Positions 1 to 64,000 of a stretch of 64,000 nt of DNA are shown one piece after another (the first letter of the stretch is position 1; each line of letters starts with the position of its first letter). Below the pieces are notes generated by a model. The model saw only the letters and a program-made list of their open reading frames with translations, was not told the origin of the DNA and ran no database searches. The translations under genes and the position numbers were made by a program. Origin of the DNA: Hypanus sabinus (Eukaryota); the NCBI RefSeq assembly GCF_030144855.1, contig NC_082718.1, positions 90,148,001 through 90,212,000 on the forward strand, written 5' to 3'.

Positions 1-1529
1 GGTCTATCGAGACTAATGGAGGTCTACACACTCACCTCACAACTCGTTAGAATGCCTATCTGCATCATCAGCAAATTGGACTAGGGTATGCTTGGTCCCT
101 CATCCATTTCACCCGGTTCACTAACAGTCTGTGAACATAGCACTGGGGTACCTCATAGTTACTGATCATTAACTTAAAATGGTCTGTTTATTCTGATTGT
201 TTGCTGTCCTAAACTGCCCTTCACCTACCGCAAGCGCTTTTAAAGTGCGTTCTGTTGTGAACCCAAAATTAAGTGAAACCTCTGCCATTTCCTATTATTA
301 GTTCCCCAGCCTCATCTTCCAAAGGACTAGTGCTCGTTTCAGCTACTCTTTTTATATTCACCCCTAAAAGTTCTTAACATCTGTTTTTTTTTGTCATGTT
401 TGATCATTTCCTCACATTCACTTAACTTTTGCTTCTATGTAATTCGTTTAGAATTGGTGATGGGACTCCCACTATACACTACCAATCTGGATAGGAAGGC
501 AGGGTGTATGATTGGTAAGTTTGTAGCTGATATGAGAGTTGATGATACAGAGATAGACGTTCTAACGAGTTGTGAGGTGAACACAAAGATAAGAGGCTGT
601 GCATACAGGTGAGAAATTATGACATTACCCCTCTATGGAAGGAAAAAAATCAAAAAGCAAAGTCCAAGTATCCCATAAGATAGTAAAGAGTGCATGCAGG
701 ATACCAGCTTTCATTAGCCAGAGCACGAAGGTCCTGGTAGAACATAATGAAATATTGGTTTTTTTTTTGCTGTGTCCAGTTCTGATCTCCACACAACAGG
801 AACGGAGTGATTGCACTGGAGAGGGTGCAGATGAGATCCACTAAGTGGCTGTTTGGAATGGAGTGTTTCATTTCTGAGGAAAGATCAGATAGACTGGATG
901 CAATATATCCAAAATGCTGGTCAGGTAGCATCTAGAACCATAGATCACTACAGCACAGAAAACAGGCCATTCAGCCCCTCTAATTTGTGCTGAAACTTTA
1001 CTCTGCTAGTCCCACTGACCTGCACCCAATCCATGTGTCTATCCAATCAGTTTAAAACTTAAATTAATACATAATCGACATTTGGACCGCGACGTCAGGA
1101 CTGAAGTTGTGTTTTTCTCGGAGCAAGTGAGGCTGAAGGAAGAATCTGACTGAGGTGATACATAGATCACGAGGTCACAGACAAGGAGGGTGATAGTAGG
1201 AAACTTTTCCCCCACAACTGAGGTGGGAAAGCACAGTCTGTGAAAGAGAAAGAATGTTTTGAGGGTTACAGTCAGATTTCCAACATCTGCAGTTTTTTTT
1301 CTGTCATGCCTGCCTTGAGTAATTTGCAGTGAGGAAGAAGAATGAGAGAGTAGTCCAGTCACACACATGACGGCCACTTTAGCTTCAGGGTAAGAGGGAA
1401 AATGTTTAGATGGGACCTGAGGAAGAATTTCTTCACCCAGAGGATAGCTGCAGTCTGGAACCATTGTACTGATGATGAAAACAAGCACCTGAAGACACAG
1501 AGGGCAAAGGACCGGAAGCTGGTAATGTT

Positions 1530-3170
1530 ATGGGTAACTGGTGGTCGGCAGGGGCCCGATGGACCGAATGGTAGCCGGGAAAGAAGTTTATCGGTGTACG
1601 CAGAGGCTCGAAAACCGGGCTTACGGGCGCAGTGGGGCTGCTCGCGGTCACCGTTCTCCCAACATCAGTCATCGGCCTCCAGGGAAAGGAATGAAGGTCC
1701 TTTAAACAAATGTTGAACCGCTCGCTGTACCGCGGCAGAGTTTTATTGACGACAGCGGCCTGGAGTTTGGAATACAACCCTCTGCGGGGGGAAAAACGTC
1801 CACCTTTCGAGTCCAGCTCAACTCGGCGTAATTTCTAGGGTCGTATTTCACACACAAAAAAAATCAGAACTCAACACAATATCGTTTCTATAAGTAGCCA
1901 GGATCTCGTTATAGGGCTTCGCCATCCGCTCGTTTTGGTTTAGAACTTCATCCAAATCAGTAGGTGGCACTGATGTAGAAAGTGTAAATGCTTCTCGGTG
2001 TAACGCGCAAACGACACCAAGAACATAAAACGCTGTTTTTTTATTTTCTGTGTGAATATATATTATGATGAATAAGATTTATTTTGGAACAAGAGGCACA
2101 AGGTTAGGTACTTGGCGAGGTTTGAAGCAGTCGGTGGTGGACGCGAGTCTAGCGGGTCGGAAAGAACAAAACCGGAGGCGCCTGCTGGATACGGTCCCGG
2201 TGCGTGAAATTACCTCGCGATACATCAGCCTCGCTGGAGGCGAAGGGAAAAACAACATAATTCCTAGGCTTCAGTCAGGAAAAGCGGAAGGAAACGGTTA
2301 GTGTTCGGGAAAAGCGTGAGCAGTACAGTATTTGGGTCAAAGTGCATCTGAAAATCCAAAAGTGTGGAATATATATTGAAACCCCTTGTGAGTGAGCATA
2401 GTCCGCTTTCGATCTCTGCGTGTGCTTTATTCGCATTTTTGGACTCTTGTCTTCTCGTGACCGGCGAAAATTACTAAATGGGCTGTTTTTAGTGCGAGGT
2501 AACATTTCGGAGTTTCACAGCGCGGGACTAACACGGTCCTGGCTGGGTTCAGATAAACGGCCCTGACTCTTAAAAGCTGTTTTTGACAGGCAGAGTTGGC
2601 TCCGCTCGGTCACATGATCCTGAGAGCTTCCCCGCAACAGTAGCACCGGTGAGTCGTTTAATTCGCCCCTAATTAGTGCAGAGGGCAGTTCATAATGAAG
2701 GATTACTGCACCGTTGCTGAGATATTACCTGGTGCCCTACCTTTCAATCAGCTTCGCCGCAGGGTGACGGTCTTTGCCCGTGTACTAGTTGTGTGAAATT
2801 GCTGTGGTCACATTTCCTGCAAGACGAGAGCTCCGTGAACTTTTTTTTTCAGAAGTTGGACTCCTTTACAGCCAGGTTTCAGCGTTCTGGTGGCTAATCT
2901 GGAATGACAAGTCTATTGGTGTCCCTCTGAGGCCAACCAAGAACAAGCTGGGTTGTACCCGGCGTGGCAGTCCGCTGGTATCCCGAAGGTAGTGTTGTAT
3001 CAGGCTTGTGGTTGTAATCAGGGCGTGTTATTGGTTGCATATTTGAGTCACTAAACCAGCAATTTCTGTTCCCCAAAAGCTATCTGATGCATTTCCTTAC
3101 AGTTGAAGCCAAAGTGGAATTGGCTGCGTTATCTCAGACAACGGCTGACGGTTATTTTTAAACGCGTCCC
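1530..3170. promoter_or_regulatory. CpG-rich promoter region of HVCN1; probable non-coding exon ending at 2648 (CCG|GTGAGT donor)
   Basis: High CpG density against a CpG-depleted background, directly upstream of the first coding exon; strong donor at 2649. Boundaries approximate. Confidence 0.65.
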
Positions 3171-3466
3171 TGTTATTTTGGAGTTAAATACTTCCCAGTT
3201 TAAGATGTGGTTTTAACCTCTTTTATTACAGATTTAAGTCGTTTTTGGCAAACTTAGAAACTATGAAGTGGGCAGCACCTGTTGACTGCAGATGTTTTAG
3301 TTAAAATTAAATAATGTTCATTATTGCTTCCTCTGTCTCTGTGCTCTGTAATCTGTACGTACACCTGAACGTTTAGCTTGTCTCGGGAGGCAGGCTCTCA
3401 AATCTTGAAGCATTTTATCTGCTTGTTTTATAGGACTGAAGTTATTGTCATCATATTTTTTGATCA

Positions 3467-3628
3467 ATGGCAAGAATCTTAAGATACTTCACCACTGTGG
3501 GCGATGACTACCAGAAATGGCAAGCCGAAGATGAGTGTAATGAAGATGCCGATGAAGAAAGTGTTCCTTCCAAATTCAGTTCTCTCAGGGATGTTCTTAA
3601 GTGGCTTTTTAACTCCAAGAAGTTCCAG
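3467..3628 (+). CDS. HVCN1: Voltage-gated proton channel Hv1, coding exon 1 (MARILRYFTTVGDDY...KKFQ)
   Basis: Acceptor tttatag at 3433, ATG at 3467, FTxVGDDY motif of the Hv1 N-terminus, donor CAG|GTACTA. Confidence 0.95.
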
Positions 3629-4914
3629 GTACTACTTGCATTTAACCACAAGGATTGAGAATTAGAAGTACAGGAGTTTTACTGATCTTGAATCCTTTTA
3701 AGTTTATCCTTAACTGATCTTAAAATATACAGTCTTAGGGTTGCAGAAATATTGTGTGCTGTTCAATAAATGCACACAAATAGTAACAGGATTATGGAAT
3801 AACCTACAGTGGTTTGGTTGCCTAGCAATGCATTAATTACAACATTGGTTTACACTACATTTGTGTCTTTATCAGCTTGTCTCTAATTTGGATAGAAGGA
3901 AAAATTCTTTTTGAGCCCCTTGTATTAACTGTAGCCCACAGTTCTTTAAAACCTAGAAAGTGAGATTTAAGCCATTTCATGAAGCTTGCCTAAACCAGGA
4001 GGCAAATTGCACAAGCTGCTATAATTCAAGGGCTCTTCATCCTTCCCCTTAGTATATGAAACCTGACGCACATTGAATACGTAGTGCCTTTGTCAAATTT
4101 AATAAAAATTGATTGTAGGATTGATTTTGATATCATTGAATTTATTTACTTATTGAGCACACACACACACACACACCTACCTAATCAGGGGAATATCTAC
4201 AATGATCAGTTAACTTACCAACCAATACACCTTTGGACTGTGGAAGAAAACGGAGAACACACGAACTCCTTCCAGGCAGCAGTGGGAATTGAACCCTGGT
4301 CGCCTGTGCCAACCACACTTGTGCTGCCCATTGGCTGATCTAATGTTACTTGCTGGCCTGACCTGGCATTATCGTTGCAGATGTGGAGCTGGGAGATGGA
4401 AAGATTAAAGAAGCAATGTGATATTTGAAAGCATTTTTAATTCTGTAGAAAATGAAGTTTGAAATGTGTTTCCAAACTAGCAAATATAGTGAAGATTTAC
4501 TGTCCTTAAATGATTTGGCCAAAAGTAGAATTGAAGTCAGCAATATTTAATGTAATGGAAAGGTCAGCTGTAGCATGCAGTTGGTCAGAGTTGAGCAACC
4601 TCAGTGCACACTAGAGTATGATATTGGATAAAAGACTGCTTTTTTTGACTAGGAAAAGATTTTTATCTTTGGTTTATTTGCTTCATCAGGAAATTAAAGT
4701 AGCGAGACTGATTCCAAGGCGCTTTGAATTATTTATCTGATGGCGACTGACTTTTTTTCCAATACAGTTTTGTTCTTGTATTGCCCTATTCATTGTGCAT
4801 TACACAAGCATTCTGAAAACTAATGGCTATGAAACAGGAAATCAAAGCTGCCAACAGTTATATGATTTATTTCACACCAGCAAGCTTTCTATAAATCTGG
4901 AAAATGATTAGTTT

Positions 4915-5135
4915 ACAAAATCTGCAGATGCTGGAAATCCAAGCAACGCACGCACACAATGCTAGAGGAATTCAGCAGGTCAGGCAACATCTATGGAAAA
5001 GAGTAAACAGTCGACATTTTGGGGCTGATGAAGGGTCTCAGCCTAAAACGTCGACTGTATTCTTTTCCATGGATGCTGCCTGGCCTGCTGAGTTCCTCCA
5101 GCATTTTGTATTACTTTGATTTCCAGCATCTGCAA
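4915..5135. mobile_element. Short palindromic Penelope-derived element with a decayed hammerhead motif
   Basis: Inverted arms TGCAGATGCTGGAAATC...GATTTCCAGCATCTGCA; CTGATGA AGGG..CCT AAAACGTC core. Confidence 0.7.
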
Positions 5136-5446
5136 ATATTTCTTGTTTAGCTGTCAGTAACGTCCATTCATTTTAATTTTCATTCACAAATAAGGGGAAC
5201 AAATAAAACAAAATCCATTTTTAATGGTAGTCAGGTCTAATATTAATTACTATTTTAAATGTCTATTTTTAAAATGCTGGAATAAATGTCGGACTCTGTC
5301 AAAGGAATCAATCTGACCTTTGTTACCTGTCCTTTTCTACAAATGGAGTGTGGGTCATTCATGCCATTTAATACATGGAAAGAGTAGAGTTTGTCAGATA
5401 TATTTCATTGTTCCCAAGCTGCAGATTTTTGTATATGGAGAATATT

Positions 5447-6297
5447 TTAATAGAATAAGCAAGAAAGTGGCAAAAGAAATACAATGTTGGAAAATGCATG
5501 GTCATGCACTTTGGTAGAAGAAATAAATGTGCAGACTAGTTTCTAAGTGGGGAGAAAAAAATTTAAGAAAAAGATACGAAGGGACTTCGAAGTCCTCACG
5601 CAGAATACCCTGAAGTTTAATTTGCAGGTTGAGTCGGTGGTGAGGAAGGCAAATGCAATGTTAGCATTCATTTCAAGAGGTCTAGAATATAAGAGTAGTA
5701 GGGATGTGATGCTGAGGCTTTATACAGCACTGGTGAGGCCTCACTTTGAGTGATGTGAACAGTTTTGGGCTGCTTTTCTAAGAAAGAATGTGCTAACATT
5801 GGAGAGGGTTCAGAGGAGGTTCACAAGGATGATTCTGGGAATGAAAGGGTTATCATGTGAGGAACGTTTGGCTCTGGGCCTGCACTTGCTGGACTCTTAA
5901 TTAAGAGCAGGTATCTCATTGGAACCTTTTGAATGTTGAAAGGCCTAGACAGAGTAGATGTGGAAAGGATGTTTCCCACGGTGGGGGGGGGGGGTGTCCA
6001 GGGCAAGAAGGCACAGCCTCAGGGTAGAGGGGTGTTTATTTAAAACAGTGATGCATAGAAATTTCTTTAGAGGGTGGTGAATTTGTGGAATTTGTTTCCA
6101 CAGGCAGCTGTGGAGGCCAAGTTGTTGGATGTACTTAAGGCAGAGTTTGATAGGTTCTTGATTGGCCACAGCATAAAAGGTTATGGGGAGTAGGTCGAGG
6201 AGTGGGGCTTGGGAGGGGAAGGGGGGAAGAATCAGCATGAATTAATGGCAGAGCAGACTCGATGGGCCAAATGGCCTAATTCTGCTCCTATATCTTT
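5447..6297 (+). mobile_element. CR1 LINE 3' fragment
   Basis: KANAMLAFISRGLEYK...ALVRPH RT C-terminal peptide and CR1-type 3' end; boundaries approximate. Confidence 0.8.
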
Positions 6298-8217
6298 CGG
6301 ACTGGTTTTTCTATTGAGCTAATTATTCTGTCGCATTACCGGTTATGATCGGCTAAATGCATTTGAAAAGTCTCAATTCAATAAAATTTTGAGTAAGTTT
6401 GCAGTCCAAGGAAGCTATTAAATATTACAATCAACTTTCCATTTAATATTTTATTATATAGCTTCTGGACCAACCATTGCTCTGAGCAGGAAATTTTTAC
6501 ACCACCTGAAAACTCCACAGCACTTTATGCGTACTTTTTTTGTAATATCCACATCAAACAAATACCAGCCACAACTTGTAACATAAATAAACGATGTTGG
6601 GCAGTCAAAACAACTGACAGGCACAACAGCAAATGTAAAATGTTTTGACGAGATGGCGCTGGCATTCAGCAGGTTGGTGGTTTATTACGAGTGAGCTATT
6701 TGCTTCCATTCTGTGTTTACTATTACAATTTGTAACAGTGTTGTAACTTGAAACACTGGCAATGTAAGCACATTGAAGCTCTAAAATGTTTCAAAGTAAA
6801 GGTCGTGGTATGTTTATTATTTAGAAAATGTATGGATTATATTTATTAATACATAATTAATTACAGGGTATTTCACAATTATATTAGCATAATTTAAAAG
6901 TTATATTAACATCATACAAAAGAAAATTCCAGTTATGCAGCAGCAATGGCTATGTGCATAGGAGCATTTCAGTTGTTGCATGACTGCACCCACACAGTTT
7001 CGAGGGAAGGGTGATTACCATCATAGAGGAGGCTCTTTAGTCTGTTGAGTGGTAGCTGTCTGTACAACTACATTAGTCTACTTCATTCCCATGCTCTTCC
7101 CCCATAGCCCCGCAAATTGTATTCTCTCAAGCACCTGTCCAATTATGACCTTTTGTATGGTTCTGACTTGCTCTGATCTAACACTTGCCAGGACTCACAT
7201 CCATCCAAAAGCCTGGTGTCCAGAATTGGATAAAATATTATACTAGTTCTTCTCTCTCTGTGGAGTGTGTTTCATTGAATGTAGTAGTAGGCAGCCGTCG
7301 ACCCCAGGGTATCATGGGTTTGCGCCTCTGGTAGTCTCTGTCCTCTCCAGGGTGCAAGCCTGGCCAGGAAGATTTGAAGAACTGGCTGTTGCCCATGCAG
7401 TGGGCTCCCACTCTTCATGTCACTGATGTCGTCCAAGGGAATGGCAAGCGCCGATACAGCTTGACACCAGTGTCGTTGCAGGGGTTGCCAGAGTGAAATT
7501 GCAAACAACAAACAACATCAAACTACCTTGGGTACCCGTACCCTGGCTCCATAGTTCTTCCTCGGTGTTCACTCCCGAAGCCTTTCCAACAGGGTGGGTA
7601 TGGCTGCAAGGCTGCGGTGGTTTAAAATCAGAGTTTTCCTTCTCCTATGCAGGCTGCCATCCAAGGCTGAAGCAACTGGTTTTGAGGCACCAGTGTCCAC
7701 CTTTGCCCCTTCTCCTGTCAGCAGAAACAGTTCTGCCGGGCCTAGTAGCTAAGCCACATGTGAAGGCCAAGAGTTGGACTTGGTTGTCAGAGGCTGTTAG
7801 AGACACACACCATTTGGAGCACTTTATAGGTAGTGGGAGTTTATCCCCACCACCAGCCCCAGCTATGACAACCTTAGGAATCAAAGTATTCAAGCACAAG
7901 GTTGACAGGATTTTGGAGAAATGTAGGGTTAAAGGGATTAGGCAGGACAGGAGTTGAGGCCTGACTCCATGAATGATGTTGCTCTGCCTGAAGTGAGGCA
8001 TAGCTGCCTCAAGCTTCTATTTCTTAAGTACTAGGTAAGCTGTAGTTCAAAATCCATTTTGAAATAAAAAAATGTTTACATTTTAATCCGTGTGCTCTAA
8101 TTCATTAATGTTTTTCTGTTTTAACCAATAAAATCCATTATGAAGTTGTACATCTCTTAAATCTCCCCCCTGCTGCCTTTCCTCCATTGAGAGCAAGTGA
8201 ACCCCCTCTGTTTAGAG

Positions 8218-8265
8218 CAGGAGTTCCCAACATGGGATCCACAGCATAAAAGTTCAAGACCTCTG
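8218..8265. mobile_element. 48-bp hAT-type miniature element
   Basis: 8-bp TSD GTTTAGAG (8210-8217, 8266-8273); CAGGAGTTCCCAAC...GACCTCTG ends. Confidence 0.65.
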
Positions 8266-9237
8266 GTTTAGAGTTAAAAACAAAACTCCTCCTCCCCAGA
8301 ACAATTCCAGGAAGTCTTTTTCTGAAACTCTCCAAACTGTGGCAACTAGAATTCTACATGGTGCTTCAGTTGTGGCAAATGAATTTGTTATACACTAGGC
8401 TGCATTGAAATTATTTGCTTGTGTGAAGTTAACACCCAGTATTTTGTGAAGGTTCTTTGCAAACTCAGTTAAGCCTTGTGATACAATAACAGAAGATATG
8501 TAATTAATTTTATTTCTCAAATGTTGAACATTAATGTAATTTTACTACCTCAATAACAGTAATATTAAAGATCAATGTAGTTGGTACTAGAAGAGATTTA
8601 AATGGCCTTCAACCAATTAAACTTTCAAATGATGGCCATGTTTTGTAGCCAACACTATTTTTTGAATAATATTTTTTAAAAATAGTAAGCTGCCTCATCA
8701 CTAAAGAACTTCTAAAAAATTAAGATGGAGCTAAATTTGGCCATCTGTGTACCCACTATTTAATTTCTACTATTAGCTGCTAGCAGTGAAATGTTAATTA
8801 TTTCTGAAATGAAATTAATGCTTTAGAAATGTGGAAGTGAATAACCAGAGAAGACCAAGCTTGCTGAACCATTTTTTAAAAAAAGATTGTGTGCTACAGT
8901 CCACCTTCTGTTTTATTTTCCCATATCCATTAATTCTGTTAGTAACTATTTTTGAAATCTCTGCCTTGAATATATTTGGTGTTTCTTAAATTAGTCAATG
9001 ATTAAAAATGGTGAAGGTTGTAGAGAAAGGAATTGGAATCAAATTTATCACTAATATTGATTTTCTTAAAAATTATTTCTAAAGCAAACTTCCGTTTCCA
9101 GGCAGCCAAAGTTGATTACATTGAACTTGAGCGGGGAAGTTAAAAGCCTGCTTTGAATAGGATTAGCTCAAACAGTGTGTAATGGTCATGTTTGCTTTAC
9201 CTGTATTTCAATTTTGATTTTTTTTTAAAATAAACAG

Positions 9238-9342
9238 ATTGCCATTGTGTGTTTGGTCATTTTGGATGCCCTGTTCGTGCTTTGTGAGTTGCTAATGGAT
9301 TTATCTATTGTTAAGGCAGACAAGGAGAAAATAGCCCCCCAG
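9238..9342 (+). CDS. HVCN1: Hv1 coding exon 2, S1 helix (IAIVCLVILDALFVLCELLMDL...)
   Basis: AG/GT bounded, 105 nt, phase 0; contains the selectivity-filter Asp (human D112 equivalent). Confidence 0.96.
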
Positions 9343-10389
9343 GTATGATTAGATAAATTTTTATATATATATCTGATTTGCACAGTAATGCCTTGCATTT
9401 ATAAACCATTGAAGCACATAATAGAGGAAAAAGCTGAAGGATAGAACCTCATTGAGTATCAGCTATCATGTCAGAGAGGCAGCTGTTCAGAATTAATGGG
9501 GACAACATTCTGACTTATCATCACCCTTTTGTGTACTTACTGCCCATTACGCTGCGGGTGTTTGGGGCAGCGAGGAAGGTCCAATGCCTCTGGCGGTGTT
9601 CAGGGCTTCCTTCATCGTGTCAATAGCTTCCTCTTGGGTTTCGCCACCGTCAGTCATGCACGGCCCGGGTAGAGACTTGTGAATACCACCACTCTCTGAT
9701 GTAGAATGATTCTTCATTACTGTTTTGTTTTGCCAGTCAGGGTTGTTGGAGCTGAGCTGAGCCCCCGAACCTGGAGGACTGGTGGATCATTTTGAGTCTG
9801 ACCTCTACCCTTTGACTTGTTTGGCATGGGTGACCCCACCAAAACAAGCTACATTGTTATTTTTTTTTTACTCAAGATGTTTATATTGGCATTTGATTTC
9901 AACCCTCTTGCCTTTCCACAGTTGAATCTAATGAAAACCATTTCAGAAGTCTGAATGATTGAGTTTGAAAAAGCACGTTGCTGCCATCATCAATACTTCA
10001 GGCTCCACTTCTCAAATTAATTTATCTCAAAGGCGTCACTGTGTTCTGTTTAAATTCTATTGCTACTAAAATTTTCACTGTCTTTTATCTTGAGGTCACT
10101 ATAAATTCAAAAAAAGTCTTCAATCTATTTAAAAAATAATCCCAATCCCTTGTCAAATTTGTCCATTCTAGTCTCCACTTTCAACTAGTGCAGTAAATTC
10201 CTTATAATTTTTTTTTTGCCTGATTGAGGAATATGGAGCCAAAGAAAGTCAAAAGAAATTATTTGTATAAAATATATGCTGAAAAATAATTTTCATTATT
10301 GCTGTTGTCCCCCGTGTGGTCTAGTACGTGGATCTAAACTCTGCAGCCTTGAAAATCAATATGCTGTTGATTTGCAAGTTTGAGTTGTA

Positions 10390-10800
10390 GAGCATGACAG
10401 CACTGAAACAAGCCTTTTGGCTCATCTAGTCTGTGCTGAACTATTACTCTGCCTAGTCCCATCGACCTGTAGCAGGACTATAGCCCTTTATACCCTTGCC
10501 ATCCACGTATTTATCCAAACTTTTCTTAAATGTTGACATCAAACCCGCATCCACCACTTGTGCTGGCAGCTTGTTCCACACTCCCTCCACCCTCTGAGTG
10601 AGGAAGTGCCCTCTCATATGCCCCTTAAACATTTTATCTTTCACCTTTAACCCATGACCTCTAGTTCTAGTCTTACCCATCCTCAGTGGAAAAGGCCTCT
10701 TTCCACTCTTTACCTCTGTTAAATCTCCCCCCTCCCATTCCCCTATGCTCCAGGGGATAAAGTCCTAACCTAGTCAACCTATCCTGCGACAGGTCCTCAA
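10390..10800 (-). mobile_element. CR1 LINE 3' fragment
   Basis: TRGHGLK...FLTQRVEGVWNKLP peptide. Confidence 0.75.
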
Positions 10801-11359
10801 GTCATAGCTTCTTTTAGTGTTTAGATGCCACTCGCTATATTAAGATCTTGCTAATGTAGACTGTGCCACAAAGAACTGATGCATCTGTATATTTACTCAT
10901 GGGAAATGAACAAACTGGTGATTATTTGTTGTGTCAGTGGATTGTCAAGGTCATTACTAAATAAAAAGGTCCGAAGGTTCATTTATTATCAAAGTGTATA
11001 GAACTCTGAGATTCGTCTTCTCCAGATAGCCATGAACCAAAGCATGGAAGTCATTAAAAGAAAAGCAAATCTTGCAAACAGCAGCACGATTATCAACTCC
11101 CCACCCCACGCAAAAGAACTAACAAATCGCACCAAACAGCAGCAAGAACATCAGACCCCCATCCCCCTCACTCACACAAAAAGATTTGCAAGTCACGCCA
11201 GATGGCAACAAGAAAGCACAGAAAATAATGTGCGTTGTAAAGATTGTATAATGAAATGACTGCCTGTAGGACAATCTGCCTTTTTTTTTGCTCCAAATCA
11301 GTATTCTTTTATTTAATTGCTTTGTTGCTGTGGATTTAATAATGTTCTGTCTTTTACAG

Positions 11360-11591
11360 GTGTTTCACTACCTGAGTATTACTATTCTGATCATCTTTAT
11401 TCTGGAGTTAGCTGGGAAACTGTATGCCTTCCGCTTAGAATTTTTCTGGCACAAATTTGAAGTTCTGGATGGTGTCATAGTAATTGTATCATTCGTTCTT
11501 GATATCGTCTACATTTCCCGGGAAGATGCTTTTGATGGTCTGGGCTTGCTCATACTACTGCGACTATGGAGAGTGGCAAGAATAATAAATG
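11360..11591 (+). CDS. HVCN1: Hv1 coding exon 3, S2-S4 (VFHYLS...[12 protein letters not shown])
   Basis: 232 nt, AG/GT bounded, RxWRxxR Hv1 signature. Confidence 0.97.
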
Positions 11592-11679
11592 GTACATTTT
11601 ATTATAGAGTATCTTTAAATGTAGTGAAGAGGTGGGGAAATGGATCTCTTTGTTATAAATATTTTTGCTTGGCATAGGC

Positions 11680-12275
11680 TGCAGAATACAGCCATTCAGC
11701 CCATTGTCTGCTCTGCCATTCCATCGTGGCTGATTTATTATCCCTCTCAACCCTATTCTCCAGCCATCTCCACGTAACCTTTGACTCCCTTACTAATCAA
11801 GAGCCAATCTCTGCTTTAAATATACCCAATGACTTGGCCTCCAGAGCTGTCTATGGTAATAAGTTCCATTTGATACACCAGCCTCTGGGTAAAGTTCCTC
11901 CATCTCTGTTCCAAAGGAATGTCAATGTATTCTGAGATTATGCCCTCTAGTCCTAGACTCCCCCACTGTTGGAAACAACTTCTCCATGCCCACTCTATTT
12001 AGGCCTTTCAATATTCAATAGGTTTCATTGAGATCCTCCCTCGTTCTCCTAAACTCCAGAGAGTACAGGTCCTGAACCGACATGTGCTCCTTGTATGTTA
12101 ACTCTTTCGTTCTTGGGATAATTGTCCTAAACCTCCTCTGGACCCTCTCCCATGCCAGTACATTCTTTCCTAGATAAGGGGTCCAAAACTGCTGACAATA
12201 CTTCCGAGTGTGGTCTGACCAATGCTTTAAAGCTTCAACAATACATCCTTGCTTTTGTATTCTAATCCTCTTGAC
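11680..12275 (-). mobile_element. CR1 LINE 3' fragment
   Basis: Reverse-complement similarity to the 5447-6297 copy. Confidence 0.7.
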
Positions 12276-12729
12276 ACTATATAAAATAATGTAATTTGAA
12301 TAATGAATAATTTTTTGCTTACTAAATGTATTTTTAAAAACTTCATAATTGAAAATTACATTTTTAAATGTAAAATCAGGATGTGTATTAGCTGCTGTTA
12401 GGTTTGTTATAAATTCTAACTTTCTTGAGGCTTGTGCCTGAAATTTTAATGTCCTAAAGGAATGTCCTAAAGATTGTTCAAGCTGAGGCTTTTATGTGGT
12501 GCCTCCAATCATCACAACTCTTCATGAGAAGATTGCAAAGAGAGTAAAGTTAACATTTTCAAGCTGACCAAATGGAGTCGGGTCAATTTTGTAAATTACC
12601 TGTATTGCAGGGAGGTTGTTATAATTGCTGCCTACTGGGATTATATCGTATTGGATATGGCTTCTAAAATTTAAGGACAACTGACTATTGTGTGAATTTC
12701 ATAATTATCTCTCATTTCTTGTTGTAAAG

Positions 12730-12842
12730 GGATCTTTCTGGCTATGAAGTCACGGCAAAAGAAGAAAGAAATTGAACTGAAACGAGCCAACAGCAATCTC
12801 AGTCAGAAAGTGGGTGAGCTGCAGAGTCAGTGCACTGAACTG
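12730..12842 (+). CDS. HVCN1: Hv1 coding exon 4, coiled coil (IFLAMKSR...QSQCTEL)
   Basis: 113 nt, phase-compatible, AG|...|GTAAGA. Confidence 0.93.
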
Positions 12843-12915
12843 GTAAGAGCACCCACCTTGAAGAAAGGTATTCATTTTTAAATGACTAGATTTTAAATGG
12901 TCATTCCTTTTGCAG

Positions 12916-13005
12916 ACACAAGAAGTTGAGAGACTTCGTCGACTGCTCCAGGAACACAGAATAAACTACCAGATCAACGAAGAAACTTCTTTAAAGGTGT
13001 ATTAA
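12916..13005 (+). CDS. HVCN1: Hv1 last coding exon (TQEVERLRRLLQEH...KVY*)
   Basis: Acceptor ttttgcag at 12915; stop TAA 13003-13005; AATAAA at 13135-13140; spliced ORF 233 aa. Confidence 0.93.
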   Translation, partial: TQEVERLRRLLQEHRINYQINEETSLKVY

Positions 13006-15426
13006 ATGAAGACTGCAATAAGAATAGCAGATGAAATTACTTTGTAACAGTATCTTGCAGATTATCAACCGAGACTTCCCAGTTTTCCAAAAAAACCAAA
13101 TGACCACAAATTGTTAATTAACCTTGTATTTCAAAATAAACCAAAGACTTGGCAGCGACAGTTTTATTTAATTTGTAGTATTATCAAACAATCTATGTTG
13201 ACTAGCGGTCTGTTCTTTACAATGCCAGTGTGTTATTTCAATAGAGTCGGCATTTAGAGCACAGAAGTGGCAAATGTTCAGCTCAATTTGTTTTGCCAAC
13301 TATGAAGCCAATGCACACACAAACCCATACCCCTGTATTCCTTTCCTAACCAAGTATCTGTCCTAATGCCTTTATAATTGTATCTGCCTCTTTCACATCC
13401 TCCTTGTCGCCACTATAACTAAAATGACAATTTATTTAAAGGGCTATTTTTATTTCAATAACAAGTGATTTGCACTTTGATTTGATTTGGAGTCAAATGT
13501 CCTATTTTCCCTTTGGTACTTCTGGTAAATTACCAGATGTGACTAAATTTCTGTCCCTGTAAATAGGGATGTGTGCTCTCTGCAAAGAATGACTCATCCA
13601 AGTGCCTTAAAGATGCAATTCCTTCTAGGGGAATAATTATCACAGCAGTAATCATCCTCTGGTATTTCATGTGTAACCTTGAGATAGTGGAATTAATTGC
13701 AAGTCATTGCACCCACAACTGGATATTATTGAGCAGATCTAGACTTGTATCTACACTTTCTCAGCAATGTGGCTCAGTTATATATTTGCAGTTTCCATGA
13801 TGGACTTTAAAGCCCCAAACTGATTTTAAGCTTTCAAAACAGTCAAAATTTTTAAAGAGAGTGTAATTTAGACTCCCTCAGTATATTCACTTGGAAAATC
13901 GGTGCCTTTTTCAGGTGTGTGAAATCCGTCTGTGTACTTTCTCCTTTGGACTCTTGATGAAGTTTGTTTTCTCAACACTTTGCAGAAAGGGAAGGTGAAG
14001 AGCAGATGTAGAACTTTGCTTTCCATTTGAAGAGTTGCATCCCTTTGTTTAGAAAATATACTGCTTTCTAGTGAATGGGTTTCAAAACTAGGCCATTTCA
14101 ATACTGAATAGCAATCAGTCTGTAATTATTGACTAGTGATAAGGCTTATATACAACATTGCAAAATAAATGACATGCCACCTGTATTTAAATATAATTAC
14201 ATACTCTTTCATCAATTTGTCATAATTCATAGTGAATATTCAACTGAAAATTTCTGAATTCTAATAAATTCAGTAAGTTTAATTAATGTGCTTTCAGGTT
14301 CATTGTTTAATGTTAATTTTGCAAATATTGTGGAAATTAGCATTATAAGATTCACTTCAAGTAGATTGTCATACATTGATCTATAAAGTGTCTTATCCTT
14401 CAGAATATATACACATTTTTTTAAAAATTGGGAATAGTAAACTGCTGTTTATCCAATATATAGGAAGTAAAATTCTCAGATAAACAGCAAACATCTTAGA
14501 GAATATTAAGCCTTTGACTTGTTGATGTGCCAATAAGGTAGCCAGGATATAGTGGAAAAAGTTGCACCAATTTTGGCTCAGGAAAATGTGGCCCAAGTGA
14601 TGTGTGTCTATGTTAGACTGAATTGCTTTTATGAAAACTAGCTCAAAATGTGAATTTTGTTTCAAGTGCTATGCAAAATAAGCATGTAAAAATAAAAAAA
14701 ATGTTTATTTACTTAAGAACTACAGACTGATTAGCAGCAACATTTTTTGAATATTTGCCATCTATGGTCATTCATTTTCTGTATTTTACATTAACTGTTT
14801 AGTCTTATAATAGAATTGCCATGTAAAATATTATTTAAAAATATGTAGCTTGGTGATTTATTTTAAAGGGTTATACATAGAACATTGTGTACTGTACAAC
14901 ATTTTTGCAATTCTTTTTCAGCACCCTATTTTCCCCATCCATTACAGACAGCTGAAAGTATACTTTATAGGTTCTCCCTAGGTAATGACAGGGTTCCGTT
15001 CCTAAGCACCCCAAACAGTGAGAAACAGCTACAGAGTTCCTACAGGGCAGAAGATGATCTGCCCCATAGGAATGGATAGTCTAGAAAAGCATCTTAAATC
15101 CAGTTTTGCCATTCTAATGATAAAGTTGCTGTTAATGAATTTAGCCCAAGCCTATTTCAGGCTCATGATATTCTTTAAAAGATTTTACTGCAGATGGTGT
15201 GTTAAATGCTAATGATAGTTTTAAAAAGGACACCAGGTGATGTGCCTTAAGTAGAACCTGTAAAAGGACATGGAAGTGTTAAACAGAATTGTTCTTTTTG
15301 GGTTCAATATGTCAAAATTCCAACTCATTCAAGAATAACCACAGCAGCTGATAAAGGCATTCCCCAAACACACTTGTATGTAGGGCTCAATATACAAAGC
15401 ATTCATAAAGTGGGGAGGATCTGTAT

Positions 15427-17013
15427 GTACACTTAAAGAACCTGCTGGGACGCCCTCCAACGATCACAGAAGGGAAAGAGAACATACCCATGATATTAAT
15501 GCAAGTCAACATCGATGATGGCCGATGATGGTTCCATTGAGGAACTGAAGAAGACTAAATATGTACTCAAACAGGGCAGGAGTGCTGGACCAGATGGGAT
15601 ACCACCAGATGTCCTGAAGAACTGCGACCTGGACGACATCTTGCTGGACATATGTAATACGGCACTGATGAAAGGTGACAAACCAGAACAGTGGTCACTC
15701 TCAAACATTATCCTGTCCCCAAGTCTGGATCCCTCAGCTTGACCTGCATCTTAGCAAAGCTATACAATTGGATGATCTTGAACAGGATTCACACCACCAT
15801 TGACCCTGAGCTAAGATTCAATCAGAATGGTTTTCGGCAGAAGTGCACAACAGTAATGCAAATACTTGCTCTCTGTAGAATCATCAAGGAAGTCAAGAAC
15901 AACAACCTACCAGCCATGCTTACCTTCTTCGATTTTCACAAAGCTTTTGACTCCATTCACCGAGGTAAAACGTTGAAGATCCTGAAAGCTTACGGAGTGC
16001 CAGACCATCTACTGAGAGCAATAGAGTCCAGCTACATCAAGACCATGGCGAAAGTTGTATCACCAGACGGAGAAACAGCAGTGTTCGAGCTCCTAGCTGG
16101 TGTGCTGCAAGGAGACACTCTGGCACCCTATATCTTCATAATCGTCCTTGATTACGCTCTACATCAAGCTACCAAAGATCATGACAAACTTGGTTTTACC
16201 ATAAAACCAGGACGAACCAAAAGGGTCAGACCAGCTATGCTCACAGATCTCGGTTTTGCAGACGACACAGTCCTGCTCTCTGACCAGATGGAGGAAGCAC
16301 AGCATCTACTGACAAAAGTGCAACAAAGTTGGACTTCAGCTAAGTGCTAAAAAGACGAGTACACGGCGTTCAACTGCGACAAAATTACTCTCAAGACCGT
16401 AAAGAATGATACCATTAAGGAAGTCTTAGACTACAAATATCTTGAGTCAAGAATGATGAGTTCGGAGAAGGACTTACTGATACGGAAGGCGCTGGCGTGG
16501 AAGGCTATGAACTACATGAAGGAAATATGGAGGTCGAATATGACCAGACGACTCAAAAAGAGGATCTTCATAGCAGTCATAGTCCATTCTCATGTACGGT
16601 TGTGAGACATGGACACTCACCAAGACCATGCGAAAGTCACTAGATGGTTGCTATACATGAATGCTCTGGATGGCGCTTAATGTGAGTTGGCAACAGCACA
16701 TGACGAACGTTGAGCTCTATGACGACCTACCGATGCTCACTACTAAAATCGAGGCGAGAAGACTGCAACTAGCAGGGCACTGTCTATGCCACCCTGAGCT
16801 ACCTGCCAGCCTAGTCATCACATGGGAGCCCAAGCATGGGAGCATAGTCTTGGCACCCTCCCAAGACTATGGTCAACACGCTCCTAGAAGATAGCGGCGC
16901 AGCTAATGTAGATAAACTAAACACACTGATGAGGGAGAAGGAGTGGAGAGTCTGTCATTGTGCCTGACGCCGGCCCCCTAGGCCTGAGTCGATGTAAGAA
17001 AGAAGAAGAAAGA
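15427..17013 (+). mobile_element. 5'-truncated RTE/RTE-X clade LINE between the convergent 3' ends
   Basis: RT motifs DFHKAFDS, GVLQGDTLAP, FADD; (GAA)n tail; 11-bp TSD AGGATCTGTAT (15416-15426, 17014-17024). Confidence 0.88.
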
Positions 17014-17959
17014 AGGATCTGTATAGTTTCAACGTGCATAAATAATAAATAAGGCTTAATTCCCTTTCTATGTGAAGCTTTTATTTTTTTAAGAAAGCAA
17101 AAATATTGGTACCAGCCCAAGTAATAAAACACATTACCTTTAGCATTTAAATTAAGTATAGAATACAGATGTTACAAATTTGGAGATGATCAATGGGACA
17201 GATGGCATTCTGGGGATAGAAATGGTTTTTCAGGTTTGCAGCCCTTTATCAGAACCAAACAATGAGAAAACCAGTTTTAAGCAGCAAAAAAAGTGATACA
17301 CGGAGAAAACAAAGGGAATGTCTGTGTATAAGGACATGGGTTGTCTAGATGCCACAATACTTTTGCAGAAATTATATTTATACATGAATGAGAATGAAGA
17401 ATGAATAAAGCCAGGAATATGCTGAAACTGACAGCAAGAACTCAGCAGATGTGCAAAATGTTTTTTTCTCTTCAAAAATGCTGCCTTAACTGATAGATTT
17501 TACTGGCAATCTTTTGGCTTCAGATATATTTGATGCACTTGTTTCCTTCTCTGAGTTGTAACAGATCTGTTTCTTCATTGGTTCAGTTCTGATGCAGTGT
17601 AACTGACTTAGCATGTTAGGTCTTTCGCTCCCTCCACAGAATGCAGCCTGACCTGCTGAATATTTCCATCTGTCTTCAGTGCAAATGTATTTCAGTCATC
17701 TAAATAAACTTAATTGTACTGTAAATGCAGTCCATTGAGAAATTTATGCTGAAGCAGGTATTCATATGTACAGTTGAAATAAAAGCAAATGACTATCTGC
17801 AGAACAGTATTTGAGAAAATTGCAATTCATAGTTTAACACCATTATAAATCAGTACATCTACTGTAAGTTACTATACATAGCAGTTATTATTTAAACAAT
17901 TTCATGGTACAGTTTCATTATAACTCCAGATCCACACAAAAAAACTAGTTGAGAGTATT

Positions 17960-18103
17960 TCATACAAAAGGAAAGAAAAAATCATAAGGTAAATTGATAT
18001 AAAGCATTGGTTTGCTTTTGTATCCAGGTTGGGCAGATGTAGACACATCTGTAAACTTAACTGAGGTAGAGATGTATAAATTTGTTGCAGTTTTCAAAGA
18101 TCT
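17960..18103 (-). CDS. TCTN1: Tectonic-1 last coding exon (...LPYDFFFPFV*)
   Basis: Strong acceptor; TCTN1-type C-terminus FFFPFV-stop with no transmembrane helix; spliced ORF 582 aa. Confidence 0.95.
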   Translation of the reverse strand, partial: RSLKTATNLYISTSVKFTDVSTSAQPGYKSKPMLYINLPYDFFFPFV

Positions 18104-18385
18104 CTAGAGAAAGAAAGCAAAAATTAATTGCAATTGTGCAGTGTAAAATTAAATCTGTAAAAAAATTTGGCAATTTGAATTACAAAAATCATGAAATTGG
18201 CTGTTATTCATGATTGTCACAAGTCTTACTCTAACTTTAAAACAACTAGATTTAGTCAACTGAAAGGTTTTGAACCAAGTGGTGCAAACCTCCATATAGA
18301 TGCTATTTCCAAGAACTTCTGTCCTATCTGTTATCAACTTCCAAGATCACTGGGTTTTTTGCTAAACAGATTGTCACTTAAGTTC

Positions 18386-19432
18386 AAAATACTCTGCAGA
18401 TGCTGTGGTTAAAGCAACACGTGCAACACTCTGGAGGAACTCAGCAGGTCGGGCAGCATCCGTGGAAGCAAACAGTCAACATTTCGGGTCGAGACCCTTC
18501 ATCAGGACAGAAGAGGGAGGGGGCAGGGGCCCTATAAAGAAGGTGGGAAGGAGAAGGCTGGTAGGTGCCAGGTGAAAAACCAATAAGAGGAAAGAGCACG
18601 GGGTGGGGAAGGGAAAGCAGGGAGGGGATAGGCAGGAAAAGTGAAGAAAGAATGTAAGGGAAAAGCACTATGGGTAGTAGAAGGCGGCGGAATCATGAGA
18701 GGGGTGATAGGCAGCTGGAGGAGGAGGCAGAGTGAAACTGGGATGGGGGAAGGGAGAGGGAGGGAATTACCAGAAGTTGGAGAATTTAATGTTCATGCCA
18801 AGGGGCTGGAGACTACCTAGACGGTATATGAGGTGTTGCTCCTCCAACCTGAGTTTGGCCTCGTCATGGCAGTAGGGGAGGCTATGTCTGGACATATCCG
18901 AATGGGAATGTGAAGCAGAGTTGAAGTGGGTGGCAAGTTCACATTCCCATTTGGATACGTCTATACATGGCCTCTTCTATTGCCATGACGAAGCCAAACT
19001 CAGGTTGGAGGAGCAACACCTCATATACCGTCTGTGTATCCTCCAGCCCCTTGGCATGAACATTGAATTCTCCAACTTCCAGTAATTCCCTCCCTCTCCC
19101 TTCCCCCATCCCAGTTTCACTCTGACTCCTCCTCCTCCAGCTGCCTATCACCTCTCTCATGATTCTGCCTTCTACTACACAGTGCTTTCCCCTTACATTC
19201 CTTCTTCACCTTTCCTGCCTATCCCTTCCCTGCTTTCCTTCCCCCACCCCTTGATCTTTCCTCTTATTGGTTTTTCACCTGGCACCTTCTACCCTCCCCC
19301 CACCTTCTTTATAGGGCCCCTGCCCCCTCCCTCTTCAGTCCTGACGAAGGGTCTTGGCCCGAAACGTTGACTGCTCGTTTCTATGGATGCTGCCCGATCT
19401 GCTGAGTACCTCCAGTGTGTTGTAAGTGTTGC
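18386..19432. mobile_element. Penelope-like element remnant arranged as a ~500-bp-arm inverted repeat
   Basis: Arms ~18413-18915 and ~18939-19432; GIY-YIG C-terminal-like peptide LRLEEQHLIYRL...GMNIEFSNF; hammerhead cores; flanking 15-bp direct repeat TTGTCACTTAAGTTC. Confidence 0.85.
19333..19373 (+). ncRNA. Minimal type I hammerhead ribozyme motif (Penelope pLTR type)
   Basis: CAGTC-CTGACGA-AGGGtcttggCCC-GAAACGTT-GACTG: stem I, core, stem II, palindromic ACGT stem III, GUU triplet. Confidence 0.7.
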
Positions 19433-20800
19433 TTGTCACTTAAGTTCCTTGCTCACTACAACACAAATCCCAGATAATGTCACTGACTTGAATATCATAC
19501 ATGTCAATCAGTTCTCTGAACCTCAGGAAAATGTTTCTGAAGCAATACTGTGGACTTTATTTCCTTCTGTTACCAAACAGTTGATTTAGCACTTACTGTA
19601 ATTTATCAACCCAAGTTCCCGAGATTAAAACATTATGGAATCCAGTTTTCTCACAATTTGTTGAATTGTTGACTTCATTCTATTATGCTGAAAAAAGCAT
19701 ATTTATTTTCTTTTGGTTCATAATCTCTCCATAAAATAAACATAAAACATTATTTGGTAATCATAACCTTTTCAGGTCAAAGCAGAAATGAGCACTTTCA
19801 AAACATTAAGGTACTGTGATTTTTCAATATTGATGTGAATACAAGGACAGCAAAGATAAAAAAAAAACATGAAGTGAAGTCGAGATGGGATGCATTGAAA
19901 ATCATGAACAGTTTATGTTGATAATGAGGCTGAATCAATTCAGAAAATCTAAAGAAGAAATGGGGGCAAGAGGCTACTTGGCTGTTTCAGACTGTCATAC
20001 AATTAAAAAAAATGGCTTATTGTCTACCTCAAACTCTATTTTCCCAGCTGAACCTGATTTCTTTAAATATGAAAACAATTAATCTTTGTGTTGAGTGCAA
20101 ATAACTGAGCCTCCACAGCCCTCTGTGTTAGAGAATCCCACTGATTCACTGCCCTCTGCATGCTTGCATTTGTGGGGGAGGGGACGTGCGGAGAGAAAAA
20201 TTCTATTGAATTTTGAACTAAATATCCTACCCCTTATTTTGAGAATTAGTTAGTTCTAGACTCACTAGTCAAGTAAGATATCCATCCCATTTCTATCATG
20301 TTCAAGCTGCAAAGAATTTTCTACTGTTCAGTGAGATCACCACTCATTTTTCTAAATCCTACAGAATAAAACCCATCCTCTTTAATTTCTCCCCTTATAA
20401 TAAAGCTAGCATCCCACTAACTGGTCTAGTGAATCTTCAATACATACTTTTATATTTTAAGGTATGAAAACTTAAAACTGTGCTCAATGATCCAGGTATG
20501 GTCTTCAGGTAATTGTAATTAGCTGTTTTTACTCTTTTATTCAAATCCTTTGGACTGAAGGTTATCATTTGCCACCTTAGCTACTTGCCTAATCAACATG
20601 TCAGCTTTCATCTGGATGTCTTTAAACATAAGTTCCTAATTTCAAAAATTATACTCAGTATTTCCATGTTGTCTTCTGGTGGATTAATTTCTGCCCCCCC
20701 CCCCACCCCCATTGGATTCCAACTGCCAGATTGCTGTCCACACACTCAACTCATTCATCTTTCCTTGCAGCCTCTGTGCTTCCTCATAAACTAACATTTA

Positions 20801-21205
20801 TTTTCGTGCTGTTAGCACACTTCACGATGTTATAGTTAATCCCTTCAACCAAATTGTTGGTATACAGTAGATTGTCAATAGTTGGGTTCTTACACACAAG
20901 ATCTTGTAATACCCCCACTACCTGCAGCCTATGAACGTGGGAAGGACTTTTTTCACTTCTACTTATTACCATCTGCTAACCAACTTTCAATATATGCAGT
21001 TATGTCAGCCCTGGGTCCCATGCTCTGTAACCTTGTTCATCATCATCCTGTGTACTCTTTCAACAAAATCCAACTATCTAGTGTACTAGATATCTTCAAA
21101 GTACTCCAATAGTTATAAATGTTATACAAGGATGATGTTTTTTCTGTCAATCAATAAATTCTAATTTTCAAATGTTATGCCTTGAGATGATGATACATTG
21201 TTATT
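20801..21205. repeat. Local direct duplication, copy 1
   Basis: Colinear with 23822-24226. Confidence 0.85.
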
Positions 21206-21247
21206 GGTTTAGAACTATTTTTTCTTTCAAGAAAACTTACTACTTAC

Positions 21248-21373
21248 CAAAATGCATGTTTCTCTGATTGTCTGTGTGACTTCTACAATTTTAGCTTGTG
21301 GGTTTATTAAGGAACCATATTTTGTCCACTTTACCTCCAGCATTAAAGATTCAGGAACTTCACAACCACATCT
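21248..21373 (-). CDS. TCTN1: Tectonic-1 exon 13 ([19 protein letters not shown])
   Basis: 126 nt, near-identical to the recalled human motif. Confidence 0.96.
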
Positions 21374-22929
21374 CTGTAAGAAGATGGTGCTTCAGTTATT
21401 TTGCTGGTTGGAACAAGCAATGAAATCATGCAAATTGTCAACCTATAAAAATATTAGAAAATGACATATCAAAACCCTGTGTAATAGTTGTACAGCAGGG
21501 AAACATGCCAATTATGATGCCCCATCCAACCTAGTTCCATTTGTCACTGTTTGGCCCTTAACATTCTAAATCCTTCCAATCTATGTACCTGTCTCCCTGT
21601 CTTTTAAAAGCTGTTATTTGTACCTGTCTCAACTACTTTCTCTGGCAGCTCATTCAACATAGATACCACCTTTTGTGTTTTTTTAAAATGTTGCCCCTCA
21701 AGTTCTTTTTAAATCTTTCTCCTCTCACCTTAAACCTATACCCTCTGGTTCTTGATACCCTAATTCTGGGGGATCAAGTCCACTCAATCTATGTTCCTAT
21801 GTCCTCAGCCTCCTGCACTCCAAGAAATAAAGTCTAAGTCTGTTCAACCTCTCCCTAACTCAGTTCCTCAATTCCTGGCAGCAGCCTTGTAAATCTTTTC
21901 TGCACTCTTCCCAGTTTAATAACATCTTTCCTGTAGAAGAGCAACTAAAACTGAACACATTACTCTATGTGGTCTCTCCAGTGTCCTGCTCAATTGCACC
22001 ATAATCTCCCAATGCCATTACTTCTGAAGGCCAGTGTGCCAAAAGCTGCTTTCGTCACCCTGTCCACTTTCTAGGAATCACGTATTTGTAGTCCAGAATC
22101 CTTTGTTCTGCAATACCTCCAGGGCTCTGCTGTTCATTGTGAAAGTCCTACTTGTTTTTGACTTTCCCAAATGCAATATGCATTAACCATGTTGGCTACA
22201 TTCTTGTCCAAATTGTTAATTTGGATGACAAATGATAATGGGCTCAGTATTGAACCCTGAGGTACACCACTAGTCACAGGTCTCCAGTTTCAGAAACAAC
22301 CCACTATTATCATCTTGCTGTGATTTCTAACAACCAGCCAACTGTGTATCCAATTAGCCAGCTCTCCCTGGATCTTCTGTGACCTAATCTTTTATTAAAG
22401 TGAAGTCATGTTTTAACAACTGCCAAACAGCTTCCATGCACCAAAAGCAAACACTGAGTCTCATAGAGTCTCTTTCCTTCAAATTTAAAGTATTGAATCA
22501 CTTTTTAAATGTATCTTTAAGCTCAATCTTCCTTGCTTTTATTTGGCTTTACAACCAGATATGATTAAATATTCCAACTAATGCTTGCTGATTTTTAAAA
22601 CCTGTCTAACTCAGAGTCAGAGTCATACAGCATGTAAACATCAGGTTCTTATTGGCCCAACTTATCACATGACTAGGATGGCCCATCTAAGCTAATCCCA
22701 TCTGCTAGCATTTGGCTCAACTTTTTAAACCTTTCTAACCTATGTACCTCTCCAACATCTTGTTGCAAAAAGTATATGTGATTAATGATTTTTGAATGTG
22801 TTTAAGCAGAAATATTTTCAGCCCATGTGATCCTGCTAGCCGTATTTTGTTGCTGCTATTAGCACTCCGATACTTTCCATCAAGATGTAGATTAAAAACT
22901 GACCTCTTCATATTTCTTCAAGTTATTAC

Positions 22930-23086
22930 CTGAATTATTGAAGTAGCTTTTTGGATGGTCACCCAGTCTTTCACATTCTGCACAGGAGTGTTTCCAAATG
23001 ATGCCACACTTTGAGGAAAGTTTTGTCCAATTAACAGATTTCTGATGATATTTGACCACTGATGGCATGTTGTGACATTGGTTATT
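22930..23086 (-). CDS. TCTN1: Tectonic-1 exon 12 (...FPQSVASFGNTPVQNVKDWVTI...)
   Basis: 157 nt, VAxFGN and DWV motifs. Confidence 0.94.
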
Positions 23087-23821
23087 CTTTAGGGATAAAT
23101 AAGAAAAATCTCAGTTGTTCATCCATGCATGTTGTCAAAAAGGCTGTATTGCTTGTGCTCCCTCAGATTGGATGGAAAATTTTGCCAATGAGATTGCTTA
23201 TTTATTTGTTTTGTTAAGTGGGAGTCAAGTCGTCACTTTTATTGTCATTTTGACCATAACTGCTGGTACAGTACATAGTAAAAATGAGACGACGTTTTTC
23301 AGGACCATGGTGTTACATGACACAGTACAAAAACTAGACTGAACTATGTAAAAAATAACAACACAGAGAAAGCTACACTAGACTACAGACCTACACAGGA
23401 CTGCATAAAGTGCACAAAAACAGTGCAGGCTTTACAATAAATAATAAACAGGACAATAGGGCAAAGTGTCAGTCCAGGCTTTGAGTATTGAGGAGTCTGA
23501 TAGCTTGGGGGAAGAATTTGTTACATAGTCTGGTCATGAGAGCCCAAATGCTTCAGAGCCTTTTCTCAGACGGCAGGAGGGAGACATTAGCAAGGCCAGC
23601 ATATTTCACCAAGGAAAGTATTTCTTCCCAATCCTTATTGCCCTTGCAAGATAAACTGAACTTTCAAATTAGAATGGTGCAGAGCTTAAAGGAGAACCTG
23701 AAGGTGATGTGCTTCCACACATCTGCCAGTTTGCCATTCTTGGTAGCAGAGTTCGTATGTTTGGAAGTTGCAGTCAGAAGCCTAGGTAACAACTTCACGT
23801 ATGTAGATAGCACATATCACA

Positions 23822-24226
23822 TTTTTGTGCTGTTAGCAAACTTCACGATGTTATATTTAATCCCTTCAACCAAATTGTTGGTATATATTGTCAATAGTTG
23901 GGTTCTTACACACAAGATCTTATAATACCCCTGCCAGCTGTAGCCTGTGAATGTTGGAAGGACCTGTTTCACTTCTACTTTTTAACATCTGATAACCAAC
24001 TTTGAATATCAGCCCTGGGTTCCATGTGCTGTAACCTCGTCCATCATTTGTGTAGACCTTAACAAAATCCAAATACACTATCTAGTGTACCAGATATCTT
24101 CAAAAGACTCCAATGGTTAACTTGTTATAAATGTTATATAAGCATGTTATTTTCCTTTTTCTCTGTATCAATCAATAAATTCTAATTTTCAAATGTTATG
24201 CTTTTAGTTGATGATATATTGTTATT
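23822..24226. repeat. Local direct duplication, copy 2
   Basis: Colinear with 20801-21205. Confidence 0.85.
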
Positions 24227-25786
24227 TTTAAAACAATTTGTCCAGATGGTACGCATCACAATCTTTATGCATCGCTGCAGATGGCATATATATTTAGAGC
24301 TTAACATGGTTCCAATTAAATAAGTTGTTATGTCCTGAACAGATAAGAAATCTTTGAGTGTTGCTGGGCTTGTAGTTACCTAGGCTGGGGGAGATTATTC
24401 CATTATGTTCTTGACGTGTTTTGTAGATGGTGCATTCCCTGAAATAATCAAACAGGGAATATGTGTTTTACTCCTTAAAGAACGTGGAGATTAATGTAGT
24501 AGAGATCCACAAAAGTTTTTATTTAATTTTCATTTAAATCAGAACATTACCGGTCTATTATTATTGAGCATATCCTTCCTCCCAATGAGCTTCAAGACTT
24601 GAGGCCGAGTAACAATCTTTAATAGTGCCATAGTCCAAAACTTCAATTCAACTCTCAGTACTATGTCACAATGACTCGGCCCAAATATTCAGGTTTTCAG
24701 TGACCTATTAATTTTATAATTATGATCCAACATTCCCCACTGCTTGTCTTTGGTCTTTAATGCTATTTCAATTCAAGATTTGTACAGTCCTCTAAACCTT
24801 AACTTTATTTCTCCTGTTAAGAACTTCTTTTACATCATCATCTCTTGCCTATTAACCATTCTTTGCTACATGCTAATTTATAGCAGTTGCATAATATGAC
24901 AGATACAGAAATAAAAGAAAATACAGAAGATACAGAAAATAACAGAAATAATTATCACAGAGAAATGCAATATAAGCATTACTAAAGAATTCCATCACAG
25001 AACAATCAGGCAAATTAAATTTAGAAATGTGTTTTATAAATTTACTTGAATCCATTTAAAATTTTTCATTGTATAGTGATGTATTTTCACTTGCTACCTG
25101 GCAAATCAAACTCTTGGTAGGAAGGCCTACCACCAAGTCCCAAGTAAAGAATATTTTACTTCTCCATATGCATTGGTGCTATATCTAACCAGCTCATCTC
25201 CACCTACCTTGGGTAATCATCAGCAGAGGAAGGAAGTGAGGGAGGCAAGCACAACTTAAGCTTAGAAACATGATCTCACTCTTTTTCACTGTTGAATAAT
25301 GGAGCCCCTCCAGCACAGGTGTAATATAGTTTGATTTTCCTGGGATTAGATTATATCACATACAGGCTCACAAGATTTCTGGTGTAAAATAAGTTCTGTG
25401 GTGATGTTTCAGAAGTACTTGTTAAAGCTACTGCAACAAAGAGGAAGATGCTCAGTTAAAAGAGCTACAAAGAGTGAGAGGTACAGTGCTAAGGCTTGGT
25501 AAAGACTGGAGCCTTTGCTGGTACTTTTAACCATATTGGAAGAGCAAGGGATATTCTGTGTAAATTTATTTGTGAATTCAGTGTCTCAATTCTACTATCA
25601 TCCCCATTGTTTGGCTATGGATGTCCTGGTAATAGAAACAAGGTAGAAAGAAATTTTACAGAAAGCTGTGCCCCCTCTCTTAATTCTTTCCATTGCTAAT
25701 GTTTTACCTGAGAAAGGTGAGCCAGATATATCCCTTACATTGATATAGGAGGAAAATTTAGCTGTCAGTGAGTTAGTGGTAGGTCT

Positions 25787-28700
25787 TGTTATGTTTCTTA
25801 ACTATAAAACATAAAACTAATCAAAAGAAAAACACAGGGAGACCAGGAGCATGATTCATTATTACTTTAAGTGAGGTGCCCACTTCTGACGTGGTGGCAT
25901 CATGACGTAAGCCATTCACATACTTTTACACATAACCCACAATTAATTATTTAAACAAATAAAAAAAAAGTTAAATCTGACAATATTTACAATATTACTC
26001 AAATATTAAATATATGATACTGCTCCCTACTTAGTTATACACTCCAACTCAATATAGAATTCTTCTCAACTATCCACAGCATAGCAAATTTGAAATTGCT
26101 ACATTCAGGCCTAACAAGTTCATCGCGGTGGAGGATTTCTTACTCTTGTGGGATAATGTCTCTCCTGACAAGGGAGGTTGCTTGGCTTGGCAGGAGAGAC
26201 GTGGCTGTGAAACAATCTCAAGTTCTGGACCCTCATCCATGGTTGGCTGTAGGAGTTGGCTCTGGGGCTACAGAAGTGGTTCTGACAGTTCTAAATATTT
26301 TCTCTGGACTTGTTGGCATCCCAAGCAGTGCATGGCAAACTGCTCAATCAGCTGATCTATCCTAGGCCACCAAAGCTTTCATGTTGACCACACCTAAATG
26401 ACTAGCATGTAGCTCCTTCAACACCTTAGCTCTTAACTTGGATGGTACAAAAACTTTCCACATAGGGCAACTCACGACAAGAGCAAGTTCATCCTGACAC
26501 TGGTAAAAGTGGGGGAATTGGAATTTCTGCTGCATATTCTAGCCATTTTGGGTGGCCATGCAGATCTGAGACAGTGCAGAGTCTTTACTGGTTTCCCTTT
26601 GGATCATCCCTGCCAAGGTAGAGAGATTTTTGATTTGTGTTAGGGAGAATACGTCAAGAGGAGTGTCTGTTTTTAAAAAATATTCATGTATTTCCAAGGG
26701 TAAACAGGACAATCCATCAGCATTTCCATGATTGGTTGTCCTCTTGAATTCTATCTTGTAACTTGTGTCCTCCAAGAAACAGAGCCCATCCCTGCACATG
26801 TGCTGTTGCTGTTAGTGGGACACCCTTCTTTGGATCAAGAATGGACACTACTGGTTGATTATCAGTAATGAGTGTAAATTCTCTCTCATACAAGTACTGG
26901 TTGAAATGTTTTAACACCCCACACCAGACTCGAGGCCTCTGTCAGTCTGTGGATATTTTTTCTCTGCTGTAGTAAGGGAATGTAATGCAACGTTCAATTC
27001 CATCACTCATAACGTGCCATGACTACACCTATACCATAAGGCATCACAGACAAGCTTCACTGGACGATGTGGATCATAATGTGTGAATACAGAGTCTGAT
27101 GCCACCATTTCCTTTGCCTTTTGGAAAGTCACCTCACACTGCTTTGTCCAATGTCATTTATTCCCCATCTGTAGTAATCCATTCAAGAGGTGGAGCACAG
27201 TAGCCAGGTTTGGCAGGAACCTGTTATAGTAATTGACAATTCCTAAAAAGCACCACAACAGTGACATGTCCTTTGGCCTTGTGGCATCCACCACTGCTTG
27301 AATTTTCTCAGCACACTTCTGTAATCCTTGTGTGACCACAATAAGTAATGCTTGGTTTAAAGAATTCACATTTATTGCATCATGCTCTGAGCCCCTAATC
27401 TTCTAATTTTTTAAAAACACCGTCCTGAGGTTTTGGAGATGTTCCTTGTCATCTTCACCAATAACAATAATGTCATCTACAGTTGAAGTCAGAAATTTAC
27501 ATACACCTTAGCCAAATATATTTAAACTCAGTTTTTCACAATTCCTGACATTTAATCCTAGAAAACATCCCCTGTCTTAGGTCAGTTAGGATCACTACTT
27601 AAATATCAGTACAATAGTAGAGAGAATTATTTATTTCAGCTTTTATTTCTTTCATCACTTACCCAGTGGGTCAGAAGTTTACATACACTTTGTTAGTATT
27701 TGGTAGCATTGGCTTTGAATCGTTTAACTTGGGTCAAATGTTTTGGGTAGCCTTCCAGAAGCTTCTCACAGTAAGTTGCTGTAATGTTGTTCCATTCCTC
27801 CAGTCAGGTGTGTAGGCCTCCTTGCTCACACACACTTTTTCAGTTCTGCCCACAAATTTTCTATCAGATTGAGGTCAGGGCTTCGTGATTGCCACTCCAA
27901 TACCTTGACTTTGTTGTCCTTAAGCAATTTTGCCACAACTTTGGAGGTATGCTTGGGGTCATTGTTCATTTGGAAGACCCATTTGTGACCCAGCTTTAAC
28001 TTCCTGGCTGATGTCTTGAGATGTTGCTTCAATATATCCACATAATTTTCCTTCCTCATGATGTCATCTATTTTGTGAAGTGCACCCGTCTTTCTGCGGC
28101 AAAGCACCCCCACAACATGATGCTGCCGCCCCTACGCTTCATGGTTGGGATTGTGTTCTTCAGCTTGCAAGCCTCACCCTCCAAACATAACAATGGTCAT
28201 TATGGCCAAACAGTTCAATTTTCGTTTCATCAGACCAGAGGACATTTCTCCAAAAAGTAAGATCTTTGTCCCCATGTGCACTTGCAAACTTTAGTCTGGG
28301 TTTTTTAATGACAGTTTTGGAGTAGTGGCTTCTTCCTTGCTGAGCAGCCTTTCAGATTATGTCAATATAGAACTCGTTTTACTGTGGATATAGATACTTG
28401 TCTACCTGTTTCCTCCAGCATCTTCACAAGGTCCTTTGCTGTTGTTCTGGGATTATTTGTACGTTCATCTCTAGGAGACAGAATGCATCTCCTTCCTGAG
28501 CGGTATGACGGCTGCGTGGTTCCATGGCGTTTATACTTGCGTATTTGTACAGATGAACATGCTACCTTCAAGGGTTTGGAAATTGCTCCCAAGGATGAAC
28601 CAGACTTGATATCATTTTCTGACCTCAATCCAATAGAAAATTTGTGGGCAGAACTGAAAAAGCATGTGCGAGCAAGGAGGCCTACAAACCTGACTCAGTT

Positions 28701-28849
28701 ACACCAGTTCTGTCTGGAGGAATGGAACAAAATTCCATTCATGTACTTTTACATATTACCTGTAATAAATTATTTATATAAACAAATTCTTAATCAACCA
28801 ATATTTATAATATTACTCAAATATTACTAGGAATATTAAATACACAACA
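25787..28849 (-). mobile_element. Degenerate Gypsy (Ty3) LTR retrotransposon, internally deleted
   Basis: TG...CA ends, 5-bp TSD GGTCT; LTR ~25787-26019 and LTR remnant ~28734-28849; pol peptides FLGIVNYYNRFLPNL, FTLITD, HGNADGLS. Confidence 0.85.
27480..28738 (-). mobile_element. Sleeping Beauty-like Tc1 transposon (IR/DR type), rearranged, nested in the Gypsy element
   Basis: TA + CAGTTGAAGTCAGAAATTTACATACAC outer DR; inner DR CCCAGTGGGTCAGAAGTTTACATACAC; transposase peptides ENYVDILKQHLKTS, DPKHTSK, SPDLNxIENLW. Confidence 0.92.
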
Positions 28850-28966
28850 GGTCTTTTCACCAAGAGTTTGATTTATAGATATTATAGTTTCCATGGAAGT
28901 TTGCATTAGTTTACCCAATGAAAATTACTTTACATTTAAAAAGAAACATCTTCTATGGGCTTTTAA

Positions 28967-29190
28967 ACACAAGAAATTCTGCAGATGCTGAAATCTTGAT
29001 CAACACACATAAGTTGCTGTAGGAACTTATCAAGTAAGGCAGTATCTATGGAATTGAATCAACAGTTGACATTTCCTGCTGACACCATTCATCAGGACTG
29101 GAACGGAAGAGGAGTCAAAATGTTGACTGTTTATTCCCCTCCATAGATGCTGCCTGACTTGCTGAGTTCCTCCAGAACTTTATGTGTGCT
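28967..29190. mobile_element. Short palindromic Penelope-derived element
   Basis: Same family as 4915-5135, inverted arms. Confidence 0.6.
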
Positions 29191-29288
29191 TCTATAGGCT
29201 TATACACGGTATTTCACTGAATAAATGCCAGGATTGTATATCCATTGACGTGCGTTAAAGAAAAATCAAATGATTTCACCAGACCTAC

Positions 29289-29429
29289 CGCATAATACAG
29301 CCAGAGTTTAAGTTGTATCCAAAAAGTACTGGCGTCCGGAACCCTACCATCTGTAGACAATCTTGGTTGGCTGAACTCTTCATGACTGTCAGCTGCCCAA
29401 ATCTGTTTTTGCTTTGAATTATACCAACA
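29289..29429 (-). CDS. TCTN1: Tectonic-1 exon 11 ([14 protein letters not shown]...[14 protein letters not shown])
   Basis: 141 nt, AC acceptor, RTPVLFGY motif. Confidence 0.95.
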
Positions 29430-31020
29430 GTGGAAAGACTCAGTTAAGCAAAAACATTTGAATAAAGCAAGGAAAAATGGGATTTCTGGAAAAATACTAA
29501 AACGAATCCTTCTTAATTAAAATTGTAGGATGCCAAACACTGCAGCTTTGGAAAGTTTAATTAAGTCCTGATATATTAGTTTGTAAACCATGCTTGGTTT
29601 GAGAATACCTACATGTTTAATTTGTAGATTTTGCTGTGGCCTTCTGGGCAAGATGACATGGATCTGCTTACTTCCCAAAGTTAAATATAAAATTGAATTA
29701 ATTTAAAATGAAGACAAAAAAACAAGATAAACCAGCCTGTTTGAATGGAAATAAAAAATGGAGTAATCATGACTTGATGTTGTCAAAACTTTCAAACGTA
29801 TTTCCACACATTATTGAATGGAGTATTCCTGTTTGAGGAACAAATATAGATGTCAGATTGTTTAGCAACTTAGTGTAGAAGGAGATGAATTACTTTTGCA
29901 TTATGCAAGTGGCTGAAAGCAATGCAGTTTTATAGAATGACACTGAAAAAATTGACTAAAGAAAGCATCACCAAATCAAAATTCCAAAACTGATAGAATT
30001 GAAATATAAACAAAAATATTAAAATACTCAGCAGCATTAGTGCAGAATTACTGAGACAAGCAAATAAATAAAATCTAGATGAAGAGGAGCTGTAATTAGC
30101 AAAAGCAGAATTGTTACCAACAAAAAAGAGACATTGTAATGATGTCCAATTGTTGAACTTAAAGCTACAATTTGCACACCTGAAATAGAAGGTATTCTTT
30201 CCCAAGATTCTGTTGAGCATTATTACAACAGTGTAGGGGACCAAGAAGAGAGATCAGATTGGGAGTAGGCTGGAGAATTAAAATGAGTGACTATTAACTG
30301 AGGATCACGTTTGCAAACTCATCAAAAGTTCAACATTTGTGGCAAGAGACTGCATCATAATAAGTGAGTGCTAGATACTAAATTGAACAATTTACAATAA
30401 AATCACGATCATCTGGAAGAAACACTGAGGTCTGATAGGAAAGGAAGAACTTAAAAAGCCAGGAGCTGCTTTTCAGTCTTCAAAGGAGAAAAACTCAAGT
30501 TGAATTATTCAACCTCCAAGAGGCCACAACCTTGTTGAAGGGTTTGGAGACTTGCATGTCTCAATAACACAGAGAGCTACGTTGGCTGGTGTAAGGGCTT
30601 TATGCTTTGGTTTTTGGTAGGGTCACTTATACCAAACAGGTCAAAGGGTAGACGCTAGATGAAGAGTGGTCCATCGATGCTCTAGGTTTAAGGGTTCTGC
30701 TCAGGGCTAACAATCCTGACTGGTCAAACAAACTTGTTACAGAAATAGCAATGAAGATTCTCTCTACATCTGAACGTGATGGTATTTCGGAGCCTCCACC
30801 CGGCACTTGCATGATTAACAGTAGTGAAAAACAAGAGGAAGCTACTGACACCATGAACAAAGTCCTGAACACCACCAGAGATGGAGGACCTTCATTGCTG
30901 CCCTAAACACCAGTGGCACAACAGGCAGTAAATAATTGATAAGATCATGTTCAACTGAGCCTTCGTTGTGTATACAGTATTTAGTTTATACTGTAAAAGA
31001 TAACTTGCATGAAAGGATAT
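29430..31020 (-). other. U12-type (minor spliceosome) AT-AC intron, TCTN1 intron 10
   Basis: 5' ATATCCTTTC; branch site TTGCTTAAC (29451-29443); 3' TTTCCAC; splicing here restores the reading frame. Confidence 0.93.
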
Positions 31021-31106
31021 GTGGCATTTGGTCCAAATCCAGCCACTAGAGGGAGTCCAACAATGTAGCCAGGATTTCCACTGACGGGAACTCCCACTGT
31101 GTTTTC
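31021..31106 (-). CDS. TCTN1: Tectonic-1 exon 10 ([16 protein letters not shown])
   Basis: Tectonic SGNPGY motif; ends at a U12 donor |ATATCCTTT. Confidence 0.96.
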
Positions 31107-33162
31107 CTACAATTTAAAAGGACATTTATGAGTAAACAAAAAAAAAATCCTTAAAAAGCATCCTTAAACGTGACAACTTCAAAAATTACAATAAATACAC
31201 TGAGCTGGATGTTGGTCTGTTAAAAGGATTAACGCTGTTCTTTAGAGTAAAATACATACAAGTTTAATAATGTCAGTCAATTAACAATTTCTTTCAGTAG
31301 GCTTTAAATGGCACAAATATATTGAGGGATTTCCTAGTGAAGGTCATCCAAGGCTTTTAAACTTTAAAATTCAGGGGCATAACATAATGGGTCTGAGCTC
31401 CATACAGGATTTGAATACAGTTATAAGGAAAGCACTAATGAAGTTGTTGTACTTTAGTTTGATATTAATGATGGCAACCCCACAACGGTAAAGTGAGGGC
31501 TTCACCATTGTACCAGTGAAGTAATATCATGAAAAAAATGTATTAATCATCTCCTTACTGCTTGAAGAATTCTGTTTCTTCACCTTGCTACGTTTTCCTA
31601 CATAATAATAACTCATCACATGTGAATTACTTTGGGACCATTGAAAGCAGATAAAATGTGATGCAAGCGCAAAAGCAAGTTTTCCTTATTAACTTTTTTT
31701 CTATACATCAGGAATAAAATATAATGTTTTTGCAACTTGCCTATTTATTAAAAAGATCCAAGAACACGTCTGTGTGGTTAGACTTTGAACGTGGGTACAG
31801 AATGACCTTTCATAATCTTAGAAGAAGATCATCTTCAGAGAATCCTTTATTTATTTCTCATTCTGTTTTACAACTTAAGTTATAAACACTCAATATGTCA
31901 GGTAACATCTGAGGAAAAACAAAGCATTGAAAATGCAGGGGTTAGGGGAAATTGAGAATTGTAGTGAAATCTCGTTGAGGGCTGAAGAAATTGCAAAGAA
32001 TGATCCTTTGAATGTGGAGGCTGGTGGGATGGAAAGTAAGGACCAAAGGATGTCTATTCTTTCTCTATCAGGAAGTGCAGAAAAAGTGAAGTCAACTATG
32101 GTGTAGGAGTCCAAAGTTCAGGAAAGAGAATATCTCAGACCCATGTACAAGTGCTCAATATCACAGTTGATATGATGGGTTTAGAGGACTGGATATAGAA
32201 TTCAACTATTTATGATAACGCACTCTATCCATTTGCACAAATAAATAAGAAAACCTATTATCCAAGTGGGATCCAGGTGCACAATTCGCAAGAGGCTAAC
32301 AAATAGATACAGCAAATAATTCAGGAAACTAACAGTAAGTTACTGCTTACAGTGGTAATACAGAAGGACCATTCTACTTCAGTTATCCAGGAGATTCATA
32401 TGTACTGTATTGGTTGCCTTATTGTGAAAGGTGTGAGTGTTTTGGAAACAGTCTGAAGAACATTTGCTGGCTGGAATGATCACATTGACTCATCAGGGAA
32501 GATTGGACAGGCTAGACGTAGCTACTAGACTTTAGAAGAATCAAAGAGAATGATATGAACATAGAAGATGCTAAGAAGTCTTGGCAGGATGGTTGTGGAG
32601 AGGATATTTGATTTAGAGATGTACAGCACAGAAACAGACCCCTTGGCCCAACTTGTATGTGCCACCAAGGTTCCTTCATGAGCTAGCCCTATTTGCCTGC
32701 AAATGGCCCATATCTCTCTAAACCTTTCCTATTCATGCATGTGCCCAAATACCTTTGAAATCCATGAGGTCAGTGGAAAATGCTACAGCTTTGGTGCTCA
32801 ATATGAGTCTGGGCCAAGCAAAATCATATTTCTGTAACAGAATGTAAGATGTCTAATCACCCCATCAATGCCCACCAGAAAGGTGCAAGAGAAATCCAGT
32901 TAGTCTCATTTCCTAATGCTTTCCCTATGGTCCTACAATTATTTTTCTTTCAAATATCTACCCGCTTTCCTCTTCAAAGCAACAAATTAGTCTCCTTACA
33001 CCACTCCCTTAGGTAGTGAATTCCTGACTATGACTTTTTTTGTCACATCACTTTGGTCTTAAAACAGTTTTTGCTCATAATATTTCCCCAAGTTAAACAA
33101 TAAGCCTGACCTTAGAAATCTGAAGAATTTAAGGAAGGAAGAAAATAGAAAAAAAATTATAA

Positions 33163-34490
33163 ACCATATAACAATTACAGCACGGAAACAGGCCATCTCA
33201 GCCCTTCTAGTCCATGCCAAACGCATACTCTCACCTAGTCCCACTGGCCCGCACTCAGCCCATAACCCTCCATTCCTTTCCTGTCCATATACCTATCCCA
33301 TTTCTTTTTAAATGATAATATCGAACCTGCTTCTACCACTTGAACTGGAAGCTCGTTCCACACAGCTATCACTCTCTGAGTAAAGAAGTTTTCCGTCGTG
33401 TTACCCCTAAACTTTTGCCCCCTAACTTTCAACTCATGTCCTCTTGTTTGAATCTACCCTACTCTCAATGGAAAAAGCCTATCCACATCAACTCCATCTA
33501 TCCCCCTCATAATTTTAAATACTGCTATCAAGTCCCCCCTCAACCTTCTACACTTCAAAGAATAGAGATCTAACTTGTTCAACTTTTCTCTGTACTTAGT
33601 AACTTAGGTGCTGAAACCCAGGTAACATTCTATTAAGTCTCCTCTGTACGCTCTCTATTTTGTTGACATCTTTCTTATAAATCAGTGACCAGAACTGGAC
33701 ACAATACTCCAAATTCGGCCTTGCCAATGCCTTGTACAATTTTAACATTACATCCCAACTCCTATACTCAATGCTCTGATTTATAAAGGTCAGCATACCA
33801 AAAGCTTTCTTCACCACCCTATCCACATGAGATTCCAGCTTCAGGGAACTATGTACCATTATTCCTAGATCACTCTGTTCTACTGCATTCCTCAATGCCC
33901 TACCATTTACCATGTATGTCCTATTTTGATTAGTCCTACCAAAATGTAGCACCTCACAGTTATCAGCATTAAACTTTATCTGCCATCTTTCAGCCCACTC
34001 TTCGAACTGGCCTAAATCACTCTGCAAGCTTTGTAAACCTACTTCATTATCCACAACACCACTTATCTTAGTATCATCTGCATACTTACTAATCCAATTT
34101 ACCACCCCATCATCCAGATCATTAATGTATATGACAAACAACACTGGACCCAGTACAGATCCCTGAGGCACACCACTAGTCACTGGCCTCCAACCTGACA
34201 AACAGTTATCCACCACTACTCTCTGGCATCTCCCATCCAGCCACTGTTGAATCCATTTTACTACTTCAGTATTAATACCTAATGACTGAACCTTCCTAAC
34301 TAACCTTCCGTGTGGAACCTTGTCAAAGGCCTTATTGACAAAGGTCTATATAGACAATATCCACTGCTTTACCCTTGTCAACTTTCCTAGTAACCTCTTC
34401 AAAAAATTCAGTAAGATTTGTCAAACGTGACTTTCCACACACAAATCCATGTTGACTGTTCCTAATCAGACACTGCCCATCCAGATAATT
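33163..34490 (-). mobile_element. CR1 LINE 3' part with RT
   Basis: GVPQGSVLGP and YADDTK motifs, 206-aa ORF. Confidence 0.9.
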
Positions 34491-34629
34491 ATATATAATT
34501 ATATAATTATGTAGGACAAACTAAACAACATCAAATGAGATACAGTATACTGTTCAATATACAGTATTTTTGTTACAATGGTCCTGAAGTTTCAATAGCT
34601 TTGTGAAGACATACTGAAAAAATTGTAAT

Positions 34630-35140
34630 AATTGACAGGCTGTATCACTGTCTGGTATGGAGGGGCTACTGCACAGGACCAAAAGAAGCTGCAGAAGGTT
34701 GTAAATCTAGTCAGCTCCATCTTGGGCACTAGCCTACAAAGTACCCAGGACATCTTTAGGAAGTGGTGTCAGTGTCCATTATTAAAGATCTCCAGCACCC
34801 AAGGCATGTCCTTTTCTCACTGTTACCATCAGGTAGGAGATACAGAAGCCTGAAGGCACACACTCAGCAATTCAGGAACAGCTTCTTCCCCTCTGCCATC
34901 TGATTCCTAAAAGGACTTTGAAGATATGAACACTACCTCACTTTTTTTAATATACAGTATTTCTGTTTTGCACACTTTTTAATAATTTATTCAATACGTG
35001 TAATTGATTTATTTATATATTATTGTTTTATTTTATTTATTTTCTCTCACTCTGTTAGATTATGTATTGCATTGAACTGCTGCTGCTAAGTTAACAAATT
35101 TCATGTCTCATGCTGGTGATAATAAACCTGATTCTGATTC
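34630..35140 (+). mobile_element. Rex1/Babar-like LINE 3' fragment
   Basis: TGCITVWYG...KKLQKVV peptide; AATAAACCTGATTCTGATTC tail. Confidence 0.65.
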
Positions 35141-35196
35141 ATCATTGAGTCAACTCTGTTTTTTCCAAACATCAAAATAATTTTGAAGTATTGTAC

Positions 35197-35322
35197 CTGA
35201 ATGAATATAATCTGGAAGCGCTGTTGCACTGGTACCAAGTTACTGTCAATAGTTCCAAGAACAAGAGCAGCCAATGCATTTACAATGGTCCCTTTACTGT
35301 TATACACAATGATATATTTCAC
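35197..35322 (-). CDS. TCTN1: Tectonic-1 exon 9 (VKYIIVY...VPVQQRFQIIFIQ)
   Basis: 126 nt, AG/GT, VLGT and QQxF motifs. Confidence 0.94.
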
Positions 35323-35488
35323 CTACCAATAAAATAAAGAACAATGCATCACTGAAATCGTACAGAATTGCTTACCTGAAAATCCAAACATAAACAAATT
35401 ATTGCATTCTACTGTACTTTGAAGCAATGATGAGGCTAAAAATGTATGAAGCATAATAAGGCTTTTTTGAGTGATCACCATAACTTAC

Positions 35489-35617
35489 CTCTAGCACAAT
35501 ATTTCTGCATATATTAACATCCTGATTGGGTAACCAGTTATTAACAGCAAAGTCTTTCAGGCGTATTAATGTTCCATTTAAAGATTTCAAAGTTATAGAG
35601 CTAAGAAAGACTGGGAT
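35489..35617 (-). CDS. TCTN1: Tectonic-1 exon 8 (IPVFLSSITLKSLNGTL...CRNIVLE)
   Basis: 129 nt, AG/GTAAGT. Confidence 0.93.
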
Positions 35618-36562
35618 CTGGAAGAAAGCCAAAATTAATTAGTAAGTGAATATACCTAACCTTCGTATTTTACCCATTTTTAAGCATTGTAGGCTCATTA
35701 CTAAAATATTTATTTAAGCACCAAATTAAGTCCCTAAAACTAAAAATCAAAAATCAAAGCTCTTATATATGTATTTTTTAAACAACTGCGATTCATCATG
35801 TTATAAAGCATGTTAAAATTGAATGCATTTTTGATATTTATGCATGTGGTAATTGCATTTAAAAACTCTTTCCTGTTGTATGGGCTTCAGCACAATTCAT
35901 ATAAAAAAGTCATCAGAAACAATATTCAATAACACCATAAGACACAGAAGCAGAATTAGACCATTCGGCCCATTGAGTCTGCACCACGTTAACTAGAGAG
36001 TACACTTCTGCTTTCTTTAAACGAACTGTTGCAAACTGCATGCCAGGATTACTGAATAAATACTCAAGCAAAGCACAAATCTGTAATAGTGGCATCCTTT
36101 TAAACTGAAATGCTGCAATCTCAGAGTAGCAGCAAGGAATCCAAATCCTGCTGTCAAAGAATTAAAAAAATTTAAACAAATACACTTAATGGTAAATCAT
36201 CTAATTATGGTAATCTATGAAACAACTTGCCATTTGTATATTAAATGCATTGCTCATTGATTAATTTGTTTATGACAGCTGATTGATTATCCCAATCATT
36301 ATACAAAAACATTTTGAGCATTGTGTTGGACAAATGATTACCCAATATCTTAATTACATTGTAATTTCACTGCTACTTTTGGCCATCACAAGCCTATGAA
36401 ATCTGTGAGCTTAAACTGAATAAAATCAAAAGATGACAGCTATCCTTTCTGCATTATTTGTCAAAAAGTTGAAGGATATTTCAATCTGTTATATGTTTAA
36501 TTTTTTCCAGTTCTGAAATAGGTAGATACAATGTATTATACAAAAAGCCACAAGTTTTTGTA

Positions 36563-36624
36563 AAATATTATATAGGAATATTATATAGGAAATATATAGA
36601 ATATTATATAGGAAATATTATAGG
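36563..36624. repeat. Short tandem repeat (~13-bp unit AATATTATATAGG, 4-5 imperfect copies)
   Basis: Seen directly in sequence. Confidence 0.75.
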
Positions 36625-37036
36625 TAGCATGTGGATAATACAAACAATTCTACAGAACCACATACCAATGTGAAAACATTTCTCTACCCACACATACAGT
36701 ATATGATTTAGAAGAACACTCAATCAAACCTTCTTTTCTCCTTTTAACCAAAATGTCAAGACCCTAAATCAGTAATTTCAGTTTTCCTGTAACTTCGTTA
36801 TGTGGGATTAATAGTTCCTCCAAAGCAACACTAATAAGTCACAAAAATAATTAATACTTTTATCCTGTTCACTTTTATAAAACGTAAGAACACAAACCAG
36901 TAAGATCTAAAAACTATATACTTACTCCACTATTCAAATTTGCATCAGGACTCTGAAAAATATATTTCCATATATTAGTTTCTAGGTTCAAAGAATAATT
37001 TCATATTAATCACAAAATATATTTCTGTCAGAAGTT

Positions 37037-40000
37037 CTTTTTTCTTTTTAAATCTTTTTATTAGTTTTAAACAAACCTAAATGAAACATGAATACAAAAT
37101 GCTTGAGAGTACATAATTAATAGTTTAAATAGACATTCAGATATGTAATAATAAAAATATATAACCTCTCAAACCCAGAACAATAATGAACAAAGAAGTA
37201 AAAAGAGAAAAAAAAAGAAAAACCCCCAAAAAAAAGAAAGAAAAAAAAAGCAAAAAAAAACACTAACCAACATGGGCCATTGAATAATATTAAGTACATA
37301 TACAGTAGTGCCAATAACTCCGAACCTCCATCCAATTAATTAAGGATAATATAAGTAAGGTTTAGGAAAAGACAATTCAACTCATGTGAAAATGTTGAAT
37401 AAAAAGTCTCCAAGTTTCTTCAAATTTAACTGAAGAATCAAAAACCACACTTCTAATTTTTTCTAAACTCAAACAAGAAATTGTTTGAGAAAACCACTGA
37501 AATACAGTTGGAGGATTAATTTCTTTCCAATTCAATAAAATAGATCTTCTAGCCATTAACGTAACAAATGCAATCATTCGTTGAGATGAAGCAGATAAAC
37601 GATTATTATCCGTCATTGGTAAACCGAAAATTGCAGTAAGAGGATGCGGTTGAAAATTAATATTTAAGACTTTTGAAATAATACTGAAGATATCTTTCCA
37701 AAAATTTTGTAAACAAGGACAAGACCAGAACATATGAGTCAATGAAGCAACATCAGAATGACATCTATCGCAGGTTGAGTTAAGATGAGAATAAAATCGA
37801 GCCAGTTTATCCTTAGACATATGAGCTCTATGTACAACCTTAAATTGTATTAGGGCATGTTTAGCACAAATAGAGGACGAATTTACCAATAATAAATTTT
37901 TTTCCCATTGCTCAGTAGATATAGGACAATGCAACTCTTCTTGCTATTCTTAATTTTTTCTGATACATCTAACTGTAAATTCATGATCATCTTATAAATG
38001 ATGGCTACCAAATCCTTTTGATAAGGATTAAGAGCTAAAATTCTATCTGTAATGTCCAATGGACATTCTTTCGAAAAAGACTGTAACTCATTATACAAAA
38101 AATTTCTAACTTGAAACTATCTAAAAAAATGGGTTTTAGGTAAATTATATTTATTAGATAGCTGTTCAAAGGACATAATGTTATCATCCAGAAACAGATC
38201 ACGAAAACATGTTATACCTTTTGTTTTCCATAAAAGAAAAGCTTGATCCATAGATGAAGGCCGAAAAAAATAATTAGATATTATAGGACATGATAAAATA
38301 AATTTATTCAAACCAAAAAATTTACCAAATTGAAACCAAATTCGTAATGTATATCTGACTATAGGATTAGTTATCTGTTTATTCAATTTGAATAAAGAAA
38401 AGGAAATGAAGATCCTAAGATTGAAATCAGTGAAAAATCTTGCACAGATTTACATTCCAAATTTACCCATTGTGGGCAAGTAGCTATAGTCCATTCTTGT
38501 GTCCAGAATATTAAATACCGCATATTGACTGCCCAATAGTAAAATCTTAAGTTTGGTAAAGCCTCCTTCTTAGGCTTCTGTAAATATTTTTTACCCAATC
38601 TAGGATTTTTGTTCTGCCACAAGTAAGAAGATATTTTAGAGTCAATAGTATCAAAAAAAGCTTTAAGAATAAAAATTGGTAATGCTTGAAATAAATATAA
38701 GAATTTAGGTAGTATCATCATCTTAATAGCAATAACTCTACCAACCAATGACAAAGATAGTGGAGACCACCTAATAGCAAGTTGCTTAATTTGATCAATT
38801 AAAGGCAAAAAGTTAACCTTAAATAGATCTTTATGTTTTTTAGTAATTTTAATACCTAGGTAAGTAAAATAATCTGTAACAATTTTATATGGTAAATGTT
38901 TATAAATTGGAACTTGCATATTTAATGGAAATAGTTCACTCTTGTTAAAATTCAATTTATAACCAGAAAAATTACTAAATTGAGCAAGCAAAGACGAAAT
39001 AGCAGGGATAGATTTTTCAGGGTCAGATATATATAATAACAAATCATCAGCGTACAATGATACTTTATAAGTCCTCTCCCCATGGGTAATACCCAGAATA
39101 TTAGGTGATTCACGAATAGCTATAGCCAACAGTTCTAAAGCAATGTCAAATAGTAAAGGACTTAAAGGGCAACCCTGCCTTGTACCACGAAATAGCTGAA
39201 AAAAAGGGGATCTTTGATTATTGGTAAAAACCGAAGCTAAAGGTTTATGGTATATTAATTTAATCCATGATATAAATTTTGAACTAAAATTAAATTGTTG
39301 CATTGTAGTAAATAAATATGGCCATTCAACTCTGTCAAATGCTTTTTCAGCATCTAAAGATATAACACATTCTGGTATTTTAGATGAAGAAGTATAAATA
39401 ATATTAATTAATTTTCTAATGTTAAAAGATGAATAGCGAATTTTAATAAATCCAGTCTGATCTTCAGAAATAATTCGAGGTAATATATTTTCTAATCCAA
39501 TAGCCAAAACTTTACTGAAAATCTTAAAATCCGTATTTAATACGGATATAGGCCGATAGGATGCACATTCAGTAGGGTCTTTATCTTTTTTAAGAATTAA
39601 AGAAATAGAAGCTTCATAAAAAGATTGTGGTAAGTTACCTACACTTAATGCATCTTTAAAAATTTTACAAAGCCAAGGAGAAAGTATAGGAGAAAAAGAT
39701 TTTAAAAATTCTACAGGAAAACCATCTGGACCAGAAGCTTTACCAGAATTCATTAAAGAAATAGCCTTTTGTATTTCAGATTCCGTAATAGGTGTATCTA
39801 AAATTACATTATCCTCAACAGTTACTTCTGGAATATTCAATTTCCTTAAAAATTCATTTATTATAGAAGAGTCCTTAGTGAATTCTGATTGATATAAGGA
39901 GTTATAAAAATCTTGAAAGGCTCTATTTATCTCTTTGTGATCGATCGTCAGAGTACCATCTTGTTTACGAATTCTAGTAATCTGTCGTTTATCCGAAACA

Positions 40001-40200
40001 ATTTTCAATTGGTTAGCCAATAATTTACCAGACTTATCTCCATGCATATAGAATTGAGTTTTTGATTTAATTAACTGACTTTCAATCGAAGAGGATAATA
40101 ATAAACTATGTTCCATTTGAAGTTCCACTCTTTCTTTATAAAGTTCTTTACTAGGAGTCATTGAATAAATTTTATCAATTGCTTTGATTTTATCAACTAA
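37037..40200 (-). mobile_element. L1-clade LINE copy A, 5'-truncated, RT domain retained
   Basis: DAEKAFDRV, GTRQGCPLSP, YADD, C-terminal CCHC-like region; A-rich tail; 11-bp TSD TGTCAGAAGTT (37026-37036, 40201-40211). Confidence 0.95.
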
Positions 40201-40269
40201 TGTCAGAAGTTGTAAATACATTCACAGCTTAGAAACTTTATACACATATGAGTATGTTACGTTGAGTGT

Positions 40270-40672
40270 ACTTGGCCTTGGAGCTACAGGATGAGAGGTG
40301 ACCTGATAGAGGGGGATAAGGTAACAAGGAGCATTGATCATGTGGATAGCTAGAGGCTTTTCCCCAGGGCTGAAATGGCTAACACGAGGGGGTATAGTTT
40401 TAAGGTGCTTGGAAAAAAAGGTACCAAGGGGATGTCAAGGGTAAGCTTTTCACACAGAGTGGTGGGTGTGTGGAATGCACTGTCAGCAGCAGTGGTGGAA
40501 GCAGATACAACAGGATCTTTTAAGATCCTCTTAGATAGATACTTGGAGCTTAAAAAAAGTAGAGGGCTACGCGCTAGGGAAATTCTAGGCACTTTCTAGA
40601 ATAGCTTACATGGTCGGCACAACACTGTGGGCCGAAGGACCTGTAATGTGTTGTAAATTTCTATGTTCTATG
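40270..40672 (+). mobile_element. CR1 LINE 3' fragment
   Basis: NTRGYSFKV...RVVGVWNAL peptide, TTCTATG-type tail. Confidence 0.7.
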
Positions 40673-40790
40673 TACATTACACATAAAGCTTTCTACTTTA
40701 AATTTATGAACTGAGAATCAACTTGCCAAGGCACAAGTGACTAAACAACATGGCACTTCCCACGGTCAGTTTATATATACAAACACACAA

Positions 40791-41600
40791 CAGCATATTC
40801 CAGTTAATTGGGATACATTCAGACCAGCACATTTTGGTCCAATTAAGTGGCTGCCCCAATTAGCCAAAGTTTCATGGATATAGATAAAAAGGAATAAAAA
40901 AGTCAAACTACTATCTGAGTAACAAATTATGTATTTAAATGAAATATAGAACAAATTAGAACACTATCAATACTACTACAGTACTATAAAACTATGTAGA
41001 AGTTCATGATAGTTATTGACAGAAGAATTCATTCAATATATGCTGCCGTGTTTTTCTGATTGACTGTAAACGAACAAAATTAGCACAGACCTAGTGTAGA
41101 TTATGGACTGCCTTCATACAATGCTTTCTATGATTAAATCTTCCAAATCTTCATTTTCAATGTAACATTCAAGATGACTGTTGATACCTTCAAATTCTTC
41201 ATAGTTCTTAACATGTTGAAGTAGTGGTATAGTTTCATTTTCACTCCAGGTCATTTCTGGATCTCCAAGCTTGATTGCTTGAAACTGCACTGAGCAAAAC
41301 AGTTCTGAATTGTCTCTCTACTTTTTTTCTTGCTAACTATCAGTGATAAAAATTACTACTTTTTGAACACAAACATACACAACTGACCCTATTTAAAAAC
41401 TGTTTGCTCTGAGCACGGTGTAGAATCTAAGGTGACTGATGCTGTTTGGCAACAGTCTCCTGTCCCAGTTAAGCAGCACTGTATCCCAAATAAACAAAGA
41501 GAATCCCAGCTATTTCCTCAATTAGGTTTTGCTCTTTGAGTTTTCCCAAATAAACAGCTACCCTGATTTTAAAAATGGCTCAATTAACCTGAATCCACCG
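40791..41600. mobile_element. Degenerate Tigger/pogo-like DNA transposon remnant
   Basis: Imperfect TIRs CAGCATATTCCAGTTAATTG / CAATTAACCTGAATCCACCG followed by TA; family assignment tentative. Confidence 0.5.
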
Positions 41601-42143
41601 TACATATAGGTGCATACAGAACTTGTGTTCATTTCTACATGTATAATTAATGAATATTAATTAATATTAATGATGAATTCGTTATTTAATGAATACTGGC
41701 CCAGATCTTGATAGGCTTGACCTATTGCCCACAGTCACCATTCTTGTTCCCCACTGTGCCCATACTTAACTGGGCTGCTAGCAACCCTATACTCTCGAGG
41801 TCAATGCTAAGGTCAGAATAGTGATTGGGTAAACTCGGAGATTGTGGGACTGGTACAAGTGCTGAGTTTACCAAGCATGACAGAAGATAAAGCTGCGGCT
41901 GGACTTTGCCAAAAGTGGCGACTGCTAGGCATTTTAACGTCTTTGAAATCAATAACAATAGCAAAACACTACAAATTAAAAACATTAAACAGAAGCAAGA
42001 CATTTTAAAAAGTACATTTTCCTCCTTTGTAGGTCACTATAAAGTTGGAAATCTTAGTGAGCCTGGGCTCTACTATTGGTTTCCGTGTCTGTCCAATAAT
42101 GAAGCAGTGTGCCAGATATGACTGTCTGATGTCTCATACTTAC

Positions 42144-42164
42144 AGTCATTTCAATTACTGAACT
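42144..42164 (-). CDS. TCTN1: Tectonic-1 exon 7, 21-nt microexon (SSVIEMT)
   Basis: ttttag|21 nt|gtaagt, phase 0, at the position of the short human exon (recalled VPDSRKK); peptide not conserved. Confidence 0.65.
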
Positions 42165-42279
42165 CTAAAATTTTCAATTGGGAACACTATCAAAATTCAG
42201 TGACATTCATCCCATTAGTTTGTACATTACATTTTGGAACAATCACTGAACATGAAATATTAAACTGTGGAAAACTTAC

Positions 42280-42392
42280 TGGAAGAATTTTTACATTCAG
42301 GTAATTGCTTATACTGAATGCTGGAAGACTTGTGCAGTTTGTTGATTTCTGTATCCTTCGACTGCAGTGTGTTGTTTGATCTATCAAAAAAG
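42280..42392 (-). CDS. TCTN1: Tectonic-1 exon 6 (AFLIDQTTHCSRRI...KILP)
   Basis: 113 nt, AG/GTAAGT, frame-consistent. Confidence 0.92.
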
Positions 42393-43274
42393 CTAAGATA
42401 CAAAGAAATAAGAGTCAAACATCACTAACTAAAACACTATAAATACATCATAATGCAGACTTGTTTTCTTGGATACCCCTGCACCCTTAGGTTATGTAGA
42501 AAACCAGAATCTCATTGACAGATTCAAAACTGAAATACATGGAAGGGCATGAAGTTACTCTGCTTTTGTGTTAGATACACACTATTATAGACCTAAAGAG
42601 TTCAAGCTGATCCATTTCATGGCAAGCAATTTGTTGACATCATTCTGATTAATAATGGCCAACAAAACTCCCTCAGAGTCCCATTTTTCTAAGTTTTAAT
42701 TGTTGATGTTAGCTTCAAAATAAGGAATGAATTATATATATACATATTTAAATAGCTTTCCTCATCACAGTCTTCCAGAGAAATTCAGCAGGTCCAGCAG
42801 CAGTTATTTAACTTCACAAGCACCCTTATACAATGCATTCCTTATACCTACATAAATGGCTTTAGATAAACTTATCACCCTTGAATGGCACAAAAAGGGA
42901 GCTTAAGGCAAAGGAATGCTTATGAGGCAGTGACTAAAATATGATAGAATTCACCTTGCAGTTTGAGGGAGAAGCTCGATGTATGTTACAATGGAGTTAA
43001 AGTAATAACAGAGGCATGAGAGAGGAGTGTCGTGGTTTCTTGTGCCCCACAAACAACCAGGAGACGCAGAAGATTCTTCAAGAAGTGTTAAACTTTAATT
43101 TGCAAACCAAAGCTGAGACAGTCAGTGAGCTAGTTGCTGATTCCCCACCGATCCTTGTGCATAGCATTTTTTATAGCAATTTCCTGGTTTAGTTGTATTA
43201 GCATATCCAATCGGTCTACAGTTGCGTATCACCAGTACATTAGCTCCAAACTTCCCACTATTGTTTCTACCCAT

Positions 43275-44087
43275 TGTTATGATCCCAGCCCCCTCCTTTG
43301 TGAGAATCACAAGAGCACCCGTCGAAAGGGGGGGGGGGGTCAGTAGACCCAGTCGGGGGGGGGGGGGGTGAGAGAGAGAGAGAGAGACGTGCCAAATTGC
43401 AGGTCCCACCAGGGATACAGAATAAAGACAACAGCGACTATTGTCTCATGGAGACTACGTGAAAAGCCCTTGGGCAAGGTGGGCTGGTTGAGAGAGAGAT
43501 TGCATCATCACAACCTGATTGACACCTGTGACCCCGTGAGGAAGTATAAAGGAGAGTCTCAGGGAGACAGCCCCCTCAGACGCATCAAGAAGACACGAGA
43601 GTGTTCCCGCAGCAGCGGGAAGCCATTCTGAAGGAAGCCACGTGCATTAGATTCCGGGATTGGAATCTGTGGCTGGAATCACAGAAAACCGCTTTTAACT
43701 AACATCGGGGAGAGGAAACCAACGCTCCCCCGATTTCACAGAAGATTCATCGGCAAGTTCTTTCTCTCCTCCCCCAATCTCTCTCTCTCGGTCGCCCCAC
43801 GGAAAAACCCAGCGATTTTCAAAGGGCTGAGGCCTGCAGACTTTGAGGGACTTTTATATTTCCAACGGACAATCTATTAACCCCTAGACACCAGCAGAGC
43901 TCACTTCTTAACGGTGATTATAACTATACCCGCGCTTTAGATTGAGTGTTGACGATGTGCACTATCTGAATGTTTGTATTAACCCTACTTTTATGTCCCT
44001 TTATCAATAAAAATGTTTGAAAATAGTGACATCAGACTTCAACGGACCTCTCTATCTTTGCTGGTAAGTTCTCCAGTTATCGTAACA
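43275..44087 (+). mobile_element. Solo LTR nested in the ERV LTR
   Basis: TGTTATGAT...ATCGTAACA termini, 4-bp TSD CCAT, TATAAA ~43545, AATAAA ~44006. Confidence 0.85.
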
Positions 44088-44631
44088 CCATTAACTTAAT
44101 CATGTTCTAATCTACTTTTTGGGCCATGTGTTACCTCATCCCTGGCCACAATTATCTCTTAGCTAGCCTCTCATTAACACACCATTATCTTCTTATTTGG
44201 CAACATTCTTAAGTCACTAATGTGTTCCAATTAACACACCATTATCTTCTTATTTGGCTACATTCTTAAGTCACTGATGTGTTCAAGTGTTAAAGTCACT
44301 GATAGTACAAAGACAATACAGAGATTTCATTCTCCTACTAAATTGGATACATACATAGCAAATAGCAAATACAAAGCTGACTACATAGTTTTGGTTACAC
44401 AGCAAACAATGCAACTTTATACTCCAATATATCCCCCCTTTGGGGTCTCACACAGAGAAAGAAGACTAAGAGTACGCGCACAAAAGCCCCAGTAAACTCA
44501 AGCATTTATTCCCAAATCTCGGGTTAACCTATAATTTTTCTGCGCCAAGACCTCAAAGTATTCTCTCCCTGTTACCTTGGGCTGCTGAACCAAAAACCTG
44601 TCCCTTTGTACCTGAGACAGGGGAAAAAAAC

Positions 44632-46100
44632 TCAGAAGCCCTTACAATCTACTCCCATACTGTTGTTTTGCTCTTGTTCATCCTGCAGGTGTTGTAGGCT
44701 GTAACAATACATCTTCGGTGCTTCTTTCTCCACTATGCTTGCTTCAGTAATTGCCATGAGCATCGGAAATTGTTTGGTTGCAGCACGCACTACAAGAGAC
44801 TTGAGGTAAGGAAGAGAACAGCACAGCACAAGCGCATAGCTCAACAATACAATACTGACAGTTATTGCCATTTTAGTCAGCCTTGCTCCCCATCCTCCGA
44901 GTCTACTTTCTAACCAGTCAAATACCTGATGTCCGAACCCTGCATTCTGTTTAACTTCCTTTCTTAGACTTTTAAACTTATACATTACCTTAGTAAACGA
45001 TCCTTCTGGACTAATGTTATTTGGTATAAAGGTACAGCACTTCTCTCTAAACATCACACAAACTCCTCCTTTTTCTGCCAACAGCCAGTCCAATGCTTGT
45101 CTATTCTGCCACGCCATTTTGCTAGTTGCATCTAACTGTTCTCCCAAGGCCTCCAGTGCATCATTGGTGTAGTTGATGAATCTTTGCTGATTGTAATATA
45201 TATATAATTTATCCATTCAACATTCTTAATAGTTCCTATCAAGGGTAGAAATGTTTTGAAGCCTGCAGCAATCTCATTTCTCACCTTAAATTTGTTAGGT
45301 ATACCTTTCGGCTGTCCTATACTATCTATCCGGATCGTCGAGTCGGGTTCATATTTTCTTCTTTTCTGCAATAGTGTCTGCTGTTCAGAGATATCAGTGT
45401 TGAAGAGTACTTCAGGGGATACTATAACTTCTTGAAGTAGCATAACACGTGCCCAATTGATGGGAAGCGTAGACCTCCTTCCTTACCACACTGCCACCAG
45501 GTGTCCGCTAAGGGGATGGTCTGTGCGTCCAATGCACCTTCGGGTGGAGGGGAACCTACTATGTGTCTTTCACCTGGAGTTACATCCCACATCTGAGTGC
45601 AGCTACCTCTGAAATGACCCACTGGATGAGCACCTTTCCTCATAAAACATTCATAGTTCAACTTATACTGCATTATAAGCTGTCCAGTGTAGGTGTCTTG
45701 CTTCTTTTGTTTACAGCCCATGGTCTGCTGTAGTTGCAGTCAGAGGCAAGCTTGTGTTGATCAAACTGCAAGGAAGCCTGATATAACATACACCAATATG
45801 GGCACATTGGTGCGTTTCTCATACAGCTTTGATACCAGGGATCTGTTATAACACAAAGCTTCAGGAAGCAAGCCTTAATCGAACCGTCGTTCACATTGCT
45901 CCCTATACTCTCTTTGCCACCGTGTGCAAGTGGAGAAGTTATAAGGCATGGGATCTACATGCTGAGTGGGGCTTTCCCTTGAGCACAGGTAACAATTCTG
46001 TCTCGTCATCATTCCTGCTGTGTAAGTTGCCCATTGATACCACTGATTAGTACATGTCTATAACCATGGCGAGGAGATGAGTGTTGTACTCCTCTTACTT
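44632..46100 (-). pseudogene. env: Gamma-type retroviral envelope pseudogene
   Basis: Env peptides split across frames (44632-45216, 45132-45443, 45422-45721); basic cleavage site QKRRK. Confidence 0.88.
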
Positions 46101-46189
46101 CTTTTCTGTAGGTTCTGTGGGGACTTAACAGTCCCATTCCATATCTGCCACACTAATGGTTTCCAAGTCTGCACTGGAGTATGTGGGTG

Positions 46190-48017
46190 CTTTGGATGAG
46201 TGAAGAAACTGAAAATCACACAAGAAAGAAGTCAAAACTAAGGGAAAAAGGGTAGTAGTAGCTTTCCAATATTCCACTAGGCAAGACAAGGAAAACTACT
46301 ACAATAACAAGTGTGAAGTAGAAATGGAAAATAAGAAAGGAAGGACAAGATTAGTTTTCTTAAAGCTACATGAAATGAAGAGAAAATTCCAGCCTCGCAC
46401 AGGAATGCTACAAGATGCACAAGGTGCCATGCTTAATTAATTTGAGAAGATTAAACAACGCTGGAAGGCATACTGTGAGTCATTATACCAGTAAGATCAA
46501 CCGGATCACGAATATCACCTTATATCTTACCATCAGGAGCCGACAGTGATGAAGGAAGAAGTTGAATCAGCATTAAAAACCTTACCAAAGAACAAAGATC
46601 TTGGCATTGATAGAATTCTAATTGAAATATCATAGCAATCAGACACAGCTGTTGCAATACTGATGATGCTCTGTCAGCTGATCCGGAAGACAACATCATG
46701 GCCAAGTGAGTGGAGGAAATCAGCGTTTTTACCAATATTGAAGAAGGTGATTCGACAGAGTGTGAAAATTATCATTCAATCGCCCTCATTCCAGCAAGAT
46801 TTCACTAAAGATCATTCAGAAGAGACTTCAATCTTATTTGGAGTGGGAGCTTCCTGAAGTGCAAGCTGGTTTCAGGAAAGGAAGGGGAACAAAAGACATC
46901 ATTGTGATTATTATGGATTATCGAGAAGACGAAAGGATACCAGAAAGACATCTATATGTGCTTTATTGACTACAGCAAGGCCTTTGACAAACTATGGATC
47001 ACATTAAGATACATGGCTGTACCAGAAAATTTGATCGTCCATATGTGAAATCTTTACATCAATCAAGATGCAAGTTTGAACTGAACAAAGAGAAACAGAA
47101 TGATTCAGCATCTGTAAAGGGGTACTACAAGACTGTATTCTCTTTCCCCCTGCCTGTTTAATTTGTAAGTCAAACAAATCTTCAGAGAAGCAAGAGTATA
47201 CAGGGAGAATTGAGGAGTGAGAATTGGCAGCAAAATCATCAATAATCTTCATGCTGATGACATGACAATAATGGCTGAAAACGAAAAAGACCTGAAGCAA
47301 CCGCTAACCAACATCAAGGAACATAGTCTCAAGATGGGTCTGCACCTTAACCTGAAGAACAATAAGATTATGACTATTGGCAGCACAACCAATTTCAATC
47401 TCAATGGAGGAGAAATTGAAGTGGTTGACAGTTTCAACTTACTTGAACCAATGACTAACACCGAAGCGGTAAGCAGCCAAGAAACCTAATGAGAAATCAT
47501 CCTTGGCAGAGCAGCCATGAAGGATTTAGAGAAGATCCTTGGGAACAGAAATCTATCTCTACATTCAAAGATTAGGCATGTGCAGGTGATGGAGTTCTCA
47601 ACGACATTATATAGATGTAAAAGTCAGATGGTAAAGAAGAATAGGAAGTGTATCGATGCTTTTGAACTGGGGTGCTGGAGGAAAATTAGCACATCTCATG
47701 GACCTGTCACGGAACAAACAAACTGGTCCTAAGTGAGATCAAACCAAGTCTCTCTCTGAAGGCTCAAAAGACAAGACTCTGCCTATTGAACTTCAGGCAC
47801 ATCATGTGAAGAAACTGCTCCCTGGAAAAGGATATCATGCTCAGTAAGGTGAAGAGAGGAAGGCTGATATTCAGATGGATGGACACAATAAGGACAACTG
47901 TGAGTGCAACATTATCAATAATGAGCCATCTTTGCGAGGATTAAAACACATTTAGGGCAACTATCATTTAGGGTTTCCATGAGTCAACTATGACTTGATG
48001 GCACTTAACAGCAACAG
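46190..48017 (+). mobile_element. Degenerate RTE (BovB-like) LINE
   Basis: IDYSKAFD, INNLHADD, IDAFELGCWRK peptides; RTE-type 3' end with (AAC)n-like tail. Confidence 0.8.
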
Positions 48018-48019
48018 GA

Positions 48020-49365
48020 CTGGAAGCTTTTAAAAAACCAACAGAAGGCAACTAGCCAATAACATAAAAGAAGATACAGAGTGTTTTTTAAGATATATAA
48101 AGAGTAAAATAGAGGCAAGAATGGATAGCGGATTGCTGGAAAATGAAACTGGCGAGGTACTAATGGGGGACAAAGAAATGGTGGACAAATTCAATAAGTA
48201 TTTTTGCATTAGTCTTCACTGTGGAAGTCACCACGGCGTTATGTCAGAAGTTCAAGAGTGTCTGAGGTTAGGAGTAAGTGTAGTTGCTATTACTAACGAA
48301 AAAAATACTTGAAAAGCTGATAAGTAGTTACTGGAACCAGATATACCCCAGGGTTCTGAAAGACATTGCTGAAGAGATTGTGTAGGCATTAGTAGTGATC
48401 TTTCAAGAATCACTAGATTTTGGAATGGTTTTGGAGGACTGTAAAATAACAAATGTCACTCCACTCTATAAGAAAGGAGGAGGTAAATGACAGGACATTA
48501 TAGGCCCATTAGTCCGACTTCAGTGGTTGGGAATATTCTGGAGTCCATTATTAAGGTTGATGTTTTGAGATGCATGGAGGCGCTTGATAAAATAGGCCAA
48601 AGGCAGCATAGTTTCCTTAAGGGAAAATTTTGCCTGACAAATCTGTTGCAATTTATTGAGGAAATAACAGGCAGGATGGACAAAGAACAATCTGTGGATG
48701 TTGTTTACTTGGATTTTCAGAAGATCATGGACAAGGTGTCACACATGAGGCTGCTAAATGAGATAAGAACCCATGGTATTACAGGAAATACATTAATATG
48801 GATGGAAGATTGGCTGACTGGCAGGAGGCAAAGAGTAAGAATAAAGGGGGCCTTTTCTGTTTGGCTGCCAGTAATCAGTGGTGTTCCACAAGGGTCAATG
48901 TTGGGAAAACTTCTTTTACATTATATGTCAATGATCTGGATGACAAGATAGATGTCTTTGTGGTCAAGATGGCAGAAAATACAAAGGTAGGTGGGGGTGC
49001 AGGCAGAGTTGTGGAAGCAGGGGGACTAATTAGTAGAATGGCAAAGAAATGGCAGATGGAATATACTGTAGGGTAGTATGTGATCATGCACTTTGGAGGA
49101 AGGAATAAAGGTGTAGACTATTTTCTCAATGGGGAAACAATTCAGAAATCAGAGGTGCACGGTTTTATCCGTTGGAAGGAAGGCAAATGCAATGTTAGCA
49201 TTCATTTCAAGATGACTAAAATAAAAAAAGCAAAGATGTAATGCTGAGGCTTTATAAGGCATTAGTCAGGCCACGCTTGGAGTATTGTGAACAGTTTTGG
49301 GCTCCTTATCCAAGAAAGATGTGTAGGTATCGGAGAAGAACCTGAGGAGGTTCACAAGAATGATA
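48020..49365 (+). mobile_element. Degenerate CR1 LINE
   Basis: YRPISPTSVVG, VYLDFQK, SGVPQGS peptides. Confidence 0.85.
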
Positions 49366-49514
49366 CGGCATGGATTGTTGCCCAGTGAACTATTTCTGAC
49401 CCAATGTTGCAAAAAAGTTAAAATAATCACCCCAATTTTACAATAACTGAATGATTTTTAGAAATAGTTGTTTTTTAAATTAAACCCATTTGAATTGCCC
49501 TGCCCCTCTCTTAC

Positions 49515-49602
49515 CTGCAGGGTTGTTGTCAGTGCATGTAGTTGTTGCCAAAGGAGCAGGAAGCTTCAGATAACCTCCTCTGACTTTAATAGGCATACCA
49601 TA
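49515..49602 (-). CDS. TCTN1: Tectonic-1 exon 5 (YGMPI...CTDNNPA)
   Basis: 88 nt, CTDNNPA motif, AG/GTAAG. Confidence 0.95.
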
Positions 49603-49807
49603 CTGGGGTTCAAAAATAAAGCAGTGAGTGGATCAATAATAGATTTAAAAAATAGGTAAGGAGAATGACAAATAAATTTGCATATGATACAAAATATTCA
49701 CGCAATGTAAACAGCTATAGGCTTCAGAAAAATATCAATGGATAGGTTAAGTAGGAGAAACGTAGTCAATGAAATTCAATCTATAGAAATGCAGTATCAT
49801 CTAATTA

Positions 49808-50345
49808 AATTCAAAGTAAGTTTATTATCAAAGTACATACATGTCACCATATACGACTCAGATTCATTGCCTTGTGGGCATACTCAATAAATTCAAAGAC
49901 TAATAACCATGACAGAATCAATGAAAGGCCACACCAACTTGGGTGTTCAACCAGCATGCAAAAGACAACAAACGGTACAAATACGAGCAGAGAAAAATGA
50001 CAACAATCAATCAATCAATAAATAAATAGATAGCTAGATAGATAAATAAATAAATAAGCAAGCAAGCAAGCAATAAATATCAAGAACATGAAATTGATAA
50101 TCGTTGAAAGTGAGTCCATAGGTGGTGGGAGCATTTCAATGATAGGGCAAGTGAAGTTGAGTGAAGTTATCCGTTTGGTTCAAGCCTGATGGTTGGGGGG
50201 GGTAATAACTGTTCCTGAACCTGGTGCGTGAGTCCTGAGGCACCTGTACCTTCTTCCTGATGGCAGCAGTAAGACGAGAACATGTCTGGGTGGTGAGGGT
50301 CCCTAATGATGGATGCTGCCTTCCTGCGACAGCATTTCATGTGCA
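49808..50345 (-). mobile_element. Rex1-like LINE 3' fragment containing a compound tetranucleotide microsatellite (~50004-50075)
   Basis: KAASIIRDPHHP peptide; (CAAT)(AAAT)(AGAT)(AAGC) runs. Confidence 0.6.
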
Positions 50346-51195
50346 TTAAAGTTAATAGAATATACAAAATATGAAAGGATATTAAAGTAAGGAAAACTAA
50401 AGGTACTTCGATATATCTACAGGGCAAATAGATAAAGAGCTCAAGAAACCATATGGGATTCTTTTTTTCTTTGGAAGAGGTGTAGAATGCTAGTTAAGCC
50501 GCAGAGTACTGCATAGTTCTGTTTATCGCATTACAGGAAAAACTTGCTAAAACAGGCTCAGATAATGATCTTCAAGGATGTTGCACAGCGTGGAGTGGTT
50601 CAGTTATAAGGAAAGGTGTCTAGGCTGGGATTTTGTTTCCTTTGGGACAGAGGTGCCTGAGGGGAGATTTTGGTGGGATGATTACATTATTAATGGCCTA
50701 CATAGGATGAACAAAGAGGATATCTTTCCCTTGGCAGATAACTGAAAGCCAAGAGGGAAGCTGAAGACTTATAAGGAAGTTGGCACTTTGATAAAGGTAA
50801 TATGGAAAATTGACTTCTTGATTCTAACTTATCAAAAAAAATTATAATGTCCTTAAGTTTAACAGATTAGTTACATTTATCTATATTGATCTTTACCTCT
50901 AGCTACTTTCTGAATTTAAATAGTTTTATGATTTCAAAATACTCTTTTAAATTTTAACAAAGAACTATGTGATCCAAGTGAACAACCTGCAGGGTCCGGA
51001 ATTTTGTATCTCGCATCAAAAATCAAGTGATCAATTTTAAGGAACATACTTGAAACAAAATTGATAGTCTGAATCAAGAAGACCAACTACAACTGTTTTG
51101 ATAGTGTTAGTACAAAGCTCAAAAAATGGAGACCCGAAAAAAGGCAGAATTCAAACCTAATTAGTATTATTTAGCAGAAGACTAGATATTGCTAC

Positions 51196-51353
51196 CTGAT
51201 AGCTACTTGAAGTTGAACTGGATACACTTGTAGGTGACAGAGTTGAAGACGCTTTATCAGTACTGAAGGAAAAACCACTGAACTGTTTCATTAAACTGTT
51301 AAAATTACTAGTACTTGGCACTTCTGGGGCAAAAAACGATGAGCCTTTCTTGT
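51196..51353 (-). CDS. TCTN1: Tectonic-1 exon 4 (YKKGSSFFAPEVP...SSYQ)
   Basis: 158 nt, phase-consistent, PEVPxxxNF motif. Confidence 0.9.
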
Positions 51354-52726
51354 CTGAGGATTAAAACACAAACATACAAACAGAAAAAGGTAGATTAGAA
51401 CATTTGAAAACAAACTTAAATATTAAAAATATACACATATATTGTTGTTCAGAAAGAAATGGTGAAAACTATAAACATATGCCTTCATTTACAAAAGCTG
51501 CAACCATTGGTCAGATATGATGCTTTATCTTGAACACACAAGGGACTGCAGATGCTGGAAGCTGGCGCAAAAAAACAAACTGTGTCCAGCAGCATTTTGT
51601 TTTGAGATCCTGCCCTTCATCCAAAACATTGATTATTGTCCTGCCCCTTCTCTCACATAACAGACACTGCTCAAACTGCTGAGCTCCTCCAGCACTTTGT
51701 TGTTTTGCTTCAGACCCCAGAATCTGCCACTTCTCATGTCTAAAGGATGCTTTTCTTTTCTGTTTTGTGCCTAGAATTATAAGAGGTTTATATGGTGCCA
51801 TTACAATTATTTAAGTTTTCATTAATTTTTTAAAGTACTTTTATTGTTCTAATTTGGTCTTTATCTTCTAGATCAATAAGTTTATTTGCCATATTTCATC
51901 AAATAATAAATACATAATGTAATAAATAAACTGTGAAAAAAACTAATCTAAATACAGAAAAACAACAATCTGCCATCCGACTACATGGAAACTTCAACGG
52001 CATAGTATCTGGGTCACTGAATGCAGATTCCCTCAGTCCCTTTCACACACCAGGACCCATGCTCCCTTCTGTATCCAGTGCTCACTTGAAACTCACCTAG
52101 TTTTACTACCAGCATTCTTTTGAAATCTACTGGGTTCACTAAAAAAAAATTATTATATTGCATAAAATCTAAAAAAAAAGTCCCCTTTTAGTTTTTTTTT
52201 GGAAACGTGACTGAAGAACAAAATCACTGTCTTCACTTAAATGCTTTTTAAAACCTGTGTGTGAGTGAGAGTGAGAGTGATCAGCATGCTAGAATAATTT
52301 ATCGTACAATATTTTTGTAAATACTCATGAAGCAGTGCCACATGACTACAATATACATTTTATGTACAGTAATACTATTCATATCATCTATACAGGCAAA
52401 GATAGGAGCCTCAGTAAAAGCAGATCAGAATTTGGAGGCTATGTGCAGAAATTACTTCCTAAATTATTCTTTAAAAGTCAATTTATTTTCAATTAGATCA
52501 ATTAAAGAAAATTACAGTAAGATTTTTTTCAATATTTGAAATATAATGAACACTTGATAAATGAAGCACAAATAGATCATCGATACTAGTTGAGCATATT
52601 AGTTTCCACTAAAAAATCTCATATATGAAATCCTGTGTTTCACTGCCATACATAAAAACAAGATCATTCAGTTATGCAGCATTATTAACAAGTGTAGAAG
52701 TTAAGTGCCATTTTGCATTGCATTTT

Positions 52727-55700
52727 CTTTTTCTTTTTAAATCTTTTTATTAGTTTTAAACAAACATAAATGAAACAGGAATACAAAGTGTTTGAGAGTA
52801 CATAATTAATAGTTTAAATAGACATTCAGATACGTAATAATAAAAATATATAACCTCTCAAACTCAGAACATTAATGAACAAAGAAAAAAAAAGAAAAAA
52901 CCCAAAAAAAAGAGGGAAAAAAAGCAAAAAAAAAACTAACCAACATGGGCCATTGAATAATATTAAGTACATATACAGTAGTGCCAATAACTCCGAACCT
53001 CCATCCAATTAATTAAGGATAATATAAGTAAGGTTTAGGAAAAGACAATTCAACTCATGTGAAAATGTTGAATAAAAGGTCTCCAAGTTCCTTCAAATTT
53101 AACTGAAGAATCAAAAACCACACTTCTAATTTTTTCTAAACTCAAACAAGAAATTGTTTGAGAAAACCACTGAAATACAGTTGGAGGATTAATTTCTTTC
53201 CAATTCAATAAAATAGATCTTCTAGCCATTAATGTAACAAATGCAATCATTCGTTGAGATGAAGCGGATAAACGATTATTAACCGTCATTGGTAAACCGA
53301 AAATTGCAGTAAGAGGATGCGGTTGAAAATTAATATTTAAAACTCTTGAAATAATACTGAAAATATCTTTCCAATAATTTTGTAAACAAGGACAAGACCA
53401 GAACATATGAGTCAATGAAGCAACATCAGAATGACATCTATCGCAGGTTGAGTTAAGATGAGAATAAAATCGAGCCAGTTTATCCTTAGACATATGAGCT
53501 CTATGTACAACCTTAAATTGTATTAGGGCATGTTTAGCACAAATACAGGATGAATTTACCAATAATAAAATTTTTTCCCATTGCTCAGTAGATATAGGAC
53601 AATGCAACTCTTCTTGCTATTCCTTCTTAATTTTTTCTGATACATCTAACTGTAAATTCATGATCATCTTATAAATGATGGCTACTAAACCCTTTTGATA
53701 AGGATTAAGAGCTAAAATTCTATCTGTAATGTCCAATGGACATTCTTTTGAAAAAGACTGTAACTCATTATACAAAAAACTTCTAACTTGAAAATATCTT
53801 AAAAAAAATGGGTTTTAGGTAAATTATATTTATTAGATAGCTGTTCAAAGGACATAATGTTATCATCCAGAAACAGATCACGAAAACATGTTATACCTTT
53901 TGTTTTCCATAAAAGAAAAGCTTGATCCATAGATGAAGGCCGAAAAAAATAATTAGATATTATAGGACATGATAAAATAAATTTATTCAAACCAAAAAAT
54001 TTACCAAATTGAAACCAAATTCGTAATGTATATCTGACTATAGGATTAGTTATCTGTTTATTCAATTTGAATAAAGAAAAGGAAATGAAGATCCTAAGAT
54101 TGAAATCAGTGAAAAATCTTGCACAGATTTACATTCCAAATTTACCCATTGTGGGCAAGTAGCTATAGTCCATTCTTGTGTCCAGAATATTAAATACCGC
54201 ATATTGACTGCCCAATAGTAAAATCTTAAGTTTGGTAAAGCCTCCTTCTTAGGCTTCTGTAAATATTTTTTACCCAATCTAGGATTTTTGTTCTGCCACA
54301 AGTAAGAAGATATTTTAGTGTCAATAGTATCAAAAAAAGCTTTAGGAATAAAAATTGGTAATGCTTGAAATAAATATAAGAATTTAGGTAGTATCATCAT
54401 CTTAATAGCAATAACTCTACCAACCAATGACAAAGATAGTGGAGACCACCTAATAGCAAGTTGCTTAATTTGATCAATTAAAGGTAAAAAGTTAACCTTA
54501 AATAAATCTTTGTTTTTTAGTAATTTTAATACCTAGGTAAGTAAAATAATCTGTAACAATTTTATATGGTAAATGTTTATAATTTACCAATAATTTACCA
54601 GACTTATCTCCATGCATATAGAATTGAGTTTTTGATTTAATTAACTGACTTTCAATCGAAGAGGATAATAATAAACTATGTTCCATTTGACGTTCCACTC
54701 TTTCTTTATAAAGTTCTTTACTAGGGGTCATTGAATAAATCTTATCAATTGCTTTGATTTTATAAACTAATGTTAATATTTTAGAATTAGTTTGTTTCCT
54801 AACTCCAGCAGAGTATGAAATAATCTGTCCACGAATATATGCTTTAAAAGTATCCCACAAAATTCCACTAGAGATCTCTGCTGTAAAATTTGTTGAGAAA
54901 AACAAATCAATTTGTTGTTTAATAAAGTTAACAAAGTCTAAATCCTGCAATAAAATAGGATTAAACCTCCAAAATTTAGCATTGATATATGAATCCGTTA
55001 TTTTAATAGATAACTTCAGAGGTGCATGATCAGGTATGGTAATACAGTCATATTTACAATCAGTAACATCTGTGAGTAAATGGTGATCAATGAAAAAGTA
55101 ATCAATTCTTGAGTAATTATGATAAACATGGGAAAAGTATGAAAATCCTTTGTCATTAGGGTGTAGAAAACGCCAAATTTCACAAATAGCTGAACCAATC
55201 ATAAAAGAGTTAATAAGAGAAGCCGATTTATTCGGAAGAGTTTTGGTAGGCTTGGATCTATCCATCACAGTTAAAACATCACAGTTGTTGGATCTATCCA
55301 ACAACAGTTAAAATCCCCACCCATTATCAGTCTATATTGATTCAGATTAGGAAAGGATGTAAATAAGCATTTAAAAAATTCAGGACAATCAGTATTTGGA
55401 GCATAAACGTTAACTAAAACAACTTTCTGATTAAAAAGTAGACCAGTAATAAGCAAAAATCTACCTTGTGGATCTGAAATTGTTTCATGATGTATAAAAG
55501 AAGTTGATGAGTCTATAAGAATAGGAACACCTCTTACTTTGGCTTGCGAATTTGCGTGATACTGTTGGCCCTTCCAAAACCTAAAAAAACATTGACTATC
55601 CACCTTCCTTACATGAGTCTCCTGCATAAAAATAACATTGGCATTCATTCTATGGAATATTTTGAATATTTTTTTTCGTTTGATCGGATGATTTAAACCA

Positions 55701-57486
55701 TTAGTATTCCAAGAAACAAAATTAATAATCCTATCCAAATTAACAATATTTATTACAGTTAACACATAAGTTTAAAAAAAAAGTGAACTCATGAACCCGG
55801 AAGAAGGAAGTGAGTTCAAGGAGAAACCGGAAGTCACGGCACTGCAACCATTTTTGTAGTTTCATATAGGCCCATGAAATAAATCTATGCAAAAAGCAAG
55901 CAAAAAGAGAAAAAAGAAAAAGAAAAATTCCGCTCCCTCCACCCCAGGAAAAAAGCCAAAAAGAGGCAAGCAGGCAATCTAATATTAAAATTACCCCCGT
56001 GTCTCAGGATGGCAACTCAGACAAAAAAAATTGAAAAAAATACAAACAACCCATATTATAAGAAAGGGTTAATATAACAAAAGTTAAAATATAAAATTAG
56101 TATTATATATATAAAACAAAAGGGTTAAAAAAATTAAATTGATAAAACCCATAAATAAATACTACTAAATTAGTATTTTAAATGAGAGTTTAAAACTTTC
56201 AAACTCATCAAAACGGATATGACGTTCCAAGCACTAGAGTCTGTCGGGAAGAAGAAACGCCATTTTTTTAAAAAATCTTAATATTTAAATGTTAAAAATA
56301 TAAAAAAGCTTATACAAACTTAAAAAAGGAACCCTAATCAGTTATTTTCAAGGTTAATAGATTAATAAAATATAAAAAATAATAAGATCAGAATAAACCA
56401 AAAAAAGAGTACTTTTACAATATATAAAAAATACATGTCAACCATACTTAAAAAAAACCCATCATTCTGTAAGAGATCGAAATTTATAGACTAATTATTA
56501 CATTAGTCAATCCGATAGAGTGTCATTGTTCCAAAAAACTTTGAGCATCCGCTGGAGATTTAAACAGCCGAACAGTTCCATTTTCAGAAGTAACTCTCAG
56601 ATGTGCTGGAAATAACAGCGCTTGCTTGTAGCCTTCCTGGTGAAATTTTGACATAACCGGTCTAAAAGCCATTCTTGCCCTTAAAACTTCAGGGCTATAA
56701 TCTTCCAAAATACGAAATTTAAATTCTTGAAAGTTAATCATACCCTTTTTCCGAGCTGCCCGAATCAGACGCTCTTTGATACGAGGGTAATGGATCCAGA
56801 GAATTACATGCCGTGGTTTATCTGAATCAGAATGATAGCGAGAGATACGGTGTGCACGATCAATTATTGGAGGAGAGTCCAGAACTTCTGAACCGAAGAC
56901 ATCCATTAGAAGTTTAGAAAAGACAACGGTAAGATCACTGCTCTCAAATTTTTCCGGAATCCCAATTAGCCGAAGATTTTGTCTTCGAGAGCGATTTTCA
57001 AGATCAGTAATTTTAGATTTATAACGATCCATCTGTTGAGAAGTCGAAGCTTGCTCGTGTTACAAAGTTTCGATAATATGTTCTTTCTTACGAGCGGCTT
57101 CTTCAAGTACCAAAATACTTGCTTGTTGTTTTTGTAGTTCCAGTGAAAGTGTTTTAAGTTCTCCTTCGAATGATTTTAAACGCTCATCAAACGCAAAAAG
57201 CTGTTCAGTAATTTTTCTCTCCAGACCCGCAAATTTATCTTCTATAAGCTTTACAATAGTTTCTAAAGTTATCGGTTCTTTCGTCTGTTTTGATTCTTTT
57301 ACTTTAGACATTTCAGAGAGTTGAAAATAGATCGAATAGTTAAAAAGAAAAATTCTGTATGTTTAAACCCCTTTAGAATAAGTATAAAAAGATCATTTAA
57401 GGGGTGTTTGTAGGTTAAGAAGACGTAAAAGGTTTGGAGCAAAGCCAAAAGCGGTTTACTCCATAAGCGCCATCTTGAGACCTCTC
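52727..57486 (-). mobile_element. L1-clade LINE copy B: intact 5' end, ORF1 (57311-56523, frameshifted), ORF2 endonuclease (from 55765), RT domain deleted
   Basis: ORF1 LENRSRRQNLRLIGIPE; EN SWNTNGL, QETH, GGDFN, SRIDY; 12-bp TSD GCATTGCATTTT (52715-52726, 57487-57498) at a TTTT/AAAA site. Confidence 0.95.
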
Positions 57487-57545
57487 GCATTGCATTTTAA
57501 AACAATTATGATATACATCATACACTGTCCAAAAAATACACTTAC

Positions 57546-57652
57546 AGTTGTTTGTCTCAATGCAGAATAGGTTGGGGTTGATCAAAGTCACAACTTCACT
57601 ACTATTTGTAGAGTACATTGCTGCATCTTGTCTGCAAAGTTCATTGTCACCC
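57546..57652 (-). CDS. TCTN1: Tectonic-1 exon 3 (GDNELCRQ...INPNLFCIETNN)
   Basis: AG/GT bounded, frame-consistent, similar to human INPSIFCI. Confidence 0.93.
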
Positions 57653-58589
57653 CTGCACAGAAATCAAGAAATGTTGATATAATTATCAATTGATGTTTTA
57701 ACTTTTATTGAATAAATGGACATCAAGGAATTAAAATAATGTGGGTGGCATTTAATAGTGATATAGATCAAGCACTGAAATTATACCTAAACTGAAAAAC
57801 ACAGTAGCTTGATCAATAGAATAAGACCAGAATTTCTTTCCCAGTATATTACAACATTCATAATCAATTACTCTCTCAGGAGCTCCCCTCCCCAATATAT
57901 CTGTAGATTGCTAGATGAGACTTTTGCTAATGAGGCAACAGTTAAAGTCTGCACACCTTTCTGCCTTCTGAAAAACAAGCTCTTCGAAGATCAACATCTC
58001 AAACCGGTACAAAACTCATGTTCCACTGGGTGGCAGTGATATAGGTGTTCCTCCTATGTGTTTATGAGAACTGAACTATCAATGGCAGGCAATTCAAAGC
58101 ACAGGAAAGATATATGAGATGGCAGGTGGTCAAGGTCAATATGAGATATGAGCACAAGAAGAGGAGCCAGTGTAAGGAAGTCAGCAAGCAAAATGGTGAT
58201 GGATGAGCTGAGAGTTACTTCAAGATAGAATGGAAATAGTACTTACTCATGAGCTGTTTTGAAATCTCATCCCATAATCAAACAACATACTAATTTTTTA
58301 AAAAAGCCTGGCTTAACCTCAACTAGTTGTGATGAAGAGAAATAGAATAAGAGGGCAAGCTTTGGGATTGGGACCATAAGAAATACTATCAATCCACCCA
58401 ATGGCTTAATTTTTTTTTAAATCCCATTTGTATCATATAATTTGCGTTTGAAATAGTGATAAATCAGACAAATCAGAAGAATTTAAAAAAGAACAAGGTC
58501 ATTTGTGTACACCTAGAGTTCAATTTTCTGATGTCAAGGAAAAACATTTAAGAGAGAAACAGAAAGGGTTCAGCACAGAACCTTGTGTG

Positions 58590-59260
58590 TAACGTTCAAA
58601 AGTATATTAAAGAGGATACCAAAAGTTTCTTCAGAAACATGAAATGTAAGACAGATGAGAGTGGATATTGGATTGCTGGAGAGGTAGTAACGGGGGACAA
58701 CAAGGAAATGGCAGATGAACTGAATAAATATTTTGCATCAGTCTTCACTGCGGAAGACACTGCCAGTATGCCAGGTTCAAATTACTAGAGAGAAGGGGAA
58801 TGAGAAACTGAAAGGTCTGAAGGTAGATAAGTCACCTGGACCAGATGGTGTACACCCCAAGGTTCTGAAAGAGGTGGCTGATGAAATTGTGGCGGCATTA
58901 GTAATCATATTTCAAGAATCACTAAATTCTGGAATAGTTTTAGAACACTGGAAAATTGCAAATGTCACACCACTCTTCAGGAATGGAGAGAGGCAAAAGA
59001 AAGGAAATTATAGGCCAGTAAGTCTGACCTTAGTGGTTGGGAAGATGCTGGAATCAATTCTTAAGCATGTGGTTTCGGGGTACTTGGAGTTATATGATAA
59101 ATAAGCTGTAGTCAGCATGGTTTCCTCAAGGGAAAGTCTTGTGTGACAAATCTGTTGGAAATTTCTAAAGAAATAACAAGCAGGATAGACAAAACAGAAC
59201 CAGTTGACGTTGTGCCCTTGGATTCGCAGAAGACCTTCAACAAGGTACCACACATGAGGC
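58590..59260 (+). mobile_element. CR1 LINE internal fragment
   Basis: KSPGPDGVHPKVLKE and NYRPVSLT peptides. Confidence 0.8.
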
Positions 59261-59751
59261 TACGTTCAATGCATAGAAAATAATCCACCTTCCATCAGCC
59301 TGCACTTTCACGATCACAAAATAACTTGCCCAAAGATCCAAAGGACTCTAGACAGATTTTTCAGGTGATAATAAATTAAGATGCTAAACTTCAACACTGA
59401 TTCATTCTAACAAAAAAAAATGGTTTTGAATGTTATATCAGTTCTTCAAGATTTGGAAACTCCAAACAGGATCATAAATCAAGTATGATAGTGACATGGA
59501 AAGTGGAAAGAACAACATAGAATTAGATGGCAGAAGATGGGTGTGGATACTGAAGCAAAGGCACAGACACCTTGTGGGCATCTTCAGTCATTTCATTCCA
59601 GCCTGTAGAATCACACATCAATAAAATAATTCAAATTACATTTTATATTGATGATATACTATATTTATTGGTTACAAGTAGAAATGCTGTAATTGCTTTC
59701 AATACAAGTGTAAGTAATAGATGAATTAACCCATTTCCCAGTTTAACTTAC

Positions 59752-59872
59752 GTGACAATATGGACATCACAGGTTGAGAAGGTAGATCGATCTGATGACA
59801 TACAGTCTGGATCACAGCAGCAATTTACATCACATTGTCCAACTAGTAAGTTACAGACACACAAAGTACGAA
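59752..59872 (-). CDS. TCTN1: Tectonic-1 exon 2 ([21 protein letters not shown])
   Basis: Tectonic Cys motif; 121 nt; AG/GTAAGT. Confidence 0.97.
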
Positions 59873-61843
59873 CTGAAAAAGCAAAATTATACTGCTGTTA
59901 CCTTAGCAATGACTTTTTAAGTTAAGAAACACTGATCCTTAAACAAATAACTGTTATCCGTAATCCAGTTATAGCTGGTAGCACTTACACTTTCTTCAAG
60001 GCTTAGTCAATGAGCATATATTTTGGCAGATACTTCATTGGATTCCCAAGACTGTGCTACATTATTTAAAGAGCTCATTTTTAGATGGGTGATTAAACCA
60101 ACACCCCATCTATTCTCAGATAAAGGTAACTGACCCCTGAGTTTACCAGAAACCTGTCCTGGCAAAGCACAAGTGCTACCTGCTACAATACTGTGCAAAA
60201 ATTTAATAGAGCAAAAATATGTTTCCACCTCCAGTTTGACTACTTCTAATGATCTAGCTTCTACCATCCACCAGGAGTTCCCTCTGTGAAAAGAAATTTC
60301 TACATATTTCACCTTTAAATTATCAGATTCTCGTTGTTATATACCCTCAATGGAGATTCTCTCACGAATCAAGGGATATGGGGACAAGGCAGGGACTGGG
60401 TATTGATAGTGAATGATCAGCCATGATCTCAGAATGGTGGTGCAGACACGAGGGGCCAAATGGTCTACTTCTGCACCTATTGTCTATTGAATGTATACAC
60501 CCCAATATTTACCCAGTCAATTCCCTTTAGGATTTTATATGCTTGAATAAATTCACCCTATTCTTCTAAGCTCCAAGGAACACAGGCCCAAACTATTTAG
60601 ACTCTCTTGGTAGGATAGCTCTCTCATTCCAGAAATTACCCTATTGAATCTCCTTTCTGCAGCCTCCAGTGTCACTACATTTCTTTTTTGGACAAGGAGA
60701 CCAGAACTGAGTGCAGTTCAGGTGAGACCTCACTGACACCCAGTAAAATTGCAACAAAACCTCCCTATTTTTAAACTTCAACCTTCTCAACAGAGAAGAG
60801 GAAGCTAGCATAGGTCAGCCATGATCATGTATTTGCCCTCTTAGCTGTGTGTTGGACCTGCCTGATAGCATTTGTGATTCATGTACTAGAACATCCAGAT
60901 CCTTCTGTTCTTCACTTCCTTGCAGTCTATTTAGCTAATTATCTGCCATTGATTTCTCTGACCAAAGTGTATGATCTCACAACTCCCCTAATTAAATTCC
61001 ATCTTCTCTCTCACCCAATCTATCTACATGCAGGATTTCATCACCCTCCCACCTAATTTTGTATCACCAGCAAATCTGGAAACCTTACCTTTTTGTTCCT
61101 TCCTCCAGGTCAATAATGCAAGCAGTGACCAACTGCAAGCCAAGAACTAATCCTGTAGTACACTAGTTTGTTTATTCCAGTCTGAAAAGGACCCATTTAT
61201 TCCAATTGCCTGAGACAGTCAGTTCTCAATCTATTATAACTCACTTCATCCGATACCATGGGCTTTTAATAAATGCTCTAACCTCTCATATGGTACCGTG
61301 TCAAAAACTTTTTGGAAGTCTAAATATTCTACATCTACAGGTTCCCCTCCATCGCCCTCCCCAATTCCACCCTCAAAGAATCCGAGCAAATTTGTTAAAC
61401 AATAATAGAAAGCCAAACAGGCAGCAATCATGGAGTAAATGTTGGGATGACTGTACAAATGAAGTATGACAGTGAAGGGGATTCATGAATAAAAATGTCC
61501 ATGGTGGTGGGCATGCAAGTACAGTGAATTATAGCGGGAAATCAAAGACTGGAAATGTTGATCATCTGAAATGGTTGGGACTCAATGTTGAGTCCTGAAG
61601 ACTACAACATGTAAGGTGAGATGATGTGTTGTTTGGGAAATGTTACTGGAACAATTTAAGAGGCCAAGGGGAGAGATCATTGGAAAATTAAAACGCCGGC
61701 ATTACGAATCATGTTTGCTATTTCAAGCTCTCACAGCAAAAGTAGGACTTGCAGTGAATTTCGCGAAAATCTGCTGACAATGCAAGATTCTGTGAAGTGA
61801 TCCTAAGAGCAGGCAAGCTAAATAAAACCATAAAGTTTCCTAC

Positions 61844-62075
61844 CGTTTATTTTAAGATCTGGCAAGTTGCTTGCCCGGGGCAGAGCCACCTTTGGGGCCA
61901 CTTGAGTAGTTGGTTTGGGTTTTGTTGTATGTGTGGGATTTTCGGTGCTGCCAGAGGGACTCGAAGTGCTGATTCGTTCCGCGAATTTATCGGCTCGCAC
62001 TTCAAGCACCGCGTCGGTCGGCCCCTGGACGAGGAACCATGCCCAAACCATCCACAGGGAGACCGACCCGTCCAT
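61844..62075 (-). CDS. TCTN1: Tectonic-1 exon 1 (signal peptide MDGSVSLWMVWAWFLVQG..., T/P-rich linker)
   Basis: ATG in GCGATGG context with an in-frame stop upstream, hydrophobic leader, phase-1 donor G|GTAGGA matching exon 2. Confidence 0.85.
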
Positions 62076-63050
62076 CGCTGTGGGCAACCATTAAACAACC
62101 GCCAACATCCGCTTCCTGTACACCACCGGGGAGGACTGGCAGAAAAAATAACCGTTCATTTGCCACAATAGGACTCGACTTCCACACAAGTTTTGTCAAC
62201 GCGAGTAAATAAATCACATCCGTTAGTGCAATGCTATAATCCTGTGAGGAAAACCCCCGCTCTCTTTTTTTTTGGAAAAAGCAATTCGTCAGGAATTTTC
62301 GACGGCAAAACCGCACGCAAGGAGTTTCTTACTTTAAATCTTAGAGTTGAAATTTTTTTTAAAAAAAAGCACGCGCGTTGGTGGGCTTTTGTTTTTGATT
62401 GACTGATTTTTGGAGGCCGACGGCGGTCAGGCGGAGGCGATGGTGGCGTCAGAGCGGGCGGATGACGCAGGGTCCCTGCCAGTGACGTTGCCGGGGAGTC
62501 ACGAGAGCGGCGAGCTCGAGCTGCACCGGGAGCTCGGTCAGGTTCAGGCGAGACCGCGGTGTGTGTGCGCGCGTGCTCGTGCTCCGTGTGAGGAAGATGG
62601 CGATCGCCAGACGGAGTTTCGGCGCTGCGCTCCACCTCGGTCGGCGACTTTGAGCGGCAAAGAGTTTTATAAGCACGCGGGTGGACGGGGAAGGAGGAGA
62701 GCGGGTCGGCTGCGTTTACACTTCCCTTTCCCCCCCCCCCTCCTTCACGACGTGTGAGTGATCGAGCCGGCGAGGTCCCTTCGTGAGGAGAGAGTCACCG
62801 TGGGCTGGAAGGTCGCCGAGGTCCCGGGCTTGCGGGGATGTTCTCGGTTTTGTCCTGTGGAAGACTGGTGGCCAGGGCGGTGTTGGGAGGACTTTCCCAG
62901 ACGGACTCTCGGGATTATAGCCTGGTTACGGCCAGTTGCGGCTTCGGGAAGGACTTCAGGAAAGGGATTTTAAAGAAAGGAATGTGCTACGGAGACGACG
63001 CGTGTTTCATAGCCAAGCACAGGAGTGCCGATGTTTTGGGTGAGCAAGTC
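61950..63050. promoter_or_regulatory. CpG island, bidirectional TCTN1/PPTC7 promoter
   Basis: GC/CpG-rich; divergent ATGs at 62075 (-) and 62838 (+); YY1-like AAGATGGCG near 62594; TGACG half-sites. Confidence 0.85.
62838..63039 (+). CDS. PPTC7: Protein phosphatase PTC7 homolog, exon 1 (gene continues beyond the window)
   Basis: [23 protein letters not shown]...[19 protein letters not shown]; donor G|GTGAGC; synteny with TCTN1. Confidence 0.97.
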
Positions 63051-64000
63051 ACTTATTTTTGTTGTTGATGACTTATTTTTCGGTAAACTAAAACGAAGGA
63101 AGGGAAATCCCGTATGAAATGAAAGCAAAACTCTCTCATGGCAAAATACACAGGCCTGTTCGATATCACCGGGCTTAGAAAAACTCGATTTAATGAGTTA
63201 TGGTTGTAAGGCCGTCTAAAATGTCGTTTGTCTTTAAATAACCGGTTAACCTATAAGTCACAGTGCCAACGGTCAAGTCCCGAGGTCTCTTGTCATTCCG
63301 GGGCCAAAAATTGTAGGTAATATTTCATATACGCAAACTTCAACCATTTCTCAATCTTGCCCTTTCTCGTTTAAACAAAACCCTGCGATCCAAAATACTA
63401 AAATAGCTTCTAATTGGCTGAGCCAGTACTCCGCCTTTCTTCATCTAGATTATGATCCTGTTTGAGGTATAATTTTGCCGGTGTTTGTGCGTCAAGTAGT
63501 TTTCACTGAGCATTTCAACAGTTAAGATACTGCAACTCAAACCACATATTTCTTCATTTAGGCTTCTGAACATGACTTCCGCATTTATAAATTCAAATGA
63601 AGCAGAGTGCATGTTGGATATCAGTTTATATAACTTAAATGAAAATGTTATCGACTTTAATATGAACGCGAATGCCTTCAACTTCGTTACGAAAGTTAAT
63701 TTCATTTAATTGCATTTGATCCAATGAGCTGAACTTCACAAATGCATTCAACGTTGCGTGGCCATTCCGCGAGATGGAGCAATGTGTGAGCCCTTCCTAG
63801 GCCACAAAGATCGGAAAGGAACAGACCGCCCTGATGGCATTCTGACAGTTGATGTTGCCATGGGTCTTTTCCACTGTTTATAAATATCTCATTGACAGTT
63901 ATAAACTTTCAAAGACAATTTAAATAACTGCAATTAAATTGCATTCAATGTGTAAATGGACTTTCTCCAATGCTCTCCCAACTCTTCTCAGTATTTTTAT

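What the first reader, a model, noticed from the sequence alone, without database searches (positions are those of the whole stretch)
27480..28607. Sleeping Beauty-like Tc1 in a probable cartilaginous fish: horizontal-transfer candidate
Seen: a ~210-bp IR/DR end with two DR cores and transposase peptides such as [23 protein letters not shown] and MRKENYVDILKQHLKTSARKLKLGHKWVFQ. From recall, both the protein and the non-coding IR/DR closely match the salmonid-derived Sleeping Beauty sequence; no alignment was run. The host genes here (TCTN1) are far more diverged from bony-vertebrate orthologues, so vertical descent of such a similar non-coding end is unlikely.
Basis: partly seen in the sequence, partly recalled or inferred. 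Interest (0 to 1): 0.7.

Follow-up and report, generated by a model that had tools for sequence, protein, structure and literature searches.

The report
Dead Sleeping Beauty transposon in ray
An intron of a ray's tectonic (TCTN1-like) gene holds a broken, one-ended copy of the jumping-gene family from which Sleeping Beauty was rebuilt in salmon-family fish; it is far too similar to trout copies to be inherited from a shared ancestor, so it shows a known kind of cross-species transfer in a host group not yet published for this family.

Summary
Window 27480-28607 is the right IR/DR and about 85% of the coding region of an SB-clade Tc1/DD34E transposon on the minus strand. All three quoted peptides are present. 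PDB searches hit only Sleeping Beauty transposase (E 2e-42).

Against two rainbow-trout copies fetched here, the ray copy is 87-89% identical without gaps. The two trout copies are 90.6% identical to each other. The non-coding spacer between the two direct repeats is 88-89% identical.

Two LINE families in the window have their best named relatives in rays (Mobula 84%, Leucoraja 80%, Hypanus 70%), so the host is a batoid, not a teleost. Vertical descent over the shark/ray versus bony-fish split cannot explain this similarity, and horizontal transfer is supported.

The copy is dead. It lacks the left end and the first ~19 codons, carries five private coding deletions (plus one in the IR), a premature stop and N at catalytic D244, and is joined to an inverted 130-bp piece of the same family.

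A 2022 survey found the SB clade in 107 ray-finned fishes and one mollusc, but in no cartilaginous fish.

This scan had already noted at least 13 other places in this genome with the same family, several of them followed up with the same conclusion. This copy adds little. It is a new member of a known kind.

The parts
27478..27479 (.). TA dinucleotide abutting the transposon terminus (the Tc1/mariner target site)
   Evidence: Read directly. Both trout copies also have TA next to the same terminus in alignment A1. A duplication cannot be checked because the other end is missing.
27480..27691 (-). Right (3') IR/DR of the element: outer DR at about 27480-27511, inner DR at about 27662-27691, and a spacer between them carrying a private 15-bp deletion
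   Evidence: Against the trout copies the outer DR is 89-93% identical, the inner DR 91%, and the spacer 88-89%.
27692..28607 (-). 3' UTR and transposase pseudogene, from about SB residue 20 to the C-terminus
   Evidence: PDB hits to the SB catalytic and PAI/RED domains; Pfam DDE_3 and HTH_SB. Private deletions of 6, 18, 7, 1 and 20 bp lie after 28544, 28459, 28178, 28092 and 27802. There is a stop codon where the trout copies have CGA, and N at SB position 244.
28609..28737 (+). Inverted fragment of the same family, covering about SB residues 280-320 and truncated at both ends
   Evidence: 91-93% identical to the trout copies. It forms inverted repeats I1 and I2 with 27780-27878. It keeps the 20 bp that the main body has lost.
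26365..27477 (-). Flanking Ty3/Gypsy pol fragment (RT thumb, RNase H, start of integrase) into which the right end is inserted at the RT YxDD motif
   Evidence: Pfam RT_RNaseH; translations. No RT sequence continues beyond 28741.
29288..29415 (-). Nearest host exon: a tectonic-domain exon (TCTN1-like). It places the relic in an intron, in the same orientation as the gene
   Evidence: Pfam PF07773 TCTN_DUF1619, E 1.7e-6, above the cut-off. An HVCN1 exon lies on the plus strand within the frame 11288-11677.

Best explanation
This is a dead, one-ended and rearranged relic of a cut-and-paste DNA transposon. It belongs to the SB clade of Tc1/DD34E, the salmonid Tss1 / Sleeping Beauty lineage, and lies in an intron of a tectonic (TCTN1-like) gene of a batoid ray.

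In an intact element, the transposase binds the two direct repeats in each roughly 210-230-bp IR/DR, excises the element and reinserts it at a TA. Here only the right IR/DR survives and the gene is broken many times, so the copy can neither make transposase nor be mobilised. It has no function (inferred).

Its presence is explained by horizontal transfer of an SB-clade element between ray-finned fishes and the ray lineage, either directly or through a third organism. Transfer was followed by transposition in the ray germ line and then neutral decay. Later rearrangement or deletion removed the left end and joined an inverted piece of the same family.

Shown here: family membership, the anatomy, the batoid host, and near-neutral identity to trout copies. 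Inferred: the transfer itself, its age (probably tens of millions of years), and the order of the rearrangements. Unknown: donor, direction and vector.
For: Family: the only PDB hits are Sleeping Beauty transposase domains. The named protein hits among the best 120 shown (1361 hits in all) are all Oncorhynchus Tc1-like fragments.

DNA identity: two O. mykiss loci from GCA_900005705.1 were fetched. They align from the IR terminus across 1.1-1.2 kb at 83-84% with gaps counted and 87.1-88.8% without gaps. The two trout copies are 90.6% identical to each other. In the three-way alignment the ray copy has 77 private substitutions in 1114 sites (6.9%), against 5.3% and 3.4% for the trout copies. The ray founder was therefore almost identical to the trout-type master.

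Non-coding parts are just as similar. The spacer between the direct repeats is 88-89% identical and the repeats themselves 89-93%.

Host: CR1-like RT hits Mobula hypostoma at 84% and Leucoraja erinacea at 80%, then Stegostoma, Pristis and Callorhinchus, with no teleost among the top hits. L1-like ORF2 hits Hypanus sabinus at 70-71%, with teleosts at no more than 56%. A tectonic exon and an HVCN1 exon are present in the window.

Integration signature: a TA lies next to the exact terminus, inside a Gypsy RT motif.

Distribution: a TBLASTN survey of NCBI assemblies found the SB clade in 107 Actinopterygii and one mollusc, and in no Chondrichthyes (PMC9777934). Its only cartilaginous-fish entry is ZB-like in Callorhinchus milii.
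Against: Host identity rests on two LINE families and on synteny, not on a host-gene phylogeny. I could not name the species.

No dS comparison between the transposon and host genes was possible.

Only two trout copies served as reference, and they were chosen from the best hits to the ray peptide. This may overstate closeness to trout relative to other teleost orders. Unnamed ENA hits are equally close, so a non-salmonid donor is not excluded.

Copy number in this genome is known to me only from other agents' unchecked notes.
Confidence: 0.85

Rival explanations
1. Vertical inheritance: the family was present in the common ancestor of cartilaginous and bony vertebrates and was kept similar by constraint.
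For: Transposase and DR binding sites are under selection while a family is active, which slows divergence of those parts.
Against: The copies compared are pseudogenes with stops and frameshifts in both hosts. The 150-bp spacer between the direct repeats is 88-89% identical. The ray-to-trout distance nearly equals the trout-to-trout distance. A constrained host exon (HVCN1 S2-S4) is only about 67% identical in amino acids to a bony vertebrate, and LINE proteins are no more than 56% identical to teleost ones. The SB clade is absent from sarcopterygians and was not found in Chondrichthyes in 2022 (PMC9777934).
Confidence: 0.01
2. Artefact: teleost DNA (prey, or salmon-sperm carrier DNA) was assembled into a ray contig.
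For: Salmonid DNA is a common laboratory reagent, and on its own the relic looks like any decayed salmonid copy.
Against: The window contains no N. The relic is bounded on one side by a TA at the exact terminus inside a Gypsy RT motif. On the other side lies an inverted fragment and then intron sequence leading to a tectonic exon about 550 bp away. A contaminant would need two chimeric joins inside one contig. Both ray pieces share a state (GGAATGGAAC) not seen in the trout or ENA copies (one site only). Other agents report many further copies in this genome (unchecked by me).
Confidence: 0.03
3. The host is a teleost after all, so the element is ordinary and vertically inherited.
For: None found, beyond the element itself.
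Against: The best named LINE relatives are batoids (Mobula, Leucoraja, Hypanus), then sharks and chimaera. Teleosts are far lower or absent.
Confidence: 0.01
4. The transfer is real but ran the other way, or through a third party: rays or a shared parasite or prey were the source for teleosts, or both groups received the element from the same vector.
For: Nothing here polarises the transfer. Salmonid-type Tc1 sequences have been reported in the nematode Anisakis simplex, with PCR bands in its hosts including the salmon shark (PMC12441823). Tc1 transfers between teleosts and lampreys are documented (PMC3516227).
Against: The SB clade is spread over 33 orders of Actinopterygii, which makes ray-finned fishes the likelier reservoir. 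The PCR evidence in PMC12441823 is weak and has no sequence context.
Confidence: 0.1

Closest known systems
Tss1 / Sleeping Beauty (SB clade of Tc1/DD34E), salmonids and other Actinopterygii
   Same: CAGTTGAAGTC terminus, a right IR/DR of about 210 bp with outer and inner direct repeats, and a TA target. The native RKEN214-217 and M243 residues match the fish copies rather than the engineered SB100X. Amino-acid identity is about 85%. Coding DNA is 89% identical and the 3' UTR plus IR/DR 84-90% identical to trout copies.
   Different: The host is a batoid ray. The copy lacks the left IR/DR and the first ~19 codons, has N at D244, several frameshifts and a stop, and is fused to an inverted internal fragment.
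Group 1 Tc1 elements shared by teleosts and northern-hemisphere lampreys (Kuraku et al. 2012, PMC3516227)
   Same: A Tc1 element nearly identical between ray-finned fishes and a vertebrate lineage separated from them by over 400 million years, explained by horizontal transfer.
   Different: A different Tc1 lineage and a different recipient. Their PCR screen was negative in elephant shark, thornback ray and dogfish.
ZB-like Tc1 in Callorhinchus milii (Jia et al. 2022, PMC9777934)
   Same: A Tc1/DD34E element with IRs of about 200 bp and a TA target in a cartilaginous fish, attributed to horizontal transfer.
   Different: A different clade. ZB-like elements have CAGTG termini, and the paper reports CDS identity between the SB and ZB groups of only 52-54%. 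The host is a chimaera, not a ray.
Tas1/Tas2 of Anisakis simplex, with PCR bands in salmon shark (PMC12441823)
   Same: Salmonid-type Tc1 sequences claimed outside bony fishes, including one elasmobranch.
   Different: PCR bands only, with no genomic context or integration sites. The relation of Tas1/2 to this copy was not tested here.

Membership tests
SB clade of Tc1/DD34E transposons | Transposase sequence within the clade (DDE domain well above the 68% identity seen between SB and SB-like) | tested here: met
   Residues 5-94 of the 95-aa frame align to SB100X 5cr4 at E 2.2e-42. By my count this is about 85% identical to the native SB residues. The DNA-binding pieces hit 5unk, 2m8e and 6urs. 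Thresholds are from PMC9777934.
SB clade of Tc1/DD34E transposons | Coding DNA more than 80% identical to clade members | tested here: met
   89.4-89.6% ungapped identity to two O. mykiss copies over 864-870 sites. Those copies are themselves SB-type (P0013 against 5cr4, E 7e-68).
SB clade of Tc1/DD34E transposons | IR/DR ends: inverted repeats of about 200-230 bp, each with an outer and an inner direct repeat, a CAGTT terminus, and terminal-repeat identity of about 65% or more within the clade | tested here: inconclusive
   The right end meets every point: terminus at 27480, direct repeats at 27488 and 27670, and 84-90% identity of the 3' UTR plus IR/DR to trout (spacer 88-89%, repeats 89-93%). 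The left end is absent from the window, so the inverted pairing cannot be shown for this copy.
SB clade of Tc1/DD34E transposons | TA target-site duplication | tested here: inconclusive
   A TA is present at 27478-27479 next to the right terminus. The second TA cannot be checked because the left end is missing.
SB clade of Tc1/DD34E transposons | DD34E catalytic triad (D153, D244, E279) | tested here: not met
   The D153 codon (read from the DNA) and E279 are present, and there is no indel between positions 244 and 279. Position 244 is N in this copy. This is a lesion of a dead copy, also seen in 9 of 120 related fragments, and not evidence against ancestry.
Horizontal transposon transfer (standard criteria) | Transposon similarity between the two hosts far above that of vertically inherited sequence | tested here: met
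   Non-coding spacer 88-89% identical and ray-to-trout distance about equal to trout-to-trout. By contrast the HVCN1 exon is about 67% identical in amino acids to human and LINE proteins no more than 56% to teleosts. A formal dS test was not possible.
Horizontal transposon transfer (standard criteria) | Patchy taxonomic distribution | not testable with these tools
   Literature only: the SB clade is in 107 Actinopterygii and one mollusc, with none in Chondrichthyes or Sarcopterygii (PMC9777934). No eukaryotic genome collection could be searched here.
Horizontal transposon transfer (standard criteria) | Transposon phylogeny incongruent with the host phylogeny | not tested
   Only one ray copy (plus a 130-bp piece) and three outside copies were in hand. 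No meaningful tree could be built.

The most novel reading that the evidence does not exclude
The inverted C-terminal fragment joined to the main body is not a private accident of this locus. Instead it is the internal junction of a ray-specific, non-autonomous derivative with two right ends, which another agent reports at about 95 copies (s1-187813). This copy would then be a truncated member of that derivative. That would mean the SB lineage did more than land in rays: it stayed active there long enough to evolve and amplify its own deletion derivatives. It would imply that a working SB-type transposase once existed in rays, possibly from a donor subfamily marked by N244.
Probability: 0.2. 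Interest if true: 0.45.

Novelty: new member of a known kind. Interest (0 to 1): 0.33.

Why it matters
Horizontal transfer of Tc1/mariner elements among aquatic vertebrates is well documented, so the mechanism is not new. The new point is the host. In the searchable literature the SB clade proper has not been reported from any cartilaginous fish. Its presence in a ray extends the known reach of this lineage across the deepest split of jawed vertebrates. It also offers a dated marker, through presence or absence at orthologous sites such as this TCTN1-like intron, for ray phylogeny and for the timing of the transfer. This particular copy is an inert relic with no expected effect on the host gene. 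It is one of many copies that the scan has already noted in the same genome.

Tried and rejected
There is therefore no read-level check and no read laying; I did not try another route to reads.
- Exact-protein look-ups of three window ORFs (the 612-aa LINE ORF2, the 148-aa junction ORF and the 95-aa transposase frame) found nothing on record. They gave no host accession and no orthologous locus.
- The ENA fragment P0001 seemed to share six of the ray copy's unusual residues. The alignment showed that five of them are the same out-of-frame reading of unchanged nucleotides (VGVLC for WGCFA), so this is not shared ancestry. Rejected as a lineage marker.
- I looked for the missing left end and for continuation of the Gypsy RT beyond 28741. 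Neither is in the window.
- Rfam with permissive thresholds over 25000-31500 gave no hit.
- I did not use the large representative protein search. It returns no names or taxa, so it could not answer the distribution question.
Exons were looked at singly, by reference.

Full report
**Observation**

The stretch was read on both strands. On the minus strand there are two long open frames and several short ones. The frame 28362-28628 (88 aa) holds [11 protein letters not shown] and [12 protein letters not shown]. The frame 27826-28113 (95 aa) holds MRKENYVDILKQHLKTSARKLKLGHKWVFQ.

At 27480 the sequence CAGTTGAAGTCAGAAATTTACATACACC begins, directly after a TA (27478-27479). The 19-nt DR core occurs twice, at 27488 (one mismatch) and 27670 (none), and nowhere else in the 64-kb window. 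Shuffles give 0.02 matches by chance.

**What it is**

Searches against all PDB chain sequences hit only Sleeping Beauty transposase:
- the 95-aa frame hits the SB100X catalytic domain 5cr4 (E 2.2e-42);
- the 88-aa frame hits the RED subdomain 5unk (E 1.7e-13) and the PAI subdomain 2m8e/6urs.

Pfam gives DDE_3, and gives HTH_SB below Pfam's gathering cut-off because the frame holds only part of the domain. The frame keeps the native RKEN at SB positions 214-217 and M243, where the engineered SB100X has DAVQ and H (the SB100X changes are from my own knowledge).

A word search of 5.8 billion proteins gave 1361 hits. Every named hit among the best 120 is an Oncorhynchus Tc1-like fragment. That database holds many salmonid fragments of the right length, so this shows affinity but does not identify the donor.

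**DNA comparison**

I fetched the DNA around two O. mykiss fragments from GCA_900005705.1, as loci L001 and L002. P0013, which lies in L001, is itself SB-type (E 7e-68 to 5cr4). L002 carries the outer-DR 27-mer exactly as I recalled it for SB.

BLASTN aligns the ray copy to both loci from the very IR terminus over 1.16-1.20 kb, at 83-84% with gaps counted. In the MAFFT alignment A1, ungapped identities are:

| Comparison | Whole alignment | Coding part | 3' UTR + IR/DR | Spacer between DRs | Outer DR | Inner DR |
|---|---|---|---|---|---|---|
| Ray vs trout copies | 87.1%, 88.8% | 89.4-89.6% | 84-90% | 88-89% | 89-93% | 91% |
| Trout vs trout | 90.6% | 93.2% | 87.7% | 91.4% | 96.4% | 82.6% |

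Site patterns give 77 ray-private substitutions in 1114 sites (6.9%, JC 0.073). The two trout copies have 5.3% and 3.4% private substitutions. Eleven of the ray-private changes are CpG decay.

The ray copy is thus about as close to a trout copy as two trout copies are to each other. Whatever founded the ray family was nearly identical to the trout-type master. Jia et al. 2022 report within-clade identity of over 80% for coding DNA and 65% for terminal repeats in the SB clade, against 61% and 33% between SB and SB-like (PMC9777934). This copy therefore belongs to the SB clade proper.

**Anatomy and state**

With the transposase on the minus strand, 27480-27691 is the right IR/DR. Relative to both trout copies the ray copy has private deletions of:
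- 6 bp and 18 bp, both in frame, in the DNA-binding domain;
- 7 bp, 1 bp and 20 bp, all frameshifting;
- 15 bp in the IR spacer.

It also has a stop codon where the trout copies read CGA, and N at SB position 244, the second catalytic aspartate. The D153 codon and E279 are still readable.

The alignment stops at about 28607, near SB residue 20. The first ~19 codons, the 5' UTR and the whole left IR/DR are absent from the window.

Directly after the break, at about 28609-28737, lies a 130-bp piece of the same family in the opposite orientation (about residues 280-320). It is 91-93% identical to the trout copies and forms inverted repeats with 27780-27878. It keeps the 20 bp that the main body has lost, so it is not a late copy of the main body. 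Both ray pieces read GGAATGGAAC where the trout and ENA copies read GGAATGGG(A/C)C. This is a single shared ray-specific site.

The copy can neither encode transposase nor be mobilised. It is an inert relic.

**Surroundings**

To the left, on the minus strand, is a Ty3/Gypsy pol fragment with RT thumb, RNase H (PF17917) and the start of integrase. The SB terminus and its TA sit exactly at the RT YxDD motif. No RT sequence continues beyond 28741. A later deletion or rearrangement therefore removed the left part of the transposon together with the upstream part of the Gypsy element (inference).

A direct repeat of about 97 nt, about 80% identical, brackets the whole Gypsy-plus-SB block at 25912-26008 and 28735-28826. 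I have no tested explanation for it.

About 550 bp to the right is a minus-strand exon that matches the tectonic domain PF07773 above its cut-off. An HVCN1 exon lies on the plus strand within the frame 11288-11677. The relic lies in an intron, in the same orientation as the gene.

**Host**

No host record could be retrieved. Two LINE families of the window served as vertically inherited markers.
- The L1-like ORF2 (612 aa) has Hypanus sabinus as its best named hit at 70-71%. Teleosts reach no more than 56%.
- The CR1-like RT (206 aa) hits Mobula hypostoma at 84% and Leucoraja erinacea at 80%. Stegostoma, Pristis, Callorhinchus, turtles and birds follow at about 45-57%. No teleost is listed.

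The host is therefore a batoid, probably a myliobatiform. Other agents' notes on this genome call it a stingray, which I did not verify independently beyond this.

**Why horizontal transfer**

Cartilaginous and bony vertebrates split well over 400 million years ago (established knowledge), and neutral DNA is saturated over that span. Here, pseudogenised coding DNA and a non-coding spacer with no known constraint are 88-89% identical between single decayed copies.

Controls from the same window:
- the strongly constrained S2-S4 exon of HVCN1 is about 67% identical in amino acids to human (my count: 54 of 81);
- LINE proteins are no more than 56% identical to teleost ones.

Contamination is unlikely. 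The relic is embedded in a gap-free contig with a proper TA junction inside a host repeat and a host exon 550 bp away. Without reads, however, I cannot exclude it formally.

Direction, vector and date are open. The 7% private branch is an upper bound on decay in the ray. Elasmobranch substitution rates are generally slow (my own knowledge), which suggests tens of millions of years, but I have no calibrated rate.

**Compared with what is known**

- Horizontal transfer of Tc1 elements among fishes, and between teleosts and lampreys, is established (PMC3516227; that study's PCR was negative in cartilaginous fish).
- Jia et al. 2022 found the SB clade in 107 Actinopterygii of 33 orders and one mollusc. 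Their only cartilaginous-fish entry was ZB-like in Callorhinchus milii.
- A 2025 microPublication reports PCR bands for salmonid-type Tas1/2 in salmon shark, without sequence context (PMC12441823).
- Further searches found no report of SB-clade elements in rays or skates. The main text of the 307-genome survey of horizontal transfer does not mention cartilaginous fishes.

**Earlier notes of this scan**

Fourteen notes on this genome mention Sleeping Beauty, this finding's own among them. The eight shown, all on other DNA, describe such copies. Four of them (s1-146582, s1-233771, s1-216717, s1-228325) reached the same horizontal-transfer conclusion, with 93-95% identity for better-preserved copies. 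One (s1-187813) reports about 95 copies of a non-autonomous derivative with two right ends.

My copy's inverted C-terminal piece points towards a second right end. It may therefore be a truncated member of that derivative. I could not test this.

**Verdict**

This is a new host group for a known transposon clade and a known process. This individual copy is a dead fragment, and the same family has already been found repeatedly in this genome by the scan. Interest is moderate to low.

Noticed in passing
window 25912-26008 and 28735-28826: A direct repeat of about 97 nt, about 80% identical, brackets the whole block made of the Gypsy pol fragment and the SB-type relic. It could be remnants of the Gypsy LTRs, a local duplication made during break repair, or two copies of an AT-rich repeat. 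None of these was tested.
   Followed up: partly
window 27955-27975 (SB residue 244) and proteins P0004, P0013, P0017, P0031, P0044, P0086, P0091, P0097, P0112: The ray copy has N instead of the second catalytic Asp (D244). The same N is found in 9 of the 120 best-matching fragments, including O. mykiss and O. tshawytscha copies. This is either a recurrent G-to-A change or a marker of a non-autonomous subfamily shared by salmonids and the ray.
   Followed up: partly
window 26365-27477 (minus strand): A Ty3/Gypsy pol fragment (RT thumb, RNase H, start of the integrase zinc finger), truncated at both ends. The SB terminus sits exactly at its YxDD motif.
   Followed up: yes
window 37377-40221 and 53050-55765 (minus strand): Two near-identical copies of an L1-like LINE. 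The first has a 612-aa open ORF2 piece, and both have a 185-aa C-terminal ORF differing at a few residues. This suggests a recently active LINE family. Its best named relative is Hypanus sabinus at 70%.
   Followed up: partly
window 44632-45216 (minus strand): A 194-aa open frame that looks like a retroviral transmembrane envelope subunit, with a CX6CC-type motif and a hydrophobic anchor. It is probably part of an endogenous retrovirus. I only observed it and did not analyse it.
   Followed up: no
window 28974-29181; also 4917-5107 and 18430-18508: The stretch between the relic and the tectonic exon is a dispersed repeat. Rfam gave no hit in 25000-31500.
   Followed up: partly
locus L003 (ENA assembly ERZ14207152, contig k141_104947): A 978-bp metagenome contig carries an SB-type transposase fragment as close to the ray copy as the trout copies are (83% amino-acid identity). 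The origin of the sample is unknown to me.
   Followed up: partly
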